A stretch of 60,543 nucleotides of DNA, from NCBI GenBank assembly GCA_000388065.2, contig KB932201.1; one strand, 5' to 3'. The notes beneath the pieces are model-generated. The model was not told the DNA's origin and did not search any database. It saw nothing but the letters and a program-made list of their open reading frames with translations. Below are positions 1 to 60,543 of the stretch, piece by piece. This stretch comes from Fonticula alba ATCC 38817. Taxonomy: Eukaryota; Protista; Nucleariida. Position 1 is the stretch's first letter, and each line of letters begins with the position of its first letter. The translations under genes and the position numbers were made by a program.

Positions 1-262
1 GGGCAGGGAGGGTGGGATAGAGTGTTCGCACGATGCTTGAAAGGTGGAGGTGGCGACCAGTGGCGGTAGGGGCCATCCGGGAGAGCATGGAGGGCGCGCG
101 CGAAGCGGCACGGGCGCAAGCAGACAGCATGGGAGGGCAACAGCAGGAGCTGGGACGGAGGCAGAGACGCGGACAGGGGGATACAGGCGATTGGCCAGAG
201 GCGGAGCCATCAAGGTCGCGTGGTGGATCTTCAAGAGTGTAGATCGCCGCCCGGAGAGCCCA

Positions 263-264
263 TG

Positions 265-295
<31 letters not shown>

Positions 296-296
296 C
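263..296. repeat. (GT)n microsatellite
   Basis: Near-perfect GT dinucleotide run seen directly in the sequence. Confidence 0.9.
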
Positions 297-705
297 CCCG
301 GACTCATGTCCTGCGGGTGCGATGCTTGCGCTGGCAATTGGCTGGCCCTCGGCCAGGATCTAACCCCACGTGCTGATGCCCGATCTGTCCGCCCCCCCCC
401 CCCCCCCCAGAGCCCAATATTGGAAGGCGACATTGCTCCCGGGTCCCCCACCCGCTCCAGGGGGGACGCCACGAGAAGGCCCCAGAACAACGCCTGCCGC
501 GCCACCACCCCCCCCGAGTTCAGACGTGTGCCCCCCCCCCCCCCCCCCCACCGCCAACTGGCCTCCTTTGGGGGGGCATGAGGCTGGGCTGCCCATTACG
601 GAAGGGCTTCAGCCATTCGCCCTTCCCTGGTCCTCTCCCCCTTCTCCTCTCCCCCTTCTCCTCTCCCCGCTCTCCCCCTCCCCTGTCTCTCCTGGGATAC
701 GCTCC

Positions 706-2545
706 ATGTCTTCTGCGCTGTCAGTGCGGGTCCGCCATCTTCCGGATCCGCTTCCCCACGATGAGGAGCTCCTGTTGAAAGCCACACCGCTGGCACCCTC
801 GCTCCAGCAACGCGCTGGCGCCCATCCCCCAAGCTGCCACACTCGTCGCGGGGTGTGCACGACACCTGGAGTCGAGGCGTCTGGGCGGCACTGGCAGCTG
901 GATGTGTGCTTCGCCGGCGGCCCAGCCTCTGGCGGTGTATTCCCCCTCCATTCACCCAGTGCCGAGGGAGTCGACACTGGCAGCTTCATCGCCCTCGCCG
1001 GGCGGCTATATGGCCCACCAGGAGTCGATGGTAGCGAGGCGCCCGCGATCTGTCACCTTAATAGCGAACTGGAGGCGCTCCATTCGCGCGAATATGACAT
1101 CCCCTCCGGGGAATTCTCCCAGCTGGTGGCCAGTCGCCTGTCCGCCCCCATTCGGCGCCTAATGGGCGAGTGGAGCCTGGTGATCTTTGGTGTGCGTCCC
1201 CCGACCTCCCTGCTCCGATGAGCTGCCGCCGTCTCACAATGCCGCCCAGGCGCCAAGCCATACCTTGCTCTTCTCGCGTGATGCGNNNNNNNNNNNNNNN
1301 NNNNNNNNNNNNNNNNNNNNNNNNNNNNNNNNNNNNNNNNNNNNNNNNNNNNNNNNNNNNNNNNNNNNNNNNNNNNNNNNNNNNNNNNNNNNNNNNNNNN
1401 NNNNNNNNNNNNNNNNNNNNNNNNNNNNNNNNNNNNNNNNNNNNNNNNNNNNNNNNNNNNNNNNNNNNNNNNNNNNNNNNNNNNNNNNNNNNNNNNNNNN
1501 NNNNNNNNNNNNNNNNNNNNNNNNNNNNNNNNNNNNNNNNNNNNNNNNNNNNNNNNNNNNNNNNNNNNNNNNNNNNNNNNNNNNNNNNNNNNNNNNNNNN
1601 NNNNNNNNNNNNNNNNNNNNNNNNNNNNNNNNNNNNNNNNNNNNNNNNNNNNNNNNNNNNNNNNNNNNNNNNNNNNNNNNNNNNNNNNNNNNNNNNNNNN
1701 NNNNNNNNNNNNNNNNNNNNNNNNNNNNNNNNNNNNNNNNNNNNNNNNNNNNNNNNNNNNNNNNNNNNNNNNNNNNNNNNNNNNNNNNNNNNNNNNNNNN
1801 NNNNNNNNNNNNNNNNNNNNNNNNNCCCCCCCCCGCCGATCCAAGCCGCCGCCATCCAGACCGCGACTGGAGATTGGTATGCGTGAATGCGCCCCGTGCG
1901 GAGGTCGATCGCTGCTCAGATCCCACGACCCCTGGGACAGGCGTGCCAGCAGTCTGTCTCCCGGGACGCACGGTCCTGGACTTGTCGCTGGCGCGGGTTC
2001 TTTGGTTTGGTGCTCGAGGCCAGGGCATTCTCCACTCCACCGGTCGACCCTACTGGGTTCGGGCGTCGACGCTTCTGGTGGGCACCGGAGCCGATGAGCT
2101 CTTCGGCGGGTATACGCGCCATCGGCGAGCATTCGAGCGCGGTGGATCGACTGGTCTGGAAGCCGAGCTTCGCGCCGATTTGATTCGACTGCCGGGTCGG
2201 AACTTTGGTCGAGACGATCGAGCAGTCGGGGCCTGGGGCCGGCATCTCTCGGCGCCATTTGCCTGTGAGCGTTTGATGCGCGAGGTGGCCGGCTGGCCGG
2301 TGGCCTGCCGGGCGCCCTTCCATGAAGAGGACGAAGGGGAGGGAGGAAAAGAAAAAGCCAGGCCCCCCGCGCTTCTCCGGGCAGACAAACGGCCGATTCG
2401 AGAATTGTGTGACACGCTGATGCGTGAAAATGCCAACTCGTGCGACTTGACTCCTTCCGCTTCGGCCAATCGCCCGAAGCGAGCGATGCAGTTCGGCTCG
2501 CGCGTGGCCGATCCTCGGGAAAATGGTGCCGACCATGCCTTTTAA
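706..2545 (+). CDS. ASNSD1: Asparagine synthetase domain-containing protein 1-like (yeast YML096W family); interrupted by N gap 1286-1825
   Basis: The C-terminal part has family motifs TVLDLSLARVLWFGARGQG, TLLVGTGADELFGGYTRHR, RNFGRDDR and PKRAMQFGSR. The apparent frameshift near 1200 resolves as a 58-nt intron (GTGCGT at 1192 to CAG at 1249), giving GEWSLVIFG|APSHTLLFSRD, a class II amidotransferase-like motif. The start at ATG 706 is assumed. Confidence 0.85.
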
Positions 2546-2690
2546 GTTTCGCGAAATGGAATGTGTTTGATTTTATGTTCATTGGAGTGGAGAGAGAGGG
2601 AGAGGGAGAGGGAGGGAGAGGGAGGGGGGGGGGGGGGGGGGGGGGATGGCAGAAGAGGAAGAAAGAGAGCGGAGGCACAGGGAGTGGCCC

Positions 2691-3466
2691 TCAGGGGAAA
2701 GCTTCATGGGCGCTGGAATTGTGCTTGTTGCTCCAAGAAGACGCGGCGGCCTCGGCCGGGAGGTCGGCATCCGAGTCATCGTCTTCTCCATCGGCGTCCT
2801 CGCCCGGGTGGGAGGTGGCATGGATTGTGCTCGCCTCCTCGGCCCGGTCAAGGTGCTCGTCAGTCTCAACATCAAAGAGGGGATCATTCAGACCAATCAT
2901 GCTGGCCACGAAGTCGCTGGCCTTGATGACACCTAGCACGATAGCAAGCAGAGGGGATTGGTCAGTCGAGCAAGAAGGTGGAGGGGAGCAAGTCAAATGC
3001 CGAGCGGGGAAGACATACCACGCCAGGTTCGCTGGGCCAGCGACGCTAGGGGAGACTCATCCGGCGGACCAGCCGCCGGATCAGCAGTGTTCAAATGGGG
3101 CTGCGCAGGGAGGGGAGGAAGGCCCATCTCGGCACGCATACGGTTGGTCGAGTCCACGAATAGTTGGTTCAGCTCCGCATCCACCTCGGGGTCATCGGGG
3201 TCGGCGTCGGAATTGTCGAAAATCCACATTTCCTGCGCCCGAAGAGAAGTTAGATGCCATGCGGGCCATGCAGCTCCATGGGAGGCGAAATGGAGCGGAG
3301 AAGAGACCAGAGGAAGGGGCAGTGCCACACGTACCCGCCCATTGCCAGAGGTCACCTTGACCAAGCGTGTCCCATCGGGCCGGATCATGACCTGTCTCTC
3401 CCCCTGCGTCGAGGTGGAAGGCTCGCTGGGATTGGAGAGGGCCAGCTGGCCGTCGGAGTGGGTCAT
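2691..3466 (-). CDS. Hypothetical protein of ~200 aa with an acidic tail; weak FAM177-like segment
   Basis: Three modelled exons: 3466-3335, 3232-3019 and 2932-2691, with GTACGT/GTATGT donors and CAG/TAG acceptors that keep the frame. The segment ASDFVASMIGLNDPLFDVETDEH loosely resembles the FAM177 core. Confidence 0.55.
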
Positions 3467-3500
3467 ACTGTGAGCAGAAGAGGGCTTGAGTGGAGGGGAT

Positions 3501-3502
<2 letters not shown>

Positions 3503-3550
<48 letters not shown>
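3503..3550. repeat. Poly-G homopolymer (~48 nt)
   Basis: Seen directly; lies just upstream of the minus-strand gene. Confidence 0.9.
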
Positions 3551-3552
<2 letters not shown>

Positions 3553-5334
3553 GAGAGAGGGAGGCACCCGGTGGGGGGAGGAGGATGAGGAAGAAGGAAT
3601 CTGGGGGGCGGTTGCGGCGGACCGCCTGGTAGGTGGGATTTATTCGGGCGCCCTGGAGAGCGTGCCCCTCCCCAACTGCATGGGCAGGCGGGGGAGGGGG
3701 GGGTTCGCTCGAAGGCCCACACGGGGCGAAGAAGGTGGTCGGATGGTGTTGCGGGCCAGCCCTATCTCCATTCCCGATCGCTGGGGGATCGCCTGCCGGA
3801 TTGGAAGTGTTATGTATCATGTGCTTCCTATATCACCACCCAGCGTCTTGACTGGGGATCTGGCACGTGTGCGCGTGATTGGTTGTGGCGGGTTTATTTG
3901 GTATTCAAGTGGCATTTTTCGCAGCTCAAACCCCGTCAGCACCGGTCGGAGGTCGCGCAAGTGACGTAAGAACAGCGGCGCGAGAGCCGTAGGAAGGAGG
4001 GAGGGGCGGAGGGGCGGAGGGGCAGAAAGAAGATTCCTGGCTTGCCTGGTCATAACAAGGAGTCAGGCCAGGAGCAAAGGCAAGGGCGGGGGGGGGGGTC
4101 ACGAAGAAGATTCTACCGCGGTCGAGTGCTTTCCCGAGCGTGGGAGAACTCCTGGACCTTGGTTTGTGGGGCGCGCTGCGGGGGGATATTTATTTTTTAT
4201 CCCCAATATTTGTTGTTTCTTCCCCCCAGGGGCTCTTGGGGGGGGGGGAGGGAAGAGGAAATGTGCTGCCAAGGCACTGGCCCCTCCCCCTGGCCCGGGG
4301 CTTCCTGGGAACGATTCGTCGTTTAGAGTTCGTGTGCCATCATCACATTTGCACCCGAGCATATGGCGGCTAACCTGGACGCGGGCGCTGGGCCTTCGCG
4401 AAGGTCCTAGCATTCCCACGTTCGAACGGTCCCTCGGTCCCTCCCCCGCCCCGTTCGTTCTCCATTTGGTGTTTGATCCACAGTACCTAGTTCGGGGCGG
4501 GGAGCGGCGGGACGGGTGGCCCCCTTCCCCCCCCCCCCCCGCCCCCCGCTGCTTTGCTGCCCATGACTGAGTCTTCCCGCCCTGCCCCCTGGCACCTCCC
4601 CACTGTGGGGATAACGCGAGTCGATCGGAGCTCAGCGGGCAACCAGCGACCCCCCGCCCCCCGTCCGCCCCTCCCCATCTCGCTCGCGTCCAGGTGCGGA
4701 CCCCTGTTGTGTTGAGCAACCAGGTGTGTGTGCACCTCTTGCCGCCGGGCTCCCCGGTCAACAACCAGGGGACCTCCTGCTTTGGGCCCGGGCAACATGG
4801 CCCAGCTGAGCCGCCTCCAACAACTCCTTTCGGTATCTCCCTACATGAGGCGGAAGCGGCGGACGAACCTCCTATTCGCAGGCCTGGCAAGATTTGATCG
4901 GGGCTGCTGCTTGTTGGCCTTCTCGGGGAAGGAATGCCTGACGCTAGCCGCGGCCGAAGGCATGTGAACGCGATGTGTTGCTGCCTCTAGACGGCGGCGA
5001 TTGCGCAATATTTTTTTCCTCCCCCTCCTGGGACGAGGGGTCCTTGCCTCACCTCCTGCCGCCCTCTGTCATCGATTGAGGCAGTGTGGGGGGGGGGGGG
5101 GGACAGAGAAACGTGTTCGACGCGGGGCGGAATGCCCCGCCGCATGTCTCCTCCCATCTCTCCGCGGCGCGCTGGCTGGCGTCTTCGTCCTCCTGGTGCC
5201 CTTACCCCCCGGGGCAGGTCTTGCATGGGAGGCTGGGTCCATTCTTGTCCTGCCTGGGGCAAGGGCTGTTTGGTTGTCCGCTTCGCCACCTCCCCCCTTG
5301 CCGCGCCGTGCAAGTTTTTGTCGAGGACGGAGAG

Positions 5335-5420
5335 GTGTGTGTGTGTATGTGTGTGTATGTGTGTGTATGTGTGTGTATGTGTGTATGTGTATGTATGTGT
5401 GTATATGTGTGTGTATGTGT
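5335..5420. repeat. Compound (GT)n/(GTGTAT)n microsatellite
   Basis: Seen directly; lies upstream of the Rtc3-like gene. Confidence 0.9.
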
Positions 5421-5830
5421 GGGTGTGGGGGTGTGTAGGAGGGCGTGTGTTGGCACGCCCTCCTCAGGTGCGAGGAGGCCCCCCTGCCCCGGGGGGGGGG
5501 GAGGGGGAGGGGGAGGGGGGTGCGGTCATGGGCTTCGCCTTTCCTCACGATTCCTGGGGGTATATAAACGCCCGCCCCACGGCCCCATCTTCTCAACCTT
5601 CATCACCCAACATCAATCATTTGTATTGTGTATGTCCCTCCCTCCCTCCCTCCCTCCCTCCCCCCTCCCCCCTCCCCCCTCTCCCCTCTCCCCTCTCCCC
5701 TCTCCACAGCATCCCGTCTCCCAGTCCCCACCCATCCAAATCAAAGCCACTGACTCCTATTCAGATCCCAACTCTCAGCTAGTTCTTCGCTTTTTCCTCT
5801 CCCCCCTTTCTCCCTCCACCTTCAGCAACC

Positions 5831-6220
5831 ATGTCGTCCACCCATACCGAGAAGGTCGTCTACAACCCCCCCCACCCCGTCACCGGGCACCCCCAGCAGA
5901 ACTTCATTGTCTTCTGCAACCCCGGCTACGCGGCCAAGTACGCTAGCCAGTTCGACCCCAACACCCCGAAGCCGGCCTCCGGCAAGCGTGAGGAGATCCA
6001 CCCCCGCCAGGTCCTCCAGACGGATGACATCTACTACCATCCCTCCGACTCGCGCACTCTGCAGCTCCCCTCCAAGAAGGAGCTGGCCGATGCCTTCGGC
6101 ACTGAGAAGCGTGACGAGATCATCCAGACCATCCTGCGCAAGGGTCAGATCCAGCCGGTCGAGAGCGCCAATGAGGCGCGCGGCGGGAACACCAACTTCC
6201 GCCAGCCCTCCCACCACTAA
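5831..6220 (+). CDS. RTC3: Stand-alone SBDS/Sdo1 N-terminal-domain protein (Rtc3/YHR087W-like), 129 aa
   Basis: Intronless ORF with strong C/G-ending codon bias. The motif PSKKELADAFGTEKRDEIIQTILRKG matches the SBDS N-domain, and the NFIVFC strand and GGN tail resemble Rtc3. SBDS domains 2 and 3 are absent. Confidence 0.8.
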   Translation: MSSTHTEKVVYNPPHPVTGHPQQNFIVFCNPGYAAKYASQFDPNTPKPASGKREEIHPRQVLQTDDIYYHPSDSRTLQLPSKKELADAFGTEKRDEIIQTILRKGQIQPVESANEARGGNTNFRQPSHH

Positions 6221-7761
6221 ATGCGCCATCATGGCCCTGGCCTTTGGTGTGCGTGTGTGCGTGTCCGTGTGTGTGCCCCCATGCCTTCCTCCGCGCCCCA
6301 CTCTCCCCCATGTGCGAGTGTGCGTGAGGGCAAGAGCATATACACATGGAGCAGTCATGTGCTGATCCTCGGCCCTGTGTCACCCTAGGATACATGGGTC
6401 TAGCAGTTGATCGCACATACCACGACGTCATTCGTCCCCCCCCCCCCTCCTCGTTCTCGTTAGAACAATTGCTCTGGATGCGAGCGCTTTCTCTACCCCT
6501 CCTTTCTTGATGGAGACGAGAAGATAGCTCCCCACAACTCTGTGTACTCCTCCGAGCATCTGAAACTGGCACGCCCTTCCTCCTGCTGGGTTGTGCACCC
6601 CTCGTGGGTTTTTCAAGGTCCGACAAGGGCCTTTCCATGCGTCCATGCATGCCTCTCCTTCCTCCCCCACCCCCTTCCTCCATTCGAGCGACTGGGACTC
6701 TTCTCCCGAGTTCAGCTGCTGCTGCTGCGATCGCATGTGTGCATACATGTACACACGTATGCCTATTCTTCTGCATATGGCGTCGCTACACCGGCATGCG
6801 GTATGTCCGCTGCTTGGGAGAATGTGAGGCGAGCACCCCCCCCCCCCTCCTCCTCCAACTGCGACAGGGGAAGTGTTTGCGCCTTTTCGTGCAGAGAAAC
6901 GCGCCTTTCTCCGCAGGGCGAAAGACACACCGCATACACACCTCTCTCTCTGTCAGCAGAAGGGGAGCTGCGATGGTGACTGCAATGTGCCAGCATCCCA
7001 AACCCCTTGGAGACATTTCTCTCCCTCCCTCTCTCCTCTCTCTACACACACATTCACACACACAAAATCCATGTAATCCTCCTACTCCCCTCTCCCACTC
7101 AACAATCCACAAATACATCCACACCCATAAGACGCCTTGTTGTTGATCCTCTCTCTTTTGCCACCACTTTCGGTCTTTCTTCCCCCCTGTCTGCCTTTTC
7201 CCCCCACCAGGCATTTCCCCGACTGTATATCATCCATGGGCTCTGATCTNNNNNNNNNNNNNNNNNNNNNNNNNNNNNNNNNNNNNNNNNNNNNNNNNNN
7301 NNNNNNNNNNNNNNNNNNNNNNNNNNNNNNNNNNNNNNNNNNNNNNNNNNNNNNNNNNNNNNNNNNNNNNNNNNNNNNNNNNNNNNNNNNNNNNNNNNNN
7401 NNNNNNNNNNNNNNNNNNNNNNNNNNNNNNNNNNNNNNNNNNNNNNNNNNNNNNNNNNNNNNNNNNNNNNNNNNNNNNNNNNNNNNNNNNNNNNNNNNNN
7501 NNNNNNNNNNNNNNNNNNNNNNNNNNNNNNNNNNNNNNNNNNNNNNNNNNNNNNNNNNNNNNNNNNNNNNNNNNNNNNNNNNNNNNNNNNNNNNNNNNNN
7601 NNNNNNNNNNNNNNNNNNNNNNNNNNNNNNNNNNNNNNNGGGGGTCCGCCTGCCAGGTGAGCGACTTTGCTGCGCCCAAGGGCAGAGATGAGAGAGAAGA
7701 GAGCATGGCCCTGGACGGGACCGGGGGAGAGAGAGAGAGAGAGTCACACCCAGGCGAGCAC

Positions 7762-8470
7762 CTACTCGGAGGCGGCAGCAGGCACGGAGGGACTCGGTGC
7801 CGGAGCATGGAACACCTTCTTGAACTCCTCGGTCTTGACACGACGATCCTTGTCAATTTGCTTGAGAAGCTGGTCCGTGCGGACGTTGGAGTTGTCGGCA
7901 ATGTGCTGCATGACATTGTCCAGGGCCTCATTGTAGTAAGACTCGATGCACTCGCTGGCCAGGCGGGACTTCTTCAGGAAGGAAAAGAACGAGCAACCCA
8001 GAGTGAAGAGGCAATCATCGGCCTCCTTGGTCAGCTCGAGGCAGGAGGCACGAGCTGAAGCGCATGCCAGGCCAGCAACCGGTCAATAATGGGTCATGCT
8101 CAGGTGAAAGGCGGCGGGGGCTACAACGTTGGAGGCGGGCCAGGGAGGATGGGCGAGAAAAGAGATAGAGGGAGAGAGGGAGAAGGGGAGAGAGGGAGAG
8201 AGAAAGGGAGAGAGAGGCGGAAGAGGTCACACGGCAGGGCGTACCGTTTAGGCGGATCTCCTTCTTGATCTGGCCCATCATCAGGCCATTCATGGCCATG
8301 GACTGGGTAAGGCGCCCATGGGCAGGTGAGTCCTCTGGGAACTCCTCGCGGAAGGCGCTGGTGTCGGGGATCGGGAGCTCCGCCGTGCTCTCATGCTCGG
8401 TGGAGGGGATAGTGCCATACACGAACTCCCGGTAGGAGCTGTCGTTGTTGTTGCTTCGGCTCATGTCCAC
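7762..8470 (-). CDS. CX9C-motif protein, CMC1/COX-assembly-like; 5' structure uncertain
   Basis: An intron from 8244 to 8055 (GTACGC..CAG) joins KKEIRLN|ARASCLELTKEADDC...ECIESYYNEA; stop TAG at 7762. There is one exact CX9C, and ECIESYYNEA resembles the CMC1 fourth-Cys region. Additional upstream exons up to ~9100 are possible. Confidence 0.5.
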
Positions 8471-10066
8471 AAGTGGGAAAGTGGGAGGCAGGGGGCGGGG
8501 GGGAGGGAGGGAGGGTAGGGGCGCAGAGAGCGAGTGGGGGGGTCTCAGGGAGGGAGATAAGCTGACGTTTGATGGATTCCTGCAGATAGACGAGAGACCC
8601 GAGAAGGAGGAGAAGGTGGCTATGGGGCGGAAGGGAGGGGGGATGAGCGCAAATGGGGGGGGGGGGGGGCGGTGTGGAGAAAGTACCTTCAGGCTTTCCA
8701 GCCGGGGGGATGCGGTGGCTCAAAGGGAGTGAGGAGATCGGACTCGGAACACAAGGCCCAGATGGAGGGGCAGTAGGTTGGCATGCCGGATAGCGCGTGA
8801 CCGAGGGCCGGTCAGCCGGCGCGTCTTCCCCAAGTGGTTCAGTTGCCCAGGCCTATGCATGTAATCCAAATGACGGAGACCACGAATGTAAACTCAGAGA
8901 ACCGTCAGGGTTTATTAAGTGTGAAGCGGGACCTGCCGCCTCGGCAAGGGATGCCCTCATCTGGAATCGGTTCTGTAGCTCCTCCGGAGGCACGTGACAC
9001 TCTCCGTCAGTCAGAACGGGCTTGGTGTGGAAAGCGGGCTCCCCGCCCCGGAGAAAAGCTGGCACAAACGCGAACCGGCGGCGGGCTGAGCCTGACATGA
9101 TTCCGCCTGCGCCTCGCTGCTGTGGGATCGCCGTGGTGGAGTTTGCCAAGAACCTCTGCCGGAAGGTCGGGGCCACTTCCGTCCCCCCCCCCCCCCCCCA
9201 CGACCTGGGACCAAGGGGGCGCTCGTTCCTGGGCGGGCGCACGGGGGACGCCTGGACGGAATTTCTGTCCTTGTGTCTGTGTGTGTGAGTGAGCACACTA
9301 AATGTCCCGCACCACCACCGGCCCCGGAGTCCTCGTGCCGATGGTCAAGGAGACCCAGCGAGCGGATCCGCGCACCGCCCTCCTTCGCACAAGGCACACT
9401 GCTCCTTGGGAAGGGGGGGAGGGGTGGCTCTGCGGGCCCCATGAATTCCCGACACCAAGAGCCCCCCCAGAAGCAACACCAGCACGCACAGGGGAAAGGG
9501 GGGACAGGGCGACGAGACTGCAGACACTCCCTCCCCTCCTTTACCTCCGACGCGGGGTGATGACGGACAGGGAAGAGGAGAGACGAGGAAAGGAGGCCGC
9601 GTGGATAGAGAGAGAGAGACACACACACATGGAGAGAGAGCGGGGGCGGGCATGGGGGGGGGGACAGGATACGTGCGGGGGGGGGGAGGAGGAGCAGAGA
9701 GCGAGCGGGTGCTGTGCGGGAAAATATCACATTTGTAGGTATTGTTTATCACTAACAAAGGTAACAGGGAAGACAAGACCACGTCCGAGTGGGCCTTGGA
9801 TGACTGGAGGGGAGAGAAGGGCGACGGCCAGAGGGAAGGAGGGACGCGCAGCATCGAGGGGGAGGGAGGCGGCGAGGCGAGGGCCAGCCTGGAGGGAGAA
9901 AGAAGCTCCCAGCAGACAGAGAACGACACACACGCCGGGCCGGCGCGGCACCCCCGACGACACGCGTTGGCCGCCTTCACCCGGACGACCGTCGACCACT
10001 TCTCGTCTTCAGCCAACCCACACGAGGAGGAAACGCTGAATTTGTAGGACGACAACCGAGGAGCCT

Positions 10067-12153
10067 TTAGTTGGCGGCAACCTTGGCGGTGGCGGCGTCG
10101 ATGGCGTTGACCTTGCGCTTGAGGACAAGGGCGGCACGCTTCTCGCGCTGCTCCTTGATGCGCTGGGCAAGGATGGCCTGGTACTCGGCGGCAGCCTCGC
10201 GGTGGGAAGCCTTGCGCTCCTTGCGCTCGGCAAGGAGGGCGCGCTTGCGCTGCAGGCGCTGGGGGGTGACCAGGCGCTGGATGGCGGGGGCCTTGGAGCC
10301 GACCTTCTTGTCGCCCTTCATGATGTCACGGCGAACAACGTAGTCGCAGACGTTGTCCTCCTTGGACAGGTTCTGTGTAGAGAGAGAGGAGAGGGAGAGA
10401 TGGGCGGGTGGTGGAAGGGAGGGGAGGAGGAGGATGAACTGCGTTAGGAGGGGAGAGAGAGACAGAGGGGGAGAGGGCAGGCAAGGTGCTGGAGTGCGGG
10501 GGGATGGAGGGCCTCAGAGAGGGCGGGCGAGGGTGTGTGTGTGTGTGTTGCCTCATGTTCAAAGTTCTCAGTCACGAAATTTGTTACTCAGACAGGGATA
10601 ACTTGAAAAAATTCTTCATCGGTCACCACACACACACACACACACGGACGCGACCACACACGGTCCAGCGCGCGCGAATCTTCCTCCCGCTCTCCTCTCC
10701 CCGAGAGTGACACACGGAGGGGGGAGGAGAAGGGGAAGAGATATGTCGCACATGGCTCTCGCGCGCTGCCACAACCCTCTCCTCGAAGGGCCTCCATCGC
10801 TACGTTAGTCGGCCCCACATATGGCCGCAGCACCGCCGCCCGCGTGGTGGCAGAAGCGGCCATGATGGGGGAGAGGGGGGAATGGAGAATGCACGGGGCA
10901 CGCACGAAGAGCTTGCGGATCTTGGAGGCACGCTTGGGGCCCAGGCGGACGGGCTTGGTGACATCGTTGAGGCCGGGGACGGTCTCGGCACCACGGCGGA
11001 CGACGACGAGGTTCATGACGGAGAGGTCGGAACCAGTGATGCAGCCACGGACGGACTTGCGCTTGCGCTCACCAGTGCGGCGGGGGCGGTAGCAGGACAT
11101 GCCCTTGGAGAAAAGGAGGCGGACACGGCCGTGGGACATGATACCCTGCATCATGGGGAAACCCTGCTTGTCGTTACCACCGGTAATCTTGAAGACGTAG
11201 CCCTTGAACTCCTCACCGAGGGAGTCGCCAGCAACCTCCTGCGACATGCGCTTGTCGAGGAAGGGAGCGATCTTGCGCTCATCCTCGATGTCAAGGAGCT
11301 TCTGGCCGCCAGTCTGGGGATCAGCGATGTTGAACTGTGGGGAGGGAGAGAGGGAGAGAGAGAGGTGTGTGCAAACGACAGCCGGGAGAGTTAGACACAT
11401 GACACAACCACCGGGCCATCGTGGCCCAGGAGGAGGGCGCCAGTCGGGGGAGAGAGAGAGAGAGACCGCGGAAGCGCGCAATCACGCCTCAGAGAACCGC
11501 CAGAGGAGACACAAACGACGGAAGAACCGGCGGATGTGGGAAATAAATCCTGCATCCGACAAAACCCAGGACCCACGGGGAACACACGAGCACAGGGAGC
11601 GCATGTGCGGCTGCCCGGCGTGGCTTCCGCAGGGCCCCAGGGGACCGAGAGAGGGGGGGAAGAGGGCCAGTGATAGGGGGGGCGCGCAGACCGGCAGCAC
11701 GAGCGACGGAGGGGACACAGGCGACCATTGTCCTCCTCCTGCTCTTCTCGATCCTCCCTCCCTCTCTCGGATATGCACCCTGGCGCAGGGGTCTCTCCCC
11801 TAACAGGGGGAGATACAGGCTCAGGGTGGTCGGGCGCAAAAGGGGAGAGCGACAACCATAACCGACGGCGGACACCGGCGATAGGTATGTCCCTCTCTCG
11901 AACGGGCGCGGGGCGGGGTGTGTGTCTCCTCTGACGTGCTCTGCGGTGGGGGGGGGAGGCGGACGCGCTCTTCCGGCGGCGATCGGGGGCATGGGTGCAA
12001 ACAGAAGGGAGAGGAGGGCGGAGGGAGGGCAGCATGGCGGGGAAGGGGAGGAGTGACGAAGGCAAAGCGGAAGGAGACAAGGGACAGAGAGAGAGAGAGA
12101 AGGAGAAGCAGTCAATCGCGCGCGGCGAAAGAGGCAAAAGTACGAACCTTCAT
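10067..12153 (-). CDS. RPS6: 40S ribosomal protein S6 (eS6)
   Basis: Exons 12153-12148 (MK), 11334-10906 (FNIADP...[12 protein letters not shown]...[16 protein letters not shown]...[13 protein letters not shown]) and 10372-10067 (NLSKEDNV...[11 protein letters not shown]). Splice sites are canonical. Confidence 0.98.
10550..10626 (-). ncRNA. snR38: Intronic box C/D snoRNA, snR38/SNORD1 family (predicted LSU rRNA 2'-O-methylation guide)
   Basis: The minus strand reads CCGATGA (C-like, 10622-10616), then AGTTATCCCTGT immediately followed by CTGA (D', 10591-10588), then GTGACTGA, then ATGA (10556-10553). The 12-nt guide is perfectly complementary to the conserved LSU rRNA sequence ACAGGGAUAACU. 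The element is an AT-rich island in a C-rich intron. Confidence 0.8.
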
Positions 12154-13594
12154 ACTTATACACCCTCACGTCACACACAATTTAAAAGAAAACGCGATAG
12201 GGGAGGTTGAGGCGCCAACCTGGGAGAGCGGCCTCGGGACGATGGCTGAAAAGCCATCAGGGCTTGCCCGCTGCCAGCCCCGTCGCGCGGGGAGCCACAC
12301 CCCCGCGCTACCCCGCGAGTCCCCCTCTCCCTCGCCGGGGGGGGGGCGGGGGCGGGGGCGGGTCACACACCGCCCCTGGAGGCCGCCCAAGTGTGGCTTC
12401 CCCGGTGGCCCACCCCCCCACCCCACCCGGCCCCTTCTCGGGAGGCCGTTTCCCCTCCCCCCCCCTCCCCACCCAGGAAGAGGGGGGGAAGCGACGCCCA
12501 CAAGATGCCGAGCCGTTCTCGGCGGAGTGCGAAGAAAACAGAAACACACGCCGACACGTCGGCCTCTTCCACCCAAGCGGGGGGGGGGGGGAGGAGGGAT
12601 GCAAGGAGACCGACCCGCCACTCCGCCCCCCGGGCTCCCCTCCCCCAGAAAGGCCAGGGAACCTGGACGCGCGGGGGAGACCGCCGCGTCGGCGGAGCTC
12701 TCAATACACGACAGCGCACATGCTCGGCCCCTGTCTTTCGAAGGGGGACGGACATGGGAGTCTGTCTGCCGCGGCCGCCCCCCCCCCCCACCGCGCCCGG
12801 AGCCCGGCAGGGAAGAACGCCAGCCGGCCCCAGACCACGCAGCCACCGAATTATCTAAATGCGCCCGAGGAAAGCAAAGGGGCCCCCACCGCGCGCCCAA
12901 AACATCGGGCCGGACACGGTCGTGGCTGGAGAGAGCAATCCACCGACTCGGCACCGGCCCCAAGGCCAGAGGGCTCTGGCTCTTTCTCCGCCTCTCTTTT
13001 TCCATCCATACCCCCTGGGTTTCTGGGCGTCCAAGAGCGATGTGATCCCCTCTCGCCGCCCGCCCCCCCCCCCCCGGCCGGTGGAGAGAGTGGCACACAC
13101 CTATGCATGCGCCCGTCCATGTGCCCGGGATGAACCCCATCAATTCACGCAGAATATAGGATACTAAAATAAGGACATTATCCACTGGTCAGTGCCTTTC
13201 TGCTTGCCCCTGGCTAAGGGCATGCCTGAGTCCTCTGGACGCATCCCTTGTTTGGCCCCACCCCACCTCCCCCCGCATGCGGACCAAACGCCGCCGGGAG
13301 TGCCACTGTCCGTTGCAGACATGTTTGCTCAACTGCTCATGCACCCGGACGCATGTGCGTTGGGGATGCCCCCGCGCAGGGGAGGTGTGTGCACGCAACA
13401 CCGATGCCATCATTTGTTGCGATCAGACTTCCCTCTCGAGTGGCCCCCTCCCCCCCCCCCCCCCCCGCCGGTCCTTGTTCGGTGGGGATACATTTGCCGC
13501 AGGGGGGTTGGGGCTCGTGTCAATCCTAAAGGGCCATTGGAGCACCCCTCGAAGACTGCCAATGTAATGAAAATGATCACACTCTATTCGCGAC

Positions 13595-15403
13595 TCACGA
13601 GCCGAGAAAATTAAAGCTCGTGATCTCGCCATCGTCCGAGTCGTCCCCGTCGTCCAGGGCTGATCCTGTCGCCGCCGGGATGCCGGGGAGATTGGTGAAG
13701 GAGCGGATCCCATTGACCGATGCCGGGAAGGGGCCGATGGTGGAAGTGTGCCGATTGCCGGTTGCCACCGGCGTTGCCACCGTGCCCGGGCCACCGCCAT
13801 GCGCCGAGGAGGACACATCTCGCGGAGCTGACCGGTGGTGGTAGTGGCTGCTCGTGAGTGAGGGGGCCCCGATCCCGGCGAAGATGGCGTCCTCATTCTC
13901 GATGTCCGGCGAGACGCCACCCGCGCGGGGGTCACCCCCGGCGGACGGCCGACCGCCATCCTGCCCATGGGCGAGGGGACTGTCAGGGGCAATGGTTGCC
14001 GCCGATGCCTGTGTCGGCCCGCGGCGCCATATTCCGTTGATGGTCCAGCCGGCCGCCGAGGCTGCCGTGCCGTGGGCAGGTGCACCACCGTGGGTGCTGA
14101 GAGGAGAGGGAGGGGGGAGAAGTGGAGGAGAAGGAGCAGGGAGGATGGGTGGCGAGAAAAGTCAGACTAAGGGGTAGGGAGGGGCAAGGCCGTATGGTGA
14201 AGCTGTTGGCTGGTCTCGACATCCTGCGAATCAAATGGGAGGAGGGGGAAAAAAAAGAGCAACAGCCAGCAGTAGGTGGCATCGATAGATAGCCACCAGG
14301 CAGGGACATCGCGGAGCAGCGGTGGGCAGATACGCACTGGGCGCCCTTCTTCCGGGCCAACGCCCGACGGCGCTTCTTCTCAGCAAGATACTGGCTTTCC
14401 TTGATCGCGAAGGCCAGCGTCGCGACGCAGATGGAGAAGATGATGACACTCAGGATGGTAATCGAGCCGAGCTCGTAGCAGGTGATGCGCAGGCCGTTTG
14501 GACTGCAGGCTACGATGTGTGTGTGTGTGTGTGTGTGTTTGTGCAGGTGGATTCCCACCAAGGCAGCAGCGGCATGTTTGTTTAGTGTTGGCGGCCGGCT
14601 GCCGGCAGGATGATGGGAAAGGGACAGGTGCCCAGATGTGGCGTACGGAAGGGACATGACTGATCCAACGGCAGGCAGCGTGATGCCTGGTGACACCATT
14701 TGCAACTGGCGCCCACAACCCGATGAGCATCATTGCACTTGGTCAAAGATGAGTAGACGAGGCAGTCTAAGTGCGCCTATGGTCAGCGGGCATGGGAGGG
14801 AGGGACCGGAGGAGGTGCGGCAACCAGAGCATACCATCTTGAAAAGTAAATAGAGGGTTGACCACGGAGGAGCCCCCCGTGGCAGTGGTGACGACGATCG
14901 GCAGGGCCACATCCCCGGCGACAGCCGCCTGGTCCTTCGCGGGCCGCTGCTTGTATACTTTGCGATAGTCCACAACACAGGCGATCTGGAGAGAGTCCGT
15001 GTAGACCAGCGTGTCCCGGCAACTCACCCCACCAAAGGTGACATCCAGAACGTCATCCTGTGCCCCGGGAGTGCGGCATGTCAGTGGGCATTCTCACACA
15101 TGCACGCTCGCATGTAAGCGCGTGCCACACAAACACACACACACATGGGCCACGCGCGACCATGCATGTCTGAGTGTATGGGCATATATCAGAGCAGGAG
15201 GCACGTACCGGCGACAGGCCGAGGTTGTTGCCCCGGATCCACATCAGCGTCTGAACCATCTTCGGCGAGGAGGAGGGCTGAATGTGGTCAATATGCGGGG
15301 GGGTAGACACCGCAGGGGGGGGATCCTCCCGGGCTGCGGCAGCCATCAGGGTCAGGGCCAGCACCAGCGCCAGGTGGAGAAGGCGCCGGGGGAGCGTGGC
15401 CAT
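13595..15403 (-). CDS. Type I membrane protein: signal peptide, IPT/TIG-like domain, one TM helix, low-complexity cytoplasmic tail
   Basis: Signal peptide MATLPRRLLHLALVLALTLMAAAA; IPT-like strands HIDHIQPSSSP...MWIRGNNLG, QIACVV and PIVVTTATGGSS; TM segment LGSITILSVIIFSICVATLAFAI followed by KKRRR. The last exon ends SFNFLGS-stop at 13595. Multi-exon; the middle exons are approximate. Confidence 0.7.
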
Positions 15404-16076
15404 GGTGGCTGTTTGGCTCGGGTGGCCGGTGGCAGTGGCAAGGTGCAGGTGGCTCGAAGGCGTGGGAGAGAGGATCGCAGGTAGGGAAGAGTGGATGGAG
15501 AGAAGGAGCGGAAGTATATGGGAGCGGGGAGGTATGGTGTGGCGATCGGGGGTCCTGGCTGGGGCAGAGGGGTCGCAGAAAAGCCCCGCTCCTCTCCTCA
15601 GCNNNNNNNNNNNNNNNNNNNNNNNNNNNNNNNNNNNNNNNNNNNNNNNNNNNNNNNNNNNNNNNNNNNNNNNNNNNNNNNNNNNNNNNNNNNNNNNNNN
15701 NNNNNNNNNNNNNNNNNNNNNNNNNNNNNNNNNNNNNNNNNNNNNNNNNNNNNNNNNNNNNNNNNNNNNNNNNNNNNNNNNNNNNNNNNNNNNNNNNCCC
15801 CCCCCCCCCCCCCCCCCCCGCCTTTTGCACCTCCTTTCACGGAACTCTCCCGCCTCCCATACATACACACACACACACACGCTGGTCGTTAGCATATTGC
15901 TGTCCAGAAGAAGGCACTGCCCCTAAAGTACTCTTCCTCTTCCTCCTCCTCCTCCTCCTCCTCCTCCTCCTCCTCCCTGCCTCGTCTCCCTTCCCGTCCA
16001 CCAGTAGTCCCATCGGCTCCTCGGCGCTGACGCAGCCTTCCTGCGCCTTTGCCAGCCTCGCAAATAGGCAGTCCGG

Positions 16077-16425
16077 ATGGCCGCCGGAGGTCGCGGGCCC
16101 GAGCCTGGGGATAATGGCGAAAATGTCGGCTCGGAAGCAGAGCGCAGCATGTGCGCACAGCAACTGCCCCCAGCCGGCCCTCGCCCTGGGAACACCCTGC
16201 AGCCTGGGCCCCCTTCTGCCCCAGTATCGCCCCTTTTGTCGGTGATCATGTCAGCTGGCGAGGTGGTGTCATTTCCGTCCTCCGGGGCACCGGCAGCATC
16301 GACTCGCCCTTTCAAAATGGAGTCCCCCACCTTGAGCTCCCTGGGTCGATCCATCAGCCGGGCACCCAGGCGCGAGCATCTGCCCCCTCGCACGACGGCC
16401 AACACCACCACCACGACCGCCACGA

Positions 16426-16456
<31 letters not shown>

Positions 16457-19400
16457 TGCGGCCGCCATCGCCCCCAGCGACGGCGTGGTGGACTTGACCA
16501 TGGATTCAAGTGAGTCGGATGGCGCACGCCGCGAGGGAAAGCCACGGCGCATGGCTTGGACCAGGCCAGACTCTCCGAAAATCCCTCCCATCAGTCCGCT
16601 AATCTCTTCGCTACAATGGCCACGCGATTCGGTGCCCCTCACCCGGCGCCGGCCAGCGCCTGCCGTCGCGGCACCCATCAACCAAACCCTGGAGACACAA
16701 AGGCTCGCTGCTCTTACCCGGGCCACCATCACTTTTGGTGATCCCATCAACCTCAGTGCTGCCATTGAAACAATCGAAGGGAGACCCCCGCCCGGACCCG
16801 GGCCGGCATCATCATCCGGGCGCCAGGCGCCCGGTGTGACCCTCGCCGATGCCTGTCGACTGCTGGTGGATGGCCGCCTGAGCAGCTTGTCGCTGTTGAA
16901 TGCATTGCAATTCTGGCAATGCTGCGCACAACTCGGCCGGATGCCAGGCCAGGCGGACATTCCACCATTGGGATTGCCCCACCCTGCGGACCCGGTCGAT
17001 GGTATGCCCCTCGGTAGCTTGCTGGCACTCATTGGTCTCCCTCATGGTGTCTTCATCGAGGCCATGCGTTTGGTGGAGGAATCGCCGGTGTATGGGCTGT
17101 TTGCCGGGCGACGCTACTCGCCCGCACTGCCAGCGGCGGCCCTCCAGTTTCCGGCCTTACTCAGCGACGATGGCGTCTTGCTGATTCCGGACATGTTGTC
17201 ACCGCTCTTTGGCCTGAACCAAAGCTCCGCGGCTGGCTTGGCGGCTGTGCCGCTGTCCGCCACTCTGACACCGGGGCACGACGCTCTTCCGATCTGCCCG
17301 CACTGCCAGCGGCGGCCCTCCAGTTTCCGGCCTTACTCAGCGACGATGGCGTCTTGCTGATTCCGGACATGTTGTCACCGCTCTTTGGCCTGAACCAAAG
17401 CTCCGCGGCTGGCTTGGCGGCTGTGCCGCTGTCCGCCACTCTGACACCGGGGCAGCTCCCCGCGGCATATGCAGCGACAGCGACACCCATCGACTCCGTG
17501 GGCAATATCCGCCACGCTGACGCATTGGATATGGCCGAGTCAAAGAGCGCCATCTTCGGGGCAGCGGAGCCCCCTGCGCCGGGTTTCCGTCTGGAGATCG
17601 CCCCCATCCGGGAGGACGATGCCCCGGTGGAAGATGAGATCGGAAGAGCGTCGTGACGCTGACGCATTGGATATGGCCGAGTCAAAGAGCGCCATCTTCG
17701 GGGCAGCGGAGCCCCCTGCGCCGGGTTTCCGTCTGGAGATCGCCCCCATCCGGGAGGACGATGCCCCGGTGGAAGATGCGGCAGGCCAGGTCGATCCTTT
17801 GGCCGAGTCCCAATCGCCGGATGGGCCGAACCAACGCCTGAAGGCTCTGCAGGGACGCCTACAGCAGGTGATTGCCCATGGCGTGCCTGACCGAACGGCC
17901 CTCCGGAACATCCAGCACGCCCTGCTGCAACAAATCCGCCAGGAGCGGGCCAATCAGCCCCCCCGGCGACTTGCCGGGTTATACAGCGAGCCCCTGGGTC
18001 GACTGGCTGATGCGCGCTTTCTCCATTTACGACATGGGATCGCTCGAACCCGGGCTCAAATTCGCCAGTCGCAGACCCTGCCCGAAGCCAAATCCCGTCT
18101 GTGCGTCGGCGGAAGCTCGTACATTTGGGATATGCACGCGTATGCCGGGTATTTGAGTCACTGGGGGTGGAGGGCTTCCAGTCGCGGTGGATCCTCCATC
18201 GAGTCATCTACCGACACCTCGGCCGGCTTGGCTTCCGGCCCGCCTGGTGGTGACCCTGCACGAGTGATTCCCTTCGGTCCCCAACGGGGTGAGGTGGTGG
18301 ACTTCCGCTTTCCCGGCCGGCGGGCCCTTCGCCGGGGTACTCGCAATGGGGTGCCCGGCCAGCGCGGCTGGACCAGCCACCAGCGGCTGCTGATGCGGGG
18401 GCATGCTTTCCGCCTGCGTCGGGCGCTTGGCCTGCCGCCACAATGTCGCAGGCCCCTGGATCCTGGTCCCCTTCCGAAGCCGTTGGTGGCGGCCGGCGTG
18501 GAGGGCGTCGGGCTTTCGGCCGACCGGCGGCGTTTCAGCGACTGGACCGCCCAATCGGTGATTGACTGGGATGAGCTTGGTCGACTGGCAGCGCAAACCG
18601 GGCGCACCCCGGTCGAGTTGGCTCTTTATGGGCGAACGGTGGCCGCCGTGTCGGGGCGCATTTCGCGTGTGGGTGGTGCCGCTGAGCGGGCTCTCTTCAA
18701 TTGGGGCGATGTGGCCCCGGGGCCCACCGGCGAGGGGGCCGTGTCTCCGGTGCCAACCTGTCGAATGTGTTGCCGAGCCTGTGGAACCGGCGGCCCTGAT
18801 GATGCCTTGCCGCTGGATGCCTCGCGGCATTGCCACTGGCCGAATGCCGAGGATATGCCCACCGCGCGCTATTCGCTTGGGCGCTTCATCCCGGCGGATC
18901 TTCCCCGGTGTACCTCTTGCGGGAGCCAGCTCCTGTCGCCGATGCCCGGCCCCGGCCGGGTGGACCCATCCCCATGGTTGAGCCCGGTGGCACTGGCCAA
19001 GCACGATGGCAGCGACACCGGCAGCACCGGGGCCAGCGATGCCGATGTGGACTCTGGCGACTCCTCTGATTCCGACCTGTCGGATCTCGAGGGGCACGGC
19101 AGCCTGCTTGAGGGGGCTCTCCGCCGTGGGCCCGGCCGGTCCGCCGATCCGACCGCTCACATCAGCCTCCACGACTCCTCGTCCTCCGATTCCGATTCAC
19201 TGTCTTCCGGCTCCTCCTCCTCCTCCTCCCTCCCAAGCGATGAGAGCCTTCCCCAATTGCCGGCAAGCGACTCCGAAGTGTCGGGCCTTGACTCCGATGA
19301 TCCGGATCGCCACCTTGCCGGAAAGCCGGAGGCCCCTCCGCATGGTGTACTTCCAGCTCTCCCGGCTCCGGGAGGCCCACCCGTGCCGGGCACAGGCAAG

Positions 19401-22400
19401 TCCGAGCTTCCGATCGCCACAGAGGCCGATCTGGAGAATGCCGGCACACGGGCCACCGTTGAGCGTCGGTATCTACCGCCGCCGACGTCGCGCCGGCGGC
19501 CAGCCGCGAAATCACCCCGTCGGGTGCCTCTCTTCACGGCGGGCCTCCCGGAGGAGATCCTGTCGCGGGATTACCCGATTAGTCAAGCGGAGGAGTTTGC
19601 GCGGATGTGGGGCGTGCCGGCGGTGTCGCCGCACGATCCCCGGCGCCTGGCGGTGTATGACATTGGTCCCCATGCGGATTTGGCTCCCCGGTGGCCCGGG
19701 CCAAGCATGCTGTTCGGTGATCAAGCCACCTCCGGTTGGGATTTCCTGCGGCAGCTGTATGACGCCTTTCACGAGGTGGTCAGCAACCCGGCGGCGCCGA
19801 TTTCCGTCCTGCGCCTGCTCCGCACGCTCGGGCGCTCGGTTGTGCCGCTGGTGTATCATGCCCTGCCGAATCCGGACAGCGCGGCCTGGTTCCTGCAGCT
19901 GGAGACCCGGCAGCTGAGGTTCACGCGGCCGGAGTACATTTGGTCCGGTCTTGGGGCCGGAGCCGTGAGCTTGTGCGATTTGACCGACGAGCAGCAGGGC
20001 CACTTGGCGCCCCTGGTATTTGGAACACATCCCACTGGCGCCGATCGGCTCCTGCAGGCCGCAAGCTTTACCTTCCCCCGGCGAGTGGGGTCGACGGTCA
20101 GCCGGCCGGGGCGGTGGTTTTTGCCCGGGGGCTTCCCCGGGTCTGGGCGGCTGCACCCTGCGCCGCAGCACCTGAGCCCATGGCTTGGTCGGACGGAGGC
20201 GGTCTTTTCCCGGCGATCTCCCTTGGACACGCGTCGGCTCATGTCGCTGGAGTTCGAGTCCCTCGAGTGCCGTGCCCGGAGCGACGGCCTGACCCGGCCG
20301 GATCGGCCGGACTCCGACTCGGACGCGGATCCGGGCCGTGAGTTGAGCCGGCTGCCGGCCCGGCTGCGCCACCGGGCGCAAGCCCTCACCGGGGCATATG
20401 CACCCTCGGACTCGGACCCGTACGACTCGGACCATGACAGTGATCCGGGGGATTCGCAGGTGGCCATCCATACGGGCATGCCGTTGGTTCTCTTCTTTCA
20501 AAATCTGCGCGATGGCCTGTTGAAGCAGGCCCCGCTTCCGGACCCGGGGCCCGATCCCCCGGTGCCAAGTGGCCCCGGGTCCCACCGGCTGCCCCCGGGG
20601 GAAATCGATCCTGTGGGTGTCGAGGCGGAGCTCTCCTTCCGCCGGGATCTTCTCCGGCGGACGGCCATGCTGCAGCCCATGCGGCTGACTGATGACCCGC
20701 GCCAGTATCTGGAGGAGGATCGGGCGATGCTGGCCCAGCGCCGCGCAGAGAACCGAGCCCGACGGGCAGATGCCTTTGCTTGGGCCCGGCTGCGTGCTGC
20801 CAAGGCGGCCGGCCAGCCGACGCCTCGAGGGGCCCATCCACCCGATGCGTTGATCCGGCATGATCGTTGTGTGCACATTGCCCGGCGGTGCGCTCCCTCC
20901 TGTGGTCCTTTTTTTTTTCCCTCTTTCCTCGCCCCCATTTGCTCGGCCCCCTGCTCCCATCCTTCGGGCACTGTCTGACCACCTTTTGCTGCGCCTCCCT
21001 CTTCCTTGTGCTTTCCCCCCATCCCACAGACTCTATCTACAGCACCCGGACGCGTGGATCACCACGCGTGCGGTGAACCAGTTGGCGCTGGCGGCTCGGA
21101 TGTTCGCCCGACGTGTGGCCCGGGTGGCGGCACATCTGGCTGTGGCCTCGGCACATCGTTTGGCTGCTCCGCGGCTGGCATCTCCGCATTGGCGCCGGCG
21201 TGCCCTACGAAACTCGGCACAGGTGGATGCCACTCACGTGGCGGAGGCCCTACGCATGGTGGCTCAAGCGCGCCCGCGCGAGGTCCTCTCCAAACCCAGT
21301 CGACTGATGGCCATCTGGTCGGCCGATCCGCAATGGTATGTGTCTTGTCGGTTTCAGTTGCTTTCCACCCTTCCACCATTGCCGATGCTCCTGGGGAGGC
21401 CTCTTCTGACGCGAGCCCGTGCTTCCTTGTTCTCCTGGGGGGGGGGGTCCATGCCGAAACAGGCTCCTCTTCGATCCGGAGCCCGCGCAGCCGGATTTCA
21501 TGGAACGCATCTTCGGCGGTGAGCCGGGACACTTCGATGATCCCATGCTGGGCCCACCGCGGCCACGGCTGCACCATGCAGCCACCCGTCTGCCAGGGTT
21601 GTACAAGTCGCCGGACCATGTTTTGGATGTCCCTTCCGACGAGGAGGAGGCTGCCGACGGAGCAGCGGCATCTCCAGCTGCGACCGCGGCGGCCGGTGCG
21701 GCCCCCGAGCCGGTCGCCATGTCACCCATCCCCCTGTCTTCCTCTTCTTCCGGGGCAGATTCCGCTCTTGAGCGCTATTTCAACATGCAGCTCTCGGCAG
21801 CCGGGTCCTCGAGCTGCTCGGAGGACGGCCGCATGGGGCCGGGGAAGCGTCCGCGTGATGGCGTATTGGAGCATGCGGCGCCGGTGACCAAGCGCCTGGC
21901 CACCGGCCGCGGGTCGCTCACTCCCGCGACCCTACGCGACTTGCTGGATGATGTGCCCCTGTCAACTGGGCCCTCATCCTCGGAGGAGGAGCCGGAGGAG
22001 GTCATCGATGGGGCTCTACTCCACCCAAGCCAAGGGGACTCCCAGTCGCAGCCGCTCTTTTCCCACCCGGATCCTCGACTGTCGAGCCCTCTTTTGTCGT
22101 TGGATGCCGGCACTCTGGCATCCGGCTCCGACAGTGACACCCTAGCCGGGGCTTTCTTCGACCCAATGGAACGTGCGGAATTGGATCTCCGTTCGGGCCT
22201 GCCCTCGGGCCATGGGGTCCTCCCTGTCGCCGGTGTTGGTGTTGGCCACAGCAGCAGTGACACGGGGGACAGCAGTGGCAGCGGCAGCAGCAACGGCAGC
22301 AACGGCAGCGGCAGCAGCGACAGCAGCAGCGACGGCAGCAGCGACGGCAGCAGCGATAGCGACGGCCCCAGCGACATAGACACCGCTGCTGGCGGCGAAA

Positions 22401-22507
22401 GTGGCCGACAGACGCGAGCCATTCAGGTGGCCATCAGCCAGGCTCGGCGTGCGGCTGGTCGTGCCGATCAGCTTGGCCGCATTTTCGGTCACCAACCCGA
22501 GGACTGA
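16077..22507 (+). CDS. Large hypothetical protein (~1,900 aa) split by assembly artefacts; possible Rrn5-like histone-fold protein
   Basis: ORFs 16077-17360, 17354-17656 and 17469-20978 join in frame once the two adapter+duplicate inserts (176+142=318 nt) are removed. Further exons at ~21030-21335 and 21463-22507 (GTATGT donor at 21336, CAG acceptor at 21462). Contains a Cys cluster (CRMCCRAC...RCTSC) and Ser/Asp-rich tracts. Confidence 0.7.
17120..17452 (+). repeat. 157-bp direct duplication flanking an Illumina adapter (artefact)
   Basis: 17120-17276 is identical to 17296-17452; the copies are separated by adapter sequence. Confidence 0.93.
17277..17295 (+). other. Illumina TruSeq adapter fragment CACGACGCTCTTCCGATCT
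   Basis: Exact match to the 3' end of the TruSeq read-1 primer/adapter. Confidence 0.97.
17514..17778 (+). repeat. 123-bp direct duplication flanking an Illumina adapter (artefact)
   Basis: 17514-17636 is identical to 17656-17778; the copies are separated by adapter sequence. Confidence 0.93.
17637..17655 (+). other. Illumina adapter read-through AGATCGGAAGAGCGTCGTG
   Basis: Exact match to the standard TruSeq read-through sequence (reverse complement of the fragment at 17277). Confidence 0.97.
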
Positions 22508-23629
22508 GCGGAGTCCTCTTTTCCTCACTGCCCTGTGGGGCCGTCTTGACCTTGTGAAATTCTCAAATGCCCCCCATTCTCCTGTTCTTCGATACATCTT
22601 TTTCCTCTCCCCTCCTGCCCTGGATGATGTTGTGCACGCATGCTCGCACACGCGCCCGCGCGGCATCCGGAAACAACAAGAGCGCCTTCCGTGGGTGCAT
22701 GTGCATTCACGCGTTGCGAAGCCCGGATCACCAGATCCCCCAATCCGCTGATCACATGTCAACAACCAACGTTCAAATGGGGGCTAAATGCCACGACACG
22801 ACCTGCTCCTACTCTATGGGGGAACCGGGCCGATGTTCCAGCCTGAGGTGTGGGCTGCCACCGTGGAGCAGGGGGGGGGGGGGGGGNNNNNNNNNNNNNN
22901 NNNNNNNNNNNNNNNNNNNNNNNNNNNNNNNNNNNNNNNNNNNNNNNNNNNNNNNNNNNNNNNNNNNNNNNNNNNNNNNNNNNNNNNNNNNNNNNNNNNN
23001 NNNNNNNNNNNNNNNNNNNNNNNNNNNNNNNNNNNNNNNNNNNNNNNNNNNNNNNGGGATGACGTCGTTTCTCGTTTCCGGTGGAGGGACGGACAGGGGG
23101 GGGGGGGGCCATTTTCCCTGGGTGTCCCGGACCATGTTTCGGGCCATTTCGTGAAATTCCCCGGTCCCGCGCCGAACACGAAAGCGCCAGAACCATCGAC
23201 CAATCCGCCTGGAACCCCCAATTGGTCTTCCTCTGCCCCTGTCTGCCCGGCGACACACCCCTCCGCCGCCGAATACGGCCCACCCATGTGTATGTGGTGT
23301 GCGTGTGTGTGCATGTGTGTGAGTCTCAAAAGGGTCCAGACTAACGGGCCCCCTCTGGCTGTCAGCCAGCCAATAGCGATCTGTTTCCTTCCCCCCCCCC
23401 CTAGGCACCAGTGTTGCTGTACCTCCCCCTTCCCATCGTCCCCCCCCCCTTCGCCTCTCGTCTCTCCCCTCTCTCTCTGTCCCTCTCTCTCTCTCTGTCC
23501 CTCTCTCTCTCTATCCCTCTCTGTCCCCTCCACTCCCACTCGCTTTATTCTCCCTCCCAAGCACGTACACCATGCTCTCTCTCTCTCTCTCCCGACTCCC
23601 CTAACATCTCTCCTGTCAGTATTTGAAAA

Positions 23630-25307
23630 ATGCTTTCCCGTGCCATTCCCCTTGCCCAGACGGCCCGTCTGGTGGCCGCTGGCCAGCTGCGTCGCGCGGC
23701 CCCGGCATCCGGCCTGATGGTGGTCACCCGTGGCATGCACGACTACTACGGCTACGTGTCGAACAACGCCACCAAGCTGCGTCCTCTGCCGCAGAACACC
23801 ATCATCAAGTTCGTCCCCCAGCAGGAGGCCTGGGTGGTCGAGCGCTTCGGTCGGTTCAACCGCATCCTGGAGCCCGGTCTCAACTTCCTGGTCCCCATCA
23901 TCGATCGTGTCAAGTATGTTCAGAGCCTGAAGGAGGTGACCATTGAGATCCCCACCCAGTCGGCCATCACGCATGACAACGTCACCCTGCATCTGGATGG
24001 TGTCCTGTACCTGCGTGTGCTGGACCCCTACAAGGCTTCGTATGGCGTGGAGAACGCCGAGTACGCCGTGGCTCAGCTGGCCCAGACGACCATGCGTTCG
24101 GAGATCGGTAAGATGAACCTGGACAACACCTTCAAGGAGCGCGATCGCCTGAACCACGCCATTGTCGATGCCATGAACAACGCCATCGATGACTGGGGTA
24201 TCCAGTGTCTGCGTTATGAGATCCGTGCGTTTTTGTCGTTCCCTCTCCTCCTCTCTCTTTTTTTTTCTCCCCCTGCCCGGCTCCCTGCCCATTGGTAGGC
24301 TAACGGTCCTCTTCTTGTCGCATGTGGTGATCGGGAACAGGTGATGTCACCATCCCCGATGATATGGTCCGCGCCATGCAGATGCAGGCGTCCGCCGAGC
24401 GCCGCAAGCGTGCGCAGATTCTGGACTCCGAGGCTTCGCGTCAGTCCGACATCAACATCGCCGAGGGTCGGCGCATGGCCGTGGTCCTCGGGTCCGAGGC
24501 TCAGATGGAGGAGTCCATCAACCTGGCGCGAGGTGATGCCCAGGCTATCGAGCTGCGCGCCGCGGCCACCGCCAAGTCCCTTTCCCTGGTCGCTGATGCC
24601 ATCCGCCAGGCTGGGCCGTACGGCCAGCAGGCTGTCGGTCTTCAGGTGGCCGAGCAGTATGTGTCTGGTGCGTACACACAGACGCCCACGCGTCGGAAAG
24701 GGTTTTTTTTTCTTTTGCAAAAGGGTTGCCTTTTGGTTATGGCCTTCACCACCCCTCCCCTGTCTGATGGGGCAAAAAGGGGCCCCAACAGCGTGAAAAG
24801 CACCCACACCCACACCCACACCCACACCCACACACGCGCACGGTCGCATGCTCATCAACTGACTGCTTCATCTATGCACACAGCCTTCTCCAACATCGCC
24901 AAGGAGAGCACGACTGTGCTGCTGCCCGCCGGCATGAGCGACCCCTCGTCCATGATCGCCCAGGTACGCTGATGAAAGGAGATTCCTTGGCTGGGGGGCG
25001 GGGGGCGGGGGGGGGGGGGGGGGGGGATTTTTAAACAATTTTTTCCTACAAAATTCCCCGGCCCCCCTTAAACCCTTTTTCTTCGGTTCCCCCGTTTCCG
25101 CATAATATCCAGGCCATGACCATTTTCTCGAGCCTGAGCAAGAACCCGTCCTCCGCCACTCCGGAGCAGCTGGCTGCTGCTGCTGCTACTGCTTCTCCCG
25201 CTGCCATTGGCGCCTCGGCCACTGGCACTGCCCCGGCCGCCGACAAGAAGCCCTCTGTTCGGGATCCGGTTGCCGCGGAGATCCTCCAGTCCATCACCAA
25301 GTCTTAG
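23630..25307 (+). CDS. STOML2: Stomatin-like protein 2 (mitochondrial SPFH/band-7 protein)
   Basis: Exons 23630-24224, 24341-24667, 24884-24963 and 25113-25307. Motifs FVPQQEAWVVERFGRFNRILEPGL, QSAITHDNVTLHLDGVLY, AQTTMRSEIGK, MQASAERRKRAQIL and AEQYVSAFSNIAKES. The Arg-rich N-terminus looks like a mitochondrial presequence. Confidence 0.95.
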
Positions 25308-26063
25308 ATATAGCTAGCTACCCATATTTCCTGTTTGGGTCCCTTCTTTCTCGCCCTCTTCGCCACTGTCCATCGGCGTGCGGTGTTTTGTGCGCACATA
25401 CGCAAGCGCAACCGGCAGAGATGTACACCGACGAGGGATGATCCTTCTCTCCCCCTCCCCCCTCCTGTCCTAATTTCCTTCTTTTCCTCTCCGGATCAGG
25501 GGTGTGGGGGTTGTGCGTTCGCACGCAAAGGGAACCACCTTCCCCGGGCAGCGGCGACTTCCTGCCTCCACCATCACTTCCCATACCAAATATAGCACAT
25601 AACATTCGAAATCCCGGACACTCGATTCGCTTGCCTTTTGGACTTCTCACAGAGAGGCCTTCCTTATTTTTTTGGCCCCATTTCCTCGGAGAGAAATACC
25701 ACAAAAGTGAGATTGTATGGTTATTCATGTATTCGTTGATGCGGAGGTGCACCTAGCGCGACAAGGGCATACACTGAAGCCGGATAGCCGGAGGAGGGAG
25801 GGACGAGGGTGGGGGAAGTGGGGGAAAAATATGATAGACACACCCAGGGTCATCCTGTTCTCACATGGCTGTTGGCAGTGCGCTGCCTCGCCGGAGTGTC
25901 GTCAGCGCGCAGAGGAGGGGAGAGGAGAGGGATTGAAATGTGAAGAGGAGGAGCCATGATGTCATCCGCGCAAGATGACCCCCACAGAGGGGAGGAGGGG
26001 GGGGGGGGGGGCGGAGACACGATGGGGAAGAGGAGAGAAGAGGGGTCAACAGCCAACAGGGAG

Positions 26064-26342
26064 CTAGTCCTTCCTGTTGGCCTCCTCCTTGAAGACACGG
26101 ACAAACTCCCTCCAGCCTCCCTTGGCGTCAGCGGCCACCTTGTTGGAGTAGTTGGACACACCGCCGCTCTCACGAATCTGGCGCTGGATGTCGCGCTGAG
26201 TGTCGAGGGTCTTCTGCTGGACCTGGCTGATGTTACGATGGGTGAAGATGGCCATGCGCTTGAAGAGTGCTGACTCGCCAAGGCGCTTGATCATATACTC
26301 ATTGATCATGTTGCCAAAGATGCGCGCAAACAGGGCGGACAT
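26064..26342 (-). CDS. 92-aa microprotein, NCBP2AS2/Mrx7-like
   Basis: MSALFARIFGNMINEYMIKRLGESALFKRMAIFT...REFVRVFKEE resembles the family pattern (L.ERL.ES..IRRAAQ.T ... F...F.EE). Codon bias is coding-like. Confidence 0.62.
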   Translation of the reverse strand: MSALFARIFGNMINEYMIKRLGESALFKRMAIFTHRNISQVQQKTLDTQRDIQRQIRESGGVSNYSNKVAADAKGGWREFVRVFKEEANRKD

Positions 26343-28105
26343 GTTGGATTGGTTGACGCAGGTGTGCGGAAGGGGGGGGGGGAGGAGAAGAGGGGAAAAG
26401 ACAGAACCAGGTCGGAGGGTGTGGGCTGAAGCCGGTGGGGGGAACTCCCGGAGGGGGGCCCCTAAAAAGGAGTGGCTCGGTTTCGCCCCGACGCTCACCC
26501 CCGGCCTGTGCATCCTCCCGCCTCGGGCTCCGGCCCCTTGCGCCTCTGGCGAGGGGCCCGGCCGCCAACGTGCCCTTGCCACACTTGGCGGCGTGTCCCC
26601 CGTCCCCGTCCCCCACGGGGATCAACCAACGTCCGCACATGGGCCGCCAAGGGACCCGGGCGCGCCCCCCAGCCCCACCCCCCACAGCCGGGTATCTAGA
26701 TTGTTCGAGCGGGGAGCCGCAGGCCGCGCGTCCAACGGAGGCGGGCAACCCCATCTGGCTCTCCAGGAGGGGGGGGGGGCGGGGGCGCGGGAAGGGGGAC
26801 CGAGGCTCTTCTCTCAAACTTCATACAGAACAGGCCGGGGGGTGCGGGTGCGTCGGGGCCGGAGATAGGGTTGGCGGTGGACGCTCTATGGGGCGTGATT
26901 CATACACATGACAAGGGAACGTGATACGTACCTCGCGGTTGCATTCCGCCCGCTGGTCATCCCGCATGTGCGGCAAACAGGGGGGGATCGGTCCGCCTCC
27001 CCAGAGGGGGAAGTGCCGAGGCGCCCCCCCCCCCCCNNNNNNNNNNNNNNNNNNNNNNNNNNNNNNNNNNNNNNNNNNNNNNNNNNNNNNNNNNNNNNNN
27101 NNNNNNNNNNNNNNNNNNNNNNNNNNNNNNNNNNNNNNNNNNNNNNNNNNNNNNNNNNNNNNNNNNNNNNNNNNNNNNNNNNNNNNNNNNNNNNNNNNNN
27201 NNNNNNNNNNNNNNNNNNNNNNNNNNNNNNNNNNNNNNNNNNNNNNNNNNNNNNNNNNNNNNNNNNNNNNNNNNNNNNNNNNNNNNNNNNNNNNNNNNNN
27301 NNNNNNNNNNNNNNNNNNNNNNNNNNNNNNNNNNNNNNNNNNNNNNNNNNNNNNNNNNNNNNNNNNNNNNNNNNNNNNNNNNNNNNNNNNNNNNNNNNNN
27401 NNNNNNNNNNNNNNNNNNNNNNNNNNNNNNNNNNNNNNNNNNNNNNNNNNNNNNNNNNNNNNNNNNNNNNNNNNNNNNNNNNNNNNNNNNNNNNNNNNNN
27501 NNNNNNNNNNNNNNNNNNNNNNNNNNNNNNNNNNNNNNNNNNNNNNNNNNNNNNNNNNNNNNNNNNNNNNNNNNNNNNNNNNNNNNNNNNNNNNNNNNNN
27601 NNNNNNNNNNNNNNNNNNNNNNNNNNNNNNNNNNNNNNNNNNNNNNNNNNNNNNNNNNNNNNNNNNNNNNNNNNNNNNNNNNNNNNNNNNNNNNNNNNNN
27701 NCCCCCGACACCAAAGGCATTCGCCGCAACCATCGCAACATGCCGCACACAGACCTAGGTGGGCCCAGGCCATCTGGTTGTACGCTTACCAACCGGCGCG
27801 GCCGAGCCATGCCCCGACTGTTTCTTCGGCGGCTCCCGAGGGGCGGGCATGGCATACATAAGCCCATCACAGGCCATCGGCAGCGCATGAGATGGCCTTT
27901 TTCGGCTGCGCCGGCCCATCTCTTTCCCCTGGAGTGATCCACCCCCTCCTCCCGTCCCTGTTGGTTGATATATCTCCATCACTCTTTCTCTCTTCGCCGC
28001 TCCTCCACCACGCGACGCCTGCCACTCCGTTCCCCCCCCCCCCTCCCGTCCTTCGCCCACCCACCCCGGCCCCTTTCAGACAGCCTCGACCACCCGCTTT
28101 ACGCA

Positions 28106-31100
28106 ATGGCCGGGCTTGTCCTCCCCTCCTCGCCGAGGGCGGCGGTCCTGCTCGGGCTGATGGCGCTCTTTGCCATCTGCTCGATGCTTCCGCTGTCCTT
28201 CGCCGCGGCCGCCGATAGGTATGCCCATCACTCGGGGCAGGATCATCATGCCGCTCTGTTCCGCTTTCCTCCTTCTCCCTCTCGATACTCACAGAATGAC
28301 TCATCGCCCTCTTGCTGCCCCCCCCCCCCCCCCTCCCCCGCTGGTCCAGCGAGCCGTGCACTTTGGAGGATATTGCCACCAGCTATACCCCCTGTATGGC
28401 GAACAAGCGCTCCGCCTACTACTACTGGCGTCGCTCTTGTGACACAGACACCTCCGGTTCGTCGCCCCCCCCCCTCCTCCTTNNNNNNNNNNNNNNNNNN
28501 NNNNNNNNNNNNNNNNNNNNNNNNNNNNNNNNNNNNNNNNNNNNNNNNNNNNNNNNNNNNNNNNNNNNNNNNNNNNNNNNNNNNNNNNNNNNNNCCCCTG
28601 CCTCTCCCAGATGTCAAGCTCCCCCAAACCAAGGACAACCTTCCGTGCGATCTGGTCTGTGAGCCTGGCACCTTCCTGCCATTTGCGTCGCTCGAGTGCT
28701 CTCAATGCCAGCCTGGCTTCTACAGTCTCGGCGGGTCGGAGATGTTCGGCGGTGGCATTGACCCGAGCACCGGCGAGGGCGGCTGGCAGCCTCTGCCCCC
28801 GCAGTTTGTCTCGGAGTGCTCCTCCACCACCGGGTCCACCAGCGCGTGGAACTTCCAAGCCATGGCCTCCCCGAAGTCCATGGACGCATCTGTCGAGGCC
28901 TCGTGCAACAGCTGGGCATCCAACTCGAATGGCACCAGTCTGGCCTCCGGTGACAACCGCGCTGCCCATAATTTCTCTGCCAACCTCCACCTGAACGTCG
29001 TGGTAAGTGGCCCTACCACTGTGTTCTGTTCCTCGACCTCTCTTTTGCTTCTCTCCCCCTTGCCATCTCTCCCTCCCTCTCCCTCTCCCTCTCCCTCGCC
29101 CTCCCTTTGGTGTACTGCCATCCCCGTACTCCCAGTCTCACCACCCTCCCCCGCCCCCTTCTGCACCCTTCCTCCTGTCGCCGCCGGTCGTGTGTAGTTT
29201 GTTCGTGAGACCGGCAACCTTATCCGCTTCACCTACAAGGTGGATGCCGAGCGTGGCTATGATGGGTGCGGCCTTGATCCCGTCTCATTGCTACCTTTTC
29301 ATGGCCCACCTCTCGGCCTTTGGCCGGGCTTTTTTCCCCCCTTTCTCCTCTAACCCCTCGCCCATGTCACAGGCTCATCTTCTACATCGACAACAAGGCG
29401 GTCCTCCCGTTGACCTCCTACGCCCCTTGGACCACTGTGGAGTTCCCGGTTACCTCGGGACACCATGCTTTCCGGTGGTCTTACGTCAAGGACAGCTCGG
29501 TTACCTTTGGCCAGGACATGGCACTGATTGATTCGATTGTGGCCGTCGGTGCTTCCTTCGCGTCGGATCACTGCTCGTCTTGCCCGCCAGGCTCGGCAAC
29601 CGCCGAGCATGGTAGCACCGCCTGCAACAATTGCGACTATAACGCCTTTTCGCCGGCCCCCGGCGGTGCCACCCAGTGCCAGGCCTGCCCTGAGCATACA
29701 TACTCCTTCCGTGGCGCGGCCGAGTGCAACAGCCATGTTGCCTGCAAGTCCACCGACTTCTATCCCAACTTTGGTGCCTGCTCCGCTTCTAGTACGTTGT
29801 CCATCCCCCGGCCGTTTCCTTCCCTCTTTCTCTGCCGCTCCCCCTGTCCCATCATCGCAGCCGTCCGTCATGCTGCCTGGCTACTCACCCTTTCCACTCC
29901 GTTCCACTTGCCTCCTCCTGCTCCTGCACTGTCTTCCTTTCTCCTTTTTCTTTGTTCTTTAGCCCTCACCCGCCCGGTGACCTTCTCCCTTGCGGAAATT
30001 GTGCAGAACCACATCCCTGTGTGTGATATCACGCTGCCCGGCAGCGCGCAGGTCCCGGAGCCCACTGAGGATGAGTGCACGTGTGAGCAGGGGCAGTTCT
30101 TGAACACGGCCACGGCCACCTGCGAGTCGTGCCCTGTCGGATCGGCTCTCGTTGCCGACCCGGCTCCTGGGGCTCCTGCGTGTGAGATCTGCCCGGCTGG
30201 CACGGCCGCCGTCCGCGTGGAGTCTGTGACCGAGTGGTCTGCCCTTCCGGCCGGGTTCTCCACCTACTGCGATGGTGGGTGTGATCAGTCTGGCTGGATC
30301 CTGCGTGGCAACCGAATTGTTTCCGGCTACGGCCAGGGCGACGCCATGGATTCGGTGCTGCAGTTCACCCGTGTCTTCCTCCAGCCTGGCACTTTTGAGA
30401 TTGAGTATGATCTCTTCTGCAGGTACTGCCCCTCGCCCTCCTTCCTTTTCCCGCGTGCTATGCGTGGACCTTTTCTCTCTCGGTTCGGCCTTCTTCCCAT
30501 GCGAGCACATTCTCACCCGCGCCTCTCCCTCTGCTGCCCTCCTGGGCCTTTTCCTTCTCCCCCATCGCGCCATCTCCTGATCTCCGGGGCTTCAGTGCGG
30601 TCGGCAACCGGGTTTGCATCATGTACCTGAACATGGACAACCTGGATGATGACATTGCCGACCCTGAGACCTATGCCCTGAACAGGACCAACGGCTCGCG
30701 CGTCACGCGCACCTTCACCATCATGACCCCCGGGACGTATACCTTCTCCGTTGTCTTCCACCTGGGTGCGGTGGCACATGTGCGCAACAATGTGGCCCGC
30801 ATTTACCGGATGGCCTTCAAGGGTGTGGATGCCGGCTCGGCTCCGGTCTGTGAGCCGTGCATGCTGGGCTTTGGCTCGGAGCCCGGGTCTCAGCAGTGTT
30901 CCCCCTGCCCGGTTGGCACCTACGCCCCGACCATCGGGTCCGGCTGCAAGCCGGTGCCGGAGGGCTTCTTCACCGATGTCCCTGGGGCTTCGACTCCGAT
31001 TGCCTGTGGCTCGGGCACCACTTCCAAGCCGGATGGCACCGGCTGCCTGACGGACTGCCTATATCATGCCATGGCACAGTTTGAGCCGCTTCCTGGCAAG

Positions 31101-32333
31101 CCGGAGGGCGATGCCCCCTCGTCGGAGGCCGGCACCCCCCGGACTTGGGATCTCAATCCCCTGTACAATCCGGAGCTGATGTACTTCGCCGGAACCGACT
31201 CGATCGGGCACCAGTACTTCCTGAATGTCTGTGGCACCAAGCACTCCAGTGTGGTCTGCTATGATGCGTCGGGCATTCCGATTCCCACTTTCGCTTGCCA
31301 GCATGTCTTCGACGGCAAGTACTCCGTGGACCTGGGCCGGGTGATTGGCTTCCAGCCATTGGACCCGGCCATGGTGGATCTGGCCCGGCGTACTCGGCCC
31401 AATGAGCCGTGGCCCGCCAATCCCCTGGGGCTGACGCTGATCTTCACGGAGGGCACGCTCGGGTGCGCGGCGTCGCATGGCGGTCGCGCCATCCCCCGGC
31501 GCACTGATGTGACCATGGTCTGCGATCCGGATGCCGGTATCGGCATGCCGGTGCCGATTGCTGGCGGCGATACGGCCGAGCTGGAGCCCCGTAGCTGCCG
31601 GTACAGCTTCGTCTGGCGGTCGACCCACGCCTGCCCGGTGTGTGTGGATGAGGATTTCGAGCTGGTGCGCGGCGAGTGTGTCGATGGGATTCGCAACATT
31701 TCCGCCAAGCGGGTGCGCCCGTGCGCCGGGGCGGTGTCCATTCCGCCGATTCTGGAGCCGTGCTTCCTTTGCCCGGTCGACGGGGAGGGCCGCATGTGCG
31801 GTGGCCATGGTGTGTGCGACGAGCAGACCGGCACGTGTGCCTGTGCCGCCAACTGGAGCGGCGAGACGTGCGAGAGCTGTGATGCCGGTGTCTTCGGCCC
31901 GGAGTGTTCGCAGTTCTGCCCGGGTGGTGTGGACAATGTGTGCAGTGGCCATGGGTCCTGCTCCAGTGGTCGCACGGGCACCGGGATTTGCTCCTGCTCG
32001 GTCGGTTGGACCGGGGACCAGTGTAACTCCTGTGCCGAGGGCTTCGAGGGGGATACCTGCGAGCCTATCCCGGCCACCATTCGTGATGTGGTTCCCTGGT
32101 GGGCCTTCCTGGTGGGCTTCCTTGGTCTGATGCTCCTGGCCCTGCTGCTGGGTCTGGTGTGGTACCAGAAGCGTCGTGCCGAGCACAAGTACTCCCTGCT
32201 GCTGGGTAGCCAGCCGCTTGAGATGGATGTCGGTTTTGCCGGGTCCAAGGATGGTCACCTGGCCCTGGGCGAGGAGTTCCATCTGCCGGAGGATGACGAT
32301 GAAGACATCCTCGGCGTCGGTGCTGGTATCTAG
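28106..32333 (+). CDS. ELAPOR: ELAPOR/KIAA1324-family type I membrane protein (Cys-rich repeats, MRH-like domain, EGF-like repeats, TM); N gap inside
   Basis: Signal peptide; CTLEDIATSYTPC; CDLVCEPGTFL...CSQCQPGFYSLGG; repeated C..CP.GT motifs; MRH-like WDLNPLY...HQYFLNVCG and RRTDVTMVCDP...YSFVWRSTHACP; EGF-like CGGHGVCD...C.CAANWSGETC; TM WWAFLVGFLGLMLLALLLGLVWY; tail with YSLL and an acidic cluster. Confidence 0.85.
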
Positions 32334-32894
32334 AAGGATTTAGGCATGTACACGAGGGGGAGGGGAGAAAGATAAAGAAAGACCCCATCCTTTTCGGTGG
32401 TGCGCCTCTCCCCCCCCTTCTGCCCCCCCAGCGCCTTTGCCTCCCGGATCCCCCCCCACCCCCCCCCCCTCCCCCCTCCCCCCTCCCCTCCCTCCTCCCT
32501 CTTCGACGACATCCCATACTAGCGCGTCATCTCATGTGACCCCTCCGTGCCTTGGCACACAATAAACATTTTGAGATACATTTCCAGCAATCGGAGGAAG
32601 ATCACCTCCTTGTATTGGGAAGAGCGTTGATGCTCGACAATGGGGGCGCGTCGTATGTGCACGAGCGAGAGGAGGAGAAGGGGAGCCAATGCATGGTTCT
32701 CCTGTGTAGTCTATTGGGAAAGGATGTAGGGGTGGAAGATGGGATGAGGGTTGAGGTGGTGGGCAGAGAGGGCGCGAGAGAGAGAGAGAGAGAGAGAGAG
32801 GGCAGGGGGGGGGGGGGAGAAAGAGAGAAAGCCAAGGGCCCGGAGGAACAAAAGCTGGGAATACATTCACAGGGAGCGCGGGAGAATGGGGCCT

Positions 32895-35613
32895 CTACCG
32901 AGAGCTGGTATCCATGCTGCGAAGGAGGGAGCTTCGGGCCAGGGCAATCAGCTCGCAGGCGGTCTTCTGCGACATGGGAGGGCTTGCCATGAGGCCAGAG
33001 GGGAAAAGCGGATGCGGCGCCAGAGTTGGATCGGACCCGGCGATCTGCAACCAGCTCTCGGCCCGCTTGGCCTCCGGGGTCGTCGCCTCGGTGGCCTGAC
33101 TGGACCTGCATTGGGAGGATGAGTGTGAGAAAGGGGGGGGGGGGGAGGGGGAGGGCGAGCAAAAGGCAGGCACATGGAGGAGATCAGCCAGGCGAGCTGG
33201 ACGACACATCCGGCTGTGGACGCACGTCAAATCTGGGCCGAGCCCGAAAATGATGGACTTGGTGCCCTCCGGACGAAGGACCCAGGCAGTGGCGGTGTCA
33301 TCGCCAGTTGCCGGGGCAGCAAGGCTCCCGGCCGAGGCCAGTGCCCGAGCATCCAATCGGGCCACCCACAAAGCCACCACCGGCAGGTAGGCCGATCGGA
33401 GGAGAGCCAGCTCGGCACGCTCCTGATTTGAGTCGGCTGGGGCGGCCGGAGTCGCTGCGGCCAACAGCGAGCAGACCACCGGCAGAGGGACGCCCACGGC
33501 ATCGGCAGCGCCCATGGGGGCAGGACCATCGCTGGGCAGGACGTCCGCCTCGTTGGCCAGGTCCTCCAGGCGAGCCTGCCCCAGTGACTGGGACAGATCC
33601 ACCAGGAGCCGACGCGCAGTGGCAAGCGCCCCGGCATGATCGCCAGCCGCCGAGGCCGAATCCATGATCGAGGGGCTGGCCAAGGCGAGGGCCTGAGCCG
33701 CAGCCTCGAAGGCCGTGCACAGAGCCCCAGCGAGGCGAACAGATGCGGCGCCCGGGGCCCCGGCCGCCGGTCCCCCGGTGCCCAGGTCCGCCGCCGATCC
33801 GGCCATGTCAGCAAGAAGACCGCGGGCGCCAGGGCCAGCCAACACCGCGCGCACGGCATCCAGGCGCCCGGCGGCCAGGGCGCGACGCAGCAGCAGCCCC
33901 GCATGCGACAGCATGCTCAGGTACGGGCGAGCGGCGCCGCCAGCACCAGCACCGGCATCGGCATCGGAGCCGGCCAGCGAGGCCAAATGTTCGTCAACCA
34001 CCCCGGCAGCCAATTGGCGGCCGGATTCCACCCGACGGGCGAGGATCCCAGGCACCGGGAGCAGGTGCACCAGCCAAGTGAGGGTATTGACCGCGCGCAG
34101 CCAATCCTGGTCAGCCGGCGATCCGAGCAGCAGCGCACGGCGCACTTGGCGCCAGTGTACCAGATGCGCATCCTCCGGGATCCGGTCCAGCTCGTCCGCA
34201 AGGGACCCATCAGCCAGCCCGGTGTCAATGTCCATCGGGTCATCGGGGGGGGCGGGCAGGCCCAGCATCGCCGCGGCATCGAGCCGACCGCGCAAGGCCG
34301 CACCAACCACCTCCGAGCCCGGCGACTCGGCCGGCGGGAGGGCAATGGCCAGCTGGTCCAGTGCCGTCGGAGTCAAGCCCGTCGGCAGCCGGATCAGCGA
34401 CCAGAGTAGCGCCGCTTCGGCCGAGGCCAGGTCATCGAGCGGGGCATCCGTCAACACGGTCGGGTGGCGCTCAGGGAGGGAGGCCATGAGAGCCCGCACA
34501 CGCGCCCGACCAGCCGGAATGTGACTCAAGTCCGGGCAGCCGGCAAAGTGGACGGCCAAAAGATGCCCGAAAGTGGACTCGGCCAGGGCCAATGAGGACA
34601 GATACACCGGAGCGGCCAGCCATTGGTTCGGGAGGTCGTCAGCCGGGAGGTCACTGGCCAAAGAGAAAGCCAGAGCACCGGGCATCTGGGTGCATGCCAA
34701 CAGGATGCCATATAGGCAGGCCAGAGTATCGACAGTATGCTGCCGGGCAGGCGTCGGCACACCGACGACCGAGTCCTCGGCCAGGGCCAGACCCAGGTGC
34801 GTGGCAAAGCGCAGCACCTGGACAAATGGCACCAAGGGGCGGAGGGCATTCGAGTCCTTGCCGATCAATTGAAGCAACCCCCCGGGCACTTGAGCCTGGA
34901 GGAAGTGGAAGCACCGGTCAAGGGCCTGCCAAGGGCGCTGGAGGGCAATGTCTCGCTGCAGCAGGCGCCACAGCCGGGGCAACGAGCACCCGGCCGAGGA
35001 GGCCGGATCCAGCGGATCGACAATCCCGGCGTCTGCGAACAAATCCATCACCAGGGCATCTGGGGCCTGGGAGGCCAGAGAGCCGGCCTCGTCTTGGATG
35101 CCGGGCTCCTGTTCGGCGACCGCCAGCAAGTGGCCCAGGCCGCAGAGGGGATTCAGGCCGAGGGCGGCTGAGAACCGACCACGATGCTGATGCGCCTCAT
35201 CGGCCAGGCGCTCATCCTGCGTCAGACAGTGCATCCAAAAAAGGTCCTCCCAGCGTCGGTCTAGGGCTTCAGATGCCGCGGCGGCCGCTGCCCGGAAGAC
35301 TGCTGTATCAGTCGGATCAGCGAGGGCCCCAACCAGCGGGCTTCCGGGAGGGGACGAGCCCCCGGGGCCGGGGGCCGCGACACCTGGTGGACCTGGTAGC
35401 CCGGGGTGGAATGCATGTGCAAAGAGCAGGGGCTTTCCGGCCAGCGCGCCCAGCAGAGCCCGCTCGCCAAGGGGAATATCCGCCCCGAGGGCCGCCCCGA
35501 GGCAGGTGCGCTTCCAGAGGGTGCGGTTGGCAAAAAGGGGGTCTGGGCACCACCAGGCAGGAAGAGGAGGGGGGGAAATGGGTGGAGGAGTGACAAGTGT
35601 CGAGGAGAGCAAG

Positions 35614-35661
<48 letters not shown>

Positions 35662-35669
35662 TGAGTGTT

Positions 35670-35709
<40 letters not shown>

Positions 35710-36765
35710 CATGCGCGCGTGTGCTTCAAAGGGGAGAATGAAGATAACAAGCACCGAGGCTGACACGCACCATCAGCCGAAAGGGCACCCTGGGCCAGGG
35801 ATCGAAGGAAGGGTGACAGCCAAACACCGCCAGGGCCGCTGGGCTGCAGGGCCTCCTTCAATTGGCCTCGGCGAAGGAGGTGCAAGACATGATCAACAGC
35901 CGCGGCGTCCTGCGAGGGGGTCTGCTTGGAGGTCTCCACCGGATGCTGGGAGCTCGGTCGAGCCGGGGTAGAGCCCCGAGTCGCAGGCAGCCGGGGAGAG
36001 ACGGGGCTCGGGCGACGAGGGGTCGACTCCTCGACCCACAGCCGCAGCAGCTGGCAAGTGAAAAGCCGGATGGGGGATGTCAGCTGCCGGTGTGTTTGGC
36101 CGCGAGGGCGGCCGGCCGGGAGGCCAAGCAGAGACGGCATGTCGGCCAGCACACGTGCGTACCTTGGTGAGGGCAGATGCAGAGCCGAGCTCCTGCGGAG
36201 TCGCACGGGCAACCAGATTCAGGAGCAGCCAGGTGTCGCTCTCAACCTTCCAGAAGGCGGCTCCGGGTGAAGTCCGCGAGGCGAGATCATTGCTGGTGAA
36301 GCTTCGTTGTTGAATTCGAAGAGAAGGCGATGTCAGAAGGAGAAGGGTGGTAATGCCCCAGAGGGGGGGGGGGGGCGGGGGAGGGGATCATTCATCGTGG
36401 TGGCAGCTCGTGACGCACAGATAATCGGTCAGGTGTTGGAGCAGGGCCGCACGATAGGCCAATGGCGGACCCTCGGGCAGGGGAGTCGTCGCCCGGCTAG
36501 CCAAGAAGCCGGAGGCCTCCGGGTCCAGGTGCCCGCGAAGCTGATCCATCGATGTGCCGGGAGGCACGGTCGACACCCGGGCAAATGTCAGACACAGTGG
36601 CATGGGCAGGGCGTCGGGCATGCCGACTGCCGGGTCGGCAGCCAGACGGCCACACTTGGAAGTCGGCTCCAGCACGTGGAGGTCAGCCGACGGTGAGCGC
36701 TTCGCCGACGGGGCAGCTTGGCCCCGGACGCTCATCGGGGTATCCACCGCGCGAGCCTGCATCAT
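32895..36765 (-). CDS. NUP107: Nucleoporin Nup107/Nup84; 5' end uncertain
   Basis: Family motifs ESDTWLLL, VLHLLRRGQLKEA, NRTLWKRTC, ERALLGALAG and WEDLFWMH appear in the expected order across several exons, followed by a long helical remainder. Confidence 0.83.
35618..35712. repeat. Compound (GT)n(AT)n(GT)n microsatellite within a Nup107 intron
   Basis: Seen directly. Confidence 0.9.
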
Positions 36766-37581
36766 GGGGCTGCAAAGAGAGAGAGAGGGAAAGGGGACAA
36801 TCCGGCACAAAGGAGGAGAGGATGCAGATGAAGGGCACGCGAGGAGAGGAGTGTCGAGGTTGTGGGAGGATATGGCCAGTATCCAGTGCCTCTTAGCAGG
36901 TGAGCCGGGCCTTGTCGGGGGGAGCCCCCTGCATCAAGGCCCTCCCACTCCTCGTCTTCGTTTGGAGCGGAGAGTCATCATGCCGGTTGCGGGATCTAGA
37001 GGCTGTGGGCAGCGGAGGGGGGGAGGTGGGGGGGAAGGGGGGGCCCGACGCGAACGATGGAGCAGGCGGGCAGTTTCCACGCCGCGCGATTGCCCACGGA
37101 TGGTACCAACGGCGCGTCGTGATCCGGCCATCTGTTGGACCGCCCGCTATTGCTTGACCGGGGGGCTATTGGTAGTAGCCATCTACCGGTCGCGCCAACG
37201 GCCACCGCTTGGTAGACCCCGCCGCGGGCTTACTTCCCGGGGCGGGGATGCACATTTCAAAGGGAGGCTCATTTCCGCCGGCCACGCCATTACTACGCAC
37301 CCGCGCGATAAAAATCGCTGTCTTGACCCCCCCCCCCCCNNNNNNNNNNNNNNNNNNNNNNNNNNNNNNNNNNNNNNNNNNNNNNNNNNNNNNNNNNNNN
37401 NNNNNNNNNNNNNNNNNNNCTTCTTCTTCTTCTCGGACTGGAGGAGGAGGGGGGCCCCCCGCGCCCGTCCTCCCCCTCGCGCCCATTTGCCTGCCATCTA
37501 AATCCCCCCACGGCAGTCCCCCTGCCCTTTGTCGTCCACTTCTCTCGCCCGGGCAGGCACCTTCCCCTCCTTCCTGTGGAA

Positions 37582-40500
37582 ATGGTAGGATTCCTCCACT
37601 CCCCGCGCTTTCTCTGGCCGAGCCCACACCCCCCCCCCCCCCCTAACCTGTTGTTGACCATACAGCCGAGCGCCACGCCTCCCGCCCACTCGCCAGGGCG
37701 GTCGCTACGACTATCCATTCGGACGTCGGCACCGGGGCCAGCCCCCCCGCGTGGATCCTCCCCCGAGCCACACGGCTCCTCGGAGACTGCCTCCCGAGCG
37801 TCTGCACCGACCAGCAAGGCGGTCTCCTTCTCATTGGACGTCTCCGCCGAGCCAGGTGCCACCGGCGGCAGTCCAAGCCGCGCAATGGGCCGTCTCCCGT
37901 TAAAGATTGGAGCCAGTCAGGTACGCGCTTTTGTCCCCTCCCTCCCTCCCTCCCTCCCTCTCTCTCTCTCTCTCTCCCTCCCTGCCTGGTCCCTCCCCCG
38001 CCGCTATGGCGGAACGAGGACGAGGAGGGGCGCGTCTCTCAAAAGCCCGGTGGCCGGATCTGTGATTGACCCTTCCCTCATTCGTGCCAGACTCCGAGCA
38101 TCCCACCGACCGATGGGGATCTCGATGCCGGGTCGCCGCCCAGTGCCAAGCGCCAGTGCGTGTCCCTGTCTCTGGCCCCGGGGGTGGGGGATGCCACGAC
38201 TTCGCCAGGCCATGGGCGTGCCTTACGGATTTCCCTCGGGCCGTCTCTCAACATTCGTGTGAGCCAGTCCGTGTCGGGTTCCACCGGTGGACAACCCCCG
38301 GCGGAAAAGCCCCCAGCATTGTCGGACCCGCCAAAGTTGGCGGAGGCCGTGGAAACACCGGTGTCCAAGCCGGTGCCCGAGGACCCAGGCCCCATGCCCG
38401 AGCCTCCGGAGGTGCCTGCTGGCAGTTGTGCGGCCTTTGCGGCCGTCGTTGCGGCCTTGATCGATCCGCAGCTGGTTCCGTACCAGGACGCCTTTTTGGT
38501 GCGGCCGGCGGCCGAGCAGCGGGCACGCATCACCCGTGATCGTGTGCTGTCAGCTCCGCCAAGGGCCATCCGTGCGGCGGCCCTGCATGCGGCTGGCTAT
38601 GTCAATGGACTGGTGGCGTGGCGAGCGGCCCGGCTGGCCCGGCTGGCGGCCGGGGTCGATTCGCCGGACACCCTCACCGATGGGGAGCGAGCCATGCTCC
38701 AATCGCCGGGGCCTCGCCCGATCCCGGTGACTGTGGCACACATTGCTCACACGTATGACTTTTCGCCCTTCACCCTTGGCGGGGAGGAGCCATGTCGCCC
38801 CCCGACCCTGGAGCTAGATCCTCCTGGGACTCGCCCGACGGTCTCCCGGGCGCAGGTGGTCAATGTGGCTCGGGCTCATGCGGTGCCCACTTTCCAGTCG
38901 GACCGGCAAATTCTGGTCCCATCGTCGGTGGTTCGTCTGGAGGCGCTGTCGCTGGAGGATCTCCGCGCCCATGCGGCCGAAGCCACCGAGGCACGTGGGG
39001 AAATGGCTGACACCGCCGAGGCGAGTGTGACGGCCGAGGCCGAGCGGTCCGGGGTCGATGTCAAGCCTGAGCCCTTGGTGGCAGCCCCCCTTGGCGACAA
39101 GGCCCTTGAGGCGGCCCAGGGCTTTCTCTGTGCTTTGGACTTCGTTGAGCCGACCACCCTGTTTGTGACACACTTCGACCTGTCACGGGCACTTGGCGTC
39201 ATCCGGGGATATCGACTGCTGGATATCTATCCGACCATGAAAGAGGGGTCAACCTTCGGGCCGCAGGTGTTCACTCGTCCGGAGGTCGGGCCCTACTTTG
39301 GCCGGGAGTGCGGCATTCGGCAGAACAATGAGCAGGAATCGGAAGAGCTGGTCAGTCGGGGATTCTTCAATCGGACGCTGCGCGGGCGTCGATCGACCAT
39401 CGGTACGCGATGTCCGAGCACCTCTCTCCCCGCTCCTTCTGGGTGTTCTTCATTTGCTTGCCTCCTCTCTTCCTTTTAGAGAGTGGGGCGGGGGGTGGGA
39501 CAAGACAGGCAAGGGGGAGGGGAATTTGCCCTCCAACTGGGCCACTGACTTGCTGCCATGCAACTGGCCGGCTTCTGCCAGTTCCCTTCTTCAGTGCCTG
39601 GCTGGCGGCGCATCTTTATGGCGACTTCTCGCGACTGTACTGGAGCAACCTGGGCCAGGCATGTCGCGAGCACACCAGCCCTCAAACAGCCGAGGCCCTG
39701 GCCGTGGCCGAGGCTCTTCCGCCGCGGGTGCGGGCATTCCCCCCGGCGGCGGACGAGCAGTCGGAGCTCTGCACCGAGGCAGCCAACAGCCAGGCCCTGA
39801 AAGCCATCACCCCGGCAGTGGTATACCTGGTCCGGGGCTGGCTCTATGCGTTGCCGGATGATCCGGCCCTCTTTGCGCAATTCACACATACCCGCCACGG
39901 TGGCGGGGGCTCAGCCTCGCGGGCTCTTTCTCGGCATTCAACTCCCCCTGCTGGTGGCCGGACTGCCGGGCAGCAGGCACTGACTCCCCCGCTGCCGGGG
40001 ACCGACCGCGCGGGTGCCTCGAACGCCGTGCCGGGAGCTGGCGCGGCCTCGACCATCGGGGAACAGGCGCCAGGGCTGCTGGCCGCGGCGTCGCATGCGC
40101 CGGTGGTGTCCCAGCGTTTGGATCACCCGGGCGTCGGACTGACCCCGGTGATGCCGCTGCTAGCTGGCCTGACAGGCATTGGCGTTCCGCCGTCGGAGCT
40201 GCCGGCCGCGGCGCTGGGATCGCGCGCCGGGTCGGTGGCCGGATCGGCGGCATACAACCGCCAGATGTCAGCCCTCCGGCGACCGCTGTCCGAGCGTGCA
40301 TTCATTGAGCCCCATACACGGGTGCTGTATGTGCCGCAAGCGGGTCTGCCACGGGCGGCGTTGGACCAGCTGGCTGTGCATCGCGGGCAGGGAGTTCCCA
40401 TGTCGGGGTCCTTCCCGCTGGCCCTGCTTCCGGGCCAGCCACAGGATGCCTGGCCGCACATGTACGTGTTCACCCGTTTGCCTGCCCTCTCTTTCCGGCA

Positions 40501-40757
40501 CTTGCGCATGCACATGTCCGTGTATATGTGTGCATGTCACTGACACACTTCTTGGAATATGCACCAGCCCTGATGCCATTCTCGAGCACTTGGAAAGCAC
40601 AACTTCCCGGCAGCCGGGGCTGGATGGCTCTGGGCCGCTGGTGGTCCCGCCGATCCCACACCACATTTGGAGCTCGGTCGCGCCGGAGGGCACGTTCCCC
40701 TTCCAGGCCGCCTCAGCATCGACCCCCGCATCGCCCACCGGCGAGAGGAAGATCTGA
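37582..40757 (+). CDS. Multi-exon hypothetical protein (~850-900 aa), no recognised family
   Basis: An ATG|GTAGGA start-codon intron (37585-37665) is followed by long ORFs 38160-39479 and 39410-40543 with globular-looking blocks (AHTYDFSPFTLGGE, LCALDFVEPTTLFVTHFDL, FGPQVFTRPEVGPYFG, GDFSRLYWSNLG). The last exon ends at 40757. Confidence 0.6.
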
Positions 40758-40832
40758 TACGCATGCAAAATGGCCGCTCCTGCACACTCTCTCTCCCCCT
40801 CCCCCTGTGACGACGTGTGTTCGGGCATCTCC

Positions 40833-40840
40833 CCCCCCCG

Positions 40841-40873
<33 letters not shown>

Positions 40874-40877
40874 ACCC

Positions 40878-40916
<39 letters not shown>
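40833..40916. repeat. Long poly-C tract (~84 nt, few interruptions)
   Basis: Seen directly; lies downstream of the plus-strand hypothetical gene. Confidence 0.9.
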
Positions 40917-41429
40917 ACTGCGCGCCCCTTGAAGCGGTCACCGCTAAGATGCCCTGGCGGAGTGGCTACCGGGCGGCGCCGGGGGGGCGGGGGGGCGGGG
41001 GCCAGACGGGGTTGCTCGATGCCCGGGCTATGCNNNNNNNNNNNNNNNNNNNNNNNNNNCCCCCCCCCCCCCCCCCCCCCCCGCCCAGACAGCCTCAATC
41101 CGGCAAGGAACCGCCGAATAGACACGGCGCCCAACAAAATGTGCAGCCATCGGATGTGTCGAGCCCAGCCCCGACCGCGAGAGATTGCGGTACTGTGCGC
41201 GTGGGAGGGAGGGACAGGGAAGGGCACAAAGGGGAAGATATACATGTATATGCTATATTACACTTGGGCTTTTTTTAAAGTGACAGGGGCTGGGGAAGTT
41301 GTATATGCGTGTGTGTGTGCGTGTGTGTGCAGTGGGGGGTGGGGGGGGGGGAGAGAGATGAGTAGAGGGACGCGGCAGAGCGAGGGGAGCAGCCCCTTGC
41401 TCCTGCCTGGGGGCGGTCTATAAATGAAT

Positions 41430-42518
41430 CTACTCGGACTTGGAGCGCTTCTTCTTCTTCTCGGACTGGAGGAGGAGGGGGGGGGGGGGACAGTGGAGGT
41501 GTCAATAAACAAGGCAGCTCACGCAAACAAAAGTCCATGGGAACCGCATCAGCAACCGGTAGTGAGAGATGGAAGCGGGGAGGGGGGGGGGGGACGCACG
41601 TCGTCGGACTTCTCCTTCTTCTCCTTCTTCTCCTTCTTGTCCTTCTTCTCCTTCTTCTCGTCCTTGTCCTTCTTCTCCTTCTTCTCCTTCTTCTCCTTCT
41701 TGTCGTCGGACTTCTCCTCGGCCACAACGGCCGGGGTGGCGGCGGGGGCAGCAGGAGCGGCGGCGGGAGCGGCAGCAGGGGCCGGAGCGTCGGGGGAGCT
41801 GAAGCAACAAGCGTGTTAGAGAGGTCGCATGAAGGTGGCTGGGCATAGGGACAGAGGGGGGGGGGGGGGGGGGGGGGGGGAACCGGGAAAGACGCACGAA
41901 TAGTCGACGTAGTTCTTGGACCAGGAGGCCGGGGTGGCGGCGGTGGGCTTGCCGTGCTTGTCCAGCTTGCCAGCCTTGATGAGGCCCTTCTTCTCCTGGG
42001 CCTTGGGGCCGAGACCCCAGCGGCGGGGGTAGGTATCACGCTCCATGATGACACGCTTGATCTTGGCAACAACGCCATGGTCGCAGGTGGACATCTGGGC
42101 GGTGGACATCTCGGCCACGGCCAGGGCAATGGCCTCACCCTTGGTGGTCATGAGGACAACCTCCTCGCCAGACTCGATGCCATTCTCGTAGCGCAGCAGA
42201 CCGGGGATCATGAGCTTGGCGCCGTAGCAGATGGCGTTGACCGAGGAGTCCTTGACGACGACACGCTTGTACGAAACGAGAAGGCTCTCCAGGGGGCGGA
42301 CGACGCGGCGGAGGTAGGACTCTGGAGCGGGGGGATAGGGGAGGGGGGAGGTGAGCATGAGGGGTAGGGGAGGCAAGAGGGGCGCGAGGCACAGCGGCCA
42401 CATGGGCATGTGTGGATACACGAGGGGGGGGGGGCGCACCGTCACGAGAGTTGTCGTAGACATACTGGGCATCGAGGATGTCGTGCATGGTGACCATGTT
42501 GTCCTGTGCATATTGTGT

Positions 42519-42559
<41 letters not shown>

Positions 42560-43562
42560 CGCGAACGAAGGCAACGAGGAGGGGAGCGGGACTCAGAGGG
42601 TCAGCATCTCAGGAAGGGAGATTGGAAGCAGCCGAGAGGCGGCCAGAGGGGGAGGGGAGAGGGGGAGGAGGGAGAGAAAGACGCACCTGCTCAGAGGTGT
42701 GGCCGGAGCGGACACGACGAAGCTCCTGCATGTGGCCACCGGCGCCGAGCAGCAGACCAAGGTGCACGCAGAGGGTACGGATGTAGGTACCGGCCTCGCA
42801 CTTGACCCAGAAGACGGCCAGGTTGCGCTCGTTGTCGAACTCGAAGACCTTGCTCTCGTAGATGGTGCGCACACGGAGGACACGCTTGACGGCCGAGATG
42901 AGAGGCGGGCGCTGGAACAGAGCGCCAGTCAGGGTCTCCACCGCCTGGTAGAGCTTCTTCTCGTCGTCGAGGGCCTCGTGCAGGCGGAGGACCGCGACGT
43001 ACTCCTTACCGGCAGACTGCTGGGACTTGACCAGGCGAGTGGCGCGGTCGACGCAAACAATCAGGCAACCAGTGACCTTCGGGTCCAGGGTGCCCGAGTG
43101 GCCGGTCTTGTCGCAGCGCAGAATGCGGCGAATCCAGGCGACCACCTCATGGGAGGAGGGGTTGGCCGGCTTGTCGAGGTTGATCACACCATACTGGATG
43201 TAATCGCGAAGAGGGCGCTTCAGGGGCGAATGGCCGGAGGGGATGGGGACGTAGTGGCCGGTGCGAACGTTGAGCTTGTCGTAGTTCTGTGGACCATGAG
43301 AGGGGCCATGATTAGCGCGCATGTGGGGCAGCAGGGTGGGATGGGGCGGGGGATGCAATATGGGTCAGGCATGTTTGCGTATAGGCATCGGTGTTTGTGC
43401 GATGGGGAGAGGAGAAGAACACCGGGAAAGGGGAGTCCCGGGGCGCGAGAAGCGCGAGGGGCAGCAGGGGATGATAAAGGCGGACCTTGAGGAGCAGAGG
43501 CCACTCCGAGGTGTTGAGCACCGGGGCGGAGGAAGCCTCGGGCTTGATGGTGTGGTCGACGG
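41430..43562 (-). CDS. DKC1: H/ACA snoRNP pseudouridine synthase dyskerin/Cbf5; first exon lost in N gap 43714-44343
   Basis: Motifs EWPLLLK|[31 protein letters not shown], catalytic [23 protein letters not shown] and [10 protein letters not shown]; PUA domain [17 protein letters not shown]; [17 protein letters not shown]; KKE-repeat tail; last exon [11 protein letters not shown]-stop. Confidence 0.98.
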
Positions 43563-44970
43563 CTGGATGCACAAGCAGAAAATCGGCGGACGAGGCAGGG
43601 AGGATGCCGGGGGGGGGGGGGGGCGAGGACCAGCGGTGGAAGCAGGCGAGGAGCGGGAAAGGGCCTGGTGCAGTGGCGGTGACGGCAATGGGAGCGACAG
43701 GATAACAACGACGNNNNNNNNNNNNNNNNNNNNNNNNNNNNNNNNNNNNNNNNNNNNNNNNNNNNNNNNNNNNNNNNNNNNNNNNNNNNNNNNNNNNNNN
43801 NNNNNNNNNNNNNNNNNNNNNNNNNNNNNNNNNNNNNNNNNNNNNNNNNNNNNNNNNNNNNNNNNNNNNNNNNNNNNNNNNNNNNNNNNNNNNNNNNNNN
43901 NNNNNNNNNNNNNNNNNNNNNNNNNNNNNNNNNNNNNNNNNNNNNNNNNNNNNNNNNNNNNNNNNNNNNNNNNNNNNNNNNNNNNNNNNNNNNNNNNNNN
44001 NNNNNNNNNNNNNNNNNNNNNNNNNNNNNNNNNNNNNNNNNNNNNNNNNNNNNNNNNNNNNNNNNNNNNNNNNNNNNNNNNNNNNNNNNNNNNNNNNNNN
44101 NNNNNNNNNNNNNNNNNNNNNNNNNNNNNNNNNNNNNNNNNNNNNNNNNNNNNNNNNNNNNNNNNNNNNNNNNNNNNNNNNNNNNNNNNNNNNNNNNNNN
44201 NNNNNNNNNNNNNNNNNNNNNNNNNNNNNNNNNNNNNNNNNNNNNNNNNNNNNNNNNNNNNNNNNNNNNNNNNNNNNNNNNNNNNNNNNNNNNNNNNNNN
44301 NNNNNNNNNNNNNNNNNNNNNNNNNNNNNNNNNNNNNNNNNNNCCCCCCCCCCGTCTCTCCCACTCCGTGTCCAGAGACCGTGCAGCCTCCTCCCCCCGC
44401 CGGCCTCGCGGTGATCCACATGGTTGAAGGGGAGAAATTGGATAGGGCCCTAAGCGTCTGCTCGTGATCTCGTCTTTGTCGGGTGATATGGCCCTTCATG
44501 GGCGTGACCCTTTCCGGGCATAGTTTTGCCCAGTCAATGGCCGGGAGGGAGGCTTGCGTGCTGGTGGCGCAGAACCCAGGGGGGCGCGCATATCTCTCCC
44601 GCGAAGCTTCTCCCTCTCTCCGCCACTTGAGGGTGTCCACCAATCCACAGGCCTCAGACTGTCCGGGGGGGGGGGAGCAAGGGCCTTTTAACCGATCAAA
44701 GGCGGGAATATGGTCGGATTTATATGCGTGAGGATTTGTGTGTGCCGACCCTTGTACGTGGCTCCGTTGCATGCGCCCGGCGGGCGCACTTTTCCAGGAG
44801 TGGGCTTGGGTCATTTCCGCGCTTTTCCCGGGCCGTGCGAGGGATATGCACGGGTGTATGTTTTCGCATCCCTATGTAGGGGGGACCGCTGCGGCCCTGC
44901 CGTTCCTGGTTGGCGTCTTGCCAGGGCGTCCCCGGAGTGGATAACCCAAAAGTATAGCCCGCTGGATTGT

Positions 44971-44971
44971 G

Positions 44972-45014
<43 letters not shown>

Positions 45015-45033
45015 ATGCGTGCGTGCATGCGTG
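44971..45033. repeat. (GTGC)n tetranucleotide repeat in the divergent DKC1/SNase intergenic region
   Basis: About 15 near-perfect GTGC units seen directly. Confidence 0.9.
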
Positions 45034-45922
45034 CGAGAGCAGCCAGCCCCTGAGGGTGGCGAGGGGGGCGGCCCCGATTTTTCCAAATGTGAGTTTCGGG
45101 CGTTGTGGGAGCCAGAGCAAGCACAGCCTACAGATGGATCAGGGGAGCCGAGGACACTTTTAGAGACTACACCGGCGGGAGGGGCGGGGCAGGGGCGAAG
45201 ATTCAACGCTGCTGGCGGTCGCTATGGTGGGCGAGGGAGACCCCCCGCCCCCGCCGGCTGTTCTCTCTGGCCCGGGCTGCCGCGGGCCCCGATCGGGGTG
45301 CGCCAGTGCGATGCCCCGGATAGGCGGGCCTTGGGTGAGGGCCTTGGGTGCGGACCTTTCGGGGCCGGACGCCCCCCCCCCCCCCCCCNNNNNNNNNNNN
45401 NNNNNNNNNNNNNNNNNNNNNNNNNNNNNNNNNNNNNNNNNNNNNNNNNNNNNNNNNNNNNNNNNNNNNNNNNNNNNNNNNNNNNNNNNNNNNNNNNNNN
45501 NNNNNNNNNNNNNNNNNNNNNNNNNNNNNNNNNNNNNNNNNNNNNNNNNNNNNNNNNNNNNNNNNNNNNNNNNNNNNNNNNNNNNNNNNNNNNNNNNNNN
45601 NNNNNNNNNNNNNNNNNNNNNNNNNNNNNNNNNNNNNNNNNNNNNNNNNNNNNNNNNNNNNNNNNNNNNNNNNNNNNNNNNNNNNNNNNNNNNNNNNNNN
45701 NNNNNNNNNNNNNNNNNNNNNNNNNNNNNNNNNNNNNNNNNNNNNNNNNNNNNNNNNNNNNNNNNNNNNNNNNNNNNNNNNNNNNNNNNNNNNNNNNNNN
45801 NNNNNNNNNNNNNNNNNNNNNNNNNNNNNNNNNNNNNNNNNNNNNNNNNNNNNNNNNNNNNNNNNNNNNNNNNNNNNNNNNNNNNNNNNCCCCCCCCCCC
45901 CCCCCCCTTTCCTCAGGCCGCT

Positions 45923-48900
45923 ATGACGGACCTCCCAAAGGACTACTTCAAGCCGACGGCAATCATGGGCAAGTCGCCTTCCGAGGATGTTAAGTCCCCG
46001 GCCAAGCCCTCGGGTGCCTTGTTGAGTGGTGGCTCCGTGGAGGATCTCCCCTCAGTCATTCATGGGTGCGTCATTGCCGCCATCTCCCGCCGCCACTTTG
46101 TGTCCGCCCCACTGTGTGTGTGTGTGTGTGGTTCCGACTGCTTCCTCTGACCACATGTCATTCCCCCGGTGCAGCTTTGTAACCGAGGTCAAGGAATGTG
46201 GCAGTGTTCACATCTATCGGCTTCCGTCGACTTTCTTGCGCTTTGCCGCCAGCTCCTTCTTCCCCAGTGCGTGGCACATCGCGTCGTTCTCGGGCATGCT
46301 GATGATTTGCCCGGTCTTGGTCTTTGTCCCGTTCTTTCTCCCCTCATACTTACCGCCACATGTTTGCCCCCTCCCCCCCCCCTCCTCCCTCCCACCCTCC
46401 CCTCCTGCCCTCCCCGGCCAGACGGGGTTGCTCGATGCCCGGGCTATGCTCTCCACCTACGGCGTTCCGCCATGGCCGGGCGATCAACCGCCGTGGCCTG
46501 CCCGGGAGTCCTCTGCATGCGCGAGTGCGAGTGCATGCGTGGAGGTGTGCCACAGACTCGTTGAGGGTTGTTGATGCTCAGGGGGCCGTCACTTGTCCCC
46601 CGGCAGGCCAGATCTTCGGCGCGGATTCGCGCCCAGAAAAGGGCGGCCTCCCCCCCCCCCTCCCCCCCACCCGCGCACTCTTGGGATCCAGAGCGCATTC
46701 CACAGAGCCGAGGAAGCCTTGGATGGCTACGTCCCTCGGCATCTGCCAAGGTTATCCACCCTCGCGCCGCCTTTGCCACAATTGGGACAGAGTTGTGTCC
46801 TAATTCCGACTGGTGGCAGCCACTAAGCCCTGGGCATACACGGGGGAGAAGATCCCGACTTCTGCGGCCGGGCTTCTTCCTTCCGAAGACGCGCCTGAAG
46901 AGCTGGCAGCCTTGGCCGATCCCGCCCTCGCCCCGGGATCTAGCATCCATCTTCTTCACCGGCCCTCATCTTGTTCCTTTCCTCCCCCAGTCCCCTTTCC
47001 TTCTAGCCCCCCGAGCTGCCCTCCCTTTGGCTTTCAGGCGTTTCGCCCCCCCCCCCCCTCCACGCGCTCTCTCTCCCTCTCCTCCCGTTCTTCGGTCTTT
47101 CTTTTTTTTTTCCGCCCCCCACCCTCAGCTCCCCTTGTTGTGGCCCACTGGAGGTGTCGATTTGTTCCCCCTCCCCCCNNNNNNNNNNNNNNNNNNNNNN
47201 NNNNNNNNNNNNNNNNNNNNNNNNNNNNNNNNNCCCCCCCTCGCCCATCCTCCCTAGTGTCGACCTACTTTCTGGACAAGATGAAGACCGACTACTTGGT
47301 CATCCGCCCGGCCGGCTTTGACTCGCCTTCGCGCACATACAATCGCCGGCTTGCCGAGCCCCTGAGCGCGTCGGCCCTGAAGCGCCTACGCGACATTACC
47401 GAGGGGCGCCTGGTGGCCATCGAGCCGCACCGGGTGGATCGCTACGGACGGCTGGTGCGCTGCGCAGCTGGCATCCCTCTCCCCCCCCATTCGCATCCCT
47501 CTCGCCTCGGGCTGGTGGCCGTCTCTGACCGGGGGATTCCTCGCCATGCTCCTCCTTTCCTTTCCTCCCTCCCCCCCCCCCGGTGGTCTGATTGTGCTGG
47601 GTAGGTTGGCACCCTCTTCTCGCACTCGCGTCTGGCGCCTCTTCACTTGATCGACGTGGCGGCGGACATTGTCAAGCGCGGGCTCGGCGTCGTGTACAAT
47701 GGCCATGGCGATCTGTCAGCCTCACGGGTCCAATTCCTGGAGTACCTGCAGGAGAATGCACGGTGCGGGGTTACTCCCTTTGACAGGCTCCCTCCGCTCT
47801 CGCCCTCCGCTCTCGCCCTCCGCTCTCTCCTCCCCCCGTTGGCGATGTCCTGTCTGACCTGACGCACCCACTTATCTGTCTGTCCGGCAACAGCGAGAAG
47901 CATCTCGGCATTTGGACGCGCGTAGACGGGCACTATGTCCAGCCGAAGTCCCACAAGCGCGACCCCATCTGCCCTGGCGCTCTGCAGGTGACTCGAGCCC
48001 CACCGACCGGCAATGACATTGACTTCGGCACCGGTCTCGATAGCTCCAAGTCGCCGTTGCTCTTTTCCGTGTGCTCCCAATCTTCCGGACAGTGTGACAA
48101 CTGCCCGCTGCTGTTGGGCGAAACCGACCCCTCGGTGCTGTCGCTCTGTGCGCGGGCCACCGAGATGGATCCGAAGGAGCTGGCCGCGCTTTTGGCCAGT
48201 CGGACGTCCTCGATCTCCCGCTCGGGCGGCGGTGACGGAGGAGGAGGATCCAGCTCGGCGTCGACCGTGGCTGCCGGCGCCGGTACACCTGCCGGTGCCG
48301 GATCTCGTGCAGGCGTTCTCGGGTCTGGGCCCGGGTCGCGGGCTGATGCCCTGGGTGACTCGGTTCAGCCGTTGGTTTACCATTATCGCCGGTCACCGGA
48401 AACCGGGCGTTTTGTGGCGGTTCCCGCTGCCCCGAGTCCCTATTACATGCCGCACGAGGCGCCCGCCCCTTTGGGACAGCCTGCACCGGCCTACTATCCG
48501 TATCATTACCATGCGACGGCGGCGGTAGCCACAGCGGCGGCAGCTCCTCCTCCTCCTCCTCCTCCGTCACAGCCTCCGCCCAAGGTCCCGCACACGGACT
48601 GCATGCACCCGAGCCCATTGGTGCATTTCGCCGAGTCCAGCGCAGTCGGCTATCATCACCATCACCACCATCATGCTTCCTTGTCATACCACCCGCATCC
48701 GGGGCACGGGCATGCCTCCTCGCACGGGCATACCCTGCACCATTATCCCACTGGACCAGAGCCGGCCTCCAATTACATGGAGGTCTTCGATGAGTCGCCA
48801 GAGGAGGTCTTGGCAACCGCCCCGGCGGCCAGTGTCCCTCCGCTGGGGTCGACACTGCCGGGCGGCGAGACCGCCGACATGGGGGAGGACCCGCACCAGC

Positions 48901-49667
48901 CGCTCATGTACTACCAGTACTTTGTGCCATCCAGCCATCCGGTTCCCTTCCATGATGCCCCGCACTTCCCGGGATATCCGATGTACCTGTCGCCCGGGAC
49001 GGGTGAGTATGTGGCCGGGCCCGAGGGCGAGGCTCAGCCGGATGGCAGCTCGGCGTCGCCCGGTGCCGGCGAACCGACGGCCACCGCGCCACCGGCCAAT
49101 GCCTCAACTGATGGCGGCAGCAGCAGCGGTGCGGCGGGGGCAGCGGCATCGGCGGGGGCAGCGACCACCGGGTCGGCGGGAGCGGCGGCGGCCACGCCGC
49201 GGCCCCCGGCCTCCGGTCCGCCGGGGGGTTCTCCTGCTGCCATGGCCGCCGGCCTGGGTGCCGTGGCCTACCATCACCAGTTTGCCTTCCCTCCCCCTTC
49301 GCAGCAGCACCATATGCTGACGGCGGCTGCGCCGGCCCAGCCGTCAATGCATGCCGGGCCGCCCTTCGCCGGGACGGGCTTCGCGCCCCCGGCTCCGCAT
49401 TATTACCTCCACCACCGGTCTTATGGGACGCTAGCGGCCCGGCCCGTCTCGGCGGATGGCAGCTCGCCTGTCGGCCTTGTCAGCTCCATGGCTTGCATGG
49501 GCCGGCGCTTCTTCTCTTCCATGCCTGCCCTCCCCGGGGCGAACTCCCTCTCTCCCTCTCCTTCACACATGTTGGCCTTGTGCCGGCTTCCTGCGGGCAG
49601 TCGGTCCGCCCTGGCATCTGCCCTCCCGCGATTGGCCCATCGAGCGTTGCTCCTTCTTCGGAGGTAG
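45923..49667 (+). CDS. Staphylococcal-nuclease (Lcl3-like) domain fused to a long His/Pro/Tyr/Ala-rich tail; 5' end possibly in a gap, 3' end approximate
   Basis: Spliced motifs IHG|FVTEVKECGSVHIYRLP, VIRPAGFDSP, HRVDRYGRL, VAADIVKRGLGVVY and ENAR|EKHLGIW follow SNase/Lcl3 order. The exon from 47894 reads in frame into ORF 47988-49667. Confidence 0.75.
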
Positions 49668-50889
49668 GCCGGCCGGTTCCTTTCTCATGTTCCTCCCCTC
49701 CCCTCCTTGTCCTTGTGGTGGAGTCACCCTCCTCCTCGTTCCTCTGCCGTGTGTCCTCCCTCCCCCCTTTTCCCTGTCTTTCGCCGTGGGATAAACAAAC
49801 TTCCGTTGCCCCCTGGGAGGGGGTGCCCACTCCCTACTTGCTCCTTGTGTTCTTTGCTCCATCTGTCTTCCCCTTTGTCTCTCCCTCTCTTCGCCCATTC
49901 GCATTTTTGCTCTTGTGGCCGGGCGCGCCGGGGCGTGGTCTCTTTTTTCTTTTTTTTGCCCAGGAAGAAGGATGCCTCCCCCGGGAGGTGAGGCGAGATG
50001 CGTGCCGTTCTGATGATCCAGATCCCATCATTGCCCAGCCCGGGCCTGTTCAGGACGGGCGGCGGGGTTGGTTGGCTCCTCCTGGGCGGGCCGCCGCTGG
50101 GGCTCTCATGCTTTCCGCCCTCGGCGGAAGCCCGCGCGCTATGCACGACACTGGCCAGAACTCGACGTGTCTGTGGGGACGTACTGGGCAAGGCCGCCCC
50201 CCCCCCCCCCCCCCCCCCCCCCGAACTCCCCTCACCTTGTCCGCTCCAGTGCGCCCCCGTCCGAAGAGCAGCGGGCCAGTGGAGAGGGGGCCCCTGCCCC
50301 GCCCCCCCCCCCCCCCCCCCCCCCCCCCGCTCCCCGGCAGGCCCCGGGCGGCGCGACACCTGCGCGCCCGCCCNNNNNNNNNNNNNNNNNNNNNNNNNNN
50401 NNNNNNCCCCCCCTGGGCCGGGGATCAACGACAGAGGGCCGTGTGCAGGACAGGAGGCCTGGCCCGTCGCCGGCCTGAAGGACTTGAAGATGCATCTGGG
50501 GCCCCGGTGCCGGGCCTGTGAAAGGCCCCAAGGCCCCCCCAGTTCGGGCTTCCCCCTCCTGGGGGGGAGTTAATCCCTGGGCTGGCTCGGGGTCCTGGGC
50601 CAAGGCAATTCACGATCGGCCGACACGGGCCTGTAGAGGCACTTGGCCCTGGGGACGCACACGCACCCCCCAGCCCCCCCCAAACTAGGGGATGCGGGCT
50701 CTCCCGGGCCGTCCGCCACCCGGGCGATTCTTCAGGCGATCTCGCGGGCTATGGTGAAGCCCCAGCATCATGGAACTCCACCTTCCTCTGATCCTCCCCC
50801 CCCCCTCCCCTCTCTTTGCTTCCATCCCCCTCGCTCTTTCTGCGCCCCGTATCGCTTTTCTCCAATCCATCACCCCCACAGCCTTCGCC

Positions 50890-51940
50890 ATGGTAAGCGC
50901 CGGTCTCCCGATGCCTTCCTCTGTCCCGCCTTCCGCCAGCCAGTCGCCCCCTTATTGACCGTGTACTGTCGCCCCTGCGCCCGCGCCCAGTCAACACCCT
51001 TTGACGTTGAGGCCAACTTGGCCCCGGCGGCCGCCCCTCAGCAGGAGGCGCCTGCCGAGAAGAAGAGCAACTCGCCGGCCATCATCCGCAACTCGAGGTA
51101 CGGCTCGCATTCCCCGGCTTGCCGGCTTTCATGAGGCCTTTCACATCATCTGACCAGCTCCTCTCCTCCCGCGGTTCCTGCACGGCTTCCGGGCCGGATG
51201 TAGCCATCCGATTGCCGTGATCTTTCACCTGCTCTTCCGTGTGCTTTCCATCCTGAGTTACCTGTTGTGCACCTTCATCACGAAGAACTTCGTTCTGTCC
51301 TTCGTGTTGACGGTCATCCTGCTGGCCTGCGACTTCTGGACGGTCAAAAACATCACCGGTCGCTTGTTGGTCGGTCTGCGTTGGTGGAATGAGGTCCGCG
51401 AGGATGGCTCCACCGAGTGGATCTTCGAGTCGCGCGATGTGCGTTCTCTTTTTTGCTCTTCCCTTTGGTCCTGTAGTTCTCTCTGTCTCCCTCTGTCTCC
51501 CTCTGTCTGTCTATCTCTCTCTCTCTCTCTCTCCTGCCCTCTCAGAGCTATCCTGGCTTACTTCTATTAACATGCTTGCCCCCTTCCTGCAGCCCGCTAC
51601 CTCTGGCCCGCCCAACAAGTCGGACTCCATCGTCTTTTGGTATGCGCTGTACCTGACGCCGGCGGTCTGGCTGCTACTGGCGATTGCCTGTATCTTCCAG
51701 TTCTCCTTCTCCTGGTTGGCAGTTGTCGCCGTGGCACTTGCCCTGTCCATGGCCAATGTCATTGGATACATCAAGTGTGCTCGGGTGGCTAAGGCTCGGG
51801 CCAAGGCCGCTGGGTCTGGGTCGGTTGTGAGCGACCCTCTGGATCAGGCCACCCAGATGGCCACCGACAGCATGGGCCGCATGATTGCCGACAACCTCTG
51901 GCAGCAGATGAAGTCCAGCGCTCAGACTCCGGGCCAGTGA
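50890..51940 (+). CDS. TVP23: Golgi membrane protein TVP23/FAM18
   Basis: ATG-only first exon (ATG|GTAAGC). Motifs HPIAVIFHLLFR, ILLACDFWTVKNITGRLLVGLRWWN, WIFESR, FWYALY and MANVIGYIKC. Confidence 0.95.
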
Positions 51941-52732
51941 AAATGGTGCGTCAATGTCATAATGTGTGTGTGTGTGGGGGGGGGGGGGGGAGGTTTGGAA
52001 GTACCCCAACCGGCTTCTTCACGCTCGCTGTGCCTTCCTCTTACTGATTGTCCATCTCCCCTGCTACTCTTCCCCCCTGTGCTCCTTTCTCTTTCTCTCT
52101 CTCTCCCTCTCTGTCGGTCTCTTGTCGTTCGTGGACCATGGATTCAATTTTGGCATCTCCACCGCATGTAGCCACTCTCCACTGGCTCCCTCTCCCCTGC
52201 GCCCCTCCCCCCCCCCCAAATATCCACTAAACCGAAACAAATTATTCCTCCACCCTCTTCCCTGGCCAGGCACAGCGTCGCGGGCCTAAATAGTTTGAGT
52301 TCTCTCTCTCTCTCTCTCTCTCTGATAGAGCAAGGACATGGTGGTGTATTCTCGTGTGTGTGTGTGTGTCTGTTATTCTGTCCGTCTTTCTGTTCTTCTG
52401 CCTGTCTGCATGTGTCGAATATTGGTACAATTCACGGGAATCATGGGCACATCCCGCCGGCCCTGCCGGAGCATAGGAGTGCACCCGTGTGAAGAACGTG
52501 CTCGTGCACGCACATGTATCTGCGTATGTGTATGCATATGGGGGGGGGGNNNNNNNNNNNNNNNNNNNNNNNNNGGGGGGGGGGGGGGGGGGGGGTTAGC
52601 CCCTTCCTTGGTCAGAGCCCTGCCAGCGCCCAGGTACAGGCACACATCTCCACACCGGCGCTCACCCACACATAGTCGTGGAGGGGCGCGACTGATCACC
52701 GCCATCCGGCCAGGTAGGGAGTCCCCCAGTGT

Positions 52733-55700
52733 CTAAAGCTCCTGGTAGTAGAAGGAGATGGGCTTGTCTTCCGACAGGCGAAGAACGCAAATGTCTGAGA
52801 AGCGGCCGGCAGCCGAGGAGGAGGAGGAGGAAGAGGAGGAGGAGGAGGAGGTAGAAGCCAATGAGGAGGAGGAGGAGGATGGTGAAGCCGAGGCCGAGGA
52901 AACTGACGATGCGCCATTCCCACCTCCGGCCGACATGGCGGACTCCTCGTCGGCCACGGCCAAAGAAATGGAGCCCGTGCTGCTGTTCAGCTCCGGGGGG
53001 GTATCTGACGCGACAGGCGTCACCGGGCTGGATGGTTTGGAGGACCTGCTCCCGCCAAAGGCTCCAGCCAAGCCAGACCGCAGAGCCGACACACGTGAGG
53101 ACACACTCGAGGGTGCCGGCGAGGAGGGTGCTGTGGGCTCGGCAGACAGAGCACCATTCGCTTCGGGCAGATCCGTGGCCGAGGGTGGCCCAGAGCCAGC
53201 CACTGTCCCAGAGGAGGATGGCACCGAGCTGAAGGTGGAGATGATGAGATCGGTCTGGCCCTGAAGCATGAGGAATTGCACCCGGCGCCAGGAGTTGACG
53301 GTCCCCTGGCCGGACCCGCCGGCCGACGAGGACCCAGACCCGCTGACCATGCCACCCACGCGGCTGAGAATGGATGTGGGCTGGTACTGCGGCACTGACC
53401 GACGGATGGTCTGCAGCAGATCGCCCGAGCGGAAGTCATACACTTCCATCGATCCGGCCAGGAAGCAGACAACCAGTTGCCCCAATGGCAGGGCGAAGGT
53501 GGGGGAGGTCTTCCACTGGACGAATGGACTGATCGGGGCAAAGGTGAGGGGATCAATATAGAGGCAGCCGCCTGTTGTAGATGGAGCCCGGGGGGGAGGA
53601 AAGTAGTGGTGTGTGTGTGTGTGTGTGTGTGTGTCAGTCGTTGGGAGGGGCAGAGAGAGAGAGAGCATGCAAGGAGATGATGTGTGCGTGTGTGCGTGTG
53701 TGCGTGTGTGCGCGCATCCGTGTGACATACGCTGGAAGGCAGCAAACAGAGCCCCATCGGTGTTGATTGGGCCAATCGAAATGGGTGGTCCAGTCTTGTC
53801 GGTGATGGCGAAGGGCACCACCTCGGCCGTGTCGATGTTGATGAAGACCGATCGGCTGACGCACATAACCGCCAGGGCGACGATGCGCGCCGCCGGGTTC
53901 GGGCTCGGCGAAGAGGGGGCCACAAGGACCGAGGGAAGGACCTCGCGACTGGCTTTGGTCCGGGAGCCACTGCTGTGGGCATCGGTCCCGGGGACCGGTC
54001 GGCTGACAATCGGCTCCACATACCGGACCTTCTCCGGCGAGTAGAATTCCTTGATCTTCATGAACTTATTGAAAGGATACTCGGCCCACATGAAGAGAAA
54101 GATCGAGTGCTTGACACCGGCCACAAGGAAGGCCGTGTTGCGCGCGCGGACTGTCGCCATAGGGCCGGAACATGCAGGCAAGCCGGTTAGCAAAGCCACA
54201 GCAGGCGGGAAAATATCTCTCTCGCTCTCTCTCTTTCCCTTTCTGCCTCTCCTCCTCCCCCCCCCCATCCCTCCCCGCCTCCTACCCTTCCACAAGCTGA
54301 GAAGGCACAAGGGAAGCCCCAACACGCACCGACGGAAATGTGGTATGTGTCCTTGGTGTTGGCCAAGGTCACGTAGACCGGATCCGCGCGTCGGAGATTG
54401 AAGCGCAGCGATGATAGTCCGGAAGTCAGGCGCTCGGTACGACTGCCCCCACGCTGCTCAGAGGCCGGGGCAATGTCGTTCACGGGCAATTCCTCTCCGG
54501 CAGCCAGGGCAGCCAGCACGTCCAGGCGGTACATGCGAATCTGCCGCTCCCGGCCGCTGATGACCATCAGCACGCCATATGCTTCGAGGACGATCAACTT
54601 GTCGAAGCGCTTGTCGGCCACCAGGGTGATGACTCCGCCGCCCTCGGTGAGCTGGAACAGGCCCTTCGGTGTGCCAATGAGGTAGGAGTTTTCTGTTGGT
54701 CGAACCATCGTACCCAATGGGAAGGCGGGCAGCAGAGTTGGCGCCATTGGCGTCGCCACGGGCGAGAAGGGAAAGAAAACGAAGCACGACCAGGTCAGAG
54801 GGAGAAATAGAGAGAAGACGGAGAGACAGGACAACGGGGATGCAGGGGCGCATCGAGAGCGGTCGACATACCCCAGCGCGAGCAACACAGGATCTCGAAC
54901 TCGAAGTTCCGCGCCAGGATCAACAGGCGGACGGACAAATAGTGCGACAGATCCGTCGGGCCAAGGACCATCGACTCCAGCTCGCGAAGGGTGTCCGGAC
55001 AGCTGGATGAGGTGCCCCAGCGATGCGCATCCGGCGTAGCGCGCGGGTTAAGGCGAGTCGTGCCGCGCGAGAAGGCGCTCCCACCAACTCCCGAGCGCGC
55101 GGACCCAGACAAGGAGGGCCGGCGACGGACGACCGCATCGTACAGGGCCTCGTCATCCTCGTCGATGGCTGGCACGCTGGAATCCGCCGAAGCACCGGTG
55201 GGGTCGGCCGCTCCAGAGCCACTCGCGGCCGAGGAAACCGACACCTCGGTCATAATGCGGCTGATGGCTTCGACATCGGACACGGCCGCCTCCAGGGCGG
55301 AAACCATGTTGCGGGCTGGGCCATCACCGCGGGGCTGCGGCTTGTCTGGCAGGGCGAAGTCCATCTGGGCCGCGGTGCCGGGGCTGCTGCCCCCTACACC
55401 GGCAGGGGAGACCATGGACACGGGACGCGAGGGGCTCTGCTTGGGGGGAAGTTGGTCGGCGCCGGTCGGGCGCAGGCCCGCGTCAAAGTGCGGGCTGCTG
55501 TAGGAGATGATGGTGTGTGGCCGGAGGGGAGCCTGATGCGACGAGGAGCCGGGCTTCGGGGGCAAGTGCTGATGAAGGGCTCCCCCGGCCGCATGGGAAC
55601 CGGGCCCGGCATGGTCGCCCTCAACATAGTACGGCTCGGTGGGCGAGAGAACCGGTCGGAAGAGGGGATCCGAGGCAAAGTCCCCGCCGGATACCTGCTC

Positions 55701-55762
55701 GCTGACACCGGTGACCCGCGACCGGCGCGAAACGGAAACCTTGCGCGCGAGTTGGTCACCCA

Positions 55763-55801
<39 letters not shown>

Positions 55802-56964
55802 ACTGGTGCTTGTGGTTGGCTGGATCGCTGATGAGTGTCACATCCGGTGACGTGACACCATCACCATTGGTCAGGCGGGCCTCGCGACAAAGTGCGGCGT
55901 CGCGTTGCTGCGCATGCATGGCACTCTGGAACTGCTGCTCCTCGGTGATCTCCTCGAAGAAGCGCTCCAAATACTCGGCGAGCACATGCTGCTGGACCTT
56001 CGGGGCGCCGAAATGCCCTCCGGGCAGCGTGTATGACCGGTGCGCAGTGGTCAGGAAGACATGGGCGGAGAGTTGCTCGGCCGTTGGCCGGTGGGAGAAG
56101 TCCTTGATCAGGGCGAAGCGCAGGAAGTCGCGGAAGTTCTTTGACCACCGCCGGGGATGGGTCAGGGTGGGCGACACACGCGACGGGATCATGTTGAGGG
56201 CCTGCATGGGGTGAATGTCCGCCAAGGGGGGGCTCATCTCGGCCATTTCAATTGCCGTGATAGCAAGGCCCCAAGTGTCACACTGGACGATTGTCAAACG
56301 GCGCCCAGAGGTGCGTTTGTCAGTTGGGACACATCATTGTCGGGTCAGTGTGTGGCGAGAGACAGCAGGGCGAGTATGGGAGCGAAGGGGCGTGGGAGAG
56401 CATGGCGGGGCCGGGCCAAGGTGTGAGACGGGTGGAATCGGGGAGGGNNNNNNNNNNNNNNNNNNNNNNNNNNNNNNNNNNNNNNNNNNNNNNNNNNNNN
56501 NNNNNNNNNNNNNNNNNNNNCGGGTACTTTCCCTGCTGTGGGGAGGTGAGGGGGGGGACGCACACGCTCGTCATACCAGGCAGTGTGGTCGTGGTCACAG
56601 ACGATCACCTCAGGGGCCATCCTGGATTGGGGGAAAGGGGGGGGGGTTAGGGAAAACGAGGCTGGAGTACAAGCGAGAAAAAGAGAAGAACTCCCAGGAG
56701 GGAGTGTATGTATGTGTATGGCGTGTGTACATGCGTGTGTGTATGTGTTGGGAGATGCGCGTACCAGTATGGGGAGCCAGTGAAAGTCCTGCGGCGAAGA
56801 TCACGCACGGCCCGTGACACTGGAAGCGACTCCAACTGCAGAGACCGGCCGACGCCAGACACACCGAAATCCGCCAGCTTGACTCCACCACGAGCGGTGA
56901 TCAGGATGTTGCCGGCTTTGATGTCACGGTGGACAATGCCCATTTTGTGCATGTACACAAGGCC
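52733..56964 (-). CDS. MAP4K: STE20/GCK-family MAP4K kinase with C-terminal CNH domain; kinase N-lobe missing at 5'
   Basis: Kinase motifs HRDIKAGNILI, VKLADFGVS, TFTGSPYW|MAPEVI, CDTWGLAITAIEMAEMSPPL and HPMQAL..IP. CNH-like motifs EILCCSRWG, YLIGTPKGL, KRFDKLIVLEAYGVLMVISG, LVAGVKHSIFLFMWA and FMKIKEF. Confidence 0.92.
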
Positions 56965-57601
56965 CTGAGAGATGGGAGATGTGGTCGGAGCGAGAGAGAG
57001 AGAGAGAGAGAGGAAGAAGGACCGTTAGACACGTTCACCAGGGGAGAAGAGGGAGCGGGCATAGAGCAAGGAGGGAATAGTGGGCGNNNNNNNNNNNNNN
57101 NNNNNNNNNNNCCCCCCCCCCCCGCTCCCCCCGCTCCCCCCGGGCACTATGGAACAAGGCAGGGGGCCGTCTGGGAGCGGGCGCGAGGGCTCAGATGCGC
57201 GCGGCCGTTCTCTCGGCGCACATGCGAGCCCTTCCGCCCTCCAGTTCCTCTCGCGGATCTCTGCCTCCCCTCCCTCACCCAGTCATCCGCCCAGGTTCCC
57301 TGCGGTCGCGCCCGCCCTGACCCGTTCCCGACGAGGAGAAGGGCCCGACGGACAGCCCGGACGGCTGACACCCGGGGCGTTCCGTTGGTCCCCCCGTCCC
57401 GGCCCCCGCCGACTCGCCACCTCCCACCCCCACCCCCCCCCCGATCATTTTTCTGGCCCCGGGTGGGCGCCGGTTATCGTTGGTGCGGGCGAGTCTGCCC
57501 CCCAGTCGTGGCCCCCCTTCGGTCGGCCCTTTGGGCGCCTCGTTTTGCTTGATATCCTCGCCTCGCGCATCCGGGCGCATCTTCGGCTGGCTTTTGACGC
57601 G

Positions 57602-57640
<39 letters not shown>

Positions 57641-57746
57641 CTCACCCCGCTCACCCCGCTCCCCCTCCCCGCTTTGGGGCCTGCTCCTCTCGGCCCCTTG
57701 CGCCCGTGCGCGCCGCCGCTGACCGATTGCCCTCCCCCATGTGCAG

Positions 57747-59050
57747 ATATTGCTGAGCATGAGTTCTTCCGCGATGTGGATTGGGCCGGGCTGACGACGA
57801 TGAAGCCGCCCTTCATCCCCCGGCCGTCGGACACCGGGGACACGACGTACTTCGAGCGGCGCAATGAGCGGGCCGATGTCCGGCGCCAACTGAAGAGCCA
57901 CGGGAGTATGGACCTGCTGGCGGCCGTGGCGTCGGGCGAGGTGGTGCCCGAGGATGGGCCAGCCTCGCGGTCCGGCTCGCCGTTGCCGACCGGCGGGATG
58001 TCGCCCTTCCGCACGGGGAGCCCGGCCCCCGGGTCGCATGGCGGGGGGCTGCTCTCGCCGGTGGCCAGCGGGTCGCCGCGTGGCAGCGCCACCGGGTCCG
58101 GCCTGCTGGCCGGGTCGCGGTCGCGCTCCGGGTCGACGCAATCGCGGCAGAGTGTCATCTCGATTGGCGGGGCAGCCGGCGGCCCCGGGGGGCAGACGAT
58201 CTCGCGCTTCTGCTCCCAGTCGCCGGCTTTGTGCCGGGTGTCGCCGGTCCCGGCGGGCCGGCCGGTTCCCGGGTACTGCCAGTGTGCGTGCCCCTGTGCG
58301 TGCACCTGCTCCTGCAGCTGCCTGCGCCTGGACAGCCCGGGCCACGCGCACTCCAAGCCTAAGATCGTCCTGCCATGCTCGTTTGAGGCGCCCCCGCGGC
58401 CGGCCAGCCGGCTGTTCTTCCGCCGGGCCCCGGCGGACCCGCCGGCCGTGGCGGTGGCCAGCACGTGCAGCCGGTCGGCCCACTGCTCCAGCCGGCCGGC
58501 CCTGTGCCAGGCCGGCCCCGGGACCGGGGGGTGCGCCTGTGCCGAGGTCCTTGCTGCGGCCCTGGCGGGAGCCGGCCTGGTGGCCTCCGGCTGCCAGGCG
58601 CTGGCCGAGGGGGTCGGCAGCCCGAGTGGCCCGCTGGTCGGGAGCCGCGTTCACTCGCCGGTGGTGGCGGCCGGGGTGGCCTCCTCGCCGGCCTCCCTGC
58701 TATCCGGCGGGGGGGGCTCCGGTGGGAGTCCTTTCGTTTTGGTTTCCGACGGGGGCCCGGTGTCGCCGCCGACCATGGCGCATGCCCTGCGGCCGTCGCC
58801 CTCGGTGGGGTCGCTGCTGTCGGCGGTCGGGGGTGGGGCTTGCTCGTCGTCATCGTCGCCGGCCGGCGGGCCACCGCGCGAGACCGTCGCCCGGCACCAG
58901 CGCAACCTCTCGGACACGGGGGGCGTCTTCAAGGACGGGCGCCGGCGCTCGAGCGGTGTGCATTCCGAGGCCAACAGCGCGCAGGAGGACTTCATGAAGC
59001 TCTTCACCTCGGCCAGCCAGGGCGAGGACCGCCTGGAGGTGTTCTCCTTT
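57747..59050 (+). CDS. AGC-kinase C-terminal region (MAST/Greatwall/Rim15-like), catalytic domain absent
   Basis: DIAEHEFFRDVDW...KPPFIPRPSDTGDTTYFERR is the classic AGC C-tail. It is followed by a long Ser/Gly-rich insert and a terminal FSF hydrophobic motif. Confidence 0.7.
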
Positions 59051-59095
59051 GTGTGCGTGTGCTGGGTGTTCCGCGTGTGCGGGGCGGGGTGGTGG

Positions 59096-59096
59096 T

Positions 59097-59171
<75 letters not shown>

Positions 59172-59376
59172 CGGGGGGGGGGGACAGGGGGGGGGGGGGG
59201 GGGGGGGGTTGGGGGGGGGGGGGGGGGGGGGGGGGGGGAGGGGGGAGTAGGGGGAGGGAGAGGGGGGGGGGGGGGGGGAGGGGAGGGGGGGGGTGGAAGG
59301 GGGTGGAGAGGGAGAGGGAGAGGGGGAGGGAGGGAGAGGGGGGGAGGGGGAGAGGGGGGGGGGGGGGGGGGGGGGT
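59096..59376. repeat. Very long G-rich/poly-G tract (~280 nt)
   Basis: Seen directly; includes a pure-G run of about 75 nt. Confidence 0.9.
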
Positions 59377-59539
59377 GGCCCACGAGCTCCAGACAGGGGA
59401 GGCCGGATTGGAGTCCGGTAGGAGCAACGGCAGCAAAAACGGAGGGGTATGTGTGTCTGTGTGTGTGTCTGGAAAGAGGAAGGAGGCAAGGGGGGAGGGG
59501 GGAGGGGGGGGGGAGGGGGGAGTGTCGCCGCCCGATTGT

Positions 59540-60449
59540 CTGAGGCCGAGCGTGCTGACTTATGAGTCTGGCTGGTGTGGATGGGCCCTCGCGCCGGGTT
59601 TTCTCCCATCTACTCAGCTCCCGCGGTTCGCAGCGATAGACGAATGCGCGGGTGACCAGGGTCCACAAGGGGCCCGGTGCTCCTTCCACGCCTTGGTTGA
59701 GGGTCGCTGCGCCAAGGGGAGGGGGAAGAACAGCGAGACAGTTGCGGCCTACAGAGAGGCCGGGCCCGGGGGAGGGGGGCAAAAAAAAATAGTCAGCCCC
59801 CTGCGGCCGGGTGACATCGGGCGGTCAGCACAGGGGCCGGCAGATACCCCGGGGCAGCTACGGAGCTCAAACCCCTGGCTTCTGGGGGAAGGTGGCGGGG
59901 GGTCTGCGCGCGCGCGCGCGCGCGCCGACGCGTACACACCCACCGACACACGCACTCATGCACGCGCGTGCGGACGCGCGAAACCCCGCGGCGAAAGCCG
60001 GCAGGCCCATCTTCGCGGGTGATCTGTCCCCCTCCCCCGGCGGGCGGGCGTGTTCATGAAGGGGCGCGGCTGTTGTTGTTGCCCGATTACTTTTGTTGTT
60101 GTTGTTGTTGTTGTTGTTTGGTGACCCGCGCCCGGGGTGGCGGGGCGAAGTACGGCCCCCCGTCCCTGTGCCCGGAGGAAGGGGAGGGGGAGGAGGAAAG
60201 GGCCAAGACAGCCGGGGAGGCTGGGGCGGCTGGCGATGATCCGAGCGAAATGGCCGATTGGGGTCGCGGAGGAAGCTCCCAGGGCTGGGCCTGCTGCTCG
60301 GGGGCGAATTTTGCCTCGGCCAAGTTCTGCTCACTGCCGGTGGGCGGCCGGTAGCCGGGAAGAAAGGGGCTGCTGTGTCCGACACCGATGTTGGCCAGCT
60401 GATCGGGTAGGCCGTGCTCCGGCGCCTGGAACGTGGGGGAGTGGTTCAT
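59540..60449 (-). CDS. Partial hypothetical gene (Pro/Ser-rich and poly-Gln exon plus a globular-looking exon)
   Basis: A CACAG acceptor upstream of ATG 60449 (MNHSPTFQAPEH...QQQQQQQQ), and a further acceptor GCAG near 59715 leading to ATLNQGVEGAPGPLWTLVTRAFVYRCEPRELSRWEK. The G-rich plus strand matches minus-strand genes elsewhere in the window. Confidence 0.35.
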
Positions 60450-60543
60450 GGCGGGCGCGGGTACTTTCCCTGCTGTGGGGAGGTGAGGGGGTAGAGTGGG
60501 CCGACCGTCAGAGTGGGAAGCGAGCCGGATGGAGATGGACCGG

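Follow-up and report, generated by a model that had tools for sequence, protein, structure and literature searches.

The second coding intron of the RPS6 gene of Fonticula alba ATCC 38817 harbours an AT-rich patch for which a sequence-only reading had proposed a box C/D small nucleolar RNA (snoRNA) of the snR38/SNORD1 type. The locus raises the question of whether this patch encodes a functional snoRNA, to which family such an RNA belongs and how it could work with terminal boxes that depart from consensus. The analysis covered the window, a stretch of 60,543 nucleotides from contig KB932201.1, the 31.3-Mb genome and an environmental set of more than 120 snR38-type loci collected with a pattern of C box UGA(A/U)GA, guide and D' box. 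A literature search on snoRNAs of F. alba found no description.

Host gene

The RPS6 gene was searched exon by exon against Pfam, without a joined coding sequence. It is laid out in the window as follows.

12148..12153, minus strand: RPS6 exon 1, coding part ATG AAG, then 5' splice site GTTCGT
12147-11335, minus strand: RPS6 intron 1, 813 nt, between exons 1 and 2
10906..11334, minus strand: RPS6 exon 2, 143 codons; Pfam PF01092 Ribosomal_S6e, E 1.5e-50
10373..10905, minus strand: RPS6 intron 2, 533 nt; 5' splice site GTGCGT, candidate branch site CTAAC at 10447-10443, 3' end CAG
10067..10372, minus strand: RPS6 exon 3, 101 codons plus stop; open frame that continues the S6 C-terminal tail

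The exon frames join as M-K/F-N-I...K-L-F/N-L-S, and RPS6 is single-copy in the assembly. The PF01092 match on exon 2 (E 1.5e-50) bears out the host named in the sequence-only reading, and its "intron 2" is indeed the second coding intron (10905-10373), counted after the exon 1 ATGAAG at 12153-12148. The snoRNA is contained entirely in this spliceosomal intron, which carries no second one, and is read in the same direction as its host, as expected of intron-encoded snoRNAs. No other Rfam match was found in the RPS6 gene; a search of RPS6 intron 1 and of the surroundings of the second genomic copy (see below) for further snoRNAs with Rfam returned only chance-level miRNA/lncRNA matches. Within RPS6 intron 1, window positions 11480-11560 (minus strand) form an AT-richer island with a hairpin GGAUG...CAUCC and a CUGA, in which neither an Rfam match nor a clear box set was seen.

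Anatomy of the snoRNA unit

Read directly from the window, the minus strand from 10626 to 10550 is CCGATGA-AGAATTTTTTCA-AGTTATCCCTGT-CTGA-GTAACAAATTTC-GTGACTGA-GAACTTTGAAC-ATGA-GG, with a spacer of 12 nt after the D' CTGA and before GTGACTGA. The following parts were assigned.

10549..10624, minus strand: predicted mature box C/D snoRNA, ~73-77 nt, with ends placed by typical spacing, 4-5 nt ahead of the C box and 2-5 nt past the D box
10613..10619, minus strand: probable C box AUGAAGA (RUGAUGA with U5->A), register kept in both genomic copies
10592..10603, minus strand: D' guide AGUUAUCCCUGU, complementary to LSU rRNA ACAGGGAUAACU
10588..10591, minus strand: canonical D' box CUGA, from sequence anatomy and RF00213 alignment
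10568..10575, minus strand: C' box region GUGACUGA (UGACUGA), one base more than the family consensus UG(U/C)UGA
10557..10567, minus strand: second antisense element GAACUUUGAAC upstream of the D box, 10 of 11 nt the same in copy 2
10553..10556, minus strand: D box AUGA (UUGA in copy 2; family consensus CUGA)

The elements C, D', C' and D stand in the order and at the spacing right for a box C/D snoRNA. Inside the unit, the D' box is a canonical CUGA with a 12-nt antisense element before it, the internal D'/C' arrangement of the box C/D class. The terminal boxes each carry one mismatch to consensus (AUGAAGA, U5->A; AUGA, C1->A), and the parts of a box C/D kink-turn are readable in the sequence: G-A/A-G pairs, a flipped U and a CC/GG closing stem, followed by a 19-bp external stem. 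The GC content of the 72-nt core is 37.5%, versus 66% for the remaining intron with repeats excluded. Much of the sequence-only reading was thereby recovered, namely its element string at 10550-10626 (an exact match on the minus strand), its AT-rich island within the intron (37.5% GC core versus 66% remainder) and its perfect D' box. Its description of degenerate terminal boxes stood for the D box, AUGA departing from CUGA; for the C box, AUGAAGA is a better reading than its CCGAUGA. These sequence features support the assignment of the element to the intron-encoded box C/D snoRNAs with a guide of the snR38/SNORD1/snoR38 type.

Guide and predicted rRNA target

By the D'+5 rule, the guide picks out the middle G of GGG in ACAGGGAUAACU through its C at 10596, five bases upstream of D'. 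The snR38/SNORD1/snoR38 family is defined by target equivalence. Here guide and D' box match the RF00213 consensus at every one of 16 nt and are the same as in the more than 120 environmental homologues. This upheld the guide type proposed earlier, the equivalence of the sites being taken from the literature (PMC5027498, PMC8817022, PMC3511168). Deletion of snR38 in yeast abolishes Gm2815 (PMC5027498), to which human Gm4362 (snR38A/B/C), Arabidopsis Gm2805 (snoR38Y) and Dictyostelium Gm3148 are equivalent (PMC8817022, PMC3511168), and RF00213 has been traced back to the last eukaryotic common ancestor (PMC3511168). Guide and D' box are present in more than 120 environmental eukaryotic contigs, and the target was therefore argued to be invariant.

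Of the nuclear LSU rRNA, just the final ~510 nt are present in the assembly (L005 1487-2020; G000:C8 ~1854242-1854774). This piece directly follows a 20-N gap and begins ~70 nt past the target site, so that the gap appears to be where the target site should lie and the remaining nuclear rDNA appears to be missing from the assembly. Because the LSU target region is absent from the assembly, target complementarity rests on the universal conservation of this rRNA segment. An LSU match on contig C211 was rejected as the nuclear target, being bacterial-type with a tRNA cluster and thus mitochondrial; the sole SSU match, on contig C214, was set aside as probably mitochondrial too.

Upstream of the D box, GAACUUUGAA(C/G) is conserved between the two genomic copies. 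In a genome search the 12-nt complement of this second antisense element occurred only at the two snoRNA loci, and the element formed no good duplex with the available LSU fragment (last ~510 nt).

A second genomic copy

The 16-mer of guide plus D' box was found at just two places in the genome, in the RPS6 intron (copy 1) and on contig C8 (copy 2). Given the composition of the window, it is expected ~0.0015 times, and both occurrences fall inside box C/D-like units. The 12-mer complementary to the guide likewise has only two occurrences genome-wide, each antisense to a snoRNA unit.

G000:C8:591905-591984 (= L011 5906-5985), minus strand: second snR38-type copy with D box UUGA, RF00213 29 bits

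The copies share ACC(G/A)AUGAAGAAUUUUUUCAAGUUAUCCCUGUCUGA and (G/A)UGACUGAGAACUUUGAA(C/G)(A/U)UGAGG. Across boxes and guides they show 4 differences in 61 positions, compared with ~7 in 12 across the internal loop and 53 in 80 across the flanks. Fisher's test, for which slightly wider blocks including four 3'-flank bases were used (7/65 differences), gave p ~7e-4 for boxes and guides against the loop alone and p ~4e-12 against loop plus flanks. Boxes and guides were kept while loop and flanks diverged, which therefore indicates selection on both copies. Such a pattern would be expected of a box C/D snoRNA under selection, unlike that of a recent neutral duplicate.

Copy 2 lies in a putative intron of 243 nt (GTGCGT at L011 6050-6045, CTAAC at 5852-5848, CAG at 5810-5808), and ~59 nt separate its 3' end from the candidate branch site. 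The putative host is unannotated and has no evident coding exon. A tRNA-Glu(UUC) gene that ends in a T-run is located on the same strand, 270 nt upstream. A tRNA-snoRNA dicistron was considered for copy 2 and rejected, since the T-run is a terminator and the copy is bracketed by splice signals.

Family assignment

A scan of the whole window at Rfam gathering thresholds gave no match. When 401 nt were searched with E-value reporting, snoR38 (RF00213) was the best among 4227 Rfam families, with a full-length match of 32.4 bits (E 0.0017); the second-best snoRNA family was Aspergillus Afu_328 (RF02403) with 21.9 bits. Genome-wide, the top two matches of RF00213 were the RPS6 locus and G000:C8:591905-591984 (29 bits), both below the gathering score of 45 bits. 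The covariance check suggested in the earlier reading thus succeeded in the ranking, snoR38 topping all Rfam families, and fell short in the score, 32.4 bits against 45. Because of this score under the cut-off, the RNA was filed in the snR38 family by guide and target equivalence.

A second covariance model, R1, was built from 43 non-redundant environmental homologues with both copies of this genome excluded, and searched against both strands of the window plus a 10-kb stretch of C8 (70.5 kb). It matched only the two copies (26.6 and 28.9 bits; E 0.014 and 0.005), a result that depends on the guide match because the homologues had been collected with a pattern of C box, guide and D' box. Scores were modest in both models. 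Across the 43 aligned relatives the C and D boxes are invariant (D box CUGA) and both depart in this genome, the invariance of the C box being partly forced because the scan pattern demanded UGA(A/U)GA. No close relative turned up when metagenomes were scanned for exact 32-mer matches.

Which bases form the C box

In copy 2 the register CCGAUGA reads CCAAUGA, with the loss of the G of the first sheared G-A pair, and for this reason AUGAAGA is the preferable reading of the C box. Copy 1 would in the CCGAUGA register have a C at the position of the flipped-out U, and the terminal stem would not abut the box. AUGAAGA, situated three bases downstream of CCGAUGA, is present in both copies and keeps R-U-G-A in each; in this register exactly three bases separate the GA from the CC/GG closing stem, which is conserved in both copies. 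AUGAAGA is therefore probably the C box in use. That it is CCGAUGA, an ancestral register aligned to the UGAUGA of relatives, is rather unlikely against these observations, even though loci L074 and L110 read UGAUGAAGA, so that by homology the ancestral box aligns with CGAUGA, and model R1 aligns copy 1 in the CCGAUGA register. The same model aligns copy 2 in the AUGAAGA register. The UGAUGAAGA of these two relatives makes a slide from the ancestral to an overlapping C box plausible.

In box C/D kink-turn geometry, position 5 of the C box usually forms a U-U pair with the U of the D box. With AUGAAGA, position 5 would instead pair A-U with the D-box U, and G6 would face A in copy 1 and U in copy 2; since the D box begins with A or U, kink-turn stem II lacks its usual G-C pair. 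A shorter RNA that takes the CUGA of the C' region as D box, as in the R1 alignment of copy 1, was rejected. It has no terminal stem, and conservation between the paralogues runs 20 nt past that CUGA.

External stem and position in the intron

The snoRNA is flanked by two complementary repeats.

10627..10645, minus strand: external stem 5' arm, (GU)n run
10533..10549, minus strand: external stem 3' arm, (AC)n run

Together with the CC/GG pairs (10622-10621, 10552-10551), the arms can form a stem of 19 bp with one bulge and one mismatch (-32.3 kcal/mol), and the 126-nt fold around the unit has a z-score of -4.0. The window contains 11 GT and 3 CA runs of at least 6 units; the sole GT/CA pair no more than 300 nt apart is the one that flanks the snoRNA. 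Copy 2 has a short stem only. Copy 1 is positioned ~105 nt from the candidate branch site in RPS6 intron 2. For vertebrate intronic snoRNAs the optimum is roughly 50 nt from the branch site, and according to Hirose and Steitz vertebrate snoRNAs far from the optimal distance reportedly tend to rely on external stems. We infer that the long stem at copy 1 may fit this vertebrate rule. External stems are believed to make the kink-turn more stable and to help the snoRNP assemble, and many reach beyond the mature ends (PMC4150776). Alternatively, the (GU)n/(AC)n stem could serve as an RNase III entry site.

Hosts of related snoRNAs

A tblastn search for RPS6 exons next to the more than 120 environmental snR38-type loci found none. 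Six fungal-type environmental loci instead have an snR38-type snoRNA ~130 nt upstream of an exon that encodes the GST_C and EF1G domains of eEF1-gamma (L029, L039, L059, L097 and L122; GST_C alone was detected in L017). The snoRNA/eEF1-gamma regions are:

L029 3687-4627
L039 1893-2791
L059 8036-8954
L097 ~3115-4362
L122 8636-9905
L017 1306-2046

Their arrangement matches that of TEF4/snR38 in yeast (PMC9351541), so the relationship between snR38 and an eEF1-gamma host looks widely conserved. In this genome EF1G is represented by two genes, both located on contig C9 and both devoid of the guide. With snR38 in RPS6 here and in eEF1-gamma in fungal types, the location is therefore non-fungal, in keeping with the mobility that snoRNA genes are known for (PMC3511168).

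The eEF1-gamma domain matches at G000:C9:177274-177591 (minus strand) and 185310-185627 (plus strand) have identical scores and lie ~8 kb apart in inverted orientation, a pattern that points to either a recent inverted duplication or a duplicate made in assembly. In the environmental set, tandem snR38-type copies 220-560 nt apart were seen in L023 (1361, 1618), L075, L119, L077 (5092, 5654) and L080; these have canonical boxes and strong terminal stems and are plant- or alga-style clusters by look.

Interpretation

The RPS6 intron very probably encodes a functional box C/D snoRNA that corresponds to snR38 of yeast, SNORD1A-C of human and snoR38Y of plants. The sequence anatomy of this RNA, its family resemblance, its conservation between paralogues and its host gene were established; its expression, assembly, processing and activity in methylation we infer. 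It would be transcribed within the RPS6 pre-mRNA, where the C box AUGAAGA and the D box AUGA would be joined by two C-G pairs that continue into the (GU)n/(AC)n external stem. The boxes would form a kink-turn and nucleate a particle of Snu13, Nop56, Nop58 and fibrillarin, and after splicing and debranching exonucleases would trim the intron back to this particle. In the nucleolus, the 12-nt element upstream of D' would pair with LSU rRNA 5'-ACAGGGAUAACU-3', and fibrillarin would methylate the 2'-O of the middle G, the site of yeast Gm2815 and human Gm4362.

A different account would make the RPS6 copy a decaying or poorly assembled duplicate and copy 2 on C8 the working snR38. The degenerate C and D boxes and the non-optimal intron position of copy 1 speak for it, as does the existence of a second copy in a short putative intron at a near-optimal ~59 nt from its candidate branch site. 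Copy 2 is equally degenerate, however, with the C-box region CAAUGAAGA and the D box UUGA, and copy 1 scores above it on the Rfam model (32.4 versus 29 bits). Conservation of boxes and guides but not of loop and flanks implies selection on both copies, and the long external stem of copy 1 looks compensatory rather than decayed. We consider such a decay of copy 1 improbable. Least probable is that the likeness arose by chance in an AT-rich stretch of intron without any RNA gene. The scores are under the Rfam cut-off, and the 12-mer alone could arise by chance in 31 Mb; against this, the 16-mer is seen twice at an expectation of ~0.0015, each time with C, D', C' and D in order, and 57 of 61 functional positions are kept at a second, unlinked locus. 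A functional snoRNA in the RPS6 intron thus remains the preferred explanation.

A joint reading of all these features can be offered tentatively, and is on balance doubtful. The snR38 gene may have left an eEF1-gamma intron, its host across fungi, for RPS6 intron 2 and a second locus; the ancestral C box may have decayed and AUGAAGA, three bases downstream, taken over. Inverted (GU)n/(AC)n microsatellites may then have been recruited at the poorly placed RPS6 site as a 19-bp stem that rescues assembly or gives RNase III entry, and the GAACUUUGAA element may guide an extra lineage-specific modification.

With this conserved snoRNA the analysis fills a gap in the annotation of a little-studied relative of the fungi, a sound but ordinary gain, and predicts that the ancient methylation close to the peptidyl-transferase centre (yeast Gm2815) persists in this organism. 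With one guide in eEF1-gamma introns in fungal types and in an RPS6 intron here, it also provides a small concrete case of snoRNA mobility, and degenerate terminal boxes may be tolerated given a long external stem. The general understanding of snoRNAs is unchanged, the family being ancient and well known; the box slide, the microsatellite stem and the difference in host are modest points of interest.

Comparison with known systems

Yeast snR38 lies in an intron of TEF4 (PMC9351541). Like the RNA described here, it is an intron-encoded box C/D snoRNA in a gene of the translation machinery, and the two have in common the antisense element that precedes D' as well as the predicted target G (PMC5027498, PMC9351541). 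They differ in the host, which is RPS6 and not eEF1-gamma in F. alba, and in the degenerate C and D boxes, the microsatellite external stem and the presence of two copies here. The C-guide-D'-C'-D layout is shared with human SNORD1A/B/C, plant snoR38Y and RF00213 (PMC3511168, PMC8817022). Compared with RF00213, the spacer from C box to guide is shorter here. The human SNORD1 copies reportedly lie in a non-coding host, SNHG16.

The Neurospora homologue CD23 is intronic and also uses a D' guide (PMC2780460). The guide is shared with CD23, Afu_328 and the fungal-type environmental loci, whose C'-region UGUUGAGAAC resembles UGACUGAGAAC here, and some fungal-type relatives carry UGAUGAAGA at the C box. 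The fungal-type environmental loci have canonical UGAUGA/CUGA boxes, UGA(A/U)GA having been a condition of the scan, whereas the boxes are degenerate in F. alba.
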